Assembly (NCBI GenBank): GCA_903870175.1
Contig: CAIQBY010000166.1
Span: 1,395 to 65,394 of the forward strand
Length of the DNA: 64,000 bases
Source: an uncultured Bacteroidota bacterium
GTDB lineage: Bacteria; Bacteroidota; Bacteroidia; 2-12-FULL-35-15
Direction: 5' to 3'
The notes under the pieces were generated by a model that was not told the DNA's origin, searched no databases, and was given only the letters and a program-made list of their open reading frames with translations. The translations under genes and the position numbers were made by a program. This document shows positions 1 to 64,000 of this stretch, piece by piece (the stretch's first letter is position 1; each line of letters begins with the position of its first letter).

Positions 1-2
1 AA

Positions 3-2222
3 ATGCAAGACGAGCCCGTTATTGATATAGAACAGGAAAAAAAAGAAATTCTTAAAAGGTATCGTTCTTTATTAAGGGCGTGCAAACGTACTATAGAAAA
101 GGGCGACAAGCTTCTCATCCGCAAGGCCTTTGATATTGCGCTGGAAGCGCATAAAGATATGCGCAGGAAATCCGGCGAACCATATATTTATCATCCTATT
201 GCTGTAGCTCATATTTGTGCTGAAGAAATTGGGCTTGGAACAACGTCTGTAGTATGTGCTTTATTACATGATGTGGTGGAAGATACCGATTTAACTTTAG
301 AAGATATCAGAGGTTTGTTTGGTGACAAGGAGGCGAAAATTATTGATGGTCTCACAAAAATATCAGGTGTTTTTGATCAGGGTTCTTCACAACAGGCTGA
401 GAATTTCAGGAAAATGTTACTCACTCTTTCTGATGATATACGTGTAATACTTATTAAACTGGCCGATAGATTGCATAATATGCGTACTCTTGACAGCATG
501 CAGCGCGACAAACAATTAAAGATTGCTTCCGAAACACTTTATTTATATGCTCCTTTGGCGCATCGTCTCGGGTTGAATGTTATTAAAACAGAGCTGGAAG
601 ATTTAGGTTTGAAATATACCGAGCCTGCTGTTTATAATGATATTCAGCAGAAATTAAAAGATACTGAACCTGAGCGCAAGAAATTTATTGCCAAATTTAT
701 TATTCCGATTAAAGAAATTTTAGAAGAGCAGGGAATAAAATTTAAAATCATCGGGCGTCCCAAATCGATATATTCAATCTATTCTAAAATAAAAACCAAA
801 GGAGTTACTTTCGAAGAGATATTTGATTTGTTCGCTATCCGAATTATTATCGACACGCCTCTTGATACTGAAAAAGCTGATTGCTGGCGTGTGTATTCTA
901 TTGTTACCGATTTTTATTTGCCGAGTCCTGACCGTTTAAGAGATTGGATTTCTACACCGAAGGCAAATGGTTATGAAAGTCTGCATGCCACAGTAATGGG
1001 CCCTGAAGGCAAATGGGTGGAAGTGCAAATAAGGACAGCGCGCATGGATGAGCTGGCGGAGAAAGGATATGCCGCACACTGGAAATATAAAGACAGTGCT
1101 AACGAAACTCAATTGGACGAATGGATTAGAAAGATACGTGAAGTACTTGAAAACCCTGAAGAAAATGCACTTGAGTTTATTGATGATTTCAAACTGAATT
1201 TATTTGCTGATGAAATATTTGCATTTACTCCGAAAGGAGAAATAAAAACGCTGCCAAAAAATTCCACTGCTCTTGATTTTGCATTTGACATACATACTAA
1301 GGTTGGTGAAAAGTGTATCGGTGCAAAGGTTAATCATAAATTAGTTCCGTTAAGTTATAAATTAAAAAGCGGAGATCAGGTTGAAGTGCTTACATCGAGC
1401 AAACAAAAACCAAAGGAAGACTGGCTTAATTATGTGGTTACTGCACGGGCAAAGAGTAAAATAAAAGCAGCTTTAAAAGAAGAAAAACGAATAATTGCTA
1501 AAGAAGGAAAAGCAATATTGGAGCGCAAACTCAATCATTTAAAACTGGATTTTACTACTCATAATATCAATCAGCTTGTCACTCATTTCAAGCTTCCTAC
1601 GAGTCAGGAATTATTTTATCGTGTGGCGTTAGGTAATATTGATGTCAAACATTTAAAGGATTTTCATCAAGACAATGGTAAAATTACACATAAATCTGCC
1701 GGACAAAAGAAAGCGGATGCGCCGCCTACTTTAGAGCAAATGGTTACTGCGGCTCGCGGCAAAACGGATTTGCTGGTTATTGGTGAAAATCTTCAGAAGA
1801 TAGATTATAAACTTTCGCCCTGCTGTAATCCTATCCCGGGCGATGATGTGTTTGGATTTATAACTATTAATGAAGGAATAAAAATACATCGTGTTAATTG
1901 TCCTAACGCAATTCAGCTGTTATCTAACTATGCATACCGCGTGGTTAAAGCAAAATGGACCAGTCAGGAACTTATTTCATTTCTTGCAGGCATTAAAATT
2001 ACTGGTATTGACGAAGTAGGTATTGTAAATAATATTACAAAAATTATTTCGAATGAGTTGAATGTAAATATGCGTTCACTCAATTTTGATACTAACGACG
2101 GCACTTTCGACGGCACAGTTATGGTATTCGTTCAGGATACAAATCATCTTACCGAACTGATGAAAAAACTTAAAAAGGTAAATGGTGTACTTACAGTTAC
2201 CCGTATGGACGCTAACGATTAG
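3..2222 (+). CDS. relA: Bifunctional (p)ppGpp synthetase/hydrolase, RelA/SpoT homolog (RSH)
   Basis: 739 aa. HD hydrolase motif (LLHDVVEDT), RelA/SpoT synthetase region (IYSIYSKI..), TGS and C-terminal ACT-like regions. Full-length architecture typical of long RSH proteins. Confidence 0.95.
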   Translation: MQDEPVIDIEQEKKEILKRYRSLLRACKRTIEKGDKLLIRKAFDIALEAHKDMRRKSGEPYIYHPIAVAHICAEEIGLGTTSVVCALLHDVVEDTDLTLEDIRGLFGDKEAKIIDGLTKISGVFDQGSSQQAENFRKMLLTLSDDIRVILIKLADRLHNMRTLDSMQRDKQLKIASETLYLYAPLAHRLGLNVIKTELEDLGLKYTEPAVYNDIQQKLKDTEPERKKFIAKFIIPIKEILEEQGIKFKIIGRPKSIYSIYSKIKTKGVTFEEIFDLFAIRIIIDTPLDTEKADCWRVYSIVTDFYLPSPDRLRDWISTPKANGYESLHATVMGPEGKWVEVQIRTARMDELAEKGYAAHWKYKDSANETQLDEWIRKIREVLENPEENALEFIDDFKLNLFADEIFAFTPKGEIKTLPKNSTALDFAFDIHTKVGEKCIGAKVNHKLVPLSYKLKSGDQVEVLTSSKQKPKEDWLNYVVTARAKSKIKAALKEEKRIIAKEGKAILERKLNHLKLDFTTHNINQLVTHFKLPTSQELFYRVALGNIDVKHLKDFHQDNGKITHKSAGQKKADAPPTLEQMVTAARGKTDLLVIGENLQKIDYKLSPCCNPIPGDDVFGFITINEGIKIHRVNCPNAIQLLSNYAYRVVKAKWTSQELISFLAGIKITGIDEVGIVNNITKIISNELNVNMRSLNFDTNDGTFDGTVMVFVQDTNHLTELMKKLKKVNGVLTVTRMDAND

Positions 2223-2243
2223 TTGATTGCTGACTTCTTTCTT

Positions 2244-3098
2244 TTATAAACTTGCAATAAAAGGTATTATTACAAACAATCCTAAAATAATTATGCCCAA
2301 TACCAAACCTGTTATTGCATAATGACGATAAATAACATCTCTAGGATTATCCCGAATATATCTAAAAGTACGCACTGCTCTCGTAATAGCCATAATACTA
2401 AGTACGATTGCTGCAATGTAAAGAGCCGAACCTAAAATTATCAATGCAGCTCCGCCAACTCCTACTGTAAGCAGAGCAAATGCCCCAAGTAAAATAAATA
2501 GAAGTGCAGCTAAAATAAACCCTAAAGCAGCCAAACCAAAGTTCCTGGAACTTTTTGCTATATTTTCTGTTTCAGAATGTTTGACCATTTTATTGGAATC
2601 TTTTAATCTATAATCATCCGGTTCCGGTTCCTTATATGATTTCAGCACTTCCGGATTCTCTTCCTTCCCGTTGCTATAAGTAATTCCTGCTATTTTATCT
2701 TTACTTATTGTTCTTATTACTTCCCTAACATCGTCGCAATCTTTATATTTTACTGACGAATTATTTATCTCGGTTACTTTTCCATGAATTACTGATTTGT
2801 CTTTTAATCGTATTACGTCGCATGAATCGCTTACCGCAACAGGTTTTTCAATTGAGATTAATGGTGAAGGTTTTTCAATAATTATCGGCGTTATGTCGTT
2901 GCCGGCAGAAGCGGAAATATCATTCGAAATATTTTTTTCGTTATCAGTTGTCTCCTTTTCAGGGGCAGTATTTTTATTGGCATTTATTTTTTTATTCCAT
3001 TGGATGCTGTATCCATTCATATAATGACGTTTTTGGATGGAACAGCTTGTCATCAAAAAAACAATAAGCAAAGGAATCAGGAAGAATAATTTTTTCAT
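2244..3098 (-). CDS. Hypothetical lipoprotein with C-terminal multi-helix membrane anchor
   Basis: ORF 2244..3200, but the likely start is the internal ATG at 3098 (MKKLFFLIPLLIVFLMTSC, a lipoprotein signal with lipobox Cys). C-terminus has three hydrophobic helices. No recognisable catalytic domain. Confidence 0.55.
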   Translation of the reverse strand: MKKLFFLIPLLIVFLMTSCSIQKRHYMNGYSIQWNKKINANKNTAPEKETTDNEKNISNDISASAGNDITPIIIEKPSPLISIEKPVAVSDSCDVIRLKDKSVIHGKVTEINNSSVKYKDCDDVREVIRTISKDKIAGITYSNGKEENPEVLKSYKEPEPDDYRLKDSNKMVKHSETENIAKSSRNFGLAALGFILAALLFILLGAFALLTVGVGGAALIILGSALYIAAIVLSIMAITRAVRTFRYIRDNPRDVIYRHYAITGLVLGIIILGLFVIIPFIASL

Positions 3099-3389
3099 TA
3101 ATAAAATGATTGTTACAGGCTGCAAAGTTAGTTTAATAAATAAACTGATAAAATAAGTTGTGGGATTCGATTGACCTATTTCCAGATTTACTTTCGCCAA
3201 AAAATATTTTCCCTTTCTTCTCCTAATTCAACAAATTTAGCTTTGTATAAAATTCCTTTTCTGCCAGTTTTTATTTTCAGCCATCTTTTATAGAGTTTTT
3301 TTAAGACCACTTTTTGTTTTAACTTTTAGGGAAATGCTCAACTATTCTTCAACTAAACTTCTAAAAGGTGAAAAAGCACTTCTTCTCCA

Positions 3390-3625
3390 TTTTTCTGAAA
3401 ATCTGTTAAGATTTTCGGAAAACTTGTGATGATTTTCGGAAAACAATCAAACGATGATGAAAATTTGCAAAGATTTTCGGAAAACTTACAATGATTTTCA
3501 GAAAATTTGTGATGATTTCAAGTAATCTTTGAATGATTCATGAAATCAGTGAAGATTTTGTAAAAATGTTAAATGATTTTCAGTAAATCTTTGAAGAGTT
3601 TCAGTAAATCTTCAAAGATGTCCAA
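3390..3625. repeat. Degenerate 21-bp tandem repeat array (~11 units, consensus ~GATTTTCGGAAAACTTGTGAT) in divergent intergenic region
   Basis: Unit starts recur every 21 bp (gattttcggaaaacttgtgat / gattttcagaaaatttgtgat / gattttcagtaaatctttgaa ...). Lies between the start of the minus-strand lipoprotein gene and the plus-strand T9SS gene. Confidence 0.8.
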
Positions 3626-3867
3626 AAAAGGCTTTTTTGCGTTCAAAATATCAATTTAATACAGTGATAATAAGTAAATCAATCAATAATTAAACACTTA
3701 AAATTTAGAAATCATATTAAAGTTAAATGTTAAAATAGTGTTTTATTACTTTTTTATGGCATTTGTAAAGTATATGTCGGACGATTTTGGTTCATTTCAA
3801 AATAGATGACGTCCTGAAAGCAAAAGACGACTTATTTCCAAAAATCACTCTTATATATAAGATAGAT

Positions 3868-3880
3868 TGTTTAGTTTTGT
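3868..3880 (+). promoter_or_regulatory. Candidate Bacteroidota -7 promoter box (TAnnTTTG) upstream of T9SS gene, inside duplicated module A
   Basis: ttTAGTTTTGtaaaacc lies ~25 bp upstream of the TTG start. The identical box recurs at 4851..4863 upstream of the second gene. Confidence 0.35.
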
Positions 3881-3898
3881 AAAACCAAATCCGCACAA

Positions 3899-4843
3899 TT
3901 GAAAAAGTACCTGTTTTTATTTATTGGAATACTGTTTTTTGTGAATGTAAAGGCGCAAGTACCAAATTTTTTTGTTGATGGCTCTGTTTGGTCATATTAT
4001 ACACAGGAAAGCTATGAACCTAATATGTGTACAACTCAAAACACATTGGAGAATGATTCAATACAAGGAGATACGGTAATAAATAGTATTAGTTATAAAA
4101 AATTATTTGCCTTGAGTCAGGTATCTATTCAAACTTATTATCCTTGTTATAATGGCACTACTTATCCAGTTGGTACAACTCTAAAATTTATTCGATATGA
4201 TACAGTAACGAGAAAACTATTTATGAAAAATGATACCGGCACTTATGTACCTGAAATACTGTTATACAATTTTAATCTCATCGCAGGAGATACGATTCCA
4301 CTTATTCCTGGCTACAATAGTGGTTTTAGTGGATGTAGAATTATTGATTCCGTAAAAAGTATTATATTTTTTGGAATCCCTGTTCGCAAATTTTATATGC
4401 CTTATATGCCGAGTAATCATCAGGGAAATTATATTATTGAAGGAATGGGAGGCTCAAATGGGTTAACTTTTTTTCAGCCTCAAATGATTTTATCGTCAGG
4501 CGGATATTATTTAACATCACTTAATTGTTTTAAATCTGGAAATAATGTTTACCCAAATGGGGCTTCTTGTCCTTCATTTATTCCAGTAGGCATCCAAGAA
4601 CTCCAAAACAAAACAACATTAGAACTTTCGCCAAACCCAAATAACGGCAGCTTCACAATTACAAGCAATAATCCACAACTAAAAACCATACATATATATA
4701 ATGTACTTGGCGAAGAAGTTTTTCATTCCGAAATCAACAATACTAAATCCGAAATCATAACAAACAATTTGCCAACGGGAATATATTTTGTAAAAGTTTC
4801 TTCGGAAAAAGAAGTGCTTACAAAAATGATGGTGAAGGAATAA
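3899..4843 (+). CDS. Secreted protein with T9SS (Por) C-terminal sorting domain
   Basis: 314 aa with a TTG start. Signal peptide MKKYLFLFIGILFFVNVKA. The last ~75 aa (LSPNPNNGSFTI...GIYFVKVSSEKEVLTKMMVKE) are a typical T9SS type-A CTD. Confidence 0.75.
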   Translation: MKKYLFLFIGILFFVNVKAQVPNFFVDGSVWSYYTQESYEPNMCTTQNTLENDSIQGDTVINSISYKKLFALSQVSIQTYYPCYNGTTYPVGTTLKFIRYDTVTRKLFMKNDTGTYVPEILLYNFNLIAGDTIPLIPGYNSGFSGCRIIDSVKSIIFFGIPVRKFYMPYMPSNHQGNYIIEGMGGSNGLTFFQPQMILSSGGYYLTSLNCFKSGNNVYPNGASCPSFIPVGIQELQNKTTLELSPNPNNGSFTITSNNPQLKTIHIYNVLGEEVFHSEINNTKSEIITNNLPTGIYFVKVSSEKEVLTKMMVKE

Positions 4844-4881
4844 GATAGATTGATTAGTTTTGTAAAACCAAATCCTCACAA

Positions 4882-5475
4882 TTGAAAAAGTACCTGTTTT
4901 TATTTATTGGAATACTGTTTTTTGTGAATGTCTCATGTAAAAAAGACCAGTCAATAATTAATGTAGTTATTCCAAACGGTGATTTTGAAAATTGGGATTG
5001 GTTACAATTCCCTCAAAATTGGAAAACTAATAGCTGCCCGCCATGCACACCACCTTACGAAATGAATATAGCTCAGGAAGATTCCCTTGAAGTATATCAT
5101 GGAAAATACAGTGTAAAATTAATATATAATTTAACTCCACCGATTTTGGGAGCTGCACCAACATGGTTAAAAAATAAATTTGCAATCACTGACCATCCTA
5201 ATAATTTGCATGGATATATTAAGTGCAATATACATGGTACAGATACTGTGTACATCGGAATCAAGTTGTTGAATAGAGGAGTAACAGTTGATGAAGGAAA
5301 TTGGAAAAGCACTGTAACAATAAACAATTGGACTTTAGTTAACATTCCAATTTCACAATCAAACTCAACAATTGATTCTGCTCTTATAACAATTATTGGA
5401 GGGAAATTCAAAGACTCAACCACAACTATGACGAATAGTACTACGTTTTGGGTTGATAATTTATTTTTGAATTGA
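4882..5475 (+). CDS. Hypothetical secreted protein (lipoprotein-like) sharing signal peptide with upstream T9SS gene, lacking a CTD
   Basis: 197 aa with a TTG start. The first 16 aa and ~90 bp upstream are identical to gene 3899. VNVSC suggests a lipobox. An in-frame stop comes before the orphan CTD fragment at 5508..5583. Confidence 0.5.
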   Translation: MKKYLFLFIGILFFVNVSCKKDQSIINVVIPNGDFENWDWLQFPQNWKTNSCPPCTPPYEMNIAQEDSLEVYHGKYSVKLIYNLTPPILGAAPTWLKNKFAITDHPNNLHGYIKCNIHGTDTVYIGIKLLNRGVTVDEGNWKSTVTINNWTLVNIPISQSNSTIDSALITIIGGKFKDSTTTMTNSTTFWVDNLFLN

Positions 5476-5507
5476 AAAAATTGAGATGGCAATAAAATTC
5501 ATATAGA

Positions 5508-5583
5508 TTTGCCAACGGGAATATATTTTGTAAAAGTTTCTTCGGAAAAAGAAGTGCTTACAAAAATGATGGTGAAGGAATAA
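5508..5583 (+). pseudogene. Orphan 3' fragment of a T9SS C-terminal sorting domain (duplicate of 4768..4843)
   Basis: 76 bp identical to the last 25 codons plus stop of gene 3899..4843. It is not in frame with, and is separated by a stop from, gene 4882..5475. Confidence 0.7.
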
Positions 5584-5760
5584 ACACCGCGATTCGTAAA
5601 TTCGTACTATTAGTTATCCGTACCTACTTTGCTCCCTATGCAGAAAATAAAATAACATATCTTCATTATTTATCAACCAATAAAAATTCACACACTTATT
5701 ATCCTTAATTTTGCCGCGCAACTTTCAAACTTTGAACTTTACAATTTTGAACTAATTAAA

Positions 5761-6858
5761 ATGAGCGGCAATACTTTCGGAACAATTTTCAAATTAACCA
5801 CTTTTGGCGAATCTCACGGAGAAGCCATCGGCGGAATAATTGACGGTTGTCCTGCCGGATTAGTCATTGATTTCGATTTTATTCAACATGAATTGGAACG
5901 CAGAAAACCCGGGCAATCCAACATCGTTTCGCAACGAAAAGAAAGCGACAAAGTTCAATTTCTTTCCGGCATTCTCGACGGCAAAACCATAGGCACTCCA
6001 ATAGGTTTTATTATTAAAAACGAAAATCAAAAACCGCAGGATTACGAACATATAAAAGACATCTATCGCCCGTCTCACGCCGATTATACTTACCAGACAA
6101 AATACGGAATAAGAGATTATCGTGGCGGCGGACGGTCATCTGCCCGCGAAACAATAAGCAGAGTGGTGGCAGGAGCAATTGCAAAATTAATATTGAAACA
6201 GTCCGGAATATCAATAAATGCCTACACTTCGCAGGTTGGTGATATTAAATTATTGAAGGATTATCACGAACTCGATTTATCAATGACAGAATCAAACGCC
6301 ATCCGTTGTCCCGATAAATTAATTGCCGAAACAATGATTCAGCGCATCGAGCAGGTTCGCAAAGCAGGAGATACAATAGGCGGAATAATAAGCTGCATAA
6401 TTAAAGGAACACCTGCAGGGCTTGGCGAGCCTGTGTTTGATAAGCTTCATGCTGATTTAGGAAAAGCAATGCTGAGCATCAATGCAGTAAAAGGTTTTGA
6501 ATATGGCAGCGGTTTCGAAGGAGTAAAAATGAAAGGCAGTGAACATAATGATGCTTTTATTCCGAACACCAGTCTTGATGAAATGATGATGAGACATCAA
6601 ACCAAAACCAATAACAGCGGCGGAATTCAAGGAGGAATATCAAATGGAGAAGATATTTATTTCAGAGTAGCATTTAAACCTGTCGCTACTATTATGCAAT
6701 CTCAGGAAACAATAAATTCAAAAGGAGAACCGGCAGAAATGCAAGGCAAAGGCAGGCACGACCCTTGCGTATTGCCACGCGCAGTGCCTATTATAGAAGC
6801 TATGGCTGCACTCGTTTTAGCAGATCATTTATTAAGAAATAAAACAAATAAAATGTAA
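5761..6858 (+). CDS. aroC: Chorismate synthase
   Basis: 365 aa. N-terminal FGESHG, and conserved chorismate synthase blocks ([19 protein letters not shown]). Confidence 0.95.
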
Positions 6859-6875
6859 AAACAAAGTACTTCACA

Positions 6876-6926
6876 TTCCGTCACCCCTCTCCTTTTTTCA
6901 AGGAGAGGGGCTGGGGGTGAGGTAGC
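6876..6926. terminator. GC-rich palindrome after aroC (CCCCTCTCC..GGAGAGGGG, with a second overlapping inverted repeat)
   Basis: tcacccctctccttttttcaaggagaggggctgggggtgagg forms a stable hairpin in an AT-rich region between aroC and the OmpA gene. Confidence 0.5.
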
Positions 6927-6938
6927 AACAAAAAATAT

Positions 6939-8951
6939 ATGTACAAAACCATCCTCTTTTTATTCTTCACTTTTATTTATTTCAATTCTTTTTCACAGGA
7001 CGAAAAACCTTGTCAGGAAATTGATAATGCTAAAGCAGTAGCTCTTTATAAACAAGGTATCGATAAGAAAAATAAAAAAGAAGAACGGCTTGATTATCTT
7101 AAAAAAGCACTTGATTTGGAACCAGATTATGTAGATGCCAATTTTGCTTATGCTGAAGAAAAAATAAAAACATTGATTTATCAGAACGCACCTTTTAAGC
7201 CTACTGAGCCTTATTTTAAGAAGGTAATTCAAATCTGTCCAAAGTATCATTCCGATCCGTATTATTATCTTGGTTTTATTTATTATGAAGAAGAAAAATG
7301 GGATAGCTGTGCAAAATATTTAAAAAGTTTCATGAATTATAAATCGGATGATGATACTAAATTCAATAAAAATTATCCTGCATTTATGTCGCAGGCAAAG
7401 GATATGATGAGTTATGCAAAAGTGTATAATGAAATATTCAATCATCCTGTTCCCTTCGATCCGAAACCTGTGGAAGGAATAAGTACAGAGCGTGATGAGT
7501 ACCTGCCGATAATTTCTCCGGATGATGAAACAATGTATTTCACACGCCGAATGCCATATCAAAGCAAAACTGGAATATCAGGTGCAACATACGATAACGA
7601 AATAGAAGTTTTTAGTTTAAGTAAACGAGATGGTGTAACTCATAAATTCAGTAAAGGCGGAGCAATGCCTCCTCCATTTAATACAGGGAACAATGAAGGC
7701 GGTGCAACAATAAGTATTGACAATAAACATTTGTATTTCACAATTTGTAAGGATGAAAAAGGAGCGGCAGGAAATTGTGATATATATTATTCAGATTTGG
7801 TGGACGGAGTCTGGACAAAACCTGAGAAAGTGCCGGGAATAAACGATCCTGTTTACTGGGATTCACAGCCTACTCTAGCTTCCGATGGTAAAACATTGTA
7901 TTTTGCAAGTGACCGGAAAGGCGGTTATGGTGGTGTTGATTTATATGTAACAGTAAAAGATGAAGTTACAAACCAATGGAGCAAGCCTGAAAATCTCGGT
8001 AAGACTATTAATACCAATGGAGATGAAAAGTCACCTTTTATTCACTCCGATTTTCAAACACTCTACTTTTCTTCAAACGGACTGCCCGGTGTTGGAGGAT
8101 TTGATATTTTCTTTTCCCGTAAAAATGAGAAAGGTGCCTGGTCAGAGCCTAAAAATATTGGAGTTCCGATCAATACCAATTCGGATGACTTAGGCTTTTT
8201 TGTTAGTACCGACGGGCATCTTGGCTACTTCGCTTCCAATGTTCATTCGCAAATGAAAAATAAATCTATTGGGGGATATGATATTTACGCATTTGATTTG
8301 TATAAAGAGGCGCGACCTGATGAAGTAGCTTTTATCAAAGGAAAGGTTGAAGATTTAGGGAACGCACCGGCTAAGAAATTTGATGTGGAAGTGAAAGATG
8401 CCACCACAAAGAAAACTACTAAAGCGATGGTAGATACTATTACCGGCGAATATTCGGTGGTTGTTGACAGAAAGGAAAAACATGATTTGATTGTGGAAGT
8501 TAAAAAGGAAAATTACGCTTTCAGTTCTCAGTTAATTCATAAGGATTCAATAGTGAATGCTAAACCTGTTAAAGTAAAAGTAACTGCCGATACTATCAAA
8601 GTTGGGCAAACTTATTTACTTAACAATATTTATTATGCGACCAATTCATCGGTTCTCGATCCTCGCTCTAATATTGTTATAGATGAGTTTGTCGAGTTTT
8701 TGAAAGCGCATCCTTCAATGAAAATTGAAATTCACGGACATACTGATAATGTAGGAAATGACAAAGCAAATCTTGCTTTGTCAACAGACAGAGCATTTAC
8801 AGTTCGTGATTTATTGCTTGCAAAAGGAATTGCTGAAAAACGTTTGATAGCCTTTAAGGGATTCGGTGCCACAAAACCTATAGCTGATAATTCTTCGGAA
8901 GCAGGGCGTGCAAAGAACAGAAGAACCGAGTTTGTAATCGTTGAAAAGTAA
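6939..8951 (+). CDS. OmpA-family outer-membrane-associated protein with TPR and TolB-like beta-propeller (WD40-like) repeats
   Basis: 670 aa. Signal peptide. TPR-like N-terminus, repeated TolB/WD40-like blocks (DGKTLYFASDR.., TLYFSSNG..), and a C-terminal OmpA peptidoglycan-binding domain (HGHTDNVGNDKANLALSTDRAFTVRDLL..NRRTEFVIV). Confidence 0.85.
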   Translation: MYKTILFLFFTFIYFNSFSQDEKPCQEIDNAKAVALYKQGIDKKNKKEERLDYLKKALDLEPDYVDANFAYAEEKIKTLIYQNAPFKPTEPYFKKVIQICPKYHSDPYYYLGFIYYEEEKWDSCAKYLKSFMNYKSDDDTKFNKNYPAFMSQAKDMMSYAKVYNEIFNHPVPFDPKPVEGISTERDEYLPIISPDDETMYFTRRMPYQSKTGISGATYDNEIEVFSLSKRDGVTHKFSKGGAMPPPFNTGNNEGGATISIDNKHLYFTICKDEKGAAGNCDIYYSDLVDGVWTKPEKVPGINDPVYWDSQPTLASDGKTLYFASDRKGGYGGVDLYVTVKDEVTNQWSKPENLGKTINTNGDEKSPFIHSDFQTLYFSSNGLPGVGGFDIFFSRKNEKGAWSEPKNIGVPINTNSDDLGFFVSTDGHLGYFASNVHSQMKNKSIGGYDIYAFDLYKEARPDEVAFIKGKVEDLGNAPAKKFDVEVKDATTKKTTKAMVDTITGEYSVVVDRKEKHDLIVEVKKENYAFSSQLIHKDSIVNAKPVKVKVTADTIKVGQTYLLNNIYYATNSSVLDPRSNIVIDEFVEFLKAHPSMKIEIHGHTDNVGNDKANLALSTDRAFTVRDLLLAKGIAEKRLIAFKGFGATKPIADNSSEAGRAKNRRTEFVIVEK

Positions 8952-9049
8952 GGTTTTCCACCTCATTTTATTCACTTTATTTAACCTGCCTTAACATCAA
9001 ATTATTATTATCTTTGCGCCCTTAAATTTCAGTTTTACATTAAAAATAA

Positions 9050-10942
9050 ATGGATAAAAATTCAGTAATAGGTCTTGTAATAATAGGCGGTATTTTAATG
9101 GGTTGGATGTACTTTTCAAGACCAAGTGCGGAACAGCTTGCAATTCAAAAACGTATGCAGGATTCTACTCTTGCTTATGTGAAAGTTCAGGAAACCCTTG
9201 CAACAACTCACAAAACTAATAAATCAACTCATACTGCAGGTTCAGGAATCTCAACAGATTCAATTGTTAACCTGAGCGATTCGGCCAAATCTGTTCTTAA
9301 GAAATCTGTATATGGCGATTTTGCTGATGCTTCCACTGGTGATAACAAAACAATTGTACTTGAAAATGAAGTGATGAAAGTAAATGTTTCTCCGAAAGGA
9401 GGACGCATTTCTTCTGTCGAATTAAAGAAATATAAAACATATGATGGCAAGCCTTTGATGTTATTTAATGCAGATTCTTCTACTCAAAAGCTAACATTTG
9501 CCACCTATAATAAGTCATTTGCAACAGATTCATTATATTTTACTCCAGTAGGTGATGCATTTATCCTGACAGGTAAAGCTTCCAAAAGCCTTGCTATGAG
9601 ATTGTATGCAGGCAGTAAAGAAAAATACATTGAATATGTTTATACTCTTACTGGAGATGAATATATGATGGGCTGTAAAATAAATACGGTAGGTATGCAA
9701 AGCGTAATCCCTGCAACCAAAGGGGAAATAGAGCTTAACTGGCAAATGAAAACACCTACGCAGGAACAAAATAAACAAAACCAACAACGTGCCTCCACCA
9801 TCTATTATAATACAATTGAAGATGGGGTTAAAAAGATAAGTGAAGGTACGGAAGATAAGATATCATTTGATACTAAAATGAAATGGGTGGCTTTTAAACA
9901 GCAGTTTTTTACTTCGATTATTATTGCCGATAATACATTTGAAAAACATACGGAAGTAGAATCTGCAATGGAAAAAACTTCTGCTAAATATATAGCAAAT
10001 TATGCCGCAACATTTTCTATTCCTTATAAAGGTTTACCAAATGAATCATTTGGAATGCGTTTTTATTTCGGTCCTAACCATTATCAAACACTCAAAAAAT
10101 ATGATGTTGATATAGAACGACAAATAAATCTTGGCTGGAAAATATTCGGATGGATTAATCGTTTCCTTGTTATTCCAATTTTTAATGTGTTGAATAGTTT
10201 TAATTGGAATTATGGAATTATTATTCTTGTACTTACTATTATTCTTAAATTATTATTGTTGCCGATAGCTTATAAAACAGTGCTTTCGTCTGCAAAAATG
10301 AAAGTATTGAAACCTGAGATTGATGAATTAAACGAGAAGTTTAAGGATGCAGAACCTGTTAAAAAACAACAGGCAACTATGGCTCTTTACAAGCAGGCAG
10401 GTGTTAATCCGATGGCAGGCTGTATTCCAGTACTGCTTCAAATGCCTATACTTATAGCTTTGTTTAACTTCTTCCCTGCGTCTATCGAATTACGTCAGCA
10501 GGGATTCCTTTGGGCGCATGATTTATCGTCTTACGATTCGGTTTACAACTTTGGTTTTTCCGTTCCATGGTATGGCGACCATGTTAGCTTGTTTGCTTTA
10601 TTGATGACTGGTTCCACATTATTATATACCTGGAGCAACAGTCAATTGATGGGCACTCAGCAACAAATGCCGGGTATGAAATGGATGATGTACTTGATGC
10701 CGATTATGTTCCTCGGTTTCTTGAATAATTACTCTGCAGGATTAAGCTGGTATTATTTCCTTGCCAATATGATTACTTTTGGACAGACTTGGGTGATGCA
10801 GAAATTTGTGATTGACCATGATAAATTGCATGCAAAAATTCAAGCCAATAAAAAGAAACCTGTTACAAAGTCAAAGTTTCAGGAGCGTTTGGAACAAATG
10901 ACAAAAGAGCGTCAGCAACAAACACCGGCGAAGAAAAAATAA
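9050..10942 (+). CDS. yidC: Membrane protein insertase YidC (long Bacteroidota form)
   Basis: 630 aa. Large periplasmic domain followed by a conserved YidC/Oxa1 core (LPIAYKTVLSSAKMKVLKPEIDELNEKFKD..ALYKQAGVNPMAGCIPVLLQMPI). Confidence 0.9.
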   Translation: MDKNSVIGLVIIGGILMGWMYFSRPSAEQLAIQKRMQDSTLAYVKVQETLATTHKTNKSTHTAGSGISTDSIVNLSDSAKSVLKKSVYGDFADASTGDNKTIVLENEVMKVNVSPKGGRISSVELKKYKTYDGKPLMLFNADSSTQKLTFATYNKSFATDSLYFTPVGDAFILTGKASKSLAMRLYAGSKEKYIEYVYTLTGDEYMMGCKINTVGMQSVIPATKGEIELNWQMKTPTQEQNKQNQQRASTIYYNTIEDGVKKISEGTEDKISFDTKMKWVAFKQQFFTSIIIADNTFEKHTEVESAMEKTSAKYIANYAATFSIPYKGLPNESFGMRFYFGPNHYQTLKKYDVDIERQINLGWKIFGWINRFLVIPIFNVLNSFNWNYGIIILVLTIILKLLLLPIAYKTVLSSAKMKVLKPEIDELNEKFKDAEPVKKQQATMALYKQAGVNPMAGCIPVLLQMPILIALFNFFPASIELRQQGFLWAHDLSSYDSVYNFGFSVPWYGDHVSLFALLMTGSTLLYTWSNSQLMGTQQQMPGMKWMMYLMPIMFLGFLNNYSAGLSWYYFLANMITFGQTWVMQKFVIDHDKLHAKIQANKKKPVTKSKFQERLEQMTKERQQQTPAKKK

Positions 10943-10961
10943 TCGAACTAAAATAATTGTT

Positions 10962-10999
10962 AACCTCTTTCAGAATTTAGATTTCTGAAAGAGGTTTTT
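10962..10999 (+). terminator. Rho-independent terminator after yidC
   Basis: cctctttcagaa..ttctgaaagagg hairpin followed by ttttttatttt. Confidence 0.7.
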
Positions 11000-11070
11000 T
11001 ATTTTGGAACCAATTCAAAAAAGAAGTAACTTTAACCATTAAATTTATTTCTAACTAATGCCTCCTCCTC

Positions 11071-11649
11071 ATGAAATTTGTATTCGCTACCAGAAATAAA
11101 CACAAAGTGGCTGAAATCCAGTTACTCATTCCAAATCCAATTCGTGTTTTAAGTTTACATGATGTACATTGTATGGAAGATATTCCTGAGACAACTCCAA
11201 CGATTGAAGGCAATGCATCGCAAAAAGCTTTTTATGTTTACGAAAAATATCATCATAATTGTTTTGCTGATGATACCGGTTTGGAGATTGAAGCATTGAG
11301 TGGAAATCCCGGTGTGAGGTCGGCGAGATATGCAGGTGAGGATATGAATGAAGAAAATAATATAAGAAAAGTGCTGAATGAAATGGACGGAATTGCCCAC
11401 CGGAAGGCGCGATTTAAAACTGTGATTTCACTTGTTATTGATGGCAGTGAAATGCAGTTTGATGGATTGATGCATGGTTCTATTCTGCATGAAAAACGCG
11501 GTTCGAATGGTTTTGGGTACGACCCGATATTTATACCTGATGGTTATTCCCGTACGTTTGCTGAAATGGAATTAAGCGAAAAAAACAAAATATCTCATCG
11601 GGCAATGGCAGTTAATAAACTTGTTGAATACTTGCAAAAACTTGCCTGA
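11071..11649 (+). CDS. rdgB: Non-canonical purine NTP pyrophosphatase (RdgB/HAM1, ITPase)
   Basis: 192 aa. FATRNKHKVAEI N-terminus and FGYDPIF..SHRAMAV C-terminal motifs of the Ham1 family. Confidence 0.9.
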   Translation: MKFVFATRNKHKVAEIQLLIPNPIRVLSLHDVHCMEDIPETTPTIEGNASQKAFYVYEKYHHNCFADDTGLEIEALSGNPGVRSARYAGEDMNEENNIRKVLNEMDGIAHRKARFKTVISLVIDGSEMQFDGLMHGSILHEKRGSNGFGYDPIFIPDGYSRTFAEMELSEKNKISHRAMAVNKLVEYLQKLA

Positions 11650-11730
11650 ATCCCCCACTTCAATAACTTACATTTGCATTACTTTAATTATCGAAACTCA
11701 TTCCTCTTTTATTAGGAATAAATTTTATTT

Positions 11731-14433
11731 ATGAAAATAGGAATAATATTCGGAGGGTTCTCCAAGGAGCGTGAAATATCATTTGCAGGCGGTAGAACAG
11801 TGTATGATAATCTCAATAAATCATTGTTTGAGGCAGTTCCGATTTTTGTGGACAGTTTCGGCAATTTTGTTTTGCTTAACTGGGGATACGTTTATAAAGG
11901 CAGTATTCGCGACTTTTATCCGCCTGCTGAATTTATTCCTAATAAGAAAGGCGACTTCCAGATATATGCTGAGCAGATAGGTGATTTATCCTCAGCCGAA
12001 CAATTAAAACTCATTAATAAAATCGGGAAAAAGATTGAGCCAAATGAGTTGAAGAATCATTTCGATTTCGCTTTTTTATGTCTGCATGGCCCGTATGGAG
12101 AGGATGGCAGGATACAGGGATTGTTTGAATATTTAAATATTCCTTATTCCGGTTCGGGGATTTTACCATCTTCCATCGGCATTGATAAATCGGTGCAAAA
12201 GAGGCTGATGGTGAATGCAGGATTTAATAGTCCGAAGTATATTACTATTGACAGAGAAGAATTTATCAGTGGAAATTGTAAAGAACCAATTCGAAAAGCA
12301 AAGGAGGAAATTGGTTTCCCGATGGTGGTGAAACCCGCTAATCAAGGGTCGTCTATTGGTGTTACTATTTTGCACGACAATGATGAATATAACATTGCAT
12401 TGATGGGAGCAATCGGAAAAGCTTTGTTTACCGAGTGGATAGATGCGAATGACTGGAAAAATTTATCCTCTGAAGACAAGACAAGTTTAATACGATTAAT
12501 GGCTGATATTCGTGAAGGTATAGGAATGCCTCTCGTAGTTTGGACTTCGACATATCCTGAAAAGAAAACAATTTGTCATCCTGCAGATTTAATTGAGTAT
12601 CTGGATTCTCTTTTTGAAAATGAAAAAGAAGGAGCAGTGCTCGAAGCACTTGATGGAGAAAGCAAAGTGCTGGTGGAAGGATTTATTGAAGGCAAAGAAT
12701 TCTCATGTATTGTGGCGCAGGTTGAAAATAGAAAAGCAATAGCGTTACCACCTACAGAGATAAGGAAGGGGAAAGAATTATTTGATTACAGGAGTAAATA
12801 TTTACCGGGATTATCAAGAAAGATTACACCGATTGATTTACCTAATGAGCAGATACAGGCTATCCGGAAGGAATGCGAGCGATTGTTTTATGAACTGAGC
12901 TTTGATGTGTATGCGCGTATTGATGGTTTTATTTCGAAGGAAGGAAAGATATTTTTGAATGATCCGAATACAACTTCCGGTATGATGCCGAGTTCTTTTT
13001 TCTTTCATCAGGCGGCTGAGATTGGGTTGAATCCTTCACAGTTTTTAACTTATATTATCCGTCAGTCTTTGTCGCAACGAATACTTGCCAGTAAAAACAA
13101 TGGCTTGTATGATGCGCTGATGGCGGATTTGGATAAGGCGATAACAAAAGATAAAACTTCATCTACAAAGAAAATAAAAGTGGCTGTGATACTTGGCGGC
13201 TATTCTTCGGAGCGACATATTTCTGTAGATAGCGGCAGAAATATTTATGAGAAACTTGCTTCTTCGGCTAAGTACGAGCCTATTCCGGTGTTTCTGACAG
13301 GCAATGCGGACGAACATATTATGTATCAGATTCCGATTAATATTTTGCTGAAAGATAATGCAGATGATATTAAAGATAAGATTGAACATTATAAAGTGCA
13401 CGAACTGGTAAAGGAAATTATTGGTGAATGTGCTGCCATTACAGGCAAATATGGCGCTGAGGATAATCTGGTGAAGCCAAAACGAATTACTTATACTGAC
13501 CTGGCGAAGATGGTAGATGCTGTATTCATTGCGTTACACGGTCGTCCGGGTGAAGATGGTGCGGTGCAGGCAAATCTGGAGAAGGTTGGATTGCCTTATA
13601 ACGGCTCGGGTGTGGCGAGTTCGCAGATTACGATTGACAAGTATAAAACGAATGAGATTTTAAAACAAAATGGTTTTCTGGTTGCCGAGCATCTTCTTAT
13701 TTCGGAAGAAGAATGGTTGAATAATAAAATTGAGGTGCTGGAAAATATAAAGAATAAAATTCATTTTCCTTTTATTGCAAAGCCTGTGGATGATGGCTGT
13801 TCGTCGGCTGTAAAGAAAATAAAAACGGTGGAAGAACTGGAAGCTTTTGCTTCTTTGATTTTCAGGAAGGATGAAGCATTAATAACTGATGCTGCGAATG
13901 TGCTGCATATAAAGGATAAGGAGGAGTTTCCTATGAAAAAATGTTTGTTGGTAGAGGAATTAATAAGCAAACGGGATGCAACTCATTTTCTGGAAATAAC
14001 AGGCGGAATGCTTACTAAATATAATGCTAAAGGAGAAGTGGAGTATGAAGTATTTGAAGCTTCGGAAGCATTATCGGAAGGAGAAGTATTATCGCTGGAA
14101 GAAAAATTTCTGGCAGGACAAGGGCAGAACATAACGCCGGCGCGTTATTCGGCTGATGTTACGGTGAGACAATTGATATCCGACAAGGTGAAAAAAACAT
14201 TTGGCGAAGCCGCAAAACTGCTTAATATAAACGGTTATACAAGGATTGATGCGTTTGTGCGCATATATGATTTGAGTAAAATAGAAGTTATTTTTATTGA
14301 AGTAAATTCGTTGCCGGGGATGACGCCTGCTACCTGCATCTTTCATCAGACGGCGATACAAGGTTATAAACCGTATGACTTTATTGACAGGATTCTTGAG
14401 TTTGGGTTTGAGAGGAAGAAACGAAATAGCTGA
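11731..14433 (+). CDS. Tandem (didomain) D-alanine--D-alanine ligase-like ATP-grasp protein
   Basis: 900 aa. Two complete Ddl-like modules: aa 1-~450 (MKIGIIFGGFSKEREISFAGG..LHGPYGEDGRIQG..KPANQGSSIGV) and aa ~480-900 (KVAVILGGYSSERHISVDSG..LHGRPGEDGAVQ..KPVDDGCSSAV..EVNSLPGMTPATCIF). The first module carries a long insertion. Confidence 0.8.
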   Translation: MKIGIIFGGFSKEREISFAGGRTVYDNLNKSLFEAVPIFVDSFGNFVLLNWGYVYKGSIRDFYPPAEFIPNKKGDFQIYAEQIGDLSSAEQLKLINKIGKKIEPNELKNHFDFAFLCLHGPYGEDGRIQGLFEYLNIPYSGSGILPSSIGIDKSVQKRLMVNAGFNSPKYITIDREEFISGNCKEPIRKAKEEIGFPMVVKPANQGSSIGVTILHDNDEYNIALMGAIGKALFTEWIDANDWKNLSSEDKTSLIRLMADIREGIGMPLVVWTSTYPEKKTICHPADLIEYLDSLFENEKEGAVLEALDGESKVLVEGFIEGKEFSCIVAQVENRKAIALPPTEIRKGKELFDYRSKYLPGLSRKITPIDLPNEQIQAIRKECERLFYELSFDVYARIDGFISKEGKIFLNDPNTTSGMMPSSFFFHQAAEIGLNPSQFLTYIIRQSLSQRILASKNNGLYDALMADLDKAITKDKTSSTKKIKVAVILGGYSSERHISVDSGRNIYEKLASSAKYEPIPVFLTGNADEHIMYQIPINILLKDNADDIKDKIEHYKVHELVKEIIGECAAITGKYGAEDNLVKPKRITYTDLAKMVDAVFIALHGRPGEDGAVQANLEKVGLPYNGSGVASSQITIDKYKTNEILKQNGFLVAEHLLISEEEWLNNKIEVLENIKNKIHFPFIAKPVDDGCSSAVKKIKTVEELEAFASLIFRKDEALITDAANVLHIKDKEEFPMKKCLLVEELISKRDATHFLEITGGMLTKYNAKGEVEYEVFEASEALSEGEVLSLEEKFLAGQGQNITPARYSADVTVRQLISDKVKKTFGEAAKLLNINGYTRIDAFVRIYDLSKIEVIFIEVNSLPGMTPATCIFHQTAIQGYKPYDFIDRILEFGFERKKRNS

Positions 14434-14578
14434 TATTATCAGTATTCAATAACGATTATAACTTAACATTCTCGCAAATAGTTATCGGTAGGATTATCTT
14501 TATTTCAGTAAATAATATCTGCTTAATATTTGTATTTTCGCACCCTGAAAATTAAAAACGTATTAATAAATAATAATA

Positions 14579-15955
14579 ATGAAGTATAGAAAAGCAAGTA
14601 ATAATATTCTGGAAACCATTGGTAACACACCTTTGGTGAGAATAAACAATATAACTAAGGACGCGAAAGCTACTGTGTATGCCAAGGTGGAAACGTTTAA
14701 CCCGGGCAATTCGATTAAGGACAGGATGGCGCTGAAGATGATTGAAGATGCTGAGAAGGATGGGCGTTTGAAACCGGGCGGAACGATAATTGAGGGTACG
14801 AGTGGAAATACGGGAATGGGACTGGCGATTGCTTCGATTATAAAGGGTTATAAATGTATTTTTACTACTACAGATAAACAATCGAAAGAAAAAGTGGATG
14901 CTTTGCGTGCTTTCGGTGCGGATGTGATTGTATGCCCTACGAATGTGGAGCCGGAAGACCCGAGGAGTTATTATTCGGTGTCGTCGAGGTTGGTGAATGA
15001 AATTCCGAATGCTTGGAAGCCTAATCAATATGATAATTTGAGCAACAGTCAGGCGCATTATGAGCAGACCGGGCCGGAAATATGGGAACAGACGGAAGGT
15101 AAAATTACTCACCTGGTGGTGGGAGTGGGCACTGGCGGTACGATTTGCGGAACAGGAAAATATTTGAAGGAGAAAAATCCGAATGTGAAAATATGGGGGA
15201 TTGATACGTATGGTTCGGTATTTAAGAAGTATAAGGAGACTGGGATTTTTGATAAGAATGAGATATATCCGTACATTACGGAAGGGATTGGTGAGGATTT
15301 TTTGCCTGAAAATGTTGACTTTAATATTATCGACCGCTTTGAGAAAGTAACGGATAAAGATGCGGCGATAATGACGCGTGAAATAACAAAACAGGAAGGG
15401 ATATTTGCAGGAAACTCAGCTGGGTCGGCAATGGCGGGGCTGATGCAATTGAAAAATGAATTGAAGGAAACGGATGTGGTGGTTGTAATTTTTCATGATC
15501 ATGGAACTCGTTATTTAGGCAAGATGTTCAACGAAGAATGGATGCGTGAAAAAGGTTTCTTTGATAAAAAAGGACTGGTTGCGAAAGACCTTGTGAATGA
15601 ACATACGAATGCAAAACTGATAACTGTGGAGGCTAATGATACTGTGGAAAGTGCAGTGAAACTGATGAGCAAGATGGATATTTCGCAGATACCGGTTACG
15701 AATGATAAACGGATTGTGGGGTCGCTGAATGAGAGTTTGCTGTTTGCTAAGGTAATTGCCAACTCTGATATTAAAAATCAGAAGATTGAAACAATTATGC
15801 AGCCTGCATTTCCTTTTGTAGATATTTCGGCTCCTGTGGATTCGCTGTCGGGGATGATTACGGACAATAATCCGGCTGTTTTGGTTCGTGATTTTAAACT
15901 TGATAAAACGTATATTATTACGAGATACGATATAATAAATGCGTTGACGAAATAA
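14579..15955 (+). CDS. Cystathionine beta-synthase (PLP-dependent cysteine-synthase fold plus C-terminal CBS pair)
   Basis: 458 aa. LETIGNTPLVRIN..PGNSIKDRMAL, a glycine-rich loop (GTSGNTG), and a C-terminal tandem CBS/Bateman region. Confidence 0.85.
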   Translation: MKYRKASNNILETIGNTPLVRINNITKDAKATVYAKVETFNPGNSIKDRMALKMIEDAEKDGRLKPGGTIIEGTSGNTGMGLAIASIIKGYKCIFTTTDKQSKEKVDALRAFGADVIVCPTNVEPEDPRSYYSVSSRLVNEIPNAWKPNQYDNLSNSQAHYEQTGPEIWEQTEGKITHLVVGVGTGGTICGTGKYLKEKNPNVKIWGIDTYGSVFKKYKETGIFDKNEIYPYITEGIGEDFLPENVDFNIIDRFEKVTDKDAAIMTREITKQEGIFAGNSAGSAMAGLMQLKNELKETDVVVVIFHDHGTRYLGKMFNEEWMREKGFFDKKGLVAKDLVNEHTNAKLITVEANDTVESAVKLMSKMDISQIPVTNDKRIVGSLNESLLFAKVIANSDIKNQKIETIMQPAFPFVDISAPVDSLSGMITDNNPAVLVRDFKLDKTYIITRYDIINALTK

Positions 15956-15981
15956 GGTAATCGATAAATAATCAATTAATA

Positions 15982-16022
15982 AAATCTCTCTGGAACATTT
16001 GATTTCAGGGAGATTTTTTATT
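15982..16022 (+). terminator. Rho-independent terminator after the CBS gene
   Basis: aaatctctctgg..cagggagatttttt hairpin with a T-run. A second hairpin (cccttctcc..ggagaaggg) follows at ~16063..16095. Confidence 0.6.
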
Positions 16023-16256
16023 AATACGAGTATTGAATCTTTAATAGTTACGAAGACCTCATCCCCGGCCCTTCTCCTTGAAAAAAAGAGAAGGGTGCCA
16101 ATGTGTGAAGTGCTATATTAAAGGATTAGTTGTTGAGGAAAAGTATATTGACTTGCCCTTCTTTAATTGTTACCTTTGTTGAAATTAAGAACGTGAATTA
16201 GCAATTTGTTTTCTTCGTTTATTATTAAATGAAAAAATAAATCTAAACTAATTATC

Positions 16257-16814
16257 ATGTCTAAAAAGAAAATAGGATTTGTTTCACTTTACGAAACAGA
16301 AGTAAAAGACAGTTATGTGGGAACTGTACTGATTACTGACCACTACGGAATACCTCTGGAATTTAAATGTACTCATTCGGTAAAAGCAACTGCGATACAA
16401 AAAGCACTTTATGGTGAACGGCTGGAACCGTACATTGGTATTGAACTTTGCGCTATACCACTTTTAAAATCGATAACAAATACGCCTGATTTTATTTTTG
16501 TGAATGTTCCTTACCTGATTGCAATCCGTAAAAAGATTGATGTGCCCACAATTCTTATTAACAGGGCATCGAAAGAGGAAGTAACGGGAGAAATAATGGA
16601 AAACACAAAAGAAGGAAAAATACTGGTAGTGAATGAATATGGTACTTACGAGCCAGTAGAACTTGAATATCACCCTGATTATTTGAAAAAAGATACTACA
16701 AATTCACTGGAAGATATTAAATCAGTGTTCACTAATTTTGACTTGTACGAGCCGTTTGAAAGGATGAAAAAATCGGTGGAAATACTAGGAAAAAGTGATA
16801 GTAAATTCAAATAA
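16257..16814 (+). CDS. Hypothetical protein, first gene of a three-gene operon with SNF2-nuclease
   Basis: 185 aa with no recognisable motif. Its stop lies 2 bp before the start of the SNF2 gene (translational coupling). Confidence 0.5.
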   Translation: MSKKKIGFVSLYETEVKDSYVGTVLITDHYGIPLEFKCTHSVKATAIQKALYGERLEPYIGIELCAIPLLKSITNTPDFIFVNVPYLIAIRKKIDVPTILINRASKEEVTGEIMENTKEGKILVVNEYGTYEPVELEYHPDYLKKDTTNSLEDIKSVFTNFDLYEPFERMKKSVEILGKSDSKFK

Positions 16815-16816
16815 AA

Positions 16817-19360
16817 ATGAAGTCGGATAAACTTTCGTTTTTCCAAAAGACGAAATTAAATATTGCCAAATCTGTAGCGCCTGTTAAAGAAAAAATTACT
16901 GTAACTTTTAATGAAATAGATTTTTTTTTAGAGCCTCCCTCCTATCGTTCGAGTAAAGATTTTTTACTTTCGAATGTTACATTAAGCCAGGATTATTGCT
17001 ACTCGCCGGAAAATATTTCCATAACAAGTATTTCTGTTGTAGTTGACGCAGAACTTGAAGAGCCGAAAAGCAAATTAATAAAAGTTGGTTTTGATTCAAT
17101 ATTGATTCATGATTTGAGCAGTGTAAATGAGTTAACAGACTTGTATCCGGAGATTGAAAATTTCGTGATGAAATATAAGAAGCCGGCAATAAGAGGGAAA
17201 ATATATTCAAGGGAAGTTCCAAAAGAATTTGTGGCGAAAGTATATAAGCAACGAAATATAATAGAGAAAACCGAAACAGAGGAAATTGAAATACAAGAAA
17301 TAGAGGAGATTGAGGAAATAATAGAAGAGAAACCTGTGATTGAACAGCAATATAGAGATAAAAATAAATTTGATGTGTTTGATGTTTTCGATTTAATATT
17401 TCCTGCATTACAGCCTCCAATGGGGAAAACTTTTGATAATCCAATTGTGTTTCCTCGCCCATTATTAGCGTTTCAGCCGGAAGGAATTGAATTTTTGCTG
17501 GATAATCCTTCTGCATTATTGGGAGATGAAATGGGTCTGGGCAAAACGATTCAGGCGATTGTAGCATTGAAGGTTTTATTCGCTACAGGAAAAATAACTA
17601 CCTGTTGTATTGTATGTCCGAAAGCATTACTTACCAATTGGTATAATGAATTATGCCGATGGGCTCCGGAATTAAAAGCATTAAAACTGGAAGGCGGGCC
17701 TGCAAACCGTTATCATCTTTGGCATACAGGAGCACATATATATATATGCGTTTATGAATCGTTGCAAAAAGATTTGGAAAGAACCATTGAAATAAAAGGG
17801 TTGAAAGTGGATTCGTACGGTCATCATTTTGTATGTATAAATCCGGGATGTGACTGGGAGCTGGATATTCCTTTCGAGTTGCATTATACTACCATGGAAT
17901 GTCCGAAGTGTCATTATGAATTTTTCTATCCGTTAAAAGATGACCGGGCGCGAACGCATTTTGACGTGCTTATTTTTGATGAAATTCAGAAGACTAAAAA
18001 TCCAAAAACAAAAACAACAAAAGCATTAAGAACGCTGTATGCAAGATATAAATGGGCATTGAGCGGCACTCCGATGGAAAACAAACTGAAAGATTTGGTT
18101 ACTGTCTGCGAAACATTGGAAGAAGAAATGTTTAAGGATATGGATAAACGGAATGTTCAGGAAGTGATAAAAAGATACAGGCCGAAGTTTATCAGGAGAA
18201 AAAAAGATGATGTATTAAAAGATTTGGCACCTATACAACAAAAGTTTGAGTGGCTGGAACTGTCACCAAGTCAGCGAAGAAAATATGACCACGCTGAAGC
18301 GACCGGAATACTTGATTTGGAAGGAAAAAATGATGTGACGGTTCATCATATATTTGCATTGATAACAAAACTAAAACAGCTTTGTAATTTAGACCCTGAG
18401 ACACAGGAAAGTTCCAAACTTGAATATCTGAAAGAAAAACTGGAAGAGCTTACTTCGCAAGGTGATAAAGCGTTAATTTTTTCTCAGTTTCCGAAGAAAA
18501 CATTAGAACCATTGCTGCCACATTTGAAAGAATTTCATCCGTTATATTATCATGGGCAACTTAATTTGAATCAACGAGAATCAATGGTACGGACATTTCA
18601 GGATGCTAACAATACAGAAAATAAAATAATGCTAATTTCGTTAAAGGCAGGAAATTCGGGCATTACATTGACACGCGCGAATTATGTTTTTCATTTTGAT
18701 TTGTGGTGGAACCCTGCAGTATCTTCACAAGCAGCAGGAAGGGCACATAGGATTGGTCAGGAGAAAACAGTTTTTGAAACAATGCTTTTGGCTGAAGATA
18801 CTATAGAGAGAAGAATATTTGATATTCTGGAAACAAAGAAAAGTCTGTTTAATATTATTGTAGATGAATTGAGTGAAGAAGTAAATCTTGACAAACTGAT
18901 GTCGGAAGATGAAATTTTTGGGTTGTTCGGTTTGAAGAAGCGCCGAGCACCTGCAATTGCCGCTGATGTTGAAATAAGGAAAGATTTTCATAATTTTGAT
19001 GAAAATGAATTCGAGAAATTCATTTCGGATTTATTTACTCAGATGGGATACCATTTGAATCATCATAAAAAAAGTTATGATGGCGGAGTTTATATGTATG
19101 CGAAAATAATTAAACCAACAGGAATAGCAGAAGTTATTATTCAATCAATGAGAGTGGATAATGCGAATGCAGTGGTAACAGAAAATAATGTCAAGAAATT
19201 ACATGCTTTATTTTATGCCAATAAAAAGATTGCAAAAGCATATCTTGTTACCAATGGAAAATTTGAGGTGGAAGCAATTGAATTTGCAAAAAACAATTCG
19301 ATTGAATTAATAGATGGCATACAATTAAACGAATTTATAAAAAAACATTACTCGAAATAA
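16817..19360 (+). CDS. SNF2-family helicase with internal zinc ribbon and C-terminal Mrr-type (PD-(D/E)xK) restriction endonuclease-like domain
   Basis: 847 aa. SNF2 motif I (LLGDEMGLGKTIQAIV), motif II (DEIQKTKN), and a helicase-C block (LKAGNSGITLTRANYVFHFDLWWNPAVSSQAAGRAHRIGQ). A Cys4 ribbon (CINPGCDWE..CPKCH) is inserted between motifs I and II. C-terminal ~150 aa resemble Mrr_cat (YDGGVYMYAKII.., EVIIQSMRVD). N-terminal ~200 aa are unknown, with an acidic EEIE repeat. Confidence 0.85.
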   Translation: MKSDKLSFFQKTKLNIAKSVAPVKEKITVTFNEIDFFLEPPSYRSSKDFLLSNVTLSQDYCYSPENISITSISVVVDAELEEPKSKLIKVGFDSILIHDLSSVNELTDLYPEIENFVMKYKKPAIRGKIYSREVPKEFVAKVYKQRNIIEKTETEEIEIQEIEEIEEIIEEKPVIEQQYRDKNKFDVFDVFDLIFPALQPPMGKTFDNPIVFPRPLLAFQPEGIEFLLDNPSALLGDEMGLGKTIQAIVALKVLFATGKITTCCIVCPKALLTNWYNELCRWAPELKALKLEGGPANRYHLWHTGAHIYICVYESLQKDLERTIEIKGLKVDSYGHHFVCINPGCDWELDIPFELHYTTMECPKCHYEFFYPLKDDRARTHFDVLIFDEIQKTKNPKTKTTKALRTLYARYKWALSGTPMENKLKDLVTVCETLEEEMFKDMDKRNVQEVIKRYRPKFIRRKKDDVLKDLAPIQQKFEWLELSPSQRRKYDHAEATGILDLEGKNDVTVHHIFALITKLKQLCNLDPETQESSKLEYLKEKLEELTSQGDKALIFSQFPKKTLEPLLPHLKEFHPLYYHGQLNLNQRESMVRTFQDANNTENKIMLISLKAGNSGITLTRANYVFHFDLWWNPAVSSQAAGRAHRIGQEKTVFETMLLAEDTIERRIFDILETKKSLFNIIVDELSEEVNLDKLMSEDEIFGLFGLKKRRAPAIAADVEIRKDFHNFDENEFEKFISDLFTQMGYHLNHHKKSYDGGVYMYAKIIKPTGIAEVIIQSMRVDNANAVVTENNVKKLHALFYANKKIAKAYLVTNGKFEVEAIEFAKNNSIELIDGIQLNEFIKKHYSK

Positions 19361-19363
19361 AGA

Positions 19364-20161
19364 ATGATTTTTACAGATCAACTCAATAGAAAAATAGATT
19401 TACCGCAAACTCCCAAAAGAATTATTTCCCTTGTTCCTTCACAAACTGAATTACTTTATGATTTAGGACTACACGATGACGTCATTGGAATTACGAAATT
19501 CTGTATTCACCCAAAAGAATGGCATGAAACAAAAACAAGAATTGGCGGCACTAAGAATATTGACATTGAAAAAATAAAACAACTTGAACCGGATTTAATT
19601 ATCGGGAACAAAGAAGAAAATGACCAGCAACAGATAGAGGAATTATACAAACATTTTAATGTTTGGATGAGTGATATCAATACTCTTAAAGATTCTTTTG
19701 AAATGATAACAAGGTTGGGAGCGATGCTCGGGAAATACAATGAAAGCATTAATTTGAAAATTGAAATTGAATTCAAGTTCAATAATTTTAATACTCCTAA
19801 TAAATTTTCTTCTCCAAAAAACATTGCTTACTTTATTTGGAAAAAACCTTACATGGTTGCCGGGAGAAATACTTTTATAAACGATATGTTAACTCGTTGT
19901 GGTTTCAATAATGTGTTTGCATCTCCTGAATTTTCACATTATCCTGAAGTAACAAAAGAGCAAATTCAGGAAGCAAATCCTGAAATTATTTTTCTTTCTT
20001 CCGAACCTTTTCCTTTTAAAGAAGACCATATCGCGGAACTACAGGCTGTCTGCCCTGGTACAAAAGTTATGATTGTGGATGGAGAAATGTTTTCGTGGTA
20101 TGGCTCACGATTGTTGCAGGCTCCTGCCTATTTTACTAAACTTATTCAACTATTAATGTGA
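19364..20161 (+). CDS. Periplasmic-binding-protein fold protein (BtuF/FecB-like, cobalamin/siderophore-binding family) without signal peptide
   Basis: 265 aa. PRIISLVPSQTELLYDLGL..DVIGIT is typical of the PBP class III (TroA/BtuF) family. No N-terminal signal peptide. Starts 4 bp after the SNF2 gene stop. Confidence 0.7.
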   Translation: MIFTDQLNRKIDLPQTPKRIISLVPSQTELLYDLGLHDDVIGITKFCIHPKEWHETKTRIGGTKNIDIEKIKQLEPDLIIGNKEENDQQQIEELYKHFNVWMSDINTLKDSFEMITRLGAMLGKYNESINLKIEIEFKFNNFNTPNKFSSPKNIAYFIWKKPYMVAGRNTFINDMLTRCGFNNVFASPEFSHYPEVTKEQIQEANPEIIFLSSEPFPFKEDHIAELQAVCPGTKVMIVDGEMFSWYGSRLLQAPAYFTKLIQLLM

Positions 20162-20232
20162 ATAAAATTATTAATGAATATATTCTCCCTACTTATTCTT
20201 ACTAATTTTGTGAGAATTATAAATCAGCACTA

Positions 20233-22530
20233 ATGAGTATTTCAAAACAATCAACTTACAGTTTACTCTTTGTAATGTTGTTTTTGTTTTCTTTCAAAAT
20301 AATTCAGGCACAAAGAGTAGGGTTGGTACTTAGTGGTGGCGCAGCAAGCGGCATTGCTCATATTGGAGTGATTAAAGCCTTGGAAGAAAATCATATTCCG
20401 ATTGATTATATTACAGGCACTTCAATGGGCGCTTTTGTAGGTTCGCTATATGCAATGGGGTATTCTCCTGTGCAAATGGAAGAACTTGTAAAGTCTGAGC
20501 GATTCAGGAATATGTCAGAAGGTATAATTGACCAGAAATATGCTTATTATTTCAAGCGTGATGATGCTAATGCTTCCTGGATAACCGTTAGACTTTTTGA
20601 TTCTGCTCTTGTTTCGGCTTTACCTACTAATGTTATTTCTCCTACTTCCATGGATTTTGGGATGATGGAAATTGCCGGAGCACCTGCCGCAGCTGCCGGT
20701 TATAAGTTCGATAGTTTGTTTGTTCCTTTTCGTTGCGTTGCATCTGATATCGAAAAGAAAGAATCAATAGTTTTTAAAGACGGTGATTTGGCACAGGCGG
20801 TAAGGTCTTCCATGTCGTACCCTTTTTATATTCGTCCTATTTTAGTGGACGGAAAATTATTATTTGATGGTGGTTTGTATAATAATTTCCCTTCAAATAT
20901 TATGTATAGTGATTTTTATCCTGATTTTATGATTGGCTCAAACGTGAGCTCGAACAATCCTCCGCCGGATGAAGACAATATTCTATCACAAATAAAAAGC
21001 ATGTTGCAAAGTAAATCGAACTTTGATTTGCCATGTGAAAATGGAATAATTATTCAGCCGAAAACAAATGTTGGTCTTTTTAATTTTAGCAATGTGCAGC
21101 CATTAATTGATAGCGGATATGCTGCAACAATTCGGCAAATAGACTATATAAAAAGAAATGTTGAAAGAAGGACGGTTCCTTCAGAATTAACAGCAAAAAG
21201 AACTGCTTTTAAAGCCAAAGAACCACTTGTAATTTTCGATAATATTATTATTGAAGGCTTAAACATGACCGAATCGGATTATGCAAGGAAAGTACTTCGG
21301 AATAAAAATACCAAAGTGGATTTGGAAGCTATTAAAGCAGGATATTTTCGTCTTTCGGCAGATAATAAAATAAAATATATTTACCCTACTACAAAATATA
21401 ATTCTCAAACAGGATTTTACGATTTGTACCTGCGCATTAAAAAAGAGAAGCATCTTATTCTCGATTTTGGCGGAGTATTCTCAAGTCGCCCTATTAGTGA
21501 GGGATACATTGGCATAAAATATAATGAACTTGGTAAATTTGCTACGTCAATAATGGCGAATGGATATTTTGGAAAGCTATATAACTCGGCACAAATAAAA
21601 GCACGATTTGATTATCCATTTAGAGTTCCGCTATATATTGAGCCGGATATTACATGGAATAAATTTGATTATTATAAGAGCAGCAGCGCGTTTCTGCAGG
21701 ATATAAAACCTGAATATTTATTGCAAAATGAAGAATTTGCAATGTTGAATATCGGCCTGCCTACTGGCAAAAAAGGGCGTGTAGTGATGGGTGCTGGTGG
21801 CGGGCAAATAACTGATAAATATTACCAAACTACTGTATTTACTCCCAAAGACACTACCGACAGAAATGATTTTGACTTCTATTCAGTTCAGGCATATTAT
21901 GAAATTAATACGCTGAACCGAAAACAATATGCTAATCAAGGAGAATATTTGAATTTCAAAATCCGCTATGTAAGCGGTGTTGAAAAAAACGAACCCGGTT
22001 CTACTTCTACTGATACGGTTGATAATTATACGAATCGTCATGAATATTATGTATTGAAATTAACCGGTGAAAAATATTTCAATAGGAGAGGAACGATAAA
22101 AATCGGACTTTTTGGAGAAGGTGTTTATTCTACTCAAACATTATTCAGGAATTATATAGCTACCGTATTATCTGCTCCCGCTTTTCAACCTACTATGGAT
22201 AGCAGAACGCTTTTTCTGGAAAATTATCGTGCCAATGAATATTTTGCCGGAGGTTTAAAATTTGTCGTCAATATTCGAAAAAATGTTGAAATACGTTTTG
22301 AGGGATATATTTTCCAGCCGTATCAGGCTTATATCCGAACTGCGGATAATAAAACTGATTATACACTTCCTTTTGCTTTGCAACATTATATTGGGTCGGG
22401 AGCTATTGTTTGGGATACTCCAATCGGACCGATGAGCCTTGGTGTAAATTATTACGATCAGGTGGTGAATCCTTTCTCCATTGATTTCCACTTTGGTTAT
22501 ATTTTATTTAATAAACGGGCGTTGGAATAG
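20233..22530 (+). CDS. Patatin-like phospholipase fused to Omp85/BamA-like outer-membrane beta-barrel
   Basis: 765 aa. Signal peptide. Patatin motifs GGAASGIAHIGV and GTSMG (GxSxG). The long C-terminal region looks like a surface-antigen beta-barrel. Confidence 0.85.
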   Translation: MSISKQSTYSLLFVMLFLFSFKIIQAQRVGLVLSGGAASGIAHIGVIKALEENHIPIDYITGTSMGAFVGSLYAMGYSPVQMEELVKSERFRNMSEGIIDQKYAYYFKRDDANASWITVRLFDSALVSALPTNVISPTSMDFGMMEIAGAPAAAAGYKFDSLFVPFRCVASDIEKKESIVFKDGDLAQAVRSSMSYPFYIRPILVDGKLLFDGGLYNNFPSNIMYSDFYPDFMIGSNVSSNNPPPDEDNILSQIKSMLQSKSNFDLPCENGIIIQPKTNVGLFNFSNVQPLIDSGYAATIRQIDYIKRNVERRTVPSELTAKRTAFKAKEPLVIFDNIIIEGLNMTESDYARKVLRNKNTKVDLEAIKAGYFRLSADNKIKYIYPTTKYNSQTGFYDLYLRIKKEKHLILDFGGVFSSRPISEGYIGIKYNELGKFATSIMANGYFGKLYNSAQIKARFDYPFRVPLYIEPDITWNKFDYYKSSSAFLQDIKPEYLLQNEEFAMLNIGLPTGKKGRVVMGAGGGQITDKYYQTTVFTPKDTTDRNDFDFYSVQAYYEINTLNRKQYANQGEYLNFKIRYVSGVEKNEPGSTSTDTVDNYTNRHEYYVLKLTGEKYFNRRGTIKIGLFGEGVYSTQTLFRNYIATVLSAPAFQPTMDSRTLFLENYRANEYFAGGLKFVVNIRKNVEIRFEGYIFQPYQAYIRTADNKTDYTLPFALQHYIGSGAIVWDTPIGPMSLGVNYYDQVVNPFSIDFHFGYILFNKRALE

Positions 22531-22629
22531 TTTATTGGTTCATTAGTCTGTAAATAAAAAACTTTAATAATTTCGAGAAATAATGAATAATCGATTGATT
22601 TTATATTCCGGAAATGAACCAAAACTAAT

Positions 22630-22850
22630 TTTCCCACGCCCATAGGAAATTTTCCCGTTCCCGTTGGAACCATTCCCACTCCCGTTTGAATCGTTCCCTC
22701 TCCCGTTTGAACCGTTCCAGTTCCCGTTGGAACGGTTCCAATTACCGTGGGAACCGTTCCCATTACCGTGGGAATCTTTCCCGTTCCCGTTGGAACCGTT
22801 CCAACGACCGTGGGAACCATTCCCACTACCGTGGGAACCGTTCCCACGGC
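22630..22850. repeat. 21-bp tandem repeat array (~10.5 units, consensus TGGGAACCGTTCCCATTACCG) each containing the palindrome GGAACNGTTCC
   Basis: A periodic array sits in the 428-bp intergenic space between the convergent patatin and mlaD genes. Both overlapping ORFs (22497-22847 minus; 22664-22993 plus) are heptapeptide-repeat artefacts of the array. Confidence 0.85.
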
Positions 22851-22958
22851 TAATTATTTTAACTAAAGTGCTGTTTTATAGCATATTGACTTTATTAAGG
22901 AAGAGAAATTGGGCTTTGGAAGCTTTTTTGGAACGTGAATCTGGAAATCCAAATAGTA

Positions 22959-23942
22959 TTATTTCTTCTCTTTCTCTTTATCCTGCTTTTTGAAATACTT
23001 TTTGAAAGGCCAGGTATGTCGTAAAGCAATCATATTTTCATTAAAGTTTCCTGCACCTTCTTTCACGTTCAACATACTTTTATTAAGATTATGAACAAAC
23101 ATGGTATCAGTAAGCAACGTACCGATTGAGCCTTTTCCATTCTTCAAGTTATTGGAAATAGTTTTGAAATTGCCTGAAATAATAGCAACCGAATCGCTGA
23201 TGGAATGTATATTTACTATAGTTTGATTTAAAGTATGCGAAAAAGTGGTATCGGTAAGCAATGCACCCACAGAGCCTTTTCCGGATTTAATATCTTTTAC
23301 TATTTTGCTCAAATCCCCTGTGATAACTGCCGTATTGTCACCAGTAACTTTAAATCGAATAACAGCATTTCTAACATTTTCGGCTAAAGTTGAATCAGTC
23401 AACAAATGCCATAATGAATTGTTATTATTGAATTTTTCGGATACTCCTTTTAAATTATCAGTAATCACTTTTAAATTATCATTAGTCATTGTAAGGGTTC
23501 GCAAGGCATTGTCCATCTGTAATGGATTCAGCGTAATTAATACACTTCCTTCTTCCACAGATTTAGACCCTTCTTTACCCGGTGAAATATTTATCAGTTT
23601 ATTACCTAGCAATCCATCAGTACCAATAGATGCAATTGCATTTTTCATTATAAATTTTGTGGATTCCTTATCAATAGTAAAATCTACTTTAATAGTTGTA
23701 TCCGAAGAAGAAGATACTTTGGAAACAGTACCTACGTTGATTCCATTAAAACGCACATTATTGCCGGATACCAATCCATTAACATTATTAAAATTTGCAC
23801 TCACATTTATTGTTGAATGAAAAATATTTTTCTTGCTTCCTATATAATACAAACCAAGTATGAGGAAGGTGGTAGCGATTAATACAAAGGCTCCAAGTTT
23901 GGCTTTATTTGCTGATTGTTCTTTCATTTTTGTTTTAATCAA
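22959..23942 (-). CDS. mlaD: MlaD/MCE-family substrate-binding protein
   Basis: 327 aa. N-terminal TM followed by an MCE domain (NVNGLVSGNNVRFNGINVGTVSKV). Confidence 0.8.
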   Translation of the reverse strand: MIKTKMKEQSANKAKLGAFVLIATTFLILGLYYIGSKKNIFHSTINVSANFNNVNGLVSGNNVRFNGINVGTVSKVSSSSDTTIKVDFTIDKESTKFIMKNAIASIGTDGLLGNKLINISPGKEGSKSVEEGSVLITLNPLQMDNALRTLTMTNDNLKVITDNLKGVSEKFNNNNSLWHLLTDSTLAENVRNAVIRFKVTGDNTAVITGDLSKIVKDIKSGKGSVGALLTDTTFSHTLNQTIVNIHSISDSVAIISGNFKTISNNLKNGKGSIGTLLTDTMFVHNLNKSMLNVKEGAGNFNENMIALRHTWPFKKYFKKQDKEKEKK

Positions 23943-24687
23943 AAAATTGTTTAATTTTTATATCCGTCGATTTGCTTAGTTCTTCATAAGTTCCGGTTGC
24001 ATAACATACACCGTCAATCAACATTACAATACGGTTTGATGTTATCTTAACACAATTTATATCATGAGAAATAATTATAGAAGCTGTATTATATTTTTTT
24101 TGAATGTCCAGCATCAGATGACAAATTTCTTTGCCTGTTATGGGGTCAAGACCTGTTGTCGGCTCGTCATACAAAATAATTTTTGGTTTTAATATAAGAG
24201 TTCGTGCGAGTGCAATTCGTTTACGCATCCCTCCGGAAAGCTCCGCAGGCATCATATCCACAGTTTCCGCAAGTCCTACATTTGTCAATGCTTCCATTAC
24301 CAAATCATTTACACTTCCTTTTTCTGTTTTAATCCAATGTCTTCTCAACGGGAATTCAAGATTTTCCCTAACTGTCATGGAATCATACAAAGCATTACTT
24401 TGAAAAAGAAAACCAACTTTCACTCTCATCACATCCAAATCATCATGGGAAAGATCGGTAACTTCATCGCCAAAAACCTGAATACTTCCTGCATCAGGCA
24501 ACATTAAACCGATAATACATTTTATAAGTACCGATTTGCCTGACCCTGATTTGCCCAATACAACAAGGTTTTCAACATCATTCAAATCAAGATTAAAATT
24601 ACGCAGGACATAATTATCACCAAAAGACTTTTGTAAATCTTTGATTTGAATTACAGGTTGCCCAGTATTTGTTATGTTTTCGCTCAT
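23935..24687 (-). CDS. mlaF: ABC transporter ATP-binding protein MlaF
   Basis: 250 aa. Walker A (GKSGSGKS), ABC signature (LSGGMRKRIALAR), and Walker B (ILYDEP). Confidence 0.9.
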   Translation of the reverse strand: MSENITNTGQPVIQIKDLQKSFGDNYVLRNFNLDLNDVENLVVLGKSGSGKSVLIKCIIGLMLPDAGSIQVFGDEVTDLSHDDLDVMRVKVGFLFQSNALYDSMTVRENLEFPLRRHWIKTEKGSVNDLVMEALTNVGLAETVDMMPAELSGGMRKRIALARTLILKPKIILYDEPTTGLDPITGKEICHLMLDIQKKYNTASIIISHDINCVKITSNRIVMLIDGVCYATGTYEELSKSTDIKIKQFFD

Positions 24688-25451
24688 GTGATATGAAGTA
24701 TATCTGCAATTTGAGCAGCCATTAAATCAATAATAAAAACCACAAATGTGCAGGCGACTACTGCTGAATTAGCTGCCCTGCCTACTCCTTCTGTACCGTT
24801 TGTTGTATTGAATCCTTTAAAACAACCAATGATGCCGATGGCAAATCCAAAGAAAAATGATTTAATAATTGAAGGCACAATATCTCCAAAAGTAAGCTTG
24901 TCGAACACCTGACTGACGAATAGATGAAAAGTAATTATTTGTTTCATATTAGTTCCTAAAAATGAACCATACAACGAAATTGTATCACAAACAATAATAA
25001 GAAGTGGGAGCATGAGCATAGCAGCAAATACACGCGTTACAACAAGATATTTAAACGGATTGGTACCTGAAACTTCCATCGCGTCAATCTGTTCGGTTAC
25101 TTTCATGGAACCGAGTTCTGCACCTATGCCCGAACCAATTTTTCCTGCACATATCAGCGCAGTAATTACAGGAACTATTTCCCGAACCAATGAAACGGAA
25201 ACTACTGCAGGCAACCACGATTGCGCACCAAAAGCTTCAAGAGAAGGATGTGATTGTATTGTAATAACAAGCCCCATAATGAAACCAGTTACCCCCACAA
25301 GAGGAAGTGTTTTGTTTCCGATATAAAAACATTGCCTTAACAGTTCTGCAAATTCATATCTTGGTCTAAAACCTTCTCGAAAGAATTTAACTGCAAACCT
25401 ATAAAGTTCGCCTGTTTCAACTAAAAGCTTATGGAGTGCAGTAGATTTCAT
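24684..25451 (-). CDS. mlaE: ABC transporter permease MlaE
   Basis: 255 aa multi-TM permease of the MlaE/YrbE family. Overlaps mlaF by 4 bp. Confidence 0.85.
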   Translation of the reverse strand: MKSTALHKLLVETGELYRFAVKFFREGFRPRYEFAELLRQCFYIGNKTLPLVGVTGFIMGLVITIQSHPSLEAFGAQSWLPAVVSVSLVREIVPVITALICAGKIGSGIGAELGSMKVTEQIDAMEVSGTNPFKYLVVTRVFAAMLMLPLLIIVCDTISLYGSFLGTNMKQIITFHLFVSQVFDKLTFGDIVPSIIKSFFFGFAIGIIGCFKGFNTTNGTEGVGRAANSAVVACTFVVFIIDLMAAQIADILHIT

Positions 25452-25757
25452 TAGTTCTTTTCAATTATCCAATATAAAAACCGATATTGTCATTTCAAAT
25501 GAAGATGTAAAAAGCATATGAAAAATTTCTGTTTGCTAATAATATTAAAATACAAAGATAGGTAGTTGAATTATTTAATGTTTTATATAACTTTAAAATT
25601 ATATTACATTATATACATATTTTGGAGGCAGTTTAACTTGGAGCAATTTTAAATAGTCTGCCGTTTACTATTTGCTATTCAGTTAAAATGATTCGTAAAT
25701 GAATATACTGATGGAAGAAAATCTTTGCGTGAGTTTAATAGACTTTCTTAAAGAAAA

Positions 25758-26132
25758 TTATTTAACCGGTACTTTACTGAGAGATTCTCCCTGACTATTT
25801 TGTTCTTCAAGTGTCCATCCATCCGTCACTGTTGTTTCCAACCATACTTTACCTGATTTTCTGAAAACCTGCACTCCCAAACCATAAACATCACTAAATC
25901 TTTGTTCCAAATCTACAACAGTCATTTTGGAAGTTATTGTAATATGCCCTTTGTTATGAATTGTTCTGCATTCTTCCAATGTCTTACTTGAATGTTTTAT
26001 TAACTTTTTGGGCGATGCACCACTTTGTTTATGCGGTTTGGTAAAAAATTCAATTTTTAAATAAGGAAATTCTGTATTAAATTCCTCCTGAATAGCAGAT
26101 ATTTTTCTATGGTCGTTAATGGTTATTTTCAT
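25758..26132 (-). CDS. Hypothetical protein
   Basis: 124 aa ORF with no recognisable motif, downstream of the UspA gene on the same strand. Confidence 0.4.
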   Translation of the reverse strand: MKITINDHRKISAIQEEFNTEFPYLKIEFFTKPHKQSGASPKKLIKHSSKTLEECRTIHNKGHITITSKMTVVDLEQRFSDVYGLGVQVFRKSGKVWLETTVTDGWTLEEQNSQGESLSKVPVK

Positions 26133-26183
26133 TTTTGCGAATTTTAATTTTATTTCTATTTTAATCTCTATTCAAAGTTATTT

Positions 26184-27014
26184 TTATTCATGCAAAGCAA
26201 GCAAAGGAATTGTAGAATGAAACGCCATACGTTTAGTATTGCTTTCATGAAAAATACTGTCAAAAAATCCATGCTTTTTTGGAATAAAAACAAGCATGTC
26301 TGCCTTTTTATGAGTAACAAATTCATTGATACCTGCAACCATATCTTCATTTTTAATAAAATGAAAAGAATGATCTATTCCTTCCAGAAGATGTTCGATT
26401 CCTACCCCATTGGCTGCCTTTTTAACTGAAGGAAGTTTCTTGACCTCTTTTACTACATTTACTATGTATAACTGAGCTTTAAAAAGGGTAATAAATTTCT
26501 TTAGTAAATCAAAAAATGATTTGTCAGGTATATTCTGATAATCATATCCTAAAACAATTTTTTTAATAATTCTGAATTTCGCCTTTTCATTTATTACCAA
26601 TATAGGGCATCTCGAACGTTTTATTAATTCTGTTGCATTGCTGCCAATCAATTTTTCCCCTAAATATCCTGCACCATTCATTCCCATTATTATTAATTCA
26701 ATGTTTCGGTCTTCAGTATATTGTTTAATAATCTCATCCACTGCAAATCCCATCTGATATATACACTCAATCTTAAGTTCCTTGTCGTATTTGCGTTGAA
26801 GACTATTTTTTATTTTATTCAAAGAAAGCATGCAGTCTTTTTCAATGTCTTCCCAAACCGGCAATATAACAGGGGCCTCAGAAGAAACTACCGGAACGTG
26901 GTAAATATGCATTAAAATTAATTTTGATTTGGTGCGTATGGCAATTTCGGCAGCATAATCAACAGCATTACGTGCGATTTTGGAAAAGTCCGTTGGTACT
27001 AAAATTGCTTTCAT
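26184..27014 (-). CDS. Universal stress protein (tandem UspA domains)
   Basis: 276 aa. MKAILVPTDFSKIARNAVDYAAEIA.. and a second Usp-like half. The ATP-binding G-x2-G-x9-G(S/T) motif region is present. Confidence 0.85.
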   Translation of the reverse strand: MKAILVPTDFSKIARNAVDYAAEIAIRTKSKLILMHIYHVPVVSSEAPVILPVWEDIEKDCMLSLNKIKNSLQRKYDKELKIECIYQMGFAVDEIIKQYTEDRNIELIIMGMNGAGYLGEKLIGSNATELIKRSRCPILVINEKAKFRIIKKIVLGYDYQNIPDKSFFDLLKKFITLFKAQLYIVNVVKEVKKLPSVKKAANGVGIEHLLEGIDHSFHFIKNEDMVAGINEFVTHKKADMLVFIPKKHGFFDSIFHESNTKRMAFHSTIPLLALHE

Positions 27015-27335
27015 TTTTTATTAAGCTTAGTTATTTATGCCGAAAATTATATTATCAACTGACCACCGATTCATGGAATGCGGCACTAACAATAAAAAAA
27101 TCAGCAATGTTAATCTAGGGAATACAAAACGGAAGATGGCATCATATCTTTGAAAAAAGAATTGCAGGCCACAAAAAATTGGGGCTATTAAAACAGCTAT
27201 TGCTTCATGATGTTGATTGAAAATTTCCATTACTTTGTTCCTTGCCAATTATATGAAACAAAAGTAATGGTGTTCCTTTAGGAACAAAATGAGTGAGGTC
27301 AGAAATGAATATGATTGTTATCAGTTATTCCACCT

Positions 27336-28394
27336 CTAGTTCTTCATCCTGGCGAGTTTATCGTAGTTAAGAATAGTGATTGTTCCGCCTGCTACTTCAA
27401 TTAATTTATCTTCTTTGAAGTCGCTGAGAGTGCGGATTACAGTTTCAGTAGCGGTACCTACAATATTTGCAAGGTCTTCTCTGGAAACATGCATACTGAA
27501 TTTAGTATCCCCTTCCTTTTTATATTTATCCGAAAGTTTTACCAGAGCTTCGGCAACTCTTTTCCTTACAGAGTTGTAGGCTAATTTTACAAGTTGTAAT
27601 TCTGTTTCTCTTAAATTATTAGAAAGCATTTCAATAAACTTTTTCGACACTTCTGAATTTTTGTAAATAAGTGCGAAAAAATCTTCTTTTGGAATCATGT
27701 AAATCTGAGAATCTTCAAGGGTAGTAGCAGTACTGGTATGCTTTTCCTCTTGTAACAATGAAAGGTAACCAAAGAAATCGCCTTCTTTGTGCAACTCTGT
27801 AATTAGTTCCTTTCCGAATTCATTGGCTTTATAAATCTTTACTTTCCCTTTACTTATAAAATAGATTCCTTTCGGATAGCTGCCTTCGGTATATATATCA
27901 TCTTTCTTTTTATAAATCCTTACATCTCGTTCTTCCGAAAGTTTTTTAAGCGATTCAATTCCTTTTGCCTGATTTATAAAGTCATTGATGCCTTCAATAT
28001 TTTTCGAAAACTCTTTCTTGAGAATATTATTCTTTTTTAAACGGCTTTCAATTGCATTAAGCAATTCTACGTCATCAAAAGGTTTTGTAAGATAATCATC
28101 AGCTCCCATTTCCATTCCCTTTCTAAAATCACTTCGCTCCGCTTTTGCTGTTAAAAAGATAAACGGAATACTTGCTGTTTCTTCGTTTTTTGACAGCATG
28201 TGCAATGCTCCATGACCATCAAGAACAGGCATCATGATATCACAGATAATTAAATCCGGCTTCTCCTTTTGAGCCATCTCCACGCCTTCTTTGCCGTTTT
28301 TAGCAGTTAATACATTGTAATTTGCCAGCTTTAAAATTTCAGCTGTGTTTTCACGCACATCTTTGTTGTCTTCGATTAATAATATTTTTTTCAT
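27336..28394 (-). CDS. Response regulator with receiver domain fused to cNMP-binding and Crp/Fnr-type HTH domain
   Basis: 352 aa. REC (LLIEDNKDVREN..DLIICDIMMP..D), a cNMP-binding beta-barrel (GDFFGYLSLL), and a C-terminal HTH (SREDLANIVGTATETVIRTLS). Confidence 0.85.
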   Translation of the reverse strand: MKKILLIEDNKDVRENTAEILKLANYNVLTAKNGKEGVEMAQKEKPDLIICDIMMPVLDGHGALHMLSKNEETASIPFIFLTAKAERSDFRKGMEMGADDYLTKPFDDVELLNAIESRLKKNNILKKEFSKNIEGINDFINQAKGIESLKKLSEERDVRIYKKKDDIYTEGSYPKGIYFISKGKVKIYKANEFGKELITELHKEGDFFGYLSLLQEEKHTSTATTLEDSQIYMIPKEDFFALIYKNSEVSKKFIEMLSNNLRETELQLVKLAYNSVRKRVAEALVKLSDKYKKEGDTKFSMHVSREDLANIVGTATETVIRTLSDFKEDKLIEVAGGTITILNYDKLARMKN

Positions 28395-28398
28395 GTGT

Positions 28399-29604
28399 TT
28401 ATTGGGGTATTATAATTGTAAATGTTGTTCCTGTATTTTCTATGCTTTCAAAGTCCAGTGAGCCATTCATAAGTTCTGCGTATTTCGCAACTATGTTTAA
28501 TCCTAAACCAGTTCCTTGAATATGTGTAGCGTTATGCCCTCTGAAAAAACGCTCGAATAAATGTTTCTGGTCTTCCTTGGAAATACCAATTCCATTATCT
28601 TTCACTGAAATTTTTATTGATGAATTTAAAACCTGTGCACTTATTTCAACTATTCCTCCTTCAGGAGAAAATTTCAATGCATTTGAAACCAGATTAAATA
28701 AAACATTTTTCAAAAGCTTCTTATCTACCATAACCATTTCATTGCCGGTATGCAACTGATTTATCTTTTGTCCGTTGGTAGCCATCGATTGCATCTCGGA
28801 AATAACATCTGAAATAAACTTCTTCAGGTTTATTTCTTCCGGCATGTTTTCAATTTTCCCTTCTTCCAGTTTACTTACAGAAAGGAAATCATTCAATATA
28901 TCTGTCAGATTATTTATTGAAGTTTTTATTTTTGCAACATGCTTCAACTGGCTTTCTTTATCATTTTGTTCTCCATACTTGGTAACCAGGCTTAGAGAAG
29001 ACATCATAGTTGTAAGCGGAGTTCTGAATTCGTGAGAAGCCATTGAAACAAATCGTGATTTTAATTCATTCAACTCTTTTTCTTTATTAAGTGAATTGTG
29101 TAAATCTATTTTTGTTTTCTCTAATTCTTCTATTGCTTCTTCCAAAATAAGAGTTCGGTTCTTTACCTGTTTTTCAAGCTCTGCTGAATAATCTTTCAGT
29201 TTTTCTTCAGCAAGTTTTCTTACTGTAATATCAATTATAAAAGCAATTACATATTTGCCAGTTAAGCCAATATAAGGGCTCAAACTAATTTCAACAGGAA
29301 ACTCGGAGCCGTCTTTTTTCAATCCATATAACTCTCTCCCTGCGCCCATAGTACGCGGGCTGGGAGCATGATTATATTTTTCTCTTTGGTCAACATGCTT
29401 ATGAGTAAGCCGTTTTGGAATCAACAATTCTATTTTTTTCCCTTTAAGTTCTCCAGTTTCATAACCAAAAAGCCTCTCCGCACTCGGATTAGCGCGAGTA
29501 ATTTCTCCACTCTCGTTTGCAACAATAATACCTTCAGACGCGAATAAAAAAAGCGCGTCAACACCTTCTTTACTATCCATTTTGTTTTTTACTATATTAT
29601 CCAT
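28399..29604 (-). CDS. PAS-domain sensor histidine kinase
   Basis: 401 aa. PAS, H-box (HEFRTPL), and HATPase (GTGLGLNIV). Overlaps/abuts the response regulator gene. Confidence 0.9.
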   Translation of the reverse strand: MDNIVKNKMDSKEGVDALFLFASEGIIVANESGEITRANPSAERLFGYETGELKGKKIELLIPKRLTHKHVDQREKYNHAPSPRTMGAGRELYGLKKDGSEFPVEISLSPYIGLTGKYVIAFIIDITVRKLAEEKLKDYSAELEKQVKNRTLILEEAIEELEKTKIDLHNSLNKEKELNELKSRFVSMASHEFRTPLTTMMSSLSLVTKYGEQNDKESQLKHVAKIKTSINNLTDILNDFLSVSKLEEGKIENMPEEINLKKFISDVISEMQSMATNGQKINQLHTGNEMVMVDKKLLKNVLFNLVSNALKFSPEGGIVEISAQVLNSSIKISVKDNGIGISKEDQKHLFERFFRGHNATHIQGTGLGLNIVAKYAELMNGSLDFESIENTGTTFTIIIPQ

Positions 29605-29741
29605 CGCAAATCTAAGAAAATTAATCTACAATAATAGAAACTTTGTTTTTTTCAAAATATGACGAAAGTCAGTTTTTGGTCTGACCGACCTCAGAACGGG
29701 ATAGTTTTGCAAAGTCGATATTTGTCAAATATTAATAAATT

Positions 29742-32156
29742 ATGAAACCAAATAATTACAAAGTTGATAAATCTACGCTTGTTGAGTGCTACCACTGTGG
29801 CGAATCCTGCAAAGCAGAAACAATTCATTTTGATGAAAAAAGTTTTTGTTGCGAAGGATGCAAGCTTGTTTACGATATTTTAAAAGAAAATAATCTTTGC
29901 ACCTATTATAATCTTAATACCAATCCCGGTATATCTCCGGCAAAATTTCTTTATTCGGGCAAGTACAGTTATCTGGATAATGAAGAAATAAGGAAAAAGC
30001 TCATTCGATTTACTGATGGGCACCAGACACATATAACTTTTTATATCCCTAAAATACATTGCAGTTCATGTATCTGGTTGCTCGAAAACCTTCATCGTTT
30101 GAATGAAGGAGTTATCAGTTCGACTGTAAATTTTCTGAAGAAAGAAGCGACAATTGTATTTAACAGTGAGAAAGTGAAACTGTCGGAAATAGCGGAATTG
30201 CTTGGACATATAGGATATGAGCCTCTGATAAATCTGAATGATTTGGAAAGCAAACCCGAAAAGGCAACAAACAGAACTCAGATAATAAAGATAGGACTTG
30301 CAGGTTTTTGTTTCGGTAATATAATGATGTTGAGTTTTCCTGAATATTTTTCGCTGGGCAATTTTCATGAGCAACCCGAACTTAAAACATTTTTCGGGTA
30401 TCTCAATCTTATACTTTCTCTACCAGTATTTTTTTATAGTTCTTCCGGATTTTTTGTTTCTGCATGGAAAAGTATTCAATATAAATACCTGAATATTGAT
30501 GCGCCCATCGCGCTTGCATTGGTTGTAACTTTTCTGCGAAGTGCTTATGAAATACTTACTCATACCGGTGCCGGATATATGGATTCGCTTTGCGGAATCA
30601 CTTTTTTTATGCTTGTCGGCAGGTTTTTTCAGAACAGAACTTATGAAACACTTTCTTTTGAACGCGACTATAAATCATACTTTCCGGTAGGTGTTACCGT
30701 AAAAAAAGATAATGGTACGGAAGAAAATCTACCCGTATCTCAACTCAAAAAAGGCAATAGGATTATCATCAGAAATAATGAATTAATTCCTTCGGATTCT
30801 GTTTTACTGAGCGAACAAACTCATATTGATTATAGCTTTATCACCGGCGAATCGGAACCTGTAAGCAAGAAAAGAGGTGAACTTATATATGCAGGCGGGA
30901 AACAACTGGATGGTGCTGTGGAGCTCGAAATTATTAATCCTACATCACAAAGTTATCTTACTCAGCTTTGGAACAAAGAAAGCAAAGCCCAGCAGACAGA
31001 GGGAAATCAGACGTATATCGACCGGATAAATAAATATTTTACAATAATTGTTTTGATTATTGCTTTTGCCGCTGCCGGATACTGGATGATAATGGACAGC
31101 AGCAAAGCGCTGAATGCCTTTACGGCTGTGCTTATTGTGGCTTGCCCTTGCGGATTGCTTTTGACCAATACTTTTGCGACAGGTAATATTCTTCGCATAT
31201 TGGGCAGTAATAAATTCTATCTAAAAAATGCTGCTGTTATTGATAAATTAGCGAAAACAGATACTGTTCTTTTTGATAAAACAGGAACAATTACGCATGG
31301 TTCGGCAGTTGATTTTGTAGGACCTAAATTAAAAGAATACGATTTGCAACTTGTTACTTCGCTTGCTGCGCAATCATCTCACCCATTGAGCAGAAAGATT
31401 CATACTCAATTTGAAACAGGAAAACTATTTACTGTTAAAGATTTTATAGAAATACCGGGCAAAGGAACGAAAGGATATGTGGATGGAAAATATATGATAC
31501 TCGGTTCCGAATATTTTGTAACGGGCGCTGTTTCTTCCTCTGCCAATACTTCGGCTAAAGTATTTCTGATGATTGATGGAGAAATAATCGGTTATTTTAG
31601 TTTTGCAAACGCCTATCGTTCGGGGTTGAATAAAGTGGTAATGAAACTTTCTGAAACTTTAAATCTGAAACTTTTATCGGGTGATAATGACTCGGAACGA
31701 ACAACTCTTGAAACTATATTTGGCAAGAAAGCTGATTTATTTTTTAATCAGAAACCGGAAGAAAAGATGAATTATGTGCAAGGTTTGCAGCATAGCGGAC
31801 ATAAAGTGATGATGATTGGCGATGGGCTGAATGATGCGGGAGCATTGCGTCAGGCGGATGTAGGCATAGCAGTTTCGGATGATACAAATAATTTTTCGCC
31901 GGCTTGCGATGCTATTCTCGATGGTTCTTCATTTGCCAAAATGCCTGCATTTATCAGTCTTGCGAAAGCGAGTAAAAAAGTAATTATTACCACATTTGTA
32001 ATATCTCTTTTCTATAATTTTATAGGGTTATCGTTTTCAGTGCAGGGCATTTTATCGCCTGTGGTAGCAGCTATTCTGATGCCGATAAGTTCGGTTTCCA
32101 TTGTATTGCTTGCTACTGTTTCTACTACTCTTATTGCAAAAAGCAAACGATTGTAA
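29742..32156 (+). CDS. ccoI: Copper-translocating P1B-type ATPase, cbb3 oxidase maturation type (CcoI/FixI)
   Basis: 804 aa. N-terminal Cys-rich metal-binding region, CPC motif (ACPCGL), DKTGT phosphorylation site, and GDGxND hinge. Genomic linkage to the cco cluster. Confidence 0.9.
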   Translation: MKPNNYKVDKSTLVECYHCGESCKAETIHFDEKSFCCEGCKLVYDILKENNLCTYYNLNTNPGISPAKFLYSGKYSYLDNEEIRKKLIRFTDGHQTHITFYIPKIHCSSCIWLLENLHRLNEGVISSTVNFLKKEATIVFNSEKVKLSEIAELLGHIGYEPLINLNDLESKPEKATNRTQIIKIGLAGFCFGNIMMLSFPEYFSLGNFHEQPELKTFFGYLNLILSLPVFFYSSSGFFVSAWKSIQYKYLNIDAPIALALVVTFLRSAYEILTHTGAGYMDSLCGITFFMLVGRFFQNRTYETLSFERDYKSYFPVGVTVKKDNGTEENLPVSQLKKGNRIIIRNNELIPSDSVLLSEQTHIDYSFITGESEPVSKKRGELIYAGGKQLDGAVELEIINPTSQSYLTQLWNKESKAQQTEGNQTYIDRINKYFTIIVLIIAFAAAGYWMIMDSSKALNAFTAVLIVACPCGLLLTNTFATGNILRILGSNKFYLKNAAVIDKLAKTDTVLFDKTGTITHGSAVDFVGPKLKEYDLQLVTSLAAQSSHPLSRKIHTQFETGKLFTVKDFIEIPGKGTKGYVDGKYMILGSEYFVTGAVSSSANTSAKVFLMIDGEIIGYFSFANAYRSGLNKVVMKLSETLNLKLLSGDNDSERTTLETIFGKKADLFFNQKPEEKMNYVQGLQHSGHKVMMIGDGLNDAGALRQADVGIAVSDDTNNFSPACDAILDGSSFAKMPAFISLAKASKKVIITTFVISLFYNFIGLSFSVQGILSPVVAAILMPISSVSIVLLATVSTTLIAKSKRL

Positions 32157-32287
32157 TACTGGTTCATTAGTTTATTTGTTCATTAGTCTGCATAAAAAAA
32201 GCCCCGAATTTCTTCGGAGCTAAATTATCGCATCTTCCTCTCAAACCTCTTTTTAAAGTCAATGCAATAATGAACTATAATTTCTCC

Positions 32288-32950
32288 TTAAATAATAAGC
32301 GTATTAAATGCTTCCCCATCTTCTCCTTTTTCATTTGTAGGGCTTAAATAATAAGCAATCATCCAAAACTGCTTGCCTACATCGGGAAGTGTGAGAAGAC
32401 GTTGAAACTTTGAATTTTTTTCAGGGATTTGAGTCGCATAATCAGTATCCACAGGCACAACTCCAACCGGCATTATTGCTATTTTCCATCCATACGAACC
32501 TGCTCCATAAGGTTTTGTTGTTTTATCTGGGAATTCAGGGTCAAACACAAATAAGCCAATAGACATTGATGATTTTCCGGTACTTGTTACATTTGGTTTC
32601 GCTTTGGTTACCGGTATTTTACTTTTACGTGTTGCTACAATTGGAATTACAAGGCTCAAACGGTCGGCTCCGGTTAACGGCACTATGGCAACATTGCCTC
32701 TCAAAACATTTTTTATTCCCTCGGTTATCACATAATTTGTATTATATAACCCATTCATATCTGATGTAACTCCGCCATTATTTTGAGCAGGGTCGGTGTA
32801 CATATCAAAATTTATAGTCCACGCTTTCCACATATCTGTAAGAACAAGTGCCTGTGCTGCTAATTGTAATCTTACCTGATTATTGTTGATGTAATTTACA
32901 AATATTCTTAAAAAAAAGTTGTAAAGGATAATTTTTATTGAATTTTTCAT
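32288..32950 (-). CDS. Hypothetical protein
   Basis: 220 aa ORF with no recognisable motifs. The start is uncertain. Confidence 0.4.
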   Translation of the reverse strand: MKNSIKIILYNFFLRIFVNYINNNQVRLQLAAQALVLTDMWKAWTINFDMYTDPAQNNGGVTSDMNGLYNTNYVITEGIKNVLRGNVAIVPLTGADRLSLVIPIVATRKSKIPVTKAKPNVTSTGKSSMSIGLFVFDPEFPDKTTKPYGAGSYGWKIAIMPVGVVPVDTDYATQIPEKNSKFQRLLTLPDVGKQFWMIAYYLSPTNEKGEDGEAFNTLII

Positions 32951-33088
32951 GATTTTGTTGTTTTTAATTGTTAAATTATTAATTGTTTATTGCTGATTTT
33001 TTATTGTTAAACTGACCTGTAATTGCTTGATTTGTACTCTTTAAATCCTATTTATTTTTTGGATTCAACCTCCAAAACACATTTTTTT

Positions 33089-33350
33089 ACCTTGTTTTTC
33101 TCCTTGTTTCAATAAGAATGGATATTGTTTGAATGATATCCGATATTATTTGAACAAGAACCAATCTTATTTGAACAAGAACCAATCTTGTTTCAATATG
33201 AACCTACCTTGTTTAAATGATATCCGATCTTGTTTGAATGATATCGGATATTATTTGAACAAGAACCATTATTGTTTCAATAAGAACCAATCTTATTGAA
33301 ACAAGATCCATTCTTGTATGAATAAGATCCATTCTTATTGAAACAAGGAG
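33089..33350. repeat. 21-bp tandem repeat array (~12 units, consensus ~RTTTGAAYAAGAWCCAATCTT) bounded by 24-bp inverted repeats
   Basis: Units include gtttgaatgatatccgatatt, atttgaacaagaaccaatctt and others. The terminal inverted repeat is ctccttgtttcaataagaatggat (33100-33123) paired with atccattcttattgaaacaaggag (33327-33350). Located in an 840-bp divergent intergenic region. Confidence 0.85.
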
Positions 33351-33789
33351 ATTTTTACCCTTTTCAAGTTCTTATTTCCTGTTTTAGAGAACTAAAAATG
33401 CACTTCAAAGAACTGTTTTTTTGCTTTTTAATGTTGAGGAAAGCTTCCTTTAAAAATCTTTTAATCTTTAATAAGACAGATTTAAGGAAGAAGGGGCACA
33501 GAATCTTACTGATGAGTTACCCGCTAACTTTGGATGCATCTCGAAACTATTTGTTTCTACCGGTAAAATTATGTTTTAAACGAATACCAAATGAATAAAT
33601 CTTTTTGAAATACCAGTATTTTCAGATATTTGGGCTGGAGAGGAGTGCTATGATAGATTATAAAAGTTATCAACCGTCTTAAATTATTTTCTTAAAAGAC
33701 GTTTTGAAGAGATAATTGCGTAGTATTTAGAAATTATACGCATTATATTATATACATTTGTATTATCAAATAAATTAATCCTCCTTAAA

Positions 33790-35880
33790 ATGAAAAGAAT
33801 TACTCTCTCCTTATCAGTTATTGTAGCACTTACAATTCTTTCGTTTACAAGCCGAGCACAAACAAATGTGAGTGGCGGAATACACGTAAATACTACTTGG
33901 ACTTTAGCAAATAGTCCGTATATAGTAGTAGATACTGTGGTTGTATTTCCGGGGATAACGCTTACTATACAACCGGGTGTTGTTGTGAAATTTAATAATA
34001 CAATGCAACTTGAAATAAGGCAGGCAACGCTAATAACAAATGGAACAAGTGCAAATCCAATTACTTTTACAAGTAATTCAAGTTCGCCGACACCAGGTAT
34101 TTGGGAAAGTATTTATTTAAACCAATGTGTTTCTGCGGGTTTTAATTACTGTAATTTTAGTTATTCAAAATATGGAATTGCTAATTCAAGTACTCTTCAA
34201 ATATCAATTAAAAACTCAAATTTTACATTTAATACAAATGGAATTTATCAATGTTTTATCAATATGGATTCATGTGTTTTCAAACATAATACAAATGGTA
34301 TTAATACTGCCATGGGTCCTGGGAAAATACTTAATTCCATTTTTACAAATAATCAGAGTGGATTATTAAATAATGACGGCTCCAAAACAATAAATTGTAT
34401 TTTCAATTCCAATCAAACTGGAATAACCATAAGCGGATATAGGGTTTTAATAAAAAATTGTGTAGTTGATTCTAATACCACATTAGGAGTTAGTTTACCC
34501 CCAAGTGGAAATTATGATACCATATTTAATAATCAGATAAAATATAACGGCATTGGTTTGGAAAGTGCCGCTGCTTCAAGTGGTGCAATAATAACTAAAA
34601 ATGTTTTTGATAATAACAATATAGGCATTAAAGAAAGCAATAATGTCGATTCTATATATTGTAATAGAATTTGTAACAGTACTTCCTACGCTTTTTATTA
34701 TAATGCAAATTCTAATTATAATGCATATTTAGGAAATAATTATTTTTGTACCCCCGATTCTATTTCAACAGCAGCTGTAGTTTATGATGGATATGACAAT
34801 ATAAATTATGGCTTAGTAAATTTTATGCCGCTTGATACAACCAATTGTTATCAAACTGGTTGCAATCTTCATGTCTCAGCAAATATTACCAGTGCAACTT
34901 GCAGGACTTGCCCAAATGGTTCAGCAATTGCTCATGTTCTATACGGTTTTCCTCCATATACATACACTTGGTATTCTACACCAATTCAAAACACACAAAC
35001 AGCTATAGGTTTGGCTTCCGGCAATTATGGAATATGTGTTACAGACGCAAACGGATGTTCCGCCTGCGACACTATTTTTGTAGACTCTACAAATTGTACT
35101 GGGTTTTCCATTGTTCCAAACTCAACTAATGCTTCGTGTACTACCTGTGCTGATGGTACAGCTAAAGTTATTCCAACAGGCGGCACAGCACCATATCATT
35201 ATACTTGGTACACTAGCCCTATGCAAACAACAGACTCTATTTCAGGATTAATTCATGGTACTTATCATGTTTGTGTTACTGATGCGAATGGTTGTATATC
35301 CTGCGATTCAACTACTGTGAATGTTGGAAGTTGTTCGGCACATTATAATCTGTATTCTACTGCCACTCCGCATTATTATACAGCTGTGAATATGGCTTCG
35401 GGCGCAGCGCCTTTAACCTATTACTGGAGTTGGGGAGATGGCACACACGATACAGCAGCATATCCAAGTCATACCTATGCTGCAACAGGTTTTTACAATA
35501 TCTGCCTCACTATTACCGATAATGCTGGATGTACCAATACCTATTGTTCTTCATATTATTTACTCCGTCCGCAAAGTCAAATGGTTTATGTAAATGTAAT
35601 TTCAAATACAACAGTTGGTATAAATCAATTGATAGCAGATAATTCTATTTCAATTTATCCCAATCCATTCACCTCCCAAACAACAATTTCTTTTTCTACC
35701 GAACAAACAAATACTTCAATAAAAATAACAGATGTGGTAGGCAAAGAAATAAAAACAATAAACTTTACCGGCACACAATATATTTTGGAAAAAGGAATAA
35801 TGAAGCCAGGTATTTATTTCGTGCAGATAACGGATGCCAATAAAAATGTGGTGAACAGAAAAATAATTATTAATGATTAG
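33790..35880 (+). CDS. Secreted parallel beta-helix / Cys-rich repeat protein with T9SS C-terminal sorting domain
   Basis: 696 aa. Signal peptide. Beta-helix-like N-rich repeats, then three ~80-aa Cys-rich modules (C.TC..G.A...GG.PYTYTWY...GL..G.Y.VCVTDANGC), a PKD-like segment, and a T9SS CTD (SIYPNPF...GIYFVQITD). Confidence 0.8.
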   Translation: MKRITLSLSVIVALTILSFTSRAQTNVSGGIHVNTTWTLANSPYIVVDTVVVFPGITLTIQPGVVVKFNNTMQLEIRQATLITNGTSANPITFTSNSSSPTPGIWESIYLNQCVSAGFNYCNFSYSKYGIANSSTLQISIKNSNFTFNTNGIYQCFINMDSCVFKHNTNGINTAMGPGKILNSIFTNNQSGLLNNDGSKTINCIFNSNQTGITISGYRVLIKNCVVDSNTTLGVSLPPSGNYDTIFNNQIKYNGIGLESAAASSGAIITKNVFDNNNIGIKESNNVDSIYCNRICNSTSYAFYYNANSNYNAYLGNNYFCTPDSISTAAVVYDGYDNINYGLVNFMPLDTTNCYQTGCNLHVSANITSATCRTCPNGSAIAHVLYGFPPYTYTWYSTPIQNTQTAIGLASGNYGICVTDANGCSACDTIFVDSTNCTGFSIVPNSTNASCTTCADGTAKVIPTGGTAPYHYTWYTSPMQTTDSISGLIHGTYHVCVTDANGCISCDSTTVNVGSCSAHYNLYSTATPHYYTAVNMASGAAPLTYYWSWGDGTHDTAAYPSHTYAATGFYNICLTITDNAGCTNTYCSSYYLLRPQSQMVYVNVISNTTVGINQLIADNSISIYPNPFTSQTTISFSTEQTNTSIKITDVVGKEIKTINFTGTQYILEKGIMKPGIYFVQITDANKNVVNRKIIIND

Positions 35881-35898
35881 TTTATAATATCACTCAAA

Positions 35899-35941
35899 CC
35901 AAAAAAACTCTTTACAAAACGTAAAGAGTTTTTTTGTTTTA
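35899..35941. terminator. Bidirectional hairpin terminator (AAAAAAACTCTTTAC..GTAAAGAGTTTTTTT), copy 1 of a 43-bp direct repeat
   Basis: Perfect 11-bp stem flanked by A- and T-runs. Identical sequence (1 mismatch) recurs at 36556..36598. Confidence 0.75.
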
Positions 35942-35988
35942 AAATAAGAAGGAAGTAAATAACGTATCTTTGTAAGAAAATAAAAACA

Positions 35989-36222
35989 ATGAAAGGGAAA
36001 ATAATAAATATAGACAAGGATATTTTAGGAGGCACGCCGGTATTCAGCGGCACAAGAGTTCCTGTAAAAAATTTATTCGATTATCTGGAAGCAGGTAAAT
36101 CTATTGACGAATTTGTTGAAGACTTTGATACGATAAAGAAAAAACAAATACTTGAACTATTGCAAATATCAAATAAATTATTAATTAACTCAACCAAGAT
36201 ATTAAATGAAAATTTTGCTTGA
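35989..36222 (+). CDS. DUF433-family protein (putative antitoxin)
   Basis: 77 aa. GGTPVFSGTRVPV..L..YLEAG is characteristic of DUF433. Overlaps the downstream gene by 17 bp. Confidence 0.65.
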   Translation: MKGKIINIDKDILGGTPVFSGTRVPVKNLFDYLEAGKSIDEFVEDFDTIKKKQILELLQISNKLLINSTKILNENFA

Positions 36223-36529
36223 TGAGTGTGTTACCAAAAAAATAAAAACTTTACTTCCCGAGCATAAAGTTTTTACAATAGGACAAATGGGATGGGCTGG
36301 ACTTAAAAATGGGAAGTTGCTTACTAAAGCTGTTGAAAACAAGTTTGACATATTGCTTACGATTGATAAAAATATTAATTACCAACAAAACATTTCGAAA
36401 TATAATATTTCGCTTATTGTATTAAATGTAAATGACAGTAATATTGAAACAATAGCAGATTTTATTCCGAATTTTAATGCGCAAATAAAAAAAATTGAAA
36501 AAGGGAGAACGTATCTTATTGAGAAATAA
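36206..36529 (+). CDS. DUF5615-family PIN-like protein (putative toxin)
   Basis: 107 aa. MKILLDECV..K N-terminus typical of DUF5615 proteins, which pair with DUF433. Confidence 0.6.
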   Translation: MKILLDECVTKKIKTLLPEHKVFTIGQMGWAGLKNGKLLTKAVENKFDILLTIDKNINYQQNISKYNISLIVLNVNDSNIETIADFIPNFNAQIKKIEKGRTYLIEK

Positions 36530-36555
36530 TATGTGATTCTACTCATTACTTTACT

Positions 36556-36598
36556 ACAAAAAAACTCTTTACAAAACGTAAAGAGTTTTTTTGTTTTA
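36556..36598. terminator. Hairpin terminator, copy 2 of the 43-bp direct repeat
   Basis: Same sequence as 35899..35941, immediately after the DUF5615 gene. Confidence 0.75.
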
Positions 36599-36801
36599 TG
36601 CAGTTTCAGTAAATACACTTCCCCATCAACCCAATCTGGGAAATATGCTAGCCATATAACACCAAGCTTAGCAGTTCTGCGTCTTTTAACCTTGAAAACT
36701 CAGAAATAAAAAACTGACTAATATCAGTTTTTTTAATGATTTCTCTCATGTATGTAATTTAAATATCCTTCTATTTTTGCTCTGTAAAAAAACAGAAAAT
36801 A

Positions 36802-36990
36802 ATGGGCGTTTTAGTCATTTTAGTAGGTATAAGTATTATAGTAGCATTAGGGTTCTTAATCGCTTTTATATGGAGTGTGAAAACGGGGCAGTATGAAGAT
36901 GATTATACACCGTCAGTAAGAATGCTGTTTGACAACGAACCGATAATAAAAAAGAGTAACGAAGATAAATCAATAATAAATAATCAGTAA
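36802..36990 (+). CDS. ccoS: cbb3-type cytochrome oxidase maturation protein CcoS/FixS
   Basis: 62 aa. A single TM (VLVILVGISIIVALGFLIAFIWSVKTGQYED), typical of CcoS. Upstream of ccoNO. Confidence 0.7.
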   Translation: MGVLVILVGISIIVALGFLIAFIWSVKTGQYEDDYTPSVRMLFDNEPIIKKSNEDKSIINNQ

Positions 36991-37015
36991 TAAATAATCA
37001 ATAATCAGTAACACT

Positions 37016-39160
37016 ATGGAAATAGAAAAATTTCAGTACGACAACAAAATTGTAAAACAATTTGCTTATGCCACCATACTTTGGGGTTTGGTAGGAATGT
37101 TAGTAGGATTATGGGTTTCGCTCGAACTTATCTTCCCGTCATTTAACATTATTCCTATTACTGCTTTCGGGCGGTTACGACCATTGCATACCAATGCAGT
37201 AATTTTTGCCTTTGTTGGTAATGGTATGTTTATGGGAATTTATTATTCGTTGCAACGCTTGTGTAAAGCGCGTATGTTCAGTGATAAATTAAGTGCTATT
37301 CACTTTTGGGGATGGCAATTGATTATTGTTTCGGCAGCGTTGACACTTCCTTTCGGTATCACTACCGGTAAAGAATATGCCGAGCTTGAATGGCCGATAG
37401 ATATTGCTATCACTCTTATCTGGGTGGTATTTGCATGGAACTTTTTCGGAACAATAATTAAAAGAAGAGAGCGCCATTTATATGTTGCTATCTGGTTTTA
37501 TATTGCAACTATTGTTACAGTAGCAGTACTTCACATCGTTAACTCGATGGAAATGCCTGTATCGTTTTTGAAAAGTTATTCGATGTACGCCGGAGTTCAG
37601 GATGCGCTTGTGCAATGGTGGTACGGCCATAATGCAGTTGCATTTTTCCTTACCACTCCTTATTTAGGATTGATGTATTATTTTATTCCAAAGGTTGCCG
37701 AACGTCCGGTTTATTCGTATCGGTTATCAATTATCCACTTCTGGGCATTGATATTCCTGTATATCTGGGCTGGTCCTCACCACTTGTTATATACTGCATT
37801 GCCTGACTGGGCACAATCGCTGGGAGTCGTTTTCTCGATAATGCTTATTGCTCCATCATGGGGAGGTATGATAAACGGCTTATTGACTTTGCGCGGTGCT
37901 TGGGATAAAGTTCGTGAATCGGTAGTATTGAAATTTATGGTGGTAGCTGTTACTGCTTACGGTATGGCTACATTCGAAGGTCCAATGCTTGCCATTAAAA
38001 AAGTAAATTCAATTGCTCACTTTACTGATTGGGTAATTGCTCACGTTCACATTGGTGCATTAGGCTGGAATGGTTTCTTAACATTCGGTGTATTGTATTG
38101 GTTGATCCCGAAAATATTCCAGACAAATTTATGGTCTAATAAACTTGCTAACTGGCATTTCTGGTTAGGTTCGTTAGGTATTTTATTTTACGCAATCCCA
38201 ATGTATTGGGCAGGTTTCACACAGTACTTAATGTGGCAGGAATTTACAGCTGCAGGTTTCCTGAGATACCCTAACTTCCTTGAAACAGTAATTCAATTGC
38301 GCCCGATGTACATTATGCGTTCTATGGGAGGAGCTATGTATATCATCGGATTTGTGATGATGGCTTATAACTTGATTAAAACAATTAAAGGAGGTGTATT
38401 GCTTGCAAATGAAGATGCAGAAGCACCTGCTTTGCAAAAAGGATATACTAAACATGCAACTGACCATTGGCATAGAGTGATTGAGCGTAAACCAATTCAG
38501 TTTATGATATTATCATTAGTGGTAATTCTGGTAGGAGGAATGGTAGAAATGGTTCCTACCTTCCTTATCAAATCAAACATTCCTACTATATCAAGTGTAA
38601 AACCATATTCACCGCTTGAATTGCAGGGAAGAGATATTTACATCCGTGAAGGCTGTTATGTATGTCACTCGCAAATGGTACGTCCTTTACGTTTCGAAAC
38701 AGAAAGATATGGAGAGTATTCTAAAGCAGGAGAATTTGTGTACGACCATCCATTCCAGTGGGGAAGTAAACGTAACGGACCTGATTTGGCTCGTGTAGGA
38801 GGAAAATATCCAAACTCATGGCATTATAATCACATGATGGATCCTAGGTCGATGTCGCCGGGCTCTATTATGCCTACTTATCCATTCCTGCTTGACAAGG
38901 AAATAGATACAGCAAGTACACCTGCCAAGATAAGAGCAATGATTAAACTTGGAGTGCCATATCCTGAAGGTTATGATAAAATAGCCAACAGAGATTTGAT
39001 GATTCAGGCACAAACTATTGCTGATAATTTGAAAGTAGATAAGATAGAAACAGTAAGCGACAAAGAGATAATCGCTTTGATTTCGTATTTGCAAAAATTA
39101 GGCAGAGACTTAAAAATATATCATTTAATTAACGACAAACAACCAAGTACTAATAAATAA
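37016..39160 (+). CDS. ccoNO: cbb3-type cytochrome c oxidase subunits I and II, fused (CcoNO)
   Basis: 714 aa. Haem-copper oxidase subunit I helices with conserved His. C-terminal CcoO-like monohaem c domain (CYVCHSQ). Confidence 0.95.
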   Translation: MEIEKFQYDNKIVKQFAYATILWGLVGMLVGLWVSLELIFPSFNIIPITAFGRLRPLHTNAVIFAFVGNGMFMGIYYSLQRLCKARMFSDKLSAIHFWGWQLIIVSAALTLPFGITTGKEYAELEWPIDIAITLIWVVFAWNFFGTIIKRRERHLYVAIWFYIATIVTVAVLHIVNSMEMPVSFLKSYSMYAGVQDALVQWWYGHNAVAFFLTTPYLGLMYYFIPKVAERPVYSYRLSIIHFWALIFLYIWAGPHHLLYTALPDWAQSLGVVFSIMLIAPSWGGMINGLLTLRGAWDKVRESVVLKFMVVAVTAYGMATFEGPMLAIKKVNSIAHFTDWVIAHVHIGALGWNGFLTFGVLYWLIPKIFQTNLWSNKLANWHFWLGSLGILFYAIPMYWAGFTQYLMWQEFTAAGFLRYPNFLETVIQLRPMYIMRSMGGAMYIIGFVMMAYNLIKTIKGGVLLANEDAEAPALQKGYTKHATDHWHRVIERKPIQFMILSLVVILVGGMVEMVPTFLIKSNIPTISSVKPYSPLELQGRDIYIREGCYVCHSQMVRPLRFETERYGEYSKAGEFVYDHPFQWGSKRNGPDLARVGGKYPNSWHYNHMMDPRSMSPGSIMPTYPFLLDKEIDTASTPAKIRAMIKLGVPYPEGYDKIANRDLMIQAQTIADNLKVDKIETVSDKEIIALISYLQKLGRDLKIYHLINDKQPSTNK

Positions 39161-39165
39161 AAGAA

Positions 39166-39348
39166 ATGAAATTCATCAATTATCTTCAATCGATAGCGGG
39201 AGTTGGAATTTTCCCAATGATATCTTTAATAATGTTCTTTATTTTCTTTACAGTGCTTGTGGTATGGGCACTTAAAGTAGATAAAACTTATATAAGTGAT
39301 ATGAAAAATATTCCATTAGATAACAATAATGAATCAACACAACTTTAA
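39166..39348 (+). CDS. ccoQ: Small membrane protein, CcoQ-like cbb3 oxidase subunit
   Basis: 60 aa. A single TM. Sits between ccoNO and ccoP. Confidence 0.5.
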   Translation: MKFINYLQSIAGVGIFPMISLIMFFIFFTVLVVWALKVDKTYISDMKNIPLDNNNESTQL

Positions 39349-39358
39349 ATCGTAAAAT

Positions 39359-40582
39359 ATGAAAAACAGAATAGACAATAAAATTCAGCCTCAAAAAGCA
39401 AGCACCGCAAAATATTTGATAACCGCATTTGCTTTAGTTATAAGTTTTGGTTTGTTTGCTCAAGAAGCAAAACCTGCACCATCGGATGATACGTTATGGT
39501 TATTTTCGAATGGCTTATTTGATGCTTTGTTAGGCGTAGTAATAATGCTATTAATAATTATTGCAGTGTTAGGCAGTGTATTAAAAAATGTTGCACGATA
39601 TGCTACAGATAAATCAAGAAATAAAACCGGTGGAACAGCGGCAGGTATTATCGCTTTGATTCTTTTTGTTTCTTCGGCTCATTCTTCTATGGCACAAACT
39701 GTAGCAGCAACAGCAGCACCAAATGTACAGAAACCTTATGATTATATGGGTCTTGGCGCAGGCATGTTCTTCCTGATGATAATTATTATTGTTATCGAAC
39801 TGGTTATTGTTTGGGGATTGATTAACAGCATTCAACTGTTGATTAAACGCGAAATGAAAGCTGCTGAAATAGAAGTAAAGGCAGGACCAACACTTTTGGA
39901 TAGAATAAATGCAACTGTTCCTATTGAAAAAGAGTCCGACATTTTACTCGACCATAATTATGATGGAATTCAGGAGTTGGATAATGATTTGCCGCCTTGG
40001 TGGAAATATGGTTTTTATGTAACTATTATATTTGCATTTGTGTATATGATACTTCACCATGTTACTAAAACAAGTGATTTGCAGGGACCGGCTTATGAAA
40101 AATCAATGGAAGCAGCTCGTATTGCAAAAGAGGAATATCAGAAAAAGGATGCTAATAATATTACCGAGAATAATGTGAAAATGATTACTGATAAAAACAG
40201 ACTAGCAGCAGGTAAAGAAACTTTCCTTACTAACTGTGCTGTTTGTCATGGTAAACTGGGAGAAGGAATTGTTGGTCCTAACCTTACTGATGATTATTGG
40301 TTGCATGGAGGAAGTATTAATCAAATATTTCACACTATTACTTTCGGATGGCCTGATAAAGGAATGAAATCATGGCAGGCAGATTTTCCGCCGGCAAAAA
40401 TAAATGAACTTGCAAGTTATGTAAAAACATTGCATGGCACTAATCCTCCAAATGGAAAAGCTCCACAAGGAGATATGTATTTAGAACAGGCAGAAAAAAG
40501 TGATTCAACTAAAAAGGATAGCACTAAAGTAATAGTTCCTGCAATTGACAGCACTAAAGCTAAAGCAGGGAAGAAAAAATAA
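39359..40582 (+). CDS. ccoP: cbb3-type cytochrome c oxidase subunit III (CcoP), membrane-anchored c-type cytochrome
   Basis: 407 aa. TM helices and a CxxCH motif (CAVCHGKLGEG) in the C-terminal cytochrome c domain. Confidence 0.8.
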   Translation: MKNRIDNKIQPQKASTAKYLITAFALVISFGLFAQEAKPAPSDDTLWLFSNGLFDALLGVVIMLLIIIAVLGSVLKNVARYATDKSRNKTGGTAAGIIALILFVSSAHSSMAQTVAATAAPNVQKPYDYMGLGAGMFFLMIIIIVIELVIVWGLINSIQLLIKREMKAAEIEVKAGPTLLDRINATVPIEKESDILLDHNYDGIQELDNDLPPWWKYGFYVTIIFAFVYMILHHVTKTSDLQGPAYEKSMEAARIAKEEYQKKDANNITENNVKMITDKNRLAAGKETFLTNCAVCHGKLGEGIVGPNLTDDYWLHGGSINQIFHTITFGWPDKGMKSWQADFPPAKINELASYVKTLHGTNPPNGKAPQGDMYLEQAEKSDSTKKDSTKVIVPAIDSTKAKAGKKK

Positions 40583-40584
40583 TA

Positions 40585-41994
40585 ATGGAAAATACGGACG
40601 ACACGAAACATGATTCTTTCAGGGATTCAATTGCAACAATAAAAGACGGAAAAAGAGCTTGGATATATGCACAGAAGCCCAAAGGAAAATTATATAATAA
40701 ACGCACCGTATTATCCCTTGCCTATTTAGTAATATTCTTTGTTCTTCCATTTATTAAAGTTAGTGGAGAGCCTTTTTTCCTGATTGACATTCCGGATAGA
40801 AAATTTATTCTGTTTGGAGCGATATTCTGGCCGCAGGACACATTTCTTTTTGTGATTGGTATGCTCACCTTTGTTGTGTTCATCGTACTGTTCACAGTAA
40901 TTTTCGGCAGGGTTTTCTGTGGCTGGGCATGTCCGCAAACAATATTTATGGAAATGATTTTCCGTAAAATTGAATATTGGATTGAAGGAGATGCAACACA
41001 TCAAAAAGCATTAAACAAACAACCTTACAACACAGAGAAGATATTAAAGAAATCTGCAAAAATTTCTTTATTCTTTATTGTCTCCTATATAATTGCCAAC
41101 ACTTTTCTGTCGTATATTATCGGTATGAATTCGGTGCTGGCTTTATATACCGAAGGAATAGCAAAAAATGCAGGTTCACTTGTTTCTTTAACAATATTCA
41201 CTACTATATTCTTTCTTGTATATCTTTGGTTCAGAGAACAGGTATGTATTGTGGTTTGCCCTTATGGCAGATTGCAGGGAGTACTTCTCGATAGAAACTC
41301 AATCATAGTTGCTTATGATTATATAAGAGGAGAAAAAAGAGGAAAGTTCAAAAAGAATGAAGAACGTACAAATGGCGATTGTATTGATTGTGCTCAATGT
41401 GTTAAAGTTTGTCCTACAGGAATTGACATAAGAAACGGGACTCAGTTGGAATGTATCAACTGTACTGCCTGTATTGATGCCTGCAATCACATGATGGAAA
41501 GTGTGAATTTGCCAAAAGGCTTAATCCGCTTTGATTCTGAAAATGGTATTGCAAACAAACAAAAACTAAAACTAACAGCTAGAATAAAAGCTTATATAGT
41601 TGTGCTTCTTTTGTTGCTAGTGGTTCTTGCAAGTTTATTGGTAAGCAGAGAAGATGTAGCTACATCAATATTAAGAACACCCGGCCTGCTTTATCAGGAA
41701 CAGCCGAACAATCAGATTAGTAATCTGTATAACATTAAAATGGTAAATAAAACTCATAAAAAATTACCAATAACATTAAAATTAGAATCGGGAACAGGAA
41801 CTTTAAAAATGGTTGGAAACGAAATAATAAATGTGGAAAAAGAAAGCGTTGGCAGTTCGGAGTTCTTTATATATGTTGACAGAAGCCAGATAAAAGAAAG
41901 AAAAACAAAATTCAAAGTTACTCTATATTCAGGAGATAAAAAGATAGAAACAGTGGAAACAAGTTTTCTTGGGCCTATTTCAGTTAAGCACTAA
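40585..41994 (+). CDS. ccoG: cbb3 oxidase accessory protein CcoG/FixG (4Fe-4S ferredoxin-type)
   Basis: 469 aa. TM helices and two ferredoxin Cys clusters (CIDCAQCVKVCP ; CINCTACIDAC). Confidence 0.9.
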   Translation: MENTDDTKHDSFRDSIATIKDGKRAWIYAQKPKGKLYNKRTVLSLAYLVIFFVLPFIKVSGEPFFLIDIPDRKFILFGAIFWPQDTFLFVIGMLTFVVFIVLFTVIFGRVFCGWACPQTIFMEMIFRKIEYWIEGDATHQKALNKQPYNTEKILKKSAKISLFFIVSYIIANTFLSYIIGMNSVLALYTEGIAKNAGSLVSLTIFTTIFFLVYLWFREQVCIVVCPYGRLQGVLLDRNSIIVAYDYIRGEKRGKFKKNEERTNGDCIDCAQCVKVCPTGIDIRNGTQLECINCTACIDACNHMMESVNLPKGLIRFDSENGIANKQKLKLTARIKAYIVVLLLLLVVLASLLVSREDVATSILRTPGLLYQEQPNNQISNLYNIKMVNKTHKKLPITLKLESGTGTLKMVGNEIINVEKESVGSSEFFIYVDRSQIKERKTKFKVTLYSGDKKIETVETSFLGPISVKH

Positions 41995-42019
41995 TAAATA
42001 ATTTTTAAAACATAAAGTC

Positions 42020-42466
42020 ATGATAAAAGTAAGTTGGGGAATCAAAATTGCTGTGCTGTACACAAGTTTCGTAGCATTGGTTGTAGTTATGGTTGTGATG
42101 AGTATGCACCAAAAAATTGATTTGGTAAGCGAAGATTATTATAACAAAGAATTAGCTTTTCAGAATCAAATTGATGAGATGAAAAATGCGAATGCATTGA
42201 CATCGACTATTACTCACGCTTTTACAAATTCTGAACTTGAATTACAATTTCAACCTGAGTTCAAATCAAAAAAGTTAACAGGCGAAATAGTATTTTTCCG
42301 CCCTTCAGATGCTTCAAAAGATTTTAAAACTTCTATTGTTTTAAATGAAGATGGCAAGCAAAAAATAGGTTTGAGTAACCTGAGCAAAGGAATGTATAAA
42401 ATGCAAATCTCCTGGAAAGATGAGAAGACGCCTTACTTTTCGGAAGAAACAATAGTAATACCTTAA
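42020..42466 (+). CDS. ccoH: FixH/CcoH family protein
   Basis: 148 aa. N-terminal TM. Sits immediately downstream of ccoG, as in other cbb3 clusters. Confidence 0.65.
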   Translation: MIKVSWGIKIAVLYTSFVALVVVMVVMSMHQKIDLVSEDYYNKELAFQNQIDEMKNANALTSTITHAFTNSELELQFQPEFKSKKLTGEIVFFRPSDASKDFKTSIVLNEDGKQKIGLSNLSKGMYKMQISWKDEKTPYFSEETIVIP

Positions 42467-42482
42467 TTATTTTCAATCCCAA

Positions 42483-43193
42483 ATGAATATTTTCTGGACT
42501 GCTATAACTCTTGGATTTCTTGGAAGTTTCCATTGTGTGGGAATGTGCGGGCCGATTGCTTTAGCTTTGCCGTTAAATCAAAATTCAGTGCTCTCAAAAA
42601 TTACGGGTGTTTTACTATATAATTTCGGCAGGATGTTTACTTATGCTTTGTTTGGCGGTCTCTTTGGATTGGTTGGGCAAAGTTTTGTGATAGCAGGATA
42701 TCAGCAGGCATTATCAATAACATTGGGAATAGCAATATTGGTAATGGTTTTGTTGCCTTCTCAATTAGTAAGCCGATTTAGAATTACTACTTCTATTTTT
42801 TCTTTTATTGGAAAAATTAAACAACAGCTAGGTTCGTTATTCAAAAAGAAAAGTTATAGTTCATTATTTTTTATCGGCACTTTAAACGGATTATTGCCAT
42901 GCGGGCTGGTGTATTTAGGGATTGCTGGTGCCATTGCAACAGGAAACAGTTTGCAGGGAAGTTTTTTTATGGCTACCTTTGGCTTTGGAACTTTTCCTGC
43001 TATGGTAATTTTATCTTTGCTGGGAAACTCTATAAGTATTAACTTCAGAAGTAAAATAAGAAAAGTGATGCCGCTTTTTGTAATTTCGATGGCATTGTTA
43101 TTAATATTAAGAGGAATGAATCTTGGAATACCTTATGTAAGTCCGGAAATGTCGGCTACAAAAGTGGAATGTCATAAGTGTTGTCATAAATAG
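42483..43193 (+). CDS. TauE/SafE-DsbD_2-like membrane protein with HCxxMCGP motif
   Basis: 236 aa multi-TM. N-terminal GSFHCVGMCGPIALAL. Commonly the last gene of Bacteroidota cco clusters. Confidence 0.6.
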   Translation: MNIFWTAITLGFLGSFHCVGMCGPIALALPLNQNSVLSKITGVLLYNFGRMFTYALFGGLFGLVGQSFVIAGYQQALSITLGIAILVMVLLPSQLVSRFRITTSIFSFIGKIKQQLGSLFKKKSYSSLFFIGTLNGLLPCGLVYLGIAGAIATGNSLQGSFFMATFGFGTFPAMVILSLLGNSISINFRSKIRKVMPLFVISMALLLILRGMNLGIPYVSPEMSATKVECHKCCHK

Positions 43194-43198
43194 AAAGA

Positions 43199-43654
43199 AT
43201 GAGTACTGTAAGATTAACAAAAGAATTTAATTTCGAGATGGCTCATGCTCTTTTCGGTTATGATGGCCCCTGCAAAAATGTGCACGGACATTCGTATAAA
43301 CTTTCCGTTACCATAAAAGGGAAACCGATAATTAATGGAAAGGATGCAAAATTCGGGATGGTAATGGATTTTAACGAATTGAAAAGTATTGTAAAACCAA
43401 TTATTGACGAGCTTGATCATGCAACAATGCTGAATACGAACTCGCCGCATAAAAAACTTGCAGAAAAAAATTCGCTGTTCGAAAAGCTTGTTTTGGTGAA
43501 TTATCAGCCAACTTGTGAAAATATGCTTATCGATATGGCAGATTATATTAAGCTTCGCTTGCCAAAAAATGTTACCTTGCATCACTTAAAATTACAAGAG
43601 ACGCCAACTTCGTACGCTGAATGGTTTGCTGAGGATAATTTAAAAGAAAAATAA
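43199..43654 (+). CDS. 6-pyruvoyl-tetrahydropterin synthase / QueD-family protein
   Basis: 151 aa. EFNFEMAHAL..CKNVHGHSY, a catalytic Cys/His triad typical of PTPS/QueD. Confidence 0.85.
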   Translation: MSTVRLTKEFNFEMAHALFGYDGPCKNVHGHSYKLSVTIKGKPIINGKDAKFGMVMDFNELKSIVKPIIDELDHATMLNTNSPHKKLAEKNSLFEKLVLVNYQPTCENMLIDMADYIKLRLPKNVTLHHLKLQETPTSYAEWFAEDNLKEK

Positions 43655-43677
43655 ATATTAACTAAACGCCCTGTACC

Positions 43678-45039
43678 GTGAACAATCATCTAATAAAAAA
43701 GTACAATGTAGCCGGCCCTCGCTACACAAGTTATCCAACAGTTCCTTATTGGAACGATAAACCGATAACAATAAAAGACTGGAAAAAGTCTATAAAAAAC
43801 ACATTTGATGCTACCAACGAACATGATGGTATTTCACTTTATATACATTTACCTTTTTGCGAAAGTTTGTGTACATATTGCGGCTGCAATACCCGGATTA
43901 CAATTAATCATGCAGTGGAAATTAAATACCTGAATGCGGTATTGAAAGAATGGAAAATGTATCTGGAAGTGTTGAAAGAAACTCCCCGAATTAAAGAAAT
44001 TCATTTGGGAGGAGGAACACCTTCTTTCTTTTCGCCGGAAAATTTGAAGAAGCTTATTGATGGAATTATGGAAAATTCCAAAAAATGCAAGGATGCAGAA
44101 TTCAGTTTTGAAGCGCATCCGAACAATACTACTTTCGAGCATTTAAAGACACTTTACGATATTGGTTTCAGAAGATTGAGTTTGGGAATTCAGGATTTTG
44201 ATGTCAAAGTTCAAGAAATTGTAAATCGTATTCAGCCATTTGAAACGGTAGAAAAGGTTGTAAATCAGGCAAGAAATCTGGGTTATACTTCCATTAATTT
44301 TGATTTGATTTATGGGTTGCCTTTGCAGACACGCAAATCGGTAATTGATACTATTAATAAGGTAAATATTCTTCGACCTGACCGGATTGCGTTTTACAGT
44401 TATGCGCATGTGCCTTGGGTAAAACCGGGACAACGTAAATTTACAGAATTGGATTTGCCTGTAGATGAGGAAAAAAGAGCTTTGTATGAAATCGGCAAGG
44501 AAAAATTCTCGGAAATGGGATATTGTGAAATAGGAATGGACCATTTTGCATTGAAAACCGATAGCTTATATACAGCTGCAGAATATGGTAAATTGCATCG
44601 TAACTTTATGGGTTACACTCATTCTTATACTAAATTAATGATTGGGCTGGGCGTTTCGTCTATCAGTGATACCTGGAATGCGTTTGCACAAAACGTGAAA
44701 AAGGTGGAAGAATATTATGAGTGTATTAATAATAATGAAATTCCTATTTTCAGAGGGCATGTACTGAGCAAGGAGGATTTGATTATAAGGAAACACATAC
44801 TTAATATTATGTGTAAATTCAATACGAGCTGGGAAAAAGAGGAAGAACAATGTCAGGCTGTATATGATGCGGTGATGCGATTGGCGGAGATTGAAAGGGA
44901 TAAATTAATAACACTTAGTCCTTATCATTTGAAGGTGAAAAAGACGGGACGACCATTTATCCGGAATATTTGTATGGCTTTTGATGCTAAATTGTGGAGG
45001 AATATTCCACAATCGCAGATTTTCAGCAGTACTGTTTAG
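43678..45039 (+). CDS. hemN: Oxygen-independent coproporphyrinogen III oxidase (radical SAM, HemN)
   Basis: 453 aa. YTSYPT N-terminal motif, radical-SAM cluster (CESLCTYCGC), and a HemN C-terminal domain. Confidence 0.9.
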   Translation: MNNHLIKKYNVAGPRYTSYPTVPYWNDKPITIKDWKKSIKNTFDATNEHDGISLYIHLPFCESLCTYCGCNTRITINHAVEIKYLNAVLKEWKMYLEVLKETPRIKEIHLGGGTPSFFSPENLKKLIDGIMENSKKCKDAEFSFEAHPNNTTFEHLKTLYDIGFRRLSLGIQDFDVKVQEIVNRIQPFETVEKVVNQARNLGYTSINFDLIYGLPLQTRKSVIDTINKVNILRPDRIAFYSYAHVPWVKPGQRKFTELDLPVDEEKRALYEIGKEKFSEMGYCEIGMDHFALKTDSLYTAAEYGKLHRNFMGYTHSYTKLMIGLGVSSISDTWNAFAQNVKKVEEYYECINNNEIPIFRGHVLSKEDLIIRKHILNIMCKFNTSWEKEEEQCQAVYDAVMRLAEIERDKLITLSPYHLKVKKTGRPFIRNICMAFDAKLWRNIPQSQIFSSTV

Positions 45040-45116
45040 TGTCATAAATTTTATGACTTATAAATCTTAAATGTTTTTTTGTGCGGGCAACATCCTTCCA
45101 TGTTGCAATATTCTAA

Positions 45117-45220
45117 CCCGCTTTCCCCTCCAATCTTATTTGCCTTGAAAAAAGGCAAATAAGGATTTCCGGTATAATCGGGCGCAGTTGCAAGTGCATC
45201 GTTCTCCTAAAGTTTTCCAT
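45117..45220. ncRNA. Conserved ~105-nt intergenic element, copy 1 (strand unresolved). Contains hairpin TTATTTGCCTT/AAGGCAAATAA
   Basis: Near-identical to 62207..62310 outside the hairpin. The hairpin stems differ but both pair perfectly (compensatory). Confidence 0.45.
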
Positions 45221-45278
45221 ACCAGGAGAGTAGTTAAAATAGCAATTCATCCAAAACCAACAAGTTACAATTAACAAA

Positions 45279-45520
45279 ACTCCAAGTTTAGTCAGCCAAC
45301 CTCCAAGTATTGACACCAAACCTCTAAGTTTAGTCAGCCTGCCTCCAAGTATTGACACCAAATCTCCAAGTTTAGTCAGCCTGCCTCCAAGTATTGACAC
45401 CAAACCTCTAAGTTTAGTCAGCCTGCCTCCAAGTATTGACACTAAATCTCCAAGTTTAGTCAGCCTGCCTCCAAGTTTAGTTAGCCAACCTCCAAGTTTA
45501 CCAAGCAAACTTTTAAGTTC
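45279..45520. repeat. 42-bp (2 x 21-bp) tandem repeat array (~5.5 units: CTCCAAGTTTAGTCAGCCTGC + CTCCAAGTATTGACACCAAAY)
   Basis: Perfect or near-perfect copies immediately after conserved element copy 1, upstream of uvrD. The minus-strand ORF 45113-45571 is a heptad artefact of the array. Confidence 0.85.
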
Positions 45521-45615
45521 GTTCAATAGACTCACAAAAAAACTCGCCACAATCACCAACCTCCCCATCATTACTTTTCAACAACCAAATTTCCCAACAA
45601 CAATTTAATCTACCT

Positions 45616-48090
45616 TTGAGCCTCTTAAAGAGAAAACAATTGATGCATAATAATTATTTAGAAGAATTAAATCCGATACAGCGGGAAGCAGTGGAATGTA
45701 CGGAAGGTGCGGTGATGATAATAGCAGGTGCGGGTTCGGGAAAAACGCGTGTGCTGACTTACCGGATTGCTCATTTGATGAAAAAGGGGATTGACCCTTT
45801 TAATATTCTTTCGCTTACGTTTACCAATAAAGCGGCGCGTGAAATGAAGGAGCGGATAGCGAAAATAGTGGGTGAAAATGAGGCGAAGAATCTTTGGATG
45901 GGTACATTTCACTCGGTGTTTGCAAGGATTTTGAGAAGTGAGGCGGAGAAGCTTGGTTACCCAAGCAACTTTACGATATATGATACGGATGATACGAAGA
46001 GCCTTATAAAATCGATACTTAAGGAGCAGGGACTTGATGATAAAATATATAAACCGAGCATTATTCTTCATCGAATTTCTACTGCTAAAAATAATTTAAT
46101 TTCAGCTTCGGCGTATCTTAATAATCCGCAGATAATGGAGGAAGACCGGCAGGCGGTGAAGCCGAAAATGGGGATTGTGTATCAGATGTATGCCAACAGA
46201 TGTTTCAAAGCAGGGGCAATGGATTTTGATGATTTGCTTTTTAATACTAATATTTTGCTTCGCGATTTTCCGGCTGTGCTCCATAAATATCAGCATAAAT
46301 TCAAATATATTCTGGTGGATGAGTATCAGGATACTAACTTTTCGCAATATGTAATTGTGAAACAACTGGCGGCTGCTTTCCGCAATATATGCGTGGTTGG
46401 GGATGATGCTCAAAGTATTTATTCGTTCAGAGGTGCGAATATTCAGAACATTTTAAATTTTGAGAAGGATTACCCTGAATTGAATACGTTTAAATTGGAG
46501 CAGAATTATCGGTCAACCAAAAACATTGTTGGTGCTGCAAATTCTGTTATCAAGAATAATAAAGAACAACTCAAAAAAAATAGTTTTACTGCTAATCCCG
46601 AAGGAGAATTGATAAAAGTGGTGCGTACTGAAAGTGATAATTCGGAAGGGAATTATGTGGCTAATTCGATATTCGATACGAAGATGAATGCGCAGGCGCA
46701 TAACCGAGATTTTGCGATACTTTACCGCACCAATGCTCAGTCGAGAGCGATGGAAGAGGCGCTTCGGAAACAGAATATTGATTATCGGATTTATGGTGGA
46801 GTTTCTTTTTATCAACGAAAAGAAGTGAAGGATTTGCTTGCGTATTATCGGTTGACGATAAATAATAACGATGAGGAATCGTTGAAACGGATTATTAATT
46901 ATCCTGCACGAGGCATCGGCGATACTACATTGGACAGAATAATAGTGGCTGCAAACGACCACAACATAAGCCTTTGGAAAGTAATCGAAAATATTAATGA
47001 ATTTGAAATAGGATTACATGCTGGAGCAAAAACGAAAGTGGATGAATTTGCTTCGATGATAAAAAGTTTTTCCGCAATGCTTCATTATCAAAATGCGTAT
47101 GATTTGGGGCAACATATTGCTGTGCATTCAGGTATTCTTCGTGATTTATATGCTGATAAAACGCCGGAAGGTGTGAGCAGACACGAGAATATTCAGGAGC
47201 TTTTAAATGGTTTGAAAGAATTTTCGGAAAGTGAGATTGAGGTATTGAATGATATTGGGGAGGAAGAAGAAGTTGAAAGTTTAAAGTTGAAAGTTGAGGA
47301 CGATGTTCAGGAAGAAAAAAAGGAAGGATTGAAAATTGAACCGATGTTTCAGGATGAACAAAACAATGATTCGGCAGGATCAGCAACCAAAACAAAAGAG
47401 CCGACATTAAATATTTTTATGCAGGATATTGCATTGATGACGGATTCTGATAAAAAAGCGGAAACGGAAGAAGATAGAAATAAAGTTACTTTGATGACGA
47501 TACATTCGGCAAAGGGATTGGAATTCAAATATGTTTTTATTGTTGGATTGGAAGAAAATTTATTTCCTTCGCAGATGTCGCTCACTGACAGAGCGGATTT
47601 GGAAGAGGAACGAAGATTATTTTATGTGGCACTTACGAGAGCGGAAAAGCGCGCAACACTCACCTACTCTACTTCACGATATAAATGGGGAAATTTAATT
47701 TACAGTGAACCGAGCCGTTTTATTGAAGAACTGGATGAAAAATATCTTGAATTACCTTCAGAAAATAGTGGCGGAATGTTTGGTGCAGAAGATTATTCAA
47801 TCAAGCCAAAATTGAGGACAGGCAAAGCAAAAGAGACGTTTACACAACGTCCTGTTATTGGAAAAAAATTAGTCAAAGTTAATAGTGCACAAAAATCAAC
47901 TACTGATTTTGATACTGAAAGTCTTCGTAATTTGCAGGTAGGAATGAATGTGCTTCATGATAGATTTGGGAATGGCAAAGTGATTAGTATGGAGGGTGCT
48001 TTCCCGAATAATAAGGCTACTGTGTTTTTTGAAGGTGTTGGGCAAAAACAATTGCTTATTAAATTTGCTAAATTGTGGATTGTAGCATAG
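45616..48090 (+). CDS. uvrD: ATP-dependent DNA helicase UvrD/PcrA family
   Basis: 824 aa. Motif I (AGAGSGKTRVLTYRIA) and the SF1 UvrD motifs throughout. Confidence 0.95.
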   Translation: MSLLKRKQLMHNNYLEELNPIQREAVECTEGAVMIIAGAGSGKTRVLTYRIAHLMKKGIDPFNILSLTFTNKAAREMKERIAKIVGENEAKNLWMGTFHSVFARILRSEAEKLGYPSNFTIYDTDDTKSLIKSILKEQGLDDKIYKPSIILHRISTAKNNLISASAYLNNPQIMEEDRQAVKPKMGIVYQMYANRCFKAGAMDFDDLLFNTNILLRDFPAVLHKYQHKFKYILVDEYQDTNFSQYVIVKQLAAAFRNICVVGDDAQSIYSFRGANIQNILNFEKDYPELNTFKLEQNYRSTKNIVGAANSVIKNNKEQLKKNSFTANPEGELIKVVRTESDNSEGNYVANSIFDTKMNAQAHNRDFAILYRTNAQSRAMEEALRKQNIDYRIYGGVSFYQRKEVKDLLAYYRLTINNNDEESLKRIINYPARGIGDTTLDRIIVAANDHNISLWKVIENINEFEIGLHAGAKTKVDEFASMIKSFSAMLHYQNAYDLGQHIAVHSGILRDLYADKTPEGVSRHENIQELLNGLKEFSESEIEVLNDIGEEEEVESLKLKVEDDVQEEKKEGLKIEPMFQDEQNNDSAGSATKTKEPTLNIFMQDIALMTDSDKKAETEEDRNKVTLMTIHSAKGLEFKYVFIVGLEENLFPSQMSLTDRADLEEERRLFYVALTRAEKRATLTYSTSRYKWGNLIYSEPSRFIEELDEKYLELPSENSGGMFGAEDYSIKPKLRTGKAKETFTQRPVIGKKLVKVNSAQKSTTDFDTESLRNLQVGMNVLHDRFGNGKVISMEGAFPNNKATVFFEGVGQKQLLIKFAKLWIVA

Positions 48091-48654
48091 ATGAGAAAAT
48101 TAATATACAAGCTGCTTTTACTAATCAGAAATAAAAAAGTAAGAACGAGACCAAATAATTTAAAGATGCTAGCAAATGCAAAATCGTTTTATGATTTCAA
48201 ACTGAAATCAATTAATGGAAAGGAAATTGATTTTTCAATTTATAAAGGGAAAAAGATTATGGTTGTGAATACTGCATCAGCATGTGGTTATACGCCGCAA
48301 TATGATGATTTGCAACAATTGTTTGAGAAGCATAAAGACAAGCTAATTATTCTCGGGTTTCCATCAAATAATTTTGGCGGGCAGGAACCTGCAAGCAATA
48401 ATGAGATATTAGCTTTCTGTATTAAAAATTATGGAGTAACTTTTCCTTTGTTTGAAAAGTCGGATGTGACAGGAACAAATCAAAATATACTCTATAAATG
48501 GCTAACAGATAAACAGCAAAACGGCTGGAATACTCAGTCTCCGGACTGGAATTTTTGTAAATATCTTATTAATGAGAACGGCGAATTAATAAAGTTTTAT
48601 TCTTCATCAGTAAATCCACCGAGTGATGAGGTTTTGAAAATTGTTTCTGATTAA
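48091..48654 (+). CDS. Glutathione peroxidase
   Basis: 187 aa. A catalytic Cys block (NTASACGYT), then FPSNNFGGQEP and WNF motifs. The true start may be the internal Met (MLANAKS..). Confidence 0.9.
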   Translation: MRKLIYKLLLLIRNKKVRTRPNNLKMLANAKSFYDFKLKSINGKEIDFSIYKGKKIMVVNTASACGYTPQYDDLQQLFEKHKDKLIILGFPSNNFGGQEPASNNEILAFCIKNYGVTFPLFEKSDVTGTNQNILYKWLTDKQQNGWNTQSPDWNFCKYLINENGELIKFYSSSVNPPSDEVLKIVSD

Positions 48655-48788
48655 TCTTTTTAATCGACTTAATTGCTTTCAAATGCAACCTTTTATAATG
48701 TTTATGAGTCTTTAAGTTATAAAATCATTAATTTATTTTTATTCGAACTCAATTTTTTTTATATTTGTACTTTAATTAATAAAACACC

Positions 48789-51206
48789 ATGAAAAAATTA
48801 TTTACTCTTAGCCTTTTTGTCCTATGTGCTTTTATAACTGCATTTAGCACAAACTACAATTCAACAGGAAGCACTGCCTGGAATCTTACTTCTACCTGGA
48901 TTTCTGTACCAGGAGGTGTGCATGCGGTTCCTGGCTCTGGGGATAATGTTACAATCCTGAATACTCATAATGTGGAAGTGTCTCGTTTTGGGTCGTGTGC
49001 CAATCTTACCATTAATTCAGGTGGAACATTAACCTATTTGGCAAATGTTGCAATTACTGTAAATGGCAGTTATACTTTATTGGGGACTGAGTCAGGCACA
49101 GGACAGTTAAAGTTTTCCGGTTCAGGTTCTACCCTAACGGTAACAGGTACTGTAGGTGCAAATGTTATTTATAATTTCAATGCGACCTGTTCAATTGCTG
49201 GTTCTTCTGTGATTTCTAAAACTACAAATACAGTTATAAATTCAGGTTGCACAGTTACAAACAATGGAACTTATACAATGGGTTCTTTCACAACTGCTGC
49301 AAGTTCTCAATGGACAAATGTGGGTACTTTAACTTTGACAATTAATGGCTTTATGCCAAACGGTTCAGGCACTTTCGATGCTTCATCGGCATCAAATACG
49401 GTAGTGATTAATTATGCAACGGGTGATATTCCTAAAACGTCAGCCGGTTATTACCATTTAACAGTTTCCGGTACAGGAACAAAAAACTTATTGCAAAATT
49501 TGATAACAGCAAAAAATCTTACAATCAGTTCAGGCGCCACTTTAAATTCAAATAATTTCAATTTAACCATTGGAGGCAATTGGAGTAAACCAGGTACTTT
49601 TACAGCAAGTGCTGGCCACACAGTAACTTTTAATGGCACTGCTGGACAAACCATTTCAGGTTCTGGAACAACAACTTTTGAACAACTAACCGTGAGTAAC
49701 ACGACGGCTAATCCTTTATTGGCCATAGTTTCTATTACCTCAGGATCGTATATTCTTAATGATGTACTTACAATGAATCATGGAATATTTAACACCAATG
49801 GAAATAATTTTACAATGATTTCGGATGCGACAAAAACTGCTAGAATTGCACAAGTTGCAAGTGGATGTAATATATTGGGCAATTTTATTATTGACAGATA
49901 CATTTCTACTAGAGACACAACATGGGCAGACTTATCATCACCTGTTCAAGGTTCTACTTTTAATGACTGGGCCAGCGAATTGCAGGCAATAAGCTATAAT
50001 TATGTTGCAGGTTCCTCATGGCCAACACAGGAGACTTGGAGCGAATCGGCTAATGATTTTGTCCCTCTTACTTCTTCAAGTACAACTTTAACACCTGGGA
50101 AAGGGTTTGAAGTATATTTGTCCGGTGATTTTGCCATGGCGAATTTACCAAATACCACACTTACTACAGTTGGAGTACCAAACTATGGAGACCAGAGTTT
50201 AACAAGTTTGATTTCTTATACTCATGCCTATCCTGCGGGAAGTTCGAATTTAGTTGGTAATCCATTTGCTTCCAGCATTTCCTGGAGTGCTGTTTTAGCT
50301 GCTTCAACTCATCTAGACCCTACCATTGATATGTTTGATTACACGGCGGGTGCTTATACAAATTATAGTGCAGGAACGGTTATAGGTTCTACTCAAGGAT
50401 TTTGGGTATATACCCTTACAAACACTGCCACCTTCAACATACCGGAAAGTGCAAAAACTACTGCGACCAGTAGCAGTTTAAGAACCAGTATTCCTGAAGA
50501 TTTTTTCACTTTGAAACTCTCCAGTGCAGATAATAAAACTCCATATTATCAAATATTAAAAGTTGGTGCTTCTCAAGATGCAACAGACGGATTTGATATC
50601 GGAAAAGACCATTGGTTCAGAAAAAGCCCAATGAAGACAACTCCTGTTTTGTTTTCAACAATAGACAGATATCAATCAAGTATTAATGTTTTTAATTCCA
50701 ATGACGAAAATTATGATATGCCTATTTCCACTTCAGTTGGAATTTCAGGTTATTATAAATTGGATGCAAACAACTTTGGTATTCTAAGTGAGTATAGCTG
50801 CATTACTCTTGAAGATAAATTATTGAATAAAACAATTGACTTGAAAGCTCAACCTTCATATTCATTCAGATTAAACACAACAGATAATGAAAATCGTTTT
50901 ATCATTCATTTCAGCAAGTCAGGAAACTGTAATGTTTCTTCAGGATTAAAAAACCTTTCAACATTTGAAAATCATACTGAAATATTACCAACGCTTTATG
51001 GAAATATAATCAACTTTAATTTAAATGAAACAACTAATTCAAAAGTTAGTGTAGTAAATTTATTAGGTCAAACTATTGTTGAACCAACAAACGTTGAGGC
51101 ATTAAATCAATCTATCAATATCCACTTACCTGAAGGATTCAGTGGAATGTATTTAGTAAAAATTGAATCTGAGAAGGAAACTACTATAAAGAAATTTATA
51201 AAATAA
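48789..51206 (+). CDS. Large secreted repeat protein with T9SS C-terminal sorting domain
   Basis: 805 aa. Signal peptide. Thr/Ser/Gly/Asn-rich beta-strand repeats. C-terminal CTD (NVLGQTIVEP...GMYLVKIESEKETTIKKFIK). Confidence 0.75.
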   Translation: MKKLFTLSLFVLCAFITAFSTNYNSTGSTAWNLTSTWISVPGGVHAVPGSGDNVTILNTHNVEVSRFGSCANLTINSGGTLTYLANVAITVNGSYTLLGTESGTGQLKFSGSGSTLTVTGTVGANVIYNFNATCSIAGSSVISKTTNTVINSGCTVTNNGTYTMGSFTTAASSQWTNVGTLTLTINGFMPNGSGTFDASSASNTVVINYATGDIPKTSAGYYHLTVSGTGTKNLLQNLITAKNLTISSGATLNSNNFNLTIGGNWSKPGTFTASAGHTVTFNGTAGQTISGSGTTTFEQLTVSNTTANPLLAIVSITSGSYILNDVLTMNHGIFNTNGNNFTMISDATKTARIAQVASGCNILGNFIIDRYISTRDTTWADLSSPVQGSTFNDWASELQAISYNYVAGSSWPTQETWSESANDFVPLTSSSTTLTPGKGFEVYLSGDFAMANLPNTTLTTVGVPNYGDQSLTSLISYTHAYPAGSSNLVGNPFASSISWSAVLAASTHLDPTIDMFDYTAGAYTNYSAGTVIGSTQGFWVYTLTNTATFNIPESAKTTATSSSLRTSIPEDFFTLKLSSADNKTPYYQILKVGASQDATDGFDIGKDHWFRKSPMKTTPVLFSTIDRYQSSINVFNSNDENYDMPISTSVGISGYYKLDANNFGILSEYSCITLEDKLLNKTIDLKAQPSYSFRLNTTDNENRFIIHFSKSGNCNVSSGLKNLSTFENHTEILPTLYGNIINFNLNETTNSKVSVVNLLGQTIVEPTNVEALNQSINIHLPEGFSGMYLVKIESEKETTIKKFIK

Positions 51207-51229
51207 TAGAACAAAAAAAATCAAAAGTT

Positions 51230-51463
51230 ATGAGAAAGAAAATTTTTAAAGTATCGATAGTATTATTTTTAATAGGTTCACCATTATTTATTTCCAATGC
51301 ATTTGCAGGCATGGGCGGCGGTGGCGGTCACGGCAAACCCTGCGGCGGTCCATTTCCTCCTTGCCCGGTTCCAATTGATGGCGGAATAAGTTTGCTGCTG
51401 ATTGCAGGTGCTGCTTACGGAGGCAAAAAAATATATGACCTTTCAAAAAAGAATCCCGCATAG
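51230..51463 (+). CDS. Tiny secreted Gly/Pro/Cys-rich peptide with PEP-CTERM-like tripartite C-terminal sorting signal (PVPIDGG-TM-KK)
   Basis: 77 aa. Signal peptide (MRKKIFKVSIVLFLIGSPLFISNAFA) and a ~20-aa mature region (GMGGGGGHGKPCGGPFPPC). Then PVPIDGG, a hydrophobic helix (ISLLLIAGAAYGG), and KK. Sits immediately upstream of the exosortase-like gene. Confidence 0.5.
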   Translation: MRKKIFKVSIVLFLIGSPLFISNAFAGMGGGGGHGKPCGGPFPPCPVPIDGGISLLLIAGAAYGGKKIYDLSKKNPA

Positions 51464-51482
51464 GGATTCTTTTATTTTATAG

Positions 51483-52004
51483 TTGATTATGAACTTTTCT
51501 TTCTTTAAAAATCCTACTGTAAAATTTCTCTTCTTCATTTTTCTCTTTTACATTTCCTGGTACTGCATTTACAATTTATGGTTGCACCCAAATGAAATTT
51601 TAGATACGTTTGTTATTAATAAATCAAGAGATACAAGTAAATGGATTTTGGAACACTTGGGCTATGTTGTGTTTACAGGTGAAGAGGGTGTTGTCGGGAT
51701 TGATGGCAGCGGCGGAATTTGGATCGGCGACGGATGTAATGGAATTGCGCTGTTTGCTTTGTTTACAGGTTTTATAGTTGCTTACAGAGGAAACTGGAAA
51801 TTAAAAATAGTTTATATCATTTTAGGAATTGCCTGCATTCAATTCTTAAATGTCATTCGTTTTGTTGCTCTGGCAATATTAGATGTTCACAGCAGAGCTT
51901 GGACTGAATTTAATCATACATACACCTTTACCATAATTATCTATGCGTTTATTTTTATGCTTTGGATTTTATGGGTGAATAAATTTTCGAAGAAAAAAGT
52001 CTAA
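51483..52004 (+). CDS. Exosortase-family intramembrane transpeptidase (XrtF-like)
   Basis: 173 aa polytopic membrane protein. Candidate catalytic Cys (IGDGCNG) and the N..R motif in a TM helix (FLNVIRFVAL), as in exosortase/archaeosortase families. Small size matches the XrtF subgroup. Confidence 0.6.
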   Translation: MIMNFSFFKNPTVKFLFFIFLFYISWYCIYNLWLHPNEILDTFVINKSRDTSKWILEHLGYVVFTGEEGVVGIDGSGGIWIGDGCNGIALFALFTGFIVAYRGNWKLKIVYIILGIACIQFLNVIRFVALAILDVHSRAWTEFNHTYTFTIIIYAFIFMLWILWVNKFSKKKV

Positions 52005-52058
52005 TAACTAAAAAGATTTTATTTAAATTTTTCAATTCAAATTTTGGAGGAATCAAAT

Positions 52059-53147
52059 TTATTCCTCTTCCAGAGAATTACTCGCAGAATAACCTCTCCA
52101 TTTTTTAATTACTGAAAGCATATCATCCGGCAATTCAGAATCAAAATAAAGTTCATTTCCGGTAATAGGATGAATAAAGCCCAATGACTTGGCATGCAAA
52201 GCCTGGCGTGGCAATAAATCAAAACAATTATCTACAAATTGTTTGTATTTGGCAAAAGTAGTTCCTTTCAAAATCCGGTCGCCGCCATAGGTATTATCAT
52301 TAAACAATGAGTGCCCGATATGCTGCATGTGCGCCCTTATCTGGTGTGTACGACCTGTTTCCAATTTACATTCTATTAAGGTAACATACCCGAAACGCTC
52401 TAAAACCTTATAATGTGTAACGGCATGTTTCCCGAATTCGCTGTCAGGAGGAAACACATCCATCTTTTTCCTGTCCTTCAAATGCCTGCCGATATTGCCT
52501 GTCACCGTTCCTTCCTCCTCTTTAAAATCACCCCAAACCAAAGCAACATACTTTCTGTCCATGTTTCTGTCAAAAAAATCTTTTGCCAATCGAGTCATTG
52601 CAATTTCTGTTTTTGCAACAACCATTATTCCGGTTGTATCTTTATCCAATCGATGCACTAATCCAGGACGCATAACAGACGGCGAATGCTTGCTGTCCGA
52701 AGACTCAGAATAACTAGATGTAGGGGTCGGCAAATTTTGAAAATGATAAACGAGTGCATTGACCAAAGTGCCTTTATAATTGCCGTATCCGGGATGTACC
52801 ACAATTCCGGCATCTTTATTTATGATAATTAAATCATCATCCTCATACACAATTTTTATAGGAATGTTTTCCGGAATAAGTTCTATTTCGCGCGGTGGAT
52901 GGGCGAATACAACTGTGATTACATCGTAGGGCTTAACTTTATAATTAGATTTTACAGGCTTATCATTTACCAGCACATTTCCGTTTTCAACCGAATGCTG
53001 AACCCTGTTTCTTACTGCATTTTCAATATGATTAGTAAGATATTTATCAATACGAATAAGCCCTTGCCCTTTATCAACAACTATTCTATGATGCTCGAAT
53101 AATTCCTTATCTTCCTGTTCGTCCAGAACATCTTCTTCTTCATTCAT
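52059..53147 (-). CDS. rluD: RluA-family 23S rRNA pseudouridine synthase (RluD-like) with S4 domain
   Basis: 362 aa. S4-like N-terminus and a catalytic HRLDKDTTG motif. Confidence 0.9.
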   Translation of the reverse strand: MNEEEDVLDEQEDKELFEHHRIVVDKGQGLIRIDKYLTNHIENAVRNRVQHSVENGNVLVNDKPVKSNYKVKPYDVITVVFAHPPREIELIPENIPIKIVYEDDDLIIINKDAGIVVHPGYGNYKGTLVNALVYHFQNLPTPTSSYSESSDSKHSPSVMRPGLVHRLDKDTTGIMVVAKTEIAMTRLAKDFFDRNMDRKYVALVWGDFKEEEGTVTGNIGRHLKDRKKMDVFPPDSEFGKHAVTHYKVLERFGYVTLIECKLETGRTHQIRAHMQHIGHSLFNDNTYGGDRILKGTTFAKYKQFVDNCFDLLPRQALHAKSLGFIHPITGNELYFDSELPDDMLSVIKKWRGYSASNSLEEE

Positions 53148-53165
53148 AAAATAATCAGTAAATAT

Positions 53166-55208
53166 TTATTTGATTTTGATGAACCTGTTTGTCGAAATTG
53201 TTGTTTCATCTTTTATGGTGATGAAATATATCCCTTCGGAAAGGTTTGATATATCAATACTTTCAACAGCATTTATTCTGTTTTCTGAAATTAAACTGCC
53301 ATAAATATCAGTAATCGAATATGTGATTTTTGCTGATTGATAAGAAGAATTTATTTTAATAAATAATTTATCGTTGGCCGGATTTGGATAAACGGAAATA
53401 TTTTTATCCGCAACTGGAATATTTTTAATCCCTGTAAATTCAGCAGCAGTACCAAACACAGCACGCATCATCATTGAACCTGGATATGGTGATGTATACC
53501 AGGTACCTGTTGTATTGTAAAATACTTTATTCATATTATTTGTCCTTTTATCCACTCCAACATTTAAAAACTGATTGGTGTTTTGTAAAAAACCAACGTA
53601 AAAAGTAGATGCATGAAGATAAAGCGGAAGATAAATCGGATTTGTTAAATAATATCGAATAAAATGGTCAGGACCATAATTGATTGTATCATATTCCGGC
53701 GTAAGTTGAAGATTAATATTATCAGAATAAATTTCGGCACCCGGCTGACCTCCAACATCATTCCAAACTTTCATTACGATGGTATATAAAGTTGCATCAT
53801 TCCAAAGAGGATTAAAATAAATATCTATACAGCGCAAAGTATCAGGTATTGTAGAAGTAAATTGTTGGGCTAGTTCGCCAAGCACCATTGAGGTTCCACC
53901 AAGTGCAAAGGCACTTTCCGCCGAGCCGTCGTCGTAGGCATAATAATTTAGAAACTTTTGTTTTGTTCTTACAGTATCATTTAGATGGTTTTTATCAGGA
54001 TTGGTGTTAAGCACTGCTTCAAAATTATATGTAATAGAATCATTTAATACAGGTATTACTGGCAGCGGACTTGCATTGTAAGTATAATATCCGGAAGAAG
54101 TATAAGGGTTAACATTATCAGAAGAATTTGGGGAACAAAATACTTGTATATGAATACTATCAACACAAAAATCAAAATTCACGTTTTTGGGAATGTTATA
54201 ATTATTTCGTAACAAAACATGAATGGAGTCTTGCATAAAAGATGTTTTATAATGCTTCCAAGGCATGGCTGTATATGTTTTCAATAATGAGGGAGGGTCA
54301 TAAACAAAAGCAACATCTTCAAATAAAGTATCATACATATTCCTATTTTTAGCCAGATAAACATTATCAATACTCCACTGGTCACCATTGCCGCTGAGCG
54401 TAGCCCAATTTCTAAATCGAAATTGAAAACCTGCTTTCAGAAACGTAGTATCAGTTACAGGAAGTATAACATATTTCCAACTGCTGTCATTTGCAGGAAG
54501 CGGATATCCGAAATGCGCCCAGCGTTCCTGCCATATCACCGAATCGTAAGGTTTAACGTAATCGACTATCTGGCCAATTGCATCAGATATTGAAACTATA
54601 GTATCTGTAAATGTAACTGAATCGTAAGAAAATAATGTGTCTTTTACAAATGTAGTATCATGAATAGTTTTATAAGCAGTTGTTTTTTTGCCAAACTCAA
54701 GTATTAACGAATCCGCTGATTCAGGCGCATTCCCACGGCCCTGCGGCTGATAATAAAAACTTAAATATATTGAATCTCCTGCAACTTTGTTTTTCAAATT
54801 TATTCTTTTCGAAGTGAGTACATCAGCCTTACCTGTAGAATATTGACTTGCTAAAAAGTCGTAAGGATAACCGTGCTCATTTACTCCATCAAAAGTTGCA
54901 ACACCAATGGTAGGCGGTGCAATAGGGTAATCTCGATTTATAAAAACATAATTATCCAGCCATAATGCAGTATCAGGAAATGGACCTCTCTTTGAAAAAT
55001 CATCTAAAAAGGGAGAAGAATCAATGTTCAGAGTGTCATAAACTGAAGGAGCAACATAAACCGATTTTTGATTTTTGATTTCATTCCATTTTTGTAACAA
55101 CACATGATTTGTACTCAATGGCACTTCAATCAGTCCCTGAGAGCACAGAATGTTGGATAGCAACATACAAATTGAAGCTAAAAATATATTATTGATCGTA
55201 ATTTTCAT
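53166..55208 (-). CDS. Secreted hypothetical protein with T9SS C-terminal sorting domain
   Basis: ORF 53166..55238. The likely start is the internal Met with a signal peptide (MKITINNIFLASICMLLSNILCSQG). C-terminal CTD (ISVYPNPANDKLFIKI...GIYFITIKDE). Confidence 0.7.
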   Translation of the reverse strand: MKITINNIFLASICMLLSNILCSQGLIEVPLSTNHVLLQKWNEIKNQKSVYVAPSVYDTLNIDSSPFLDDFSKRGPFPDTALWLDNYVFINRDYPIAPPTIGVATFDGVNEHGYPYDFLASQYSTGKADVLTSKRINLKNKVAGDSIYLSFYYQPQGRGNAPESADSLILEFGKKTTAYKTIHDTTFVKDTLFSYDSVTFTDTIVSISDAIGQIVDYVKPYDSVIWQERWAHFGYPLPANDSSWKYVILPVTDTTFLKAGFQFRFRNWATLSGNGDQWSIDNVYLAKNRNMYDTLFEDVAFVYDPPSLLKTYTAMPWKHYKTSFMQDSIHVLLRNNYNIPKNVNFDFCVDSIHIQVFCSPNSSDNVNPYTSSGYYTYNASPLPVIPVLNDSITYNFEAVLNTNPDKNHLNDTVRTKQKFLNYYAYDDGSAESAFALGGTSMVLGELAQQFTSTIPDTLRCIDIYFNPLWNDATLYTIVMKVWNDVGGQPGAEIYSDNINLQLTPEYDTINYGPDHFIRYYLTNPIYLPLYLHASTFYVGFLQNTNQFLNVGVDKRTNNMNKVFYNTTGTWYTSPYPGSMMMRAVFGTAAEFTGIKNIPVADKNISVYPNPANDKLFIKINSSYQSAKITYSITDIYGSLISENRINAVESIDISNLSEGIYFITIKDETTISTNRFIKIK

Positions 55209-56013
55209 CATCTTTTGTATTTGTTGATGTTGTATCAACGCTAATTACAGGTATTTTATTGTGGTCGGTCGTGAAAAATAAATCGACAGTAGAACCCATT
55301 TTTAAACTTTTATCTCTTCCGCACTTTGGTAATTGTCTGTAAACCTTTGACGTTGCAGAGTCTTTAGGTTCGTCAAACGATATTGCTCCTGCACTTAAAG
55401 AAGCATCCGTTAATTTTTCCAACGCTTCTTTTTTTGACAATCCATATAAACAAGGTACGCCCACCTCTTCATCACTCAATCCTTTTCCCACAACCAAATT
55501 AATAACAGTTCCTTTAGCAATGCTTTCTCCCTGTGTAATTTTTTTCCCTTTTACAAGTTGATCCAGCACACAATTAGCGCATTGATCGGGGACAAATTTT
55601 ACTTTTCCAAGTTTCAAACCATAAGTTGTCAGCATTGCCTGAGCTTGTCTTAACGAACGGTCGATTAATTTTGGCATCACCACAGAAGGCGGCATTAATG
55701 AGTTAACATATAAATAAATTGTCCGTCCGTCTTTCACTTCTGCCTTTGGTTCCGGCTCTTGTTTTATTACTGTCCCCTTTGGTGATTTAGTATCGTAAAT
55801 TGAATCAACCACTAAATATTTTACACTTTTATCAGAAATGAAATTATCCAAATCACCTAATTTAACACCGGTAAAATCAGGTACTTTAATAGTTTTTCCA
55901 TGACTTGTGTATGAACTTAGCCAGAAAGTAATTATCAGGCAAACCATTGCAATAAACACCAAATATAAAATAAGATGTTTTAAAAATGCTTTGCTTTTAA
56001 TAAAATTAAACAT
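55189..56013 (-). CDS. PASTA-domain membrane protein
   Basis: 274 aa. N-terminal TM followed by three PASTA-like repeats. PASTA–rluD linkage is conserved in Bacteroidota. Confidence 0.7.
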   Translation of the reverse strand: MFNFIKSKAFLKHLILYLVFIAMVCLIITFWLSSYTSHGKTIKVPDFTGVKLGDLDNFISDKSVKYLVVDSIYDTKSPKGTVIKQEPEPKAEVKDGRTIYLYVNSLMPPSVVMPKLIDRSLRQAQAMLTTYGLKLGKVKFVPDQCANCVLDQLVKGKKITQGESIAKGTVINLVVGKGLSDEEVGVPCLYGLSKKEALEKLTDASLSAGAISFDEPKDSATSKVYRQLPKCGRDKSLKMGSTVDLFFTTDHNKIPVISVDTTSTNTKDDENYDQ

Positions 56014-56126
56014 ACCCTTTTCTCCCGGTATTTTTTATAATTGTAAGTATAGAATGTTTGTAGGTTTGCAATTATTCCTGATTAAAGGAATGTGTAATCC
56101 CTTTAAACCATCAATGGAATTTGCAG

Positions 56127-56429
56127 TTACAGCAATGGATATTTTTCGTTAAAATCTGAAGCAATATCCTCAATTATCATTGCTTTTTCATAAACAATAA
56201 TAACATCTAAATTCAAACCTTTCATCTTTTCAGAGTGATCTTTGTTTAAATCTAAATTTTCAAAACTATTTATTTGAGGCTTGGTCCGCGGTTCATTTTT
56301 TGAGCTAACCAATTCGCAGAGATAAACTTTTTTTATGGTTATCTTCTCTTTAAATTCTTCAATATGTAATTGCTTTCCAATAAATTTGGAAAACTCTTTT
56401 GCTTTATCAAGTGCTTCCTTGTATTCCAT
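56127..56429 (-). CDS. Hypothetical protein
   Basis: 100 aa ORF with no motifs. Confidence 0.4.
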   Translation of the reverse strand: MEYKEALDKAKEFSKFIGKQLHIEEFKEKITIKKVYLCELVSSKNEPRTKPQINSFENLDLNKDHSEKMKGLNLDVIIVYEKAMIIEDIASDFNEKYPLL

Positions 56430-56615
56430 TTTATTTTTTTGTAGTATTAATTATAATCTTTGGTAATATTAGTAAATATTCTTGTATTACTAATTCAATT
56501 TTATACATTTTTATGAAATTTAGTTGTGAATTCATTTTGAATATTTCGAGTTATTTTTTTCAATTGACATTTAATTATCTTTGACAAATAAATCAGAATA
56601 CTAATTCAAAAAATA

Positions 56616-57164
56616 ATGCAGACTTACATTTCGATTTTAAGGGGAATAAATGTTAGTGGAAAAAGAATAATAAAAATGGAGGACTTGCGCAAAATGTTCG
56701 AAACTTTTAATTTCAAAAACACTACGACATATATCCAAAGCGGGAATGTAGTTTTTCAGTCTGTTAAAAAGAATAATGAAGATTTGGAGAATAGAATATC
56801 CAGACAGATTTTAAATCAATTTGGATTTGAAGTACCAGTTATAGTGAAAAACAAGGATGAATTTGTTGAAGTATTAAATAACAATCCTTTTGTTAAAGTT
56901 AGAAAAGAAGATACATCAAAACTTCATGTTACATTTTTGTCAAAGGCACCGGAAACAAATTTGATTGATAAAATAACAACAGGTAATTATGGTGAAGATG
57001 AATTCATCTTGTCAGGAACCACCATTTATTTGTTTTGCCCCAACGGCTATGGAAACACTAAGCTTAGTAACGCTTTTTTCGAATCAAAATTAAAAGTTGT
57101 TGCTACAACTAGAAACTGGAAAACAATTAATGAATTAGTAAGAATTGCAGGCAGTATGCCGTAA
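56616..57164 (+). CDS. DUF1697-family protein
   Basis: 182 aa. MQTYISILRGINVSGKRIIKMEDL..YIQSGNVVF is typical of DUF1697. Confidence 0.75.
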   Translation: MQTYISILRGINVSGKRIIKMEDLRKMFETFNFKNTTTYIQSGNVVFQSVKKNNEDLENRISRQILNQFGFEVPVIVKNKDEFVEVLNNNPFVKVRKEDTSKLHVTFLSKAPETNLIDKITTGNYGEDEFILSGTTIYLFCPNGYGNTKLSNAFFESKLKVVATTRNWKTINELVRIAGSMP

Positions 57165-57165
57165 A

Positions 57166-57531
57166 TTAAAATTTATAGCACAAATTATTCTTCATTTTCC
57201 CCTTTTTCTTTACTCGCCTTCCTCCTTTTCTAAACAAATAATTTCTTGTTTTAAAATGAAATTTTCTGAATGTAAACCCAACAATATTTCCATTTGCCTT
57301 ACCGGATTTTAATGAAATTGAAATCCCCTTCTCGCCTTTACTCTTCTTGAACTCATCTTCTGCCATTTTCTGATATTTATGACAGGGGCAATCCGGATTT
57401 CTCGGGTCATTTAATGCATAGTTTCGTTTCAAACTATCTGTTGGCGCATTCGCTTTTAGCAATGAAGCACTAAAAATAAACCATAGATTAAACAGACAAT
57501 AAGGAATTAATATTTTATGAATAGTTCTCAT
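57166..57531 (-). CDS. Hypothetical secreted basic protein, downstream of A2M in same orientation
   Basis: 121 aa. Signal peptide, then a CPCH motif and a Lys/Arg-rich C-terminus. Confidence 0.4.
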   Translation of the reverse strand: MRTIHKILIPYCLFNLWFIFSASLLKANAPTDSLKRNYALNDPRNPDCPCHKYQKMAEDEFKKSKGEKGISISLKSGKANGNIVGFTFRKFHFKTRNYLFRKGGRRVKKKGKMKNNLCYKF

Positions 57532-57570
57532 CCTTCTTACCTGTTTAATCCATGGTTTTAAATAATCAAT

Positions 57571-60500
57571 TTATATTTTTGGTTTTACGATTTTCACTCT
57601 ATTCATTCCGCTCCAGGTTTTATATTCATTGGTATAATATAAGTAGGCGGATGAAGCAGGAGCATCGTATTCGCCGGGCATTTCAGCTTTCAAATCCAGA
57701 TTGATTTCTTTTACTGCATTAGGTGCCATACAACGATAATATACTGCGATATTATTTCCTGAAACTTCGTAATAGTCAAACACTTTTTTCTCCTGCATTT
57801 CCTTTAATTGCCAAGGCTGAACAGTAAATCCTGCAGGTATTCCTATAATTGCCATAGTACTTGGTATGCCTTTATTTTCTCTATTGGTAAGCGTAGCAGC
57901 CATTCTTAATGTTTCACCAACATTGGCTGTTTTAGCAGATAATTTAGTAGTGAAATTTACAGCACATTCTTTTGCACTGGCAGGTAATGTTGTATTCCAG
58001 CTCACCGAAACTGAATAAGGCAAAGGCGTTTTCACTCCAATGTATTTTACTTTCAGCGTGTGTTGACCTTCTCCATTGATGTATTGTCCAATATTATCAA
58101 TTACCAACGCATCCTTTTCTCCTGCTTTATATGATTTATCAGTTACTTTTTTGCCATCAACATAAATTGCAACAGTGCCATTTTCATTTGTTTTCTTACT
58201 TGCCTTGGCATATTCTGTCAACGCTTTTAATGCAAGAATTGTTCCCTGTGTGTTACCGAATTCACCATAACCACTGCGCGAACCCACAATATATTTTACA
58301 CCACTTGCAAGTGCATTTGCATTTCTGTTTCCCGATTTGATTATTGCCAGCACAGCTAATGAAGAAGTTTCAATTGTCAACGATTGCCCGGTAGAATAAG
58401 TAATTGAATGTTCGGCACCTGTCCAGCTTCCGTTCTTTTCCTGTTTTGTCAACAGCAAATCCAACGCTTCATTTGCTTTCTCTTTTTCATTAAGATTATA
58501 TGCCGAACAGGCTACCAATCCCAATACATAAGGGTCTTTACTTTTCATTGCATAATTATACGAAGCAGCGAATTCCTTTTTCATATCCGTAAATCCTGCT
58601 TCGGATAAGGCATACACAATATACGCATCAGTTATTTCTTTTCTTGCTCTTCCAAAATTATCCAGTGCTTCTGCGCTTCTTTTAAATCCTCCATCTCCGT
58701 CTCTTCTGCTGAATAACCAGTTGGCTGTGCGTTCTACCATTTTATCATCCACTTTCTCACCTGCCCTTTTCATATCACTGAACTGCATCAAGCCGTAAGC
58801 AGTCAATGCTTCATGCCCCGGATTACTGCCAAACCATTCATATCCTCTGTCTTTGGTTTCAAATGTTATTAATCTTTTATACCCTTTATCAAGCAAATTG
58901 CCTGCGTATGAAATCGTCTTGTCATCTTTGCTGTCCGTTGCTTTCAAGTAATCAAGCACCATTGCATTAGGGTACGAACTCATTGAAGTCTGTTCAAAAC
59001 AGCCGTACGGCTCACGAAGTATTCCTTCCACACCTTTCATCAAATCGGAAACTACATTTGGATAAGCCGTAAACGAAGCTTTTAATGAGCCATTCACCAC
59101 ATTTGTCATATCAAAAGAATATTCCTTTTCAACCTCCTGTCCCGAGAACGAAGCATTCACAGGGAATCCCTTAGGTGCAATTTTTATTGATTGCGTAAAT
59201 GCATCTCCCAATCCGCACGATTTAAAACTGATTGTAAAATCTCCATAACCAATTTTATCAAGCACTTTATAATCAAGATAAATTGTTTTTGCCTTGCCAG
59301 GCATTATGGTTTGTACCGATGGAATTTCAGCCAGCGATTTTAATCCGTCAGGCGATGTTATTGTAATCACCCCTCCCAAAGGCTTATCAGTATTATTCTT
59401 TAAAGTCAACGGGATAGAAACATTATCCTCTGTAGCTACTTCCACAGGTATTTTTGTACTCATTGCAAAAGGCAATTGTGTAAATACATTTTTCTCTGTT
59501 CTTCCTATAGACCCATCAGACGCAATGCCTTCAACTGTAGTACGGAAAGACGTAATATCATCACTTGCATAAAACTCAACAGTTTTTGTTCCTGTTCTAT
59601 CCACTTCCACATTCGGATTCCAATAAATTGTATTTCTGAAATCTGTTCTGTTTTCCACTGTTTCCTGTTTATCATAAACGGGTGCGGCAAACTGTCTTGC
59701 CCTGTAATAAACAGATGCAGCCATTTGTTGTTCAGCAAGACCATTTATATTCTTTTGTTTTCCTTTTTCTGCAACTGTATCTTCCATCCTGAAACGCTCA
59801 TTACGATTATCATTTGCTTTAGCCGCAACTTCCTTCAAATTCAGATTCGCTTCCTTTGTTTCACCCTTCACTTTTGTAACATCTGCAACTGCAAAGTTCA
59901 CATTAGCTGCTAACACATCCGGCTGTCTTTCTGCTTTATCTTTTTTCCCTTCATGTTTTGCCAATGCCATTTTCATCGGACGTTTCTCCAGCTTCTTTTC
60001 ATCTGCTCTTTCTACCTCCATTGCAGGTAAATCTTCCTGATTTGCTCCTCTGGCAGCAGCCACCGGCGCATTCACCATCATCTCATCCATCTCAGGTCTT
60101 CCTTGCGCTACTTTATTCACACCTCCTCCGTAATAACCATAATTATAATAATTGGTTGGATATAAATAATAAACCTGATTATCACCATATCCATTTATCG
60201 CCTGAACCTGCGATGTATAGGCATTTTTCGACATTGTCAAATTCACAGGAGAACTTAAATCCAGTTTATTGAAAATAAATTTACCATTTTCATCTGTCTC
60301 ATAATCTGCACCTGCATTCACTTTTATCTTAGCATTGGCAAGCGGTTTCCCGGTTACAGCATCCATCACAATTCCCGAAACAATTGCTTTTTCATTTTGA
60401 TAAGCTACCTGTGGTAAATTATCACCCATCATTTTTTCCCATGTAAACCGGCGCCAGCCCGATGTCATCAACAAATAATCAAGTGCCACATCTGCCTTCT

Positions 60501-62079
60501 GTTCTTTAGTGTCAAAATAAAATGCAGGCTCTTCCACTTTATCTTTTAAATCCTGCTGCAATAAAAGTTGCGATAGTATATTTCCTGATTTATCATCCGC
60601 AAACGAAAGCAGCTGATCATTTACTACCGCCATCGAAAGGTTTGCCGGCATTGGCATTCCGCGTTCATCTTTTACAGTCAGCGTCATTTTTATTTTCTCA
60701 CGTGGCAGATATTTTTCCTTATCTGTCGCCACCGAAATACTTAATTGTTTGTCTTTATTTACAAACGCAAGTCGCTCGGCACGCGCTATTCCTTTCGAAT
60801 CAAACAAAGTGATTTGAGCAACGCCGATAGGAAAATTAGAAGTAGGAAATATAATTTTGTTTGCTCCTTTTTTCACATTCACAGCAGTCGAATAATAAAT
60901 CTTTCCTCTCACCTGAGCCACCAGCGACAGTTCTTCTGTCTCCGTAGTATTAATGTTTACGCCTATTTCGCCTGCTTTATTATTTTCAACATTCAAAACA
61001 TAACCTCTCTGGAAAGTTTCCGGCAACTTAAATGTTTCTTTTATTCCTTCCGGTTTAGTAATCCTCACCACATACTTTTCAGTAGCTTTCGGTGTAAAAT
61101 CAAATGCACCCATACCGTTATGAAAGCTGCTGAAAGAAGCTACCTGAGCACCTTTTTCGTTCTCTACTATTCCTTCCACATCCGCAGGTTTATTAAATTC
61201 ATTCATAGCTCTGAAAGCAACTTTACTTTCCAAACCACCAATTAAATCGCCTCCTTCAGGAAATAATTCAAATTTTATTTTATTTAATAATATAGGTATC
61301 GACCGCGAAACACTCTCCGTACTTCCATTATAATCAATAATCACATTCAATAATCCATCACTAGTTTTCAACTCTTTTGGCAAATTGAATTTTATATACT
61401 TAATTCCTGCTTCGTCCGTAATGTCCGATTTTGCAAGCAATTGAGCACCATCCAGATTCGCCACAAATCTTATTTTATAATCACCAAGCGGTTTATTTTC
61501 ATTCGTATTCAATTCCAGTTTCGCCACCACTTCATCGCCTGCACCAAATGCTTTACGCTCAAATTCCAGTTTCATTTTTAAGTTCGGCAACACCACATCC
61601 TGCACCTGCACATCCTTTTCAAACGCATTATTCTCCCCTTCATTTTTCATCCAGTTGGTATACGCACGCACTTTATACATCCCTCCCAGCGCCTCTTTAT
61701 CAAGCGCAAAATCTCCGGCAGCCACACCATTTTTAGCAATCAGATTTATCGATTTCTCCACCGTTCCCTTCGGATTCAAAAACTCAACATGCACTATCTC
61801 ACTCTTCGTACTCGCCTTCATCGACAGCCCATCCCGCACATAAGCACCAAACCAGATATTATCTCCCGGCTCATACATCGGCTTGTCAAACTGCACATAT
61901 ATGCGGTCTTCCGGCAACTGCTCATTATAGGTCGCCACCTTCTTTTTCAATGCACGGATAAAATCATTGTCCTGCGCCAGCTCATAATAATTTACAGGAC
62001 TGATAAACGCAACCAATGCCACCAAAGCAACACTCAATAGTGCTACAGGCAAAACTTTTTTCATTTTTAAATTTTTCAT
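57571..62079 (-). CDS. Alpha-2-macroglobulin family protein (bacterial A2M with MG domains and thioester-region motif CFEQ)
   Basis: The ORF extends to 62313, but its first 78 codons are the conserved intergenic element. The likely start is at 62079 or 62064 (MKNLKMKKVLPVALLSVALVALVAF signal peptide). ~1500 aa. Repeated MG/Ig-like domains, GCFEQ thioester-like motif, and a C-terminal receptor-binding-like domain. Confidence 0.85.
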   Translation of the reverse strand: MKNLKMKKVLPVALLSVALVALVAFISPVNYYELAQDNDFIRALKKKVATYNEQLPEDRIYVQFDKPMYEPGDNIWFGAYVRDGLSMKASTKSEIVHVEFLNPKGTVEKSINLIAKNGVAAGDFALDKEALGGMYKVRAYTNWMKNEGENNAFEKDVQVQDVVLPNLKMKLEFERKAFGAGDEVVAKLELNTNENKPLGDYKIRFVANLDGAQLLAKSDITDEAGIKYIKFNLPKELKTSDGLLNVIIDYNGSTESVSRSIPILLNKIKFELFPEGGDLIGGLESKVAFRAMNEFNKPADVEGIVENEKGAQVASFSSFHNGMGAFDFTPKATEKYVVRITKPEGIKETFKLPETFQRGYVLNVENNKAGEIGVNINTTETEELSLVAQVRGKIYYSTAVNVKKGANKIIFPTSNFPIGVAQITLFDSKGIARAERLAFVNKDKQLSISVATDKEKYLPREKIKMTLTVKDERGMPMPANLSMAVVNDQLLSFADDKSGNILSQLLLQQDLKDKVEEPAFYFDTKEQKADVALDYLLMTSGWRRFTWEKMMGDNLPQVAYQNEKAIVSGIVMDAVTGKPLANAKIKVNAGADYETDENGKFIFNKLDLSSPVNLTMSKNAYTSQVQAINGYGDNQVYYLYPTNYYNYGYYGGGVNKVAQGRPEMDEMMVNAPVAAARGANQEDLPAMEVERADEKKLEKRPMKMALAKHEGKKDKAERQPDVLAANVNFAVADVTKVKGETKEANLNLKEVAAKANDNRNERFRMEDTVAEKGKQKNINGLAEQQMAASVYYRARQFAAPVYDKQETVENRTDFRNTIYWNPNVEVDRTGTKTVEFYASDDITSFRTTVEGIASDGSIGRTEKNVFTQLPFAMSTKIPVEVATEDNVSIPLTLKNNTDKPLGGVITITSPDGLKSLAEIPSVQTIMPGKAKTIYLDYKVLDKIGYGDFTISFKSCGLGDAFTQSIKIAPKGFPVNASFSGQEVEKEYSFDMTNVVNGSLKASFTAYPNVVSDLMKGVEGILREPYGCFEQTSMSSYPNAMVLDYLKATDSKDDKTISYAGNLLDKGYKRLITFETKDRGYEWFGSNPGHEALTAYGLMQFSDMKRAGEKVDDKMVERTANWLFSRRDGDGGFKRSAEALDNFGRARKEITDAYIVYALSEAGFTDMKKEFAASYNYAMKSKDPYVLGLVACSAYNLNEKEKANEALDLLLTKQEKNGSWTGAEHSITYSTGQSLTIETSSLAVLAIIKSGNRNANALASGVKYIVGSRSGYGEFGNTQGTILALKALTEYAKASKKTNENGTVAIYVDGKKVTDKSYKAGEKDALVIDNIGQYINGEGQHTLKVKYIGVKTPLPYSVSVSWNTTLPASAKECAVNFTTKLSAKTANVGETLRMAATLTNRENKGIPSTMAIIGIPAGFTVQPWQLKEMQEKKVFDYYEVSGNNIAVYYRCMAPNAVKEINLDLKAEMPGEYDAPASSAYLYYTNEYKTWSGMNRVKIVKPKI

Positions 62080-62206
62080 TGTAATGGATTTTAAGTGAAT
62101 TATTAAATTGTTTTTATAGTGAGATGCATCCCCCTTTAAAATTCCATAAACAATTTTGAAATATTTTTTTTGGCGACCAAAGTTCCTGCCATCCATCAAG
62201 TTCGTT

Positions 62207-62310
62207 CCCGCTTTCCCCTCCAATCTTTTTATTTTTGAAGAAAAAATAAAAAGGATTTCCGGTACAATCGGGCGCAGTTGCAGCAGTATCGTCCTCCTCC
62301 AGTTTTCCAT
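62207..62310. ncRNA. Conserved ~105-nt intergenic element, copy 2. Contains hairpin CTTTTTATTTTT/AAAAATAAAAAG. Lies in 5' leader of A2M gene on minus strand
   Basis: See copy 1 at 45117..45220. Flanks are conserved (CCCGCTTTCCCCTCCAATCT ... GGATTTCCGGTAyAATCGGGCGCAGTTGCA ... ATCGTyCTCCT..AGTTTTCCAT). Confidence 0.45.
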
Positions 62311-62391
62311 CAAAGCACAAAAAAAGCCTCGTATTTCTACGAAGCTTTCTTCTTCAAACTTTTAAACTTTAAACTTTCAAACTTTGAACTA

Positions 62392-63312
62392 TTAAACCGC
62401 CACCGGCGTCACAAAATCAAAAGTCATTTTATCCACCTCACCTTTTATAAAATAATGTTTAAACGTTTTATCAGGAAACCCTGCCAGTACCACCGTCACA
62501 TTTTTATTACCATGAGTTACATACATCGGTTTGCAGTTCCCATTCACAGTACTGTCATTCTTCTTTTTCCCGATTGTTATTGAGCCGCCAATACTACCAA
62601 CACCATCCAGCGTAATCGTAGCAGCCATTCCTGTATGTCTCACCCCAATATCATCTCTCACAGCAGCCTTTTCAAGCCCCGTCACAAAACTCTCATTTAA
62701 TGGCAGAAAATTCGTTTTCAACCCAAGCATCTTATCAACACACATTCTCATCGTATCCACAAAAACAGTAATATCCACATTCGCAGTATCCGCCACCACA
62801 ATAATACTCTTGCTCACACCAATATTATCATTAAAATCATCAGCCATACTCACAGCAGCGTCCACCATCGCAGTCGTAATTTCATAATCCATAAAATCAG
62901 TATTCGCAAGCAGCACATCAGTAAATATTTTACTCCTCAAACTATCACCAAACCCCTTAATCTCCGAATCCTTCAACTCACCAATATCAGAGATCGACAT
63001 CTTCACCTGTCCCGCAAGCGTAGTATCGCCAAACTCAATAGCATACTGTTTCGCAATCGAAAAAAAACCGCCAACAGTAGTCGAAAACGATTTTTTCAAA
63101 TCCTCCTGCGACACCGTCACACTCTTTCCCGATTGCTCCTTCTGCGGCACCAGATTATTAATACTCTTTATCGAATCATTAAGAATATTCACCTGTTTAT
63201 TAAACGGCTTATAAATACTCCAGATTGCCGGATACGGGTCAATGTTCAAATAACTAATCAACTTCTTACCCCTGTTCAATTCCTTTGTTTGTTCAGCATT
63301 CAATTCATTCAT
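62392..63312 (-). CDS. Hypothetical protein upstream of A2M (same strand)
   Basis: 306 aa with no recognisable domain. No signal peptide. Confidence 0.45.
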   Translation of the reverse strand: MNELNAEQTKELNRGKKLISYLNIDPYPAIWSIYKPFNKQVNILNDSIKSINNLVPQKEQSGKSVTVSQEDLKKSFSTTVGGFFSIAKQYAIEFGDTTLAGQVKMSISDIGELKDSEIKGFGDSLRSKIFTDVLLANTDFMDYEITTAMVDAAVSMADDFNDNIGVSKSIIVVADTANVDITVFVDTMRMCVDKMLGLKTNFLPLNESFVTGLEKAAVRDDIGVRHTGMAATITLDGVGSIGGSITIGKKKNDSTVNGNCKPMYVTHGNKNVTVVLAGFPDKTFKHYFIKGEVDKMTFDFVTPVAV

Positions 63313-63536
63313 AGTTTCTATTTATTTAAGGTTATTAATTTATAATGCCCGAAACTATACAAACCAATCCAGCTTTCCCTTTTATTTATTTTTATTAAAT
63401 CCATCACCAAATGTATTTCGCATCATTAATTAAGGTAGATGTCCAAAAATGTTTTTCCCATCAAATGAAAATTTATTTTGTTCTTAATACCAAACAAAAA
63501 ACTCTTCACATTTTTTATGCAAAGAGTTTTTGTTTT

Positions 63537-63632
63537 TACGACTCCGTAGGAGTCAAATATTAATAACCCCCAGTGAAACTGGGGGTCAAAGATTCCCTCC
63601 CAATCTCACGACCCCAGCGGGGTCGAATAATT
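63537..63632. terminator. Cluster of three consecutive GC-rich hairpins (GACTCC..GGAGTC ; CCCCCAG..CTGGGGG ; CGACCCC..GGGGTCG)
   Basis: Three different 6-7 bp GC stems with 3-5 nt loops in a ~95-bp stretch downstream of the minus-strand gene 63636..63932. Confidence 0.45.
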
Positions 63633-63635
63633 AAT

Positions 63636-63932
63636 CTATCTTATCTGCCGCTGGATTTTTTCTTTAGATAAAATAACTTCATCCATAAGTACGAAAATAA
63701 AATTAACATTTTCATCTCCTGTATCTCTTAAAGCATCCCGTCCAAAATAAAAATACTCTCCATCAGGCATAAGGTCTGACCACTCTTTCCAAACACCAGA
63801 AGTCGCAATATTTACTATCATTAACGACAATCTTTCCTCCATTTCTTCCAATTGTTCAACCGCTTCCTTTAGCATATTTTGATAATCAGAAGATAAATTA
63901 TATAGTTCAGATATCTTGATTATTTCACCCAT
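63636..63932 (-). CDS. Hypothetical protein
   Basis: 98 aa acidic ORF with no motifs. Confidence 0.4.
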   Translation of the reverse strand: MGEIIKISELYNLSSDYQNMLKEAVEQLEEMEERLSLMIVNIATSGVWKEWSDLMPDGEYFYFGRDALRDTGDENVNFIFVLMDEVILSKEKIQRQIR

Positions 63933-64000
63933 TCTATTTTTTAATATTCCATGTGATACAATTTAAAATACCGCCCTCAGCCGCTATCTCTTTACTTTCA

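Follow-up and report, generated by a model that had tools for sequence, protein, structure and literature searches.

An exosortase X gene and its PID-CTERM mini-protein gene follow a T9SS cargo gene in an uncultured Bacteroidota bacterium

The window analysed here, a 64-kb stretch of DNA from an uncultured Bacteroidota bacterium, carries a 77-aa ORF and an adjoining membrane-enzyme gene, and our analysis confirms that the two are real, beyond chance. Membership of the pair in the PID-CTERM/XrtX system is firm because both proteins score above the curated cut-offs. We judge it likely that the window holds an ordinary member of this system, read as one transcription unit that runs from a T9SS cargo gene through the mini-protein gene and a leaky terminator hairpin over its stop codon into xrtX. 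An earlier note on this DNA had regarded the motif and the pair as uncharacterised, but both are already catalogued in NF046080, NF046081 and Pfam PF28310, and close homologues carry the NCBI names "exosortase X" and "PID-CTERM protein-sorting domain-containing protein". By rediscovering a catalogued system, the window adds one member. The names PID-CTERM and exosortase X were not mentioned in the literature searched, and the two families exist as database models only.

Results

A mini-protein with a PID-type sorting tail

The mini-protein gene (positions 51230-51463, + strand) encodes MRKKIFKVSIVLFLIGSPLFISNAFAGMGGGGGHGKPCGGPFPPCPVPIDGGISLLLIAGAAYGGKKIYDLSKKNPA, 77 aa whose layout matches exactly what the earlier note had described. 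Its putative signal peptide (residues 1-26) comprises an MRKK n-region, a hydrophobic core and an AFA/G signal-peptidase-type site, which we read from the sequence and found aligned in homologues. A Gly/Met/Pro/Cys core of about 20 residues (27-46) follows, and then a C-terminal region of VPIDGG, a transmembrane (TM) helix and KKIYD (47-70), closed by the tail LSKKNPA; the order from the core onwards is PVPIDGG, a hydrophobic stretch, KK and a 10-residue tail. At the extreme C-terminus the protein therefore carries the tripartite arrangement P-[ILV]-D-G-G, hydrophobic helix and basic cluster, here VPIDGG-ISLLLIAGAAYGG-KK. This had been taken for a PEP-CTERM-type sorting signal, a reading borne out by the NCBIfam model NF046080 (PID-CTERM), which matches at 44.5 bits (E = 9.2e-12; cut-off 26) with residues 47-70 aligned to profile positions 1-24 of 25. 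Six-frame regular-expression and profile searches found no second PID-type tail and no second exosortase in the window. An antisense ORF of 57 aa overlaps the mini-protein ORF.

Homologues of the mini-protein (n = 72) are 50-83 aa long, the majority are flagged PF28310, and their alignment gives the consensus GMGxGPPxPCGGPFPPCPVPLDGG...GGKKIYDxxKKNP. In the clade of the window mini-protein a Met-Gly repeat and a C-x6-C pair are conserved. Comparison of the gene with four relatives gave dN of 0.13-0.18, with dS ranging from 0.86 to 2.8 or saturated, and the ORF is also a called gene on public contigs.

A search with the tail profile returned 1,534 clusters, the best 150 of which are all 40-117 aa long and all share an apparent signal peptide, a short core, P[ILV]DGG, a TM helix and KK. 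The small size of the substrate, which had seemed unusual, is therefore the family norm. The cores themselves vary across the family: among these best 150 of 1,534 they consist of 8-30 low-complexity residues and are commonly acidic, poly-Pro or Cys-free, so that a Cys-rich core is not a family trait. Given this variability, no role tied to the exact core sequence can hold for the whole family, and we ruled out metal-binding and RiPP-like readings as general explanations on the same ground.

The adjoining enzyme is an exosortase X

The exosortase X (XrtX) gene was delimited at positions 51483-52004 (+ strand; 173 aa) from a TTG start 19 nt past the mini-protein stop. The true start is more likely the ATG at 51489 (51489-52004, 171 aa), which we favour because homologues open with MN.SF and public calls on identical contigs are 171 aa long. 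Among the exosortase models the best match is NF046081 (XrtX), at 175.5 bits (E = 8.3e-52; cut-off 170), with XrtF (TIGR04128, 79.4 bits) and XrtY (65.1 bits) next. The exosortase/archaeosortase signature TIGR04178 is also matched (50.9 bits; cut-off 23), as is Pfam PF09721 (Exosortase_EpsH; 26.2 bits, cut-off 25.7), the latter with only the last 150 model positions aligned. The earlier note had recognised in this gene an exosortase that retains its Cys and Arg, and this is upheld; its label XrtF is not, since the TIGR04128 score falls under the cut-off of 90 whereas that of the sister family NF046081 exceeds its own. A classical PEP-CTERM/XrtA (EpsH) system was likewise rejected: the motif is PID rather than PEP, and the PF09721 match is partial.

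The enzyme carries the motifs GDGCNG (Cys85) and NVIR (Asn123, Arg126), and Cys85, Asn86, Asn123, Arg126, Arg138 and His145 are invariant in an alignment of 29 sequences. Cys85 and Arg126 lie 41 residues apart, the spacing of Cys173 and Arg214 in ArtA. The predicted structure (pLDDT 82.7) is polytopic and helical. When PDB sequences were searched with the XrtX profile, no exosortase structure came up; the sole match, a calcium-channel subunit, is due to chance. On the 3' side of xrtX lies a pseudouridine synthase gene on the opposite strand.

The XrtX-associated membrane protein NF046082, which also matches TIGR04127 weakly, was absent from the whole 64-kb window in tblastn searches and in searches with a profile of 11 members. 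Of 41 other loci, 13 encode it no more than 6 kb from XrtX, and a homologue may lie elsewhere in the source genome. The XrtF-associated membrane protein TIGR04127 was found neither in the 64-kb window nor adjoining xrtX.

A conserved hairpin separates the two genes

Between the mini-protein gene and xrtX, a terminator scan located an intrinsic-terminator-like hairpin with a U-rich tract (51447-51482, + strand), the 11-bp stem of which (51447-51473) encloses the mini-protein stop codon. The hairpin folds at -15.3 kcal/mol (z = -5.8), and none of 200 shuffles folds equally well. When each sequence was folded separately and its stem arms were extracted, an equivalent hairpin was found in 39/40 other peptide-bearing loci, with stems that have changed yet stay complementary, that is, compensatory changes, in L013, L004, L032, L037, L027 and L038. 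RNAalifold, applied to the hairpin region as aligned by MAFFT, returned no structure, because variable loops put the 3' arms out of alignment.

The Bacteroidetes -7 promoter consensus is TAnnTTTG. A candidate element of this pattern, TATATTTG (48760-48767, + strand), lies in a 134-nt intergenic region, 22 nt 5' of the cargo start codon; as evidence this is weak, since 3.6 kb of sequence contains the 8-mer pattern six times. A scan with a sigma-70 model, which is ill-suited to Bacteroidota, found 10 sites versus 15.4 in shuffles.

The pair closes a module headed by a T9SS cargo gene

All of the XrtX loci found are in Bacteroidota MAGs. In 40 of 41 genome loci a mini-protein ORF lies directly 5' of XrtX, the exception (L039) being a true XrtX with no mini-protein gene, and the proposal of a dedicated substrate-enzyme pair thus stands up to the co-occurrence check. 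The description of the system as minimal does not, as the pair makes up the last two genes of a conserved module of three, headed by a T9SS cargo gene. In the window this gene (48789-51206, + strand) encodes an 805-aa secreted protein with a type A C-terminal domain, recognised by TIGR04183 (43.4 bits; cut-off 23) and Pfam PF18962 (33.6 bits; cut-off 27). Foldseek paired the domain with T9SS domains in SprA translocon complexes (8gl8_D, 8glk_D and 8gl6_D; probability 1.00). The predicted structure of the cargo as a whole (pLDDT 88.9) models a beta-helix (residues 22-335), a beta-sandwich module (about 360-710), a low-confidence linker (716-724) and the C-terminal domain (730-804). Whole-protein fold searches gave no informative match for the conserved middle module (about 360-710); their matches came largely from the variable beta-helix and the C-terminal domain.

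A cargo orthologue of about 800 aa lies directly 5' of the peptide gene in 37 of the 41 XrtX genome loci, and among independently fetched PID-CTERM mini genes in metagenome loci, 55/62 upstream ORFs match the cargo-family profile, with homology to the window cargo that spans some 400-500 aa; these linkage counts are raw and ignore kinship among loci. The C-termini of upstream ORFs match Pfam Por_Secre_tail in 36 cases of 46, whereas 20/235 other ORFs in the same loci match the C-terminal-domain profile, which was partly trained on the sequences scored. A Cys pair in the peptide and a Cys in the cargo linker co-occur (20/23 versus 1/41, counts that ignore shared ancestry). The linkage of cargo and peptide is one-way, since in two lineages of distant cargo homologues of about 874 aa, and behind one homologue of 1,347 aa, there is no room for a mini gene.

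At L045 the cargo gene again precedes the peptide gene, in the arrangement XrtX, associated protein, T9SS cargo and peptide. PID-CTERM genes can also be dispersed: XrtX lies within 5 kb in only 11 of the 80 metagenome loci, and solitary PID-CTERM genes exist. At L058 and L061 the enzymes near PID-CTERM cassettes score above the XrtF cut-off and below that of XrtX. A Wzc-like kinase is found in 25 of the 41 XrtX loci, and 15 have a Wzm-like permease. Genes for modification, export or immunity are not a conserved part of these neighbourhoods.

Discussion

Proposed mechanism

Based on its sequence, we propose that the mini-protein is exported through Sec, that its signal peptide is cut after Ala26 and that the remainder is kept in the inner membrane. 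Its core of about 20 residues would then face the periplasm, with the C-terminal helix across the membrane and the Lys-rich tail inside. Homology suggests that XrtX, a polytopic membrane enzyme of the Cys/Arg type, recognises P-[ILV]-D-G-G together with the helix and may cleave at or near the PID motif via a thioester on Cys85. The models for such chemistry are ArtA acting on PGF-CTERM and rhombosortase acting on GlyGly-CTERM; from these we infer that the PID motif is cleaved and that the peptide of about 20 residues is transferred. The RNA structure suggests that the hairpin would allow cargo and peptide to be made in excess while read-through yields little enzyme. Because the peptide gene is nearly always found behind a member of the cargo family, it is also possible that the processed peptide works jointly with the T9SS cargo encoded just 5' of it.

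A more far-reaching proposal, which we put forward tentatively and consider rather less probable than not, is that PID-CTERM mini-proteins are dedicated partner peptides of one T9SS cargo family, not free-standing substrates. An XrtX- or XrtF-type exosortase would link the peptide as a stub to a lipid or a glycan, or would hold it as a membrane tether, and the cargo would be fixed to it. This could occur through a disulfide between the Cys of the cargo linker ahead of the C-terminal domain and the Cys pair of the peptide, in the Cys-bearing clades, or the peptide could serve as amine acceptor for the T9SS sortase PorU. The proposal draws on the cargo-then-peptide order in genome and metagenome loci alike, on the co-occurring cysteines, on the exosortases above the XrtF cut-off near such cassettes and on the fact that xrtF mutants phenocopy T9SS mutants. 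Against it, many peptide cores probably begin with Gln, which cyclisation could block; solitary mini genes exist, and the basis of the proposal is gene order throughout.

Alternative explanations

Cleavage is not the only way to read the pair. The mini-protein could stay whole, as a single-pass subunit or regulator that binds XrtX or holds the T9SS cargo at the inner membrane, with PIDGG, helix and KK as a docking surface. Family-wide conservation is indeed limited to the tail, the supposed cargo part of the peptide being 8-30 low-complexity residues; the cytoplasmic tail GGKKIYDxxKKNP exceeds a plain basic cluster in both length and conservation, and tight 1:1 pairing with the cargo family fits a partner as well as a substrate. 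Part of that tail conservation is nevertheless explained by the KKNPA codons, which carry the terminator stem. Moreover, the tail matches a sorting-domain model of the PEP-CTERM paradigm, substrates as a rule combine a signal peptide with a C-terminal anchor, and the invariant catalytic Cys and Arg of XrtX would be needless in a scaffold; we therefore regard an uncleaved partner as unlikely. Still less probable is a stand-alone bioactive peptide (signalling, bacteriocin-like or, given the Met/His/Cys-rich GMGGGGGHGKPCGGPFPPC, a periplasmic metal binder) with XrtX as its maturation protease. The Met-Gly repeat and C-x6-C pair conserved in the clade would suit such a role, and a terminator behind a small precursor gene resembles precursor-peptide operons, but family-wide the core is unconserved (acidic, poly-Pro or Cys-free), nearby modification, export or immunity genes are not conserved, and the conserved neighbour is a T9SS cargo.

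It is very improbable that the system in the window is of the XrtF (exosortase F) type and uses a previously unrecorded substrate motif. XrtF is the second-best model, JGI annotation gives many homologues the name "exosortase family protein XrtF", and the two models are of near-equal length (174 positions for XrtF and 168 for XrtX). The curated cut-offs nonetheless refute XrtF membership, as the enzyme falls short of the one and exceeds the other; TIGR04127 was not found in the window, and the motif is already catalogued as PID-CTERM. One might finally suppose that the exosortase alone is real and that the 77-aa ORF arose by chance or was wrongly called, given that small ORFs are often spurious and that this one shares its span with an antisense ORF. 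Conservation of the mini-protein refutes this, and we give it next to no credence: the ORF matches a curated model at E = 9.2e-12, has 72 homologues, recurs at 40/41 loci, shows low dN beside a high or saturated dS, and is called as a gene in public data.

Significance

If the proposed link between cargo and peptide is true, it joins the exosortase and type IX pathways, two envelope-sorting routes now held separate, and the long-missing substrates of the Bacteroidota XrtF-type exosortases gain a concrete candidate. The PID-CTERM/XrtX context bears on the function of the small Bacteroidota exosortases. It adds a strict gene order, in which the T9SS cargo comes first, the PID-CTERM mini-protein second and the exosortase last, a conserved terminator between the latter two genes, and matched cysteines in peptide and cargo linker, which together make that function accessible to defined experiments in any cultivable carrier.

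Comparison with known systems

The window agrees with the PID-CTERM/XrtX system in the cut-offs passed, in architecture, in adjacency and in phylum (Bacteroidota), and differs in that it does not contain NF046082. With the PEP-CTERM/exosortase A (EpsH) system of Proteobacteria and others it shares the putative signal peptide, Pro motif, TM helix and basic cluster, as well as a polytopic Cys/Arg enzyme. Exopolysaccharide genes, a further likeness, occur at many XrtX loci, although none adjoins the pair in the window. The two systems differ in motif (PID-GG here, PEP there), in enzyme size (about 170 aa for XrtX versus about 250-500 aa for exosortase A) and in their targets, which are mini-proteins in dedicated pairing for XrtX and full-size proteins for exosortase A.

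Experimental support for chemistry of the kind proposed exists for two models only, ArtA and rhombosortase. In ArtA, Cys173, Arg214 and Arg253 are critical for activity (PMC9263693). Both ArtA/PGF-CTERM of Haloferax volcanii and rhombosortase/GlyGly-CTERM of Vibrio cholerae cleave at the motif and attach the new C-terminus to lipid (PMC9263693; PMC7468200). Their motifs, organisms and substrates (an S-layer glycoprotein and a secreted protease) differ from those of the window, and rhombosortase has no homology to exosortases.

In the T9SS itself, PorU of Porphyromonas gingivalis and Tannerella forsythia removes the sorting domain and joins the new C-terminus by an amide bond to the amino group of a sugar-borne Ser or Gly (PMC7468200). 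VimA resembles the PEP-CTERM-associated FemAB-like family, and the authors speculated on shared chemistry (PMC7468200). The likeness to PorU attachment is that the partner protein in the window is a T9SS type A cargo; a mini-protein and an exosortase are absent from that description (PMC7468200), and the link here is one of gene order only.

In the XrtF system of Flavobacterium johnsoniae (Fjoh_1448 with the associated Fjoh_1449; TIGR04128 and TIGR04127), the enzyme belongs to a sister family of Bacteroidota enzymes of about 170 aa. Deletion of xrtF in this organism causes the same surface-colonisation and biofilm defects as deletion of T9SS genes (PMC10936215). Like XrtF, XrtX has a small family of associated membrane proteins, although the window enzyme lies under the XrtF cut-off. 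The targets of XrtF are not yet known (PMC12188702), even though biofilm formation and surface colonisation depend on xrtF (PMC10936215), whereas XrtX has an obvious substrate candidate encoded directly beside it.

The exosortase X and PID-CTERM pair

The 173-aa ORF at 51483-52004 (+) had been taken for an XrtF-like enzyme, an assignment that profile comparison does not sustain. The NCBIfam model NF046081, "exosortase X" (XrtX), scores 175.5 bits against a cut-off of 170, and the model for the sister family XrtF, TIGR04128, is the runner-up at 79.4 bits, under its cut-off of 90. Scores fall further with the models for XrtY, XrtH and the archaeosortases, and the local copy of Pfam gives only a marginal match to Exosortase_EpsH. 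This ORF begins 19 nt after the peptide ORF. Because homologues open MN.SF and public gene calls give 171 aa, the true start is most likely the ATG at 51489. Both GDGCNG and NVIR are present, and across 29 homologues Cys85, Asn86, Asn123, Arg126, Arg138 and His145 are invariant, including the Cys (Cys85) and Arg (Arg126) in which the earlier note had recognised an exosortase signature. No solved exosortase structure was found.

The upstream 77-aa ORF (51230-51463, +) is present exactly as first described, with identical sequence, and at 44.5 bits clears the cut-off of 26 for NF046080, "PID-CTERM protein-sorting domain". The local Pfam copy has no match for the peptide; precomputed labels place its family in a newer Pfam entry, PF28310 (PID_CTERM). 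Its conservation is borne out by purifying selection relative to four relatives (dN 0.13-0.18; dS 0.86 to 2.8 or saturated), and 77-aa and 171-aa products are called on public contigs encoding an identical upstream protein. No second exosortase or PID-type tail occurs in the window.

The tiny substrate had been considered unusual, but small size is the rule of the family. Direct homologues (n = 72) span 50-83 aa. A tail-only profile searched against 1.84 billion representative proteins returned 1,534 clusters (E ≤ 0.001). The 150 top-scoring ones are all 40-117 aa long (median 75), carry the tail at the extreme C-terminus and share a layout of apparent signal peptide, 8-30 Pro/Gly/Asp-rich residues, P[ILV]DGG, helix and KK. 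Since the cores split into several classes (PCGGPFPPC in the window's clade, C[WF]PPPC, acidic GDDPD, poly-Pro and a GGAPIGSG variant), the Gly/Cys core is, judged from these sequences, specific to the window's clade. The large group of GGAPIGSG-helix-LGAAYGGKKVYD variants (many of the comparison loci L065-L127) is probably annotated inconsistently, because its scores on NF046080, 22-28 bits, straddle the cut-off of 26; these variants likewise sit after T9SS (type IX secretion system) cargo genes.

Scanning one genome per species yielded 41 XrtX loci, all in metagenome-assembled genomes (MAGs) of uncultured Bacteroidota; the comparison genomes are exclusively MAGs or metagenome contigs. A PID-CTERM gene of 68-82 aa lies directly upstream of XrtX in 40 of the 41. 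The sole exception (L039) has a true XrtX (177 bits) and the XrtX-associated membrane protein, with the adjacent peptide absent. That associated protein belongs to a third curated family, NF046082. In 13/41 loci it is encoded no more than 6 kb from XrtX, and it is absent across the whole 64-kb window. It is missing too from the loci of the window's closest relatives, and stands immediately 3' of XrtX in more distant loci (L005, L034, L023, L025, L039, L027, L037 and L038).

The pair is already catalogued: homologues carry the NCBI names "exosortase X" and "PID-CTERM protein-sorting domain-containing protein". The enzyme homologues are labelled XrtF by JGI pipelines, and a full-text search found no paper on PID-CTERM, XrtX or exosortase X as a system. 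The earlier observation was correct and its interpretation mostly so; it is not novel as stated, because the two genes form a standard PID-CTERM/exosortase X pair and public assemblies already contain sequences that are 97-100% identical. What remains of interest is a never-tested system, its association with one family of T9SS cargos and a conserved terminator-like hairpin. For the latter two no prior description was found, and the cargo/peptide gene pairing is apparently undescribed in the searched literature naming both type IX secretion and exosortase.

Linkage to T9SS cargo genes

The gene ahead of the peptide (48789-51206, +) encodes an 805-aa cargo with a T9SS type A C-terminal domain (CTD) and stops 23 nt before the peptide start. 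Its structure model (pLDDT 88.9) comprises a beta-helix (residues 22-335), a beta-sandwich module (about 360-710), a low-confidence linker (716-724) and the CTD (730-804). A Bacteroidetes-type -7 box, TATATTTG (48760-48767, +), is found 22 nt ahead of the cargo start codon and could conceivably belong to the cargo promoter, the pattern being frequent by chance. Three further window ORFs carry a T9SS CTD (53166-55238, -; 3875-4843, +; 33724-35880, +); a 690-aa one, two genes 3' of xrtX, is kept in the four closest relatives only and has no mini-protein gene behind it.

In 37/41 genome loci the gene immediately 5' of the peptide is an orthologue of this cargo; the helicase, peroxidase and pseudouridine synthase neighbours are kept in just 4-6 close relatives. 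Linkage was tested independently in 80 metagenome loci anchored solely on the peptide tail, with upstream ORFs defined stop-to-stop. A same-strand ORF ends within 400 nt upstream of the peptide in 62 of these, and the window's cargo-family profile matches 55 of the 62 across the CTD and about 400-500 preceding residues; the N-terminal regions differ (LamG-like, FN3, propeller-like). CTD-profile matches among other ORFs of the same loci number 20/235. Because that profile was partly trained on positives, the cleaner figure is Pfam Por_Secre_tail, matched by 36 of 46 distinct upstream-ORF C-termini, three of the misses being junk ORFs. Mini-protein genes nearly always lie 2-60 nt 3' of the cargo gene (37/41 genome and 55/62 metagenome loci, phylogeny ignored), and these cargos form one family, whose members have in common a C-terminal module of 400-500 aa and, ahead of the CTD, the motif RFxLHF.

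The linkage is one-way: distant cargo homologues have no mini-protein gene behind them. Some mini-protein genes stand alone. An XrtX-type gene lies within 5 kb in only 11/80 metagenome loci, which suggests that in some genomes several cassettes are scattered and a single enzyme is encoded elsewhere. One further locus (L045) has the order XrtX, associated protein, 1,185-aa T9SS cargo, peptide. Two others encode exosortases (L058, 754-1311; L061, 777-1319) about 4 kb upstream of cargo and PID-CTERM cassettes. Both reach 155 bits with the XrtX model, short of its cut-off of 170, and 92-105 bits with the XrtF model, above its cut-off of 90; annotation pipelines would label them XrtF. As they pass the XrtF cut-off only, the XrtX/XrtF boundary does not divide cassette-bearing from cassette-free enzymes, and both bear on the question of XrtF substrates.

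Cysteines in cargo and peptide also correspond. Where the peptide carries a Cys pair right ahead of the PID motif, as in CGGPFPPC (51341-51364, +), the partner cargo has a single linker Cys in 20 of 23 pairs, compared with 1 of 41 cargos paired with Cys-free peptides (counts that ignore shared ancestry). This Cys, in SKSGNC in the window (residues 714-719; 50928-50945, +), sits 6-7 residues past the conserved RFxLHF, in the low-confidence linker before the CTD. The pattern is shown by two or more classes of peptide, among them C-x6-C and C-x4-C. Such co-occurrence hints that cargo and peptide may touch, by a disulfide or otherwise.

A conserved hairpin between peptide and enzyme

A terminator scan identified a hairpin and U-rich tract at 51447-51482 (+). 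The 11-bp stem (51447-51473) encloses the peptide stop codon, with the U-rich tract 3' of it, and its free energy of -15.3 kcal/mol (z = -5.8) is equalled by 0 of 200 shuffles. An equivalent hairpin occurs in 39/40 other peptide-bearing loci, with altered yet complementary stems in L013, L004, L032, L037 and L027, and also in L038, where it is located further downstream. Its 5' arm consists of the codons for KKNPA, which may partly explain why the final residues of the peptide are so strongly conserved. From the RNA structure, we propose an attenuating terminator that would leave peptide and cargo abundant and the enzyme scarce. Elsewhere in the window the Flavo-1 RNA motif (RF01705) occurs twice (45110-45189 and 62200-62279, both -; 58.5 and 67.7 bits, gathering score 42).

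Proposed mechanism and relation to known systems

The sequences establish membership of both families, the conservation of the catalytic residues, the order of the genes and the hairpin. By homology, the mini-protein is predicted to be exported by Sec, lose its signal peptide and be retained by its C-terminal helix. XrtX would then recognise and cleave at PIDGG via Cys85, and the peptide of about 20 residues would be transferred to a lipid or sugar. Gene linkage suggests that this peptide may act with the upstream T9SS cargo.

Experimental precedent comes from ArtA, in which Cys173, Arg214 and Arg253 are critical (PMC9263693), and from rhombosortase (PMC7468200). The Cys85-Arg126 spacing of 41 in XrtX equals that of Cys173-Arg214 in ArtA. 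In F. johnsoniae, deleting xrtF and its partner gene reproduces the defects in colonisation, biofilms and zorbs that follow deletion of porU, porV or porZ (PMC10936215); the targets of XrtF are reported as unknown (PMC12188702). Veith et al. relate the T9SS linking-sugar enzyme VimA to a PEP-CTERM-associated family (PMC7468200). Genes for a Wzc-like tyrosine autokinase/chain-length protein and a Wzm-like ABC-2 permease, both absent from the window, lie upstream of the module in 25/41 and 15/41 genome loci (example sites of such flanking genes are L005 580-2676, -, and L014 1-578, -), and their presence at many XrtX loci recalls the exopolysaccharide link of classical exosortases.
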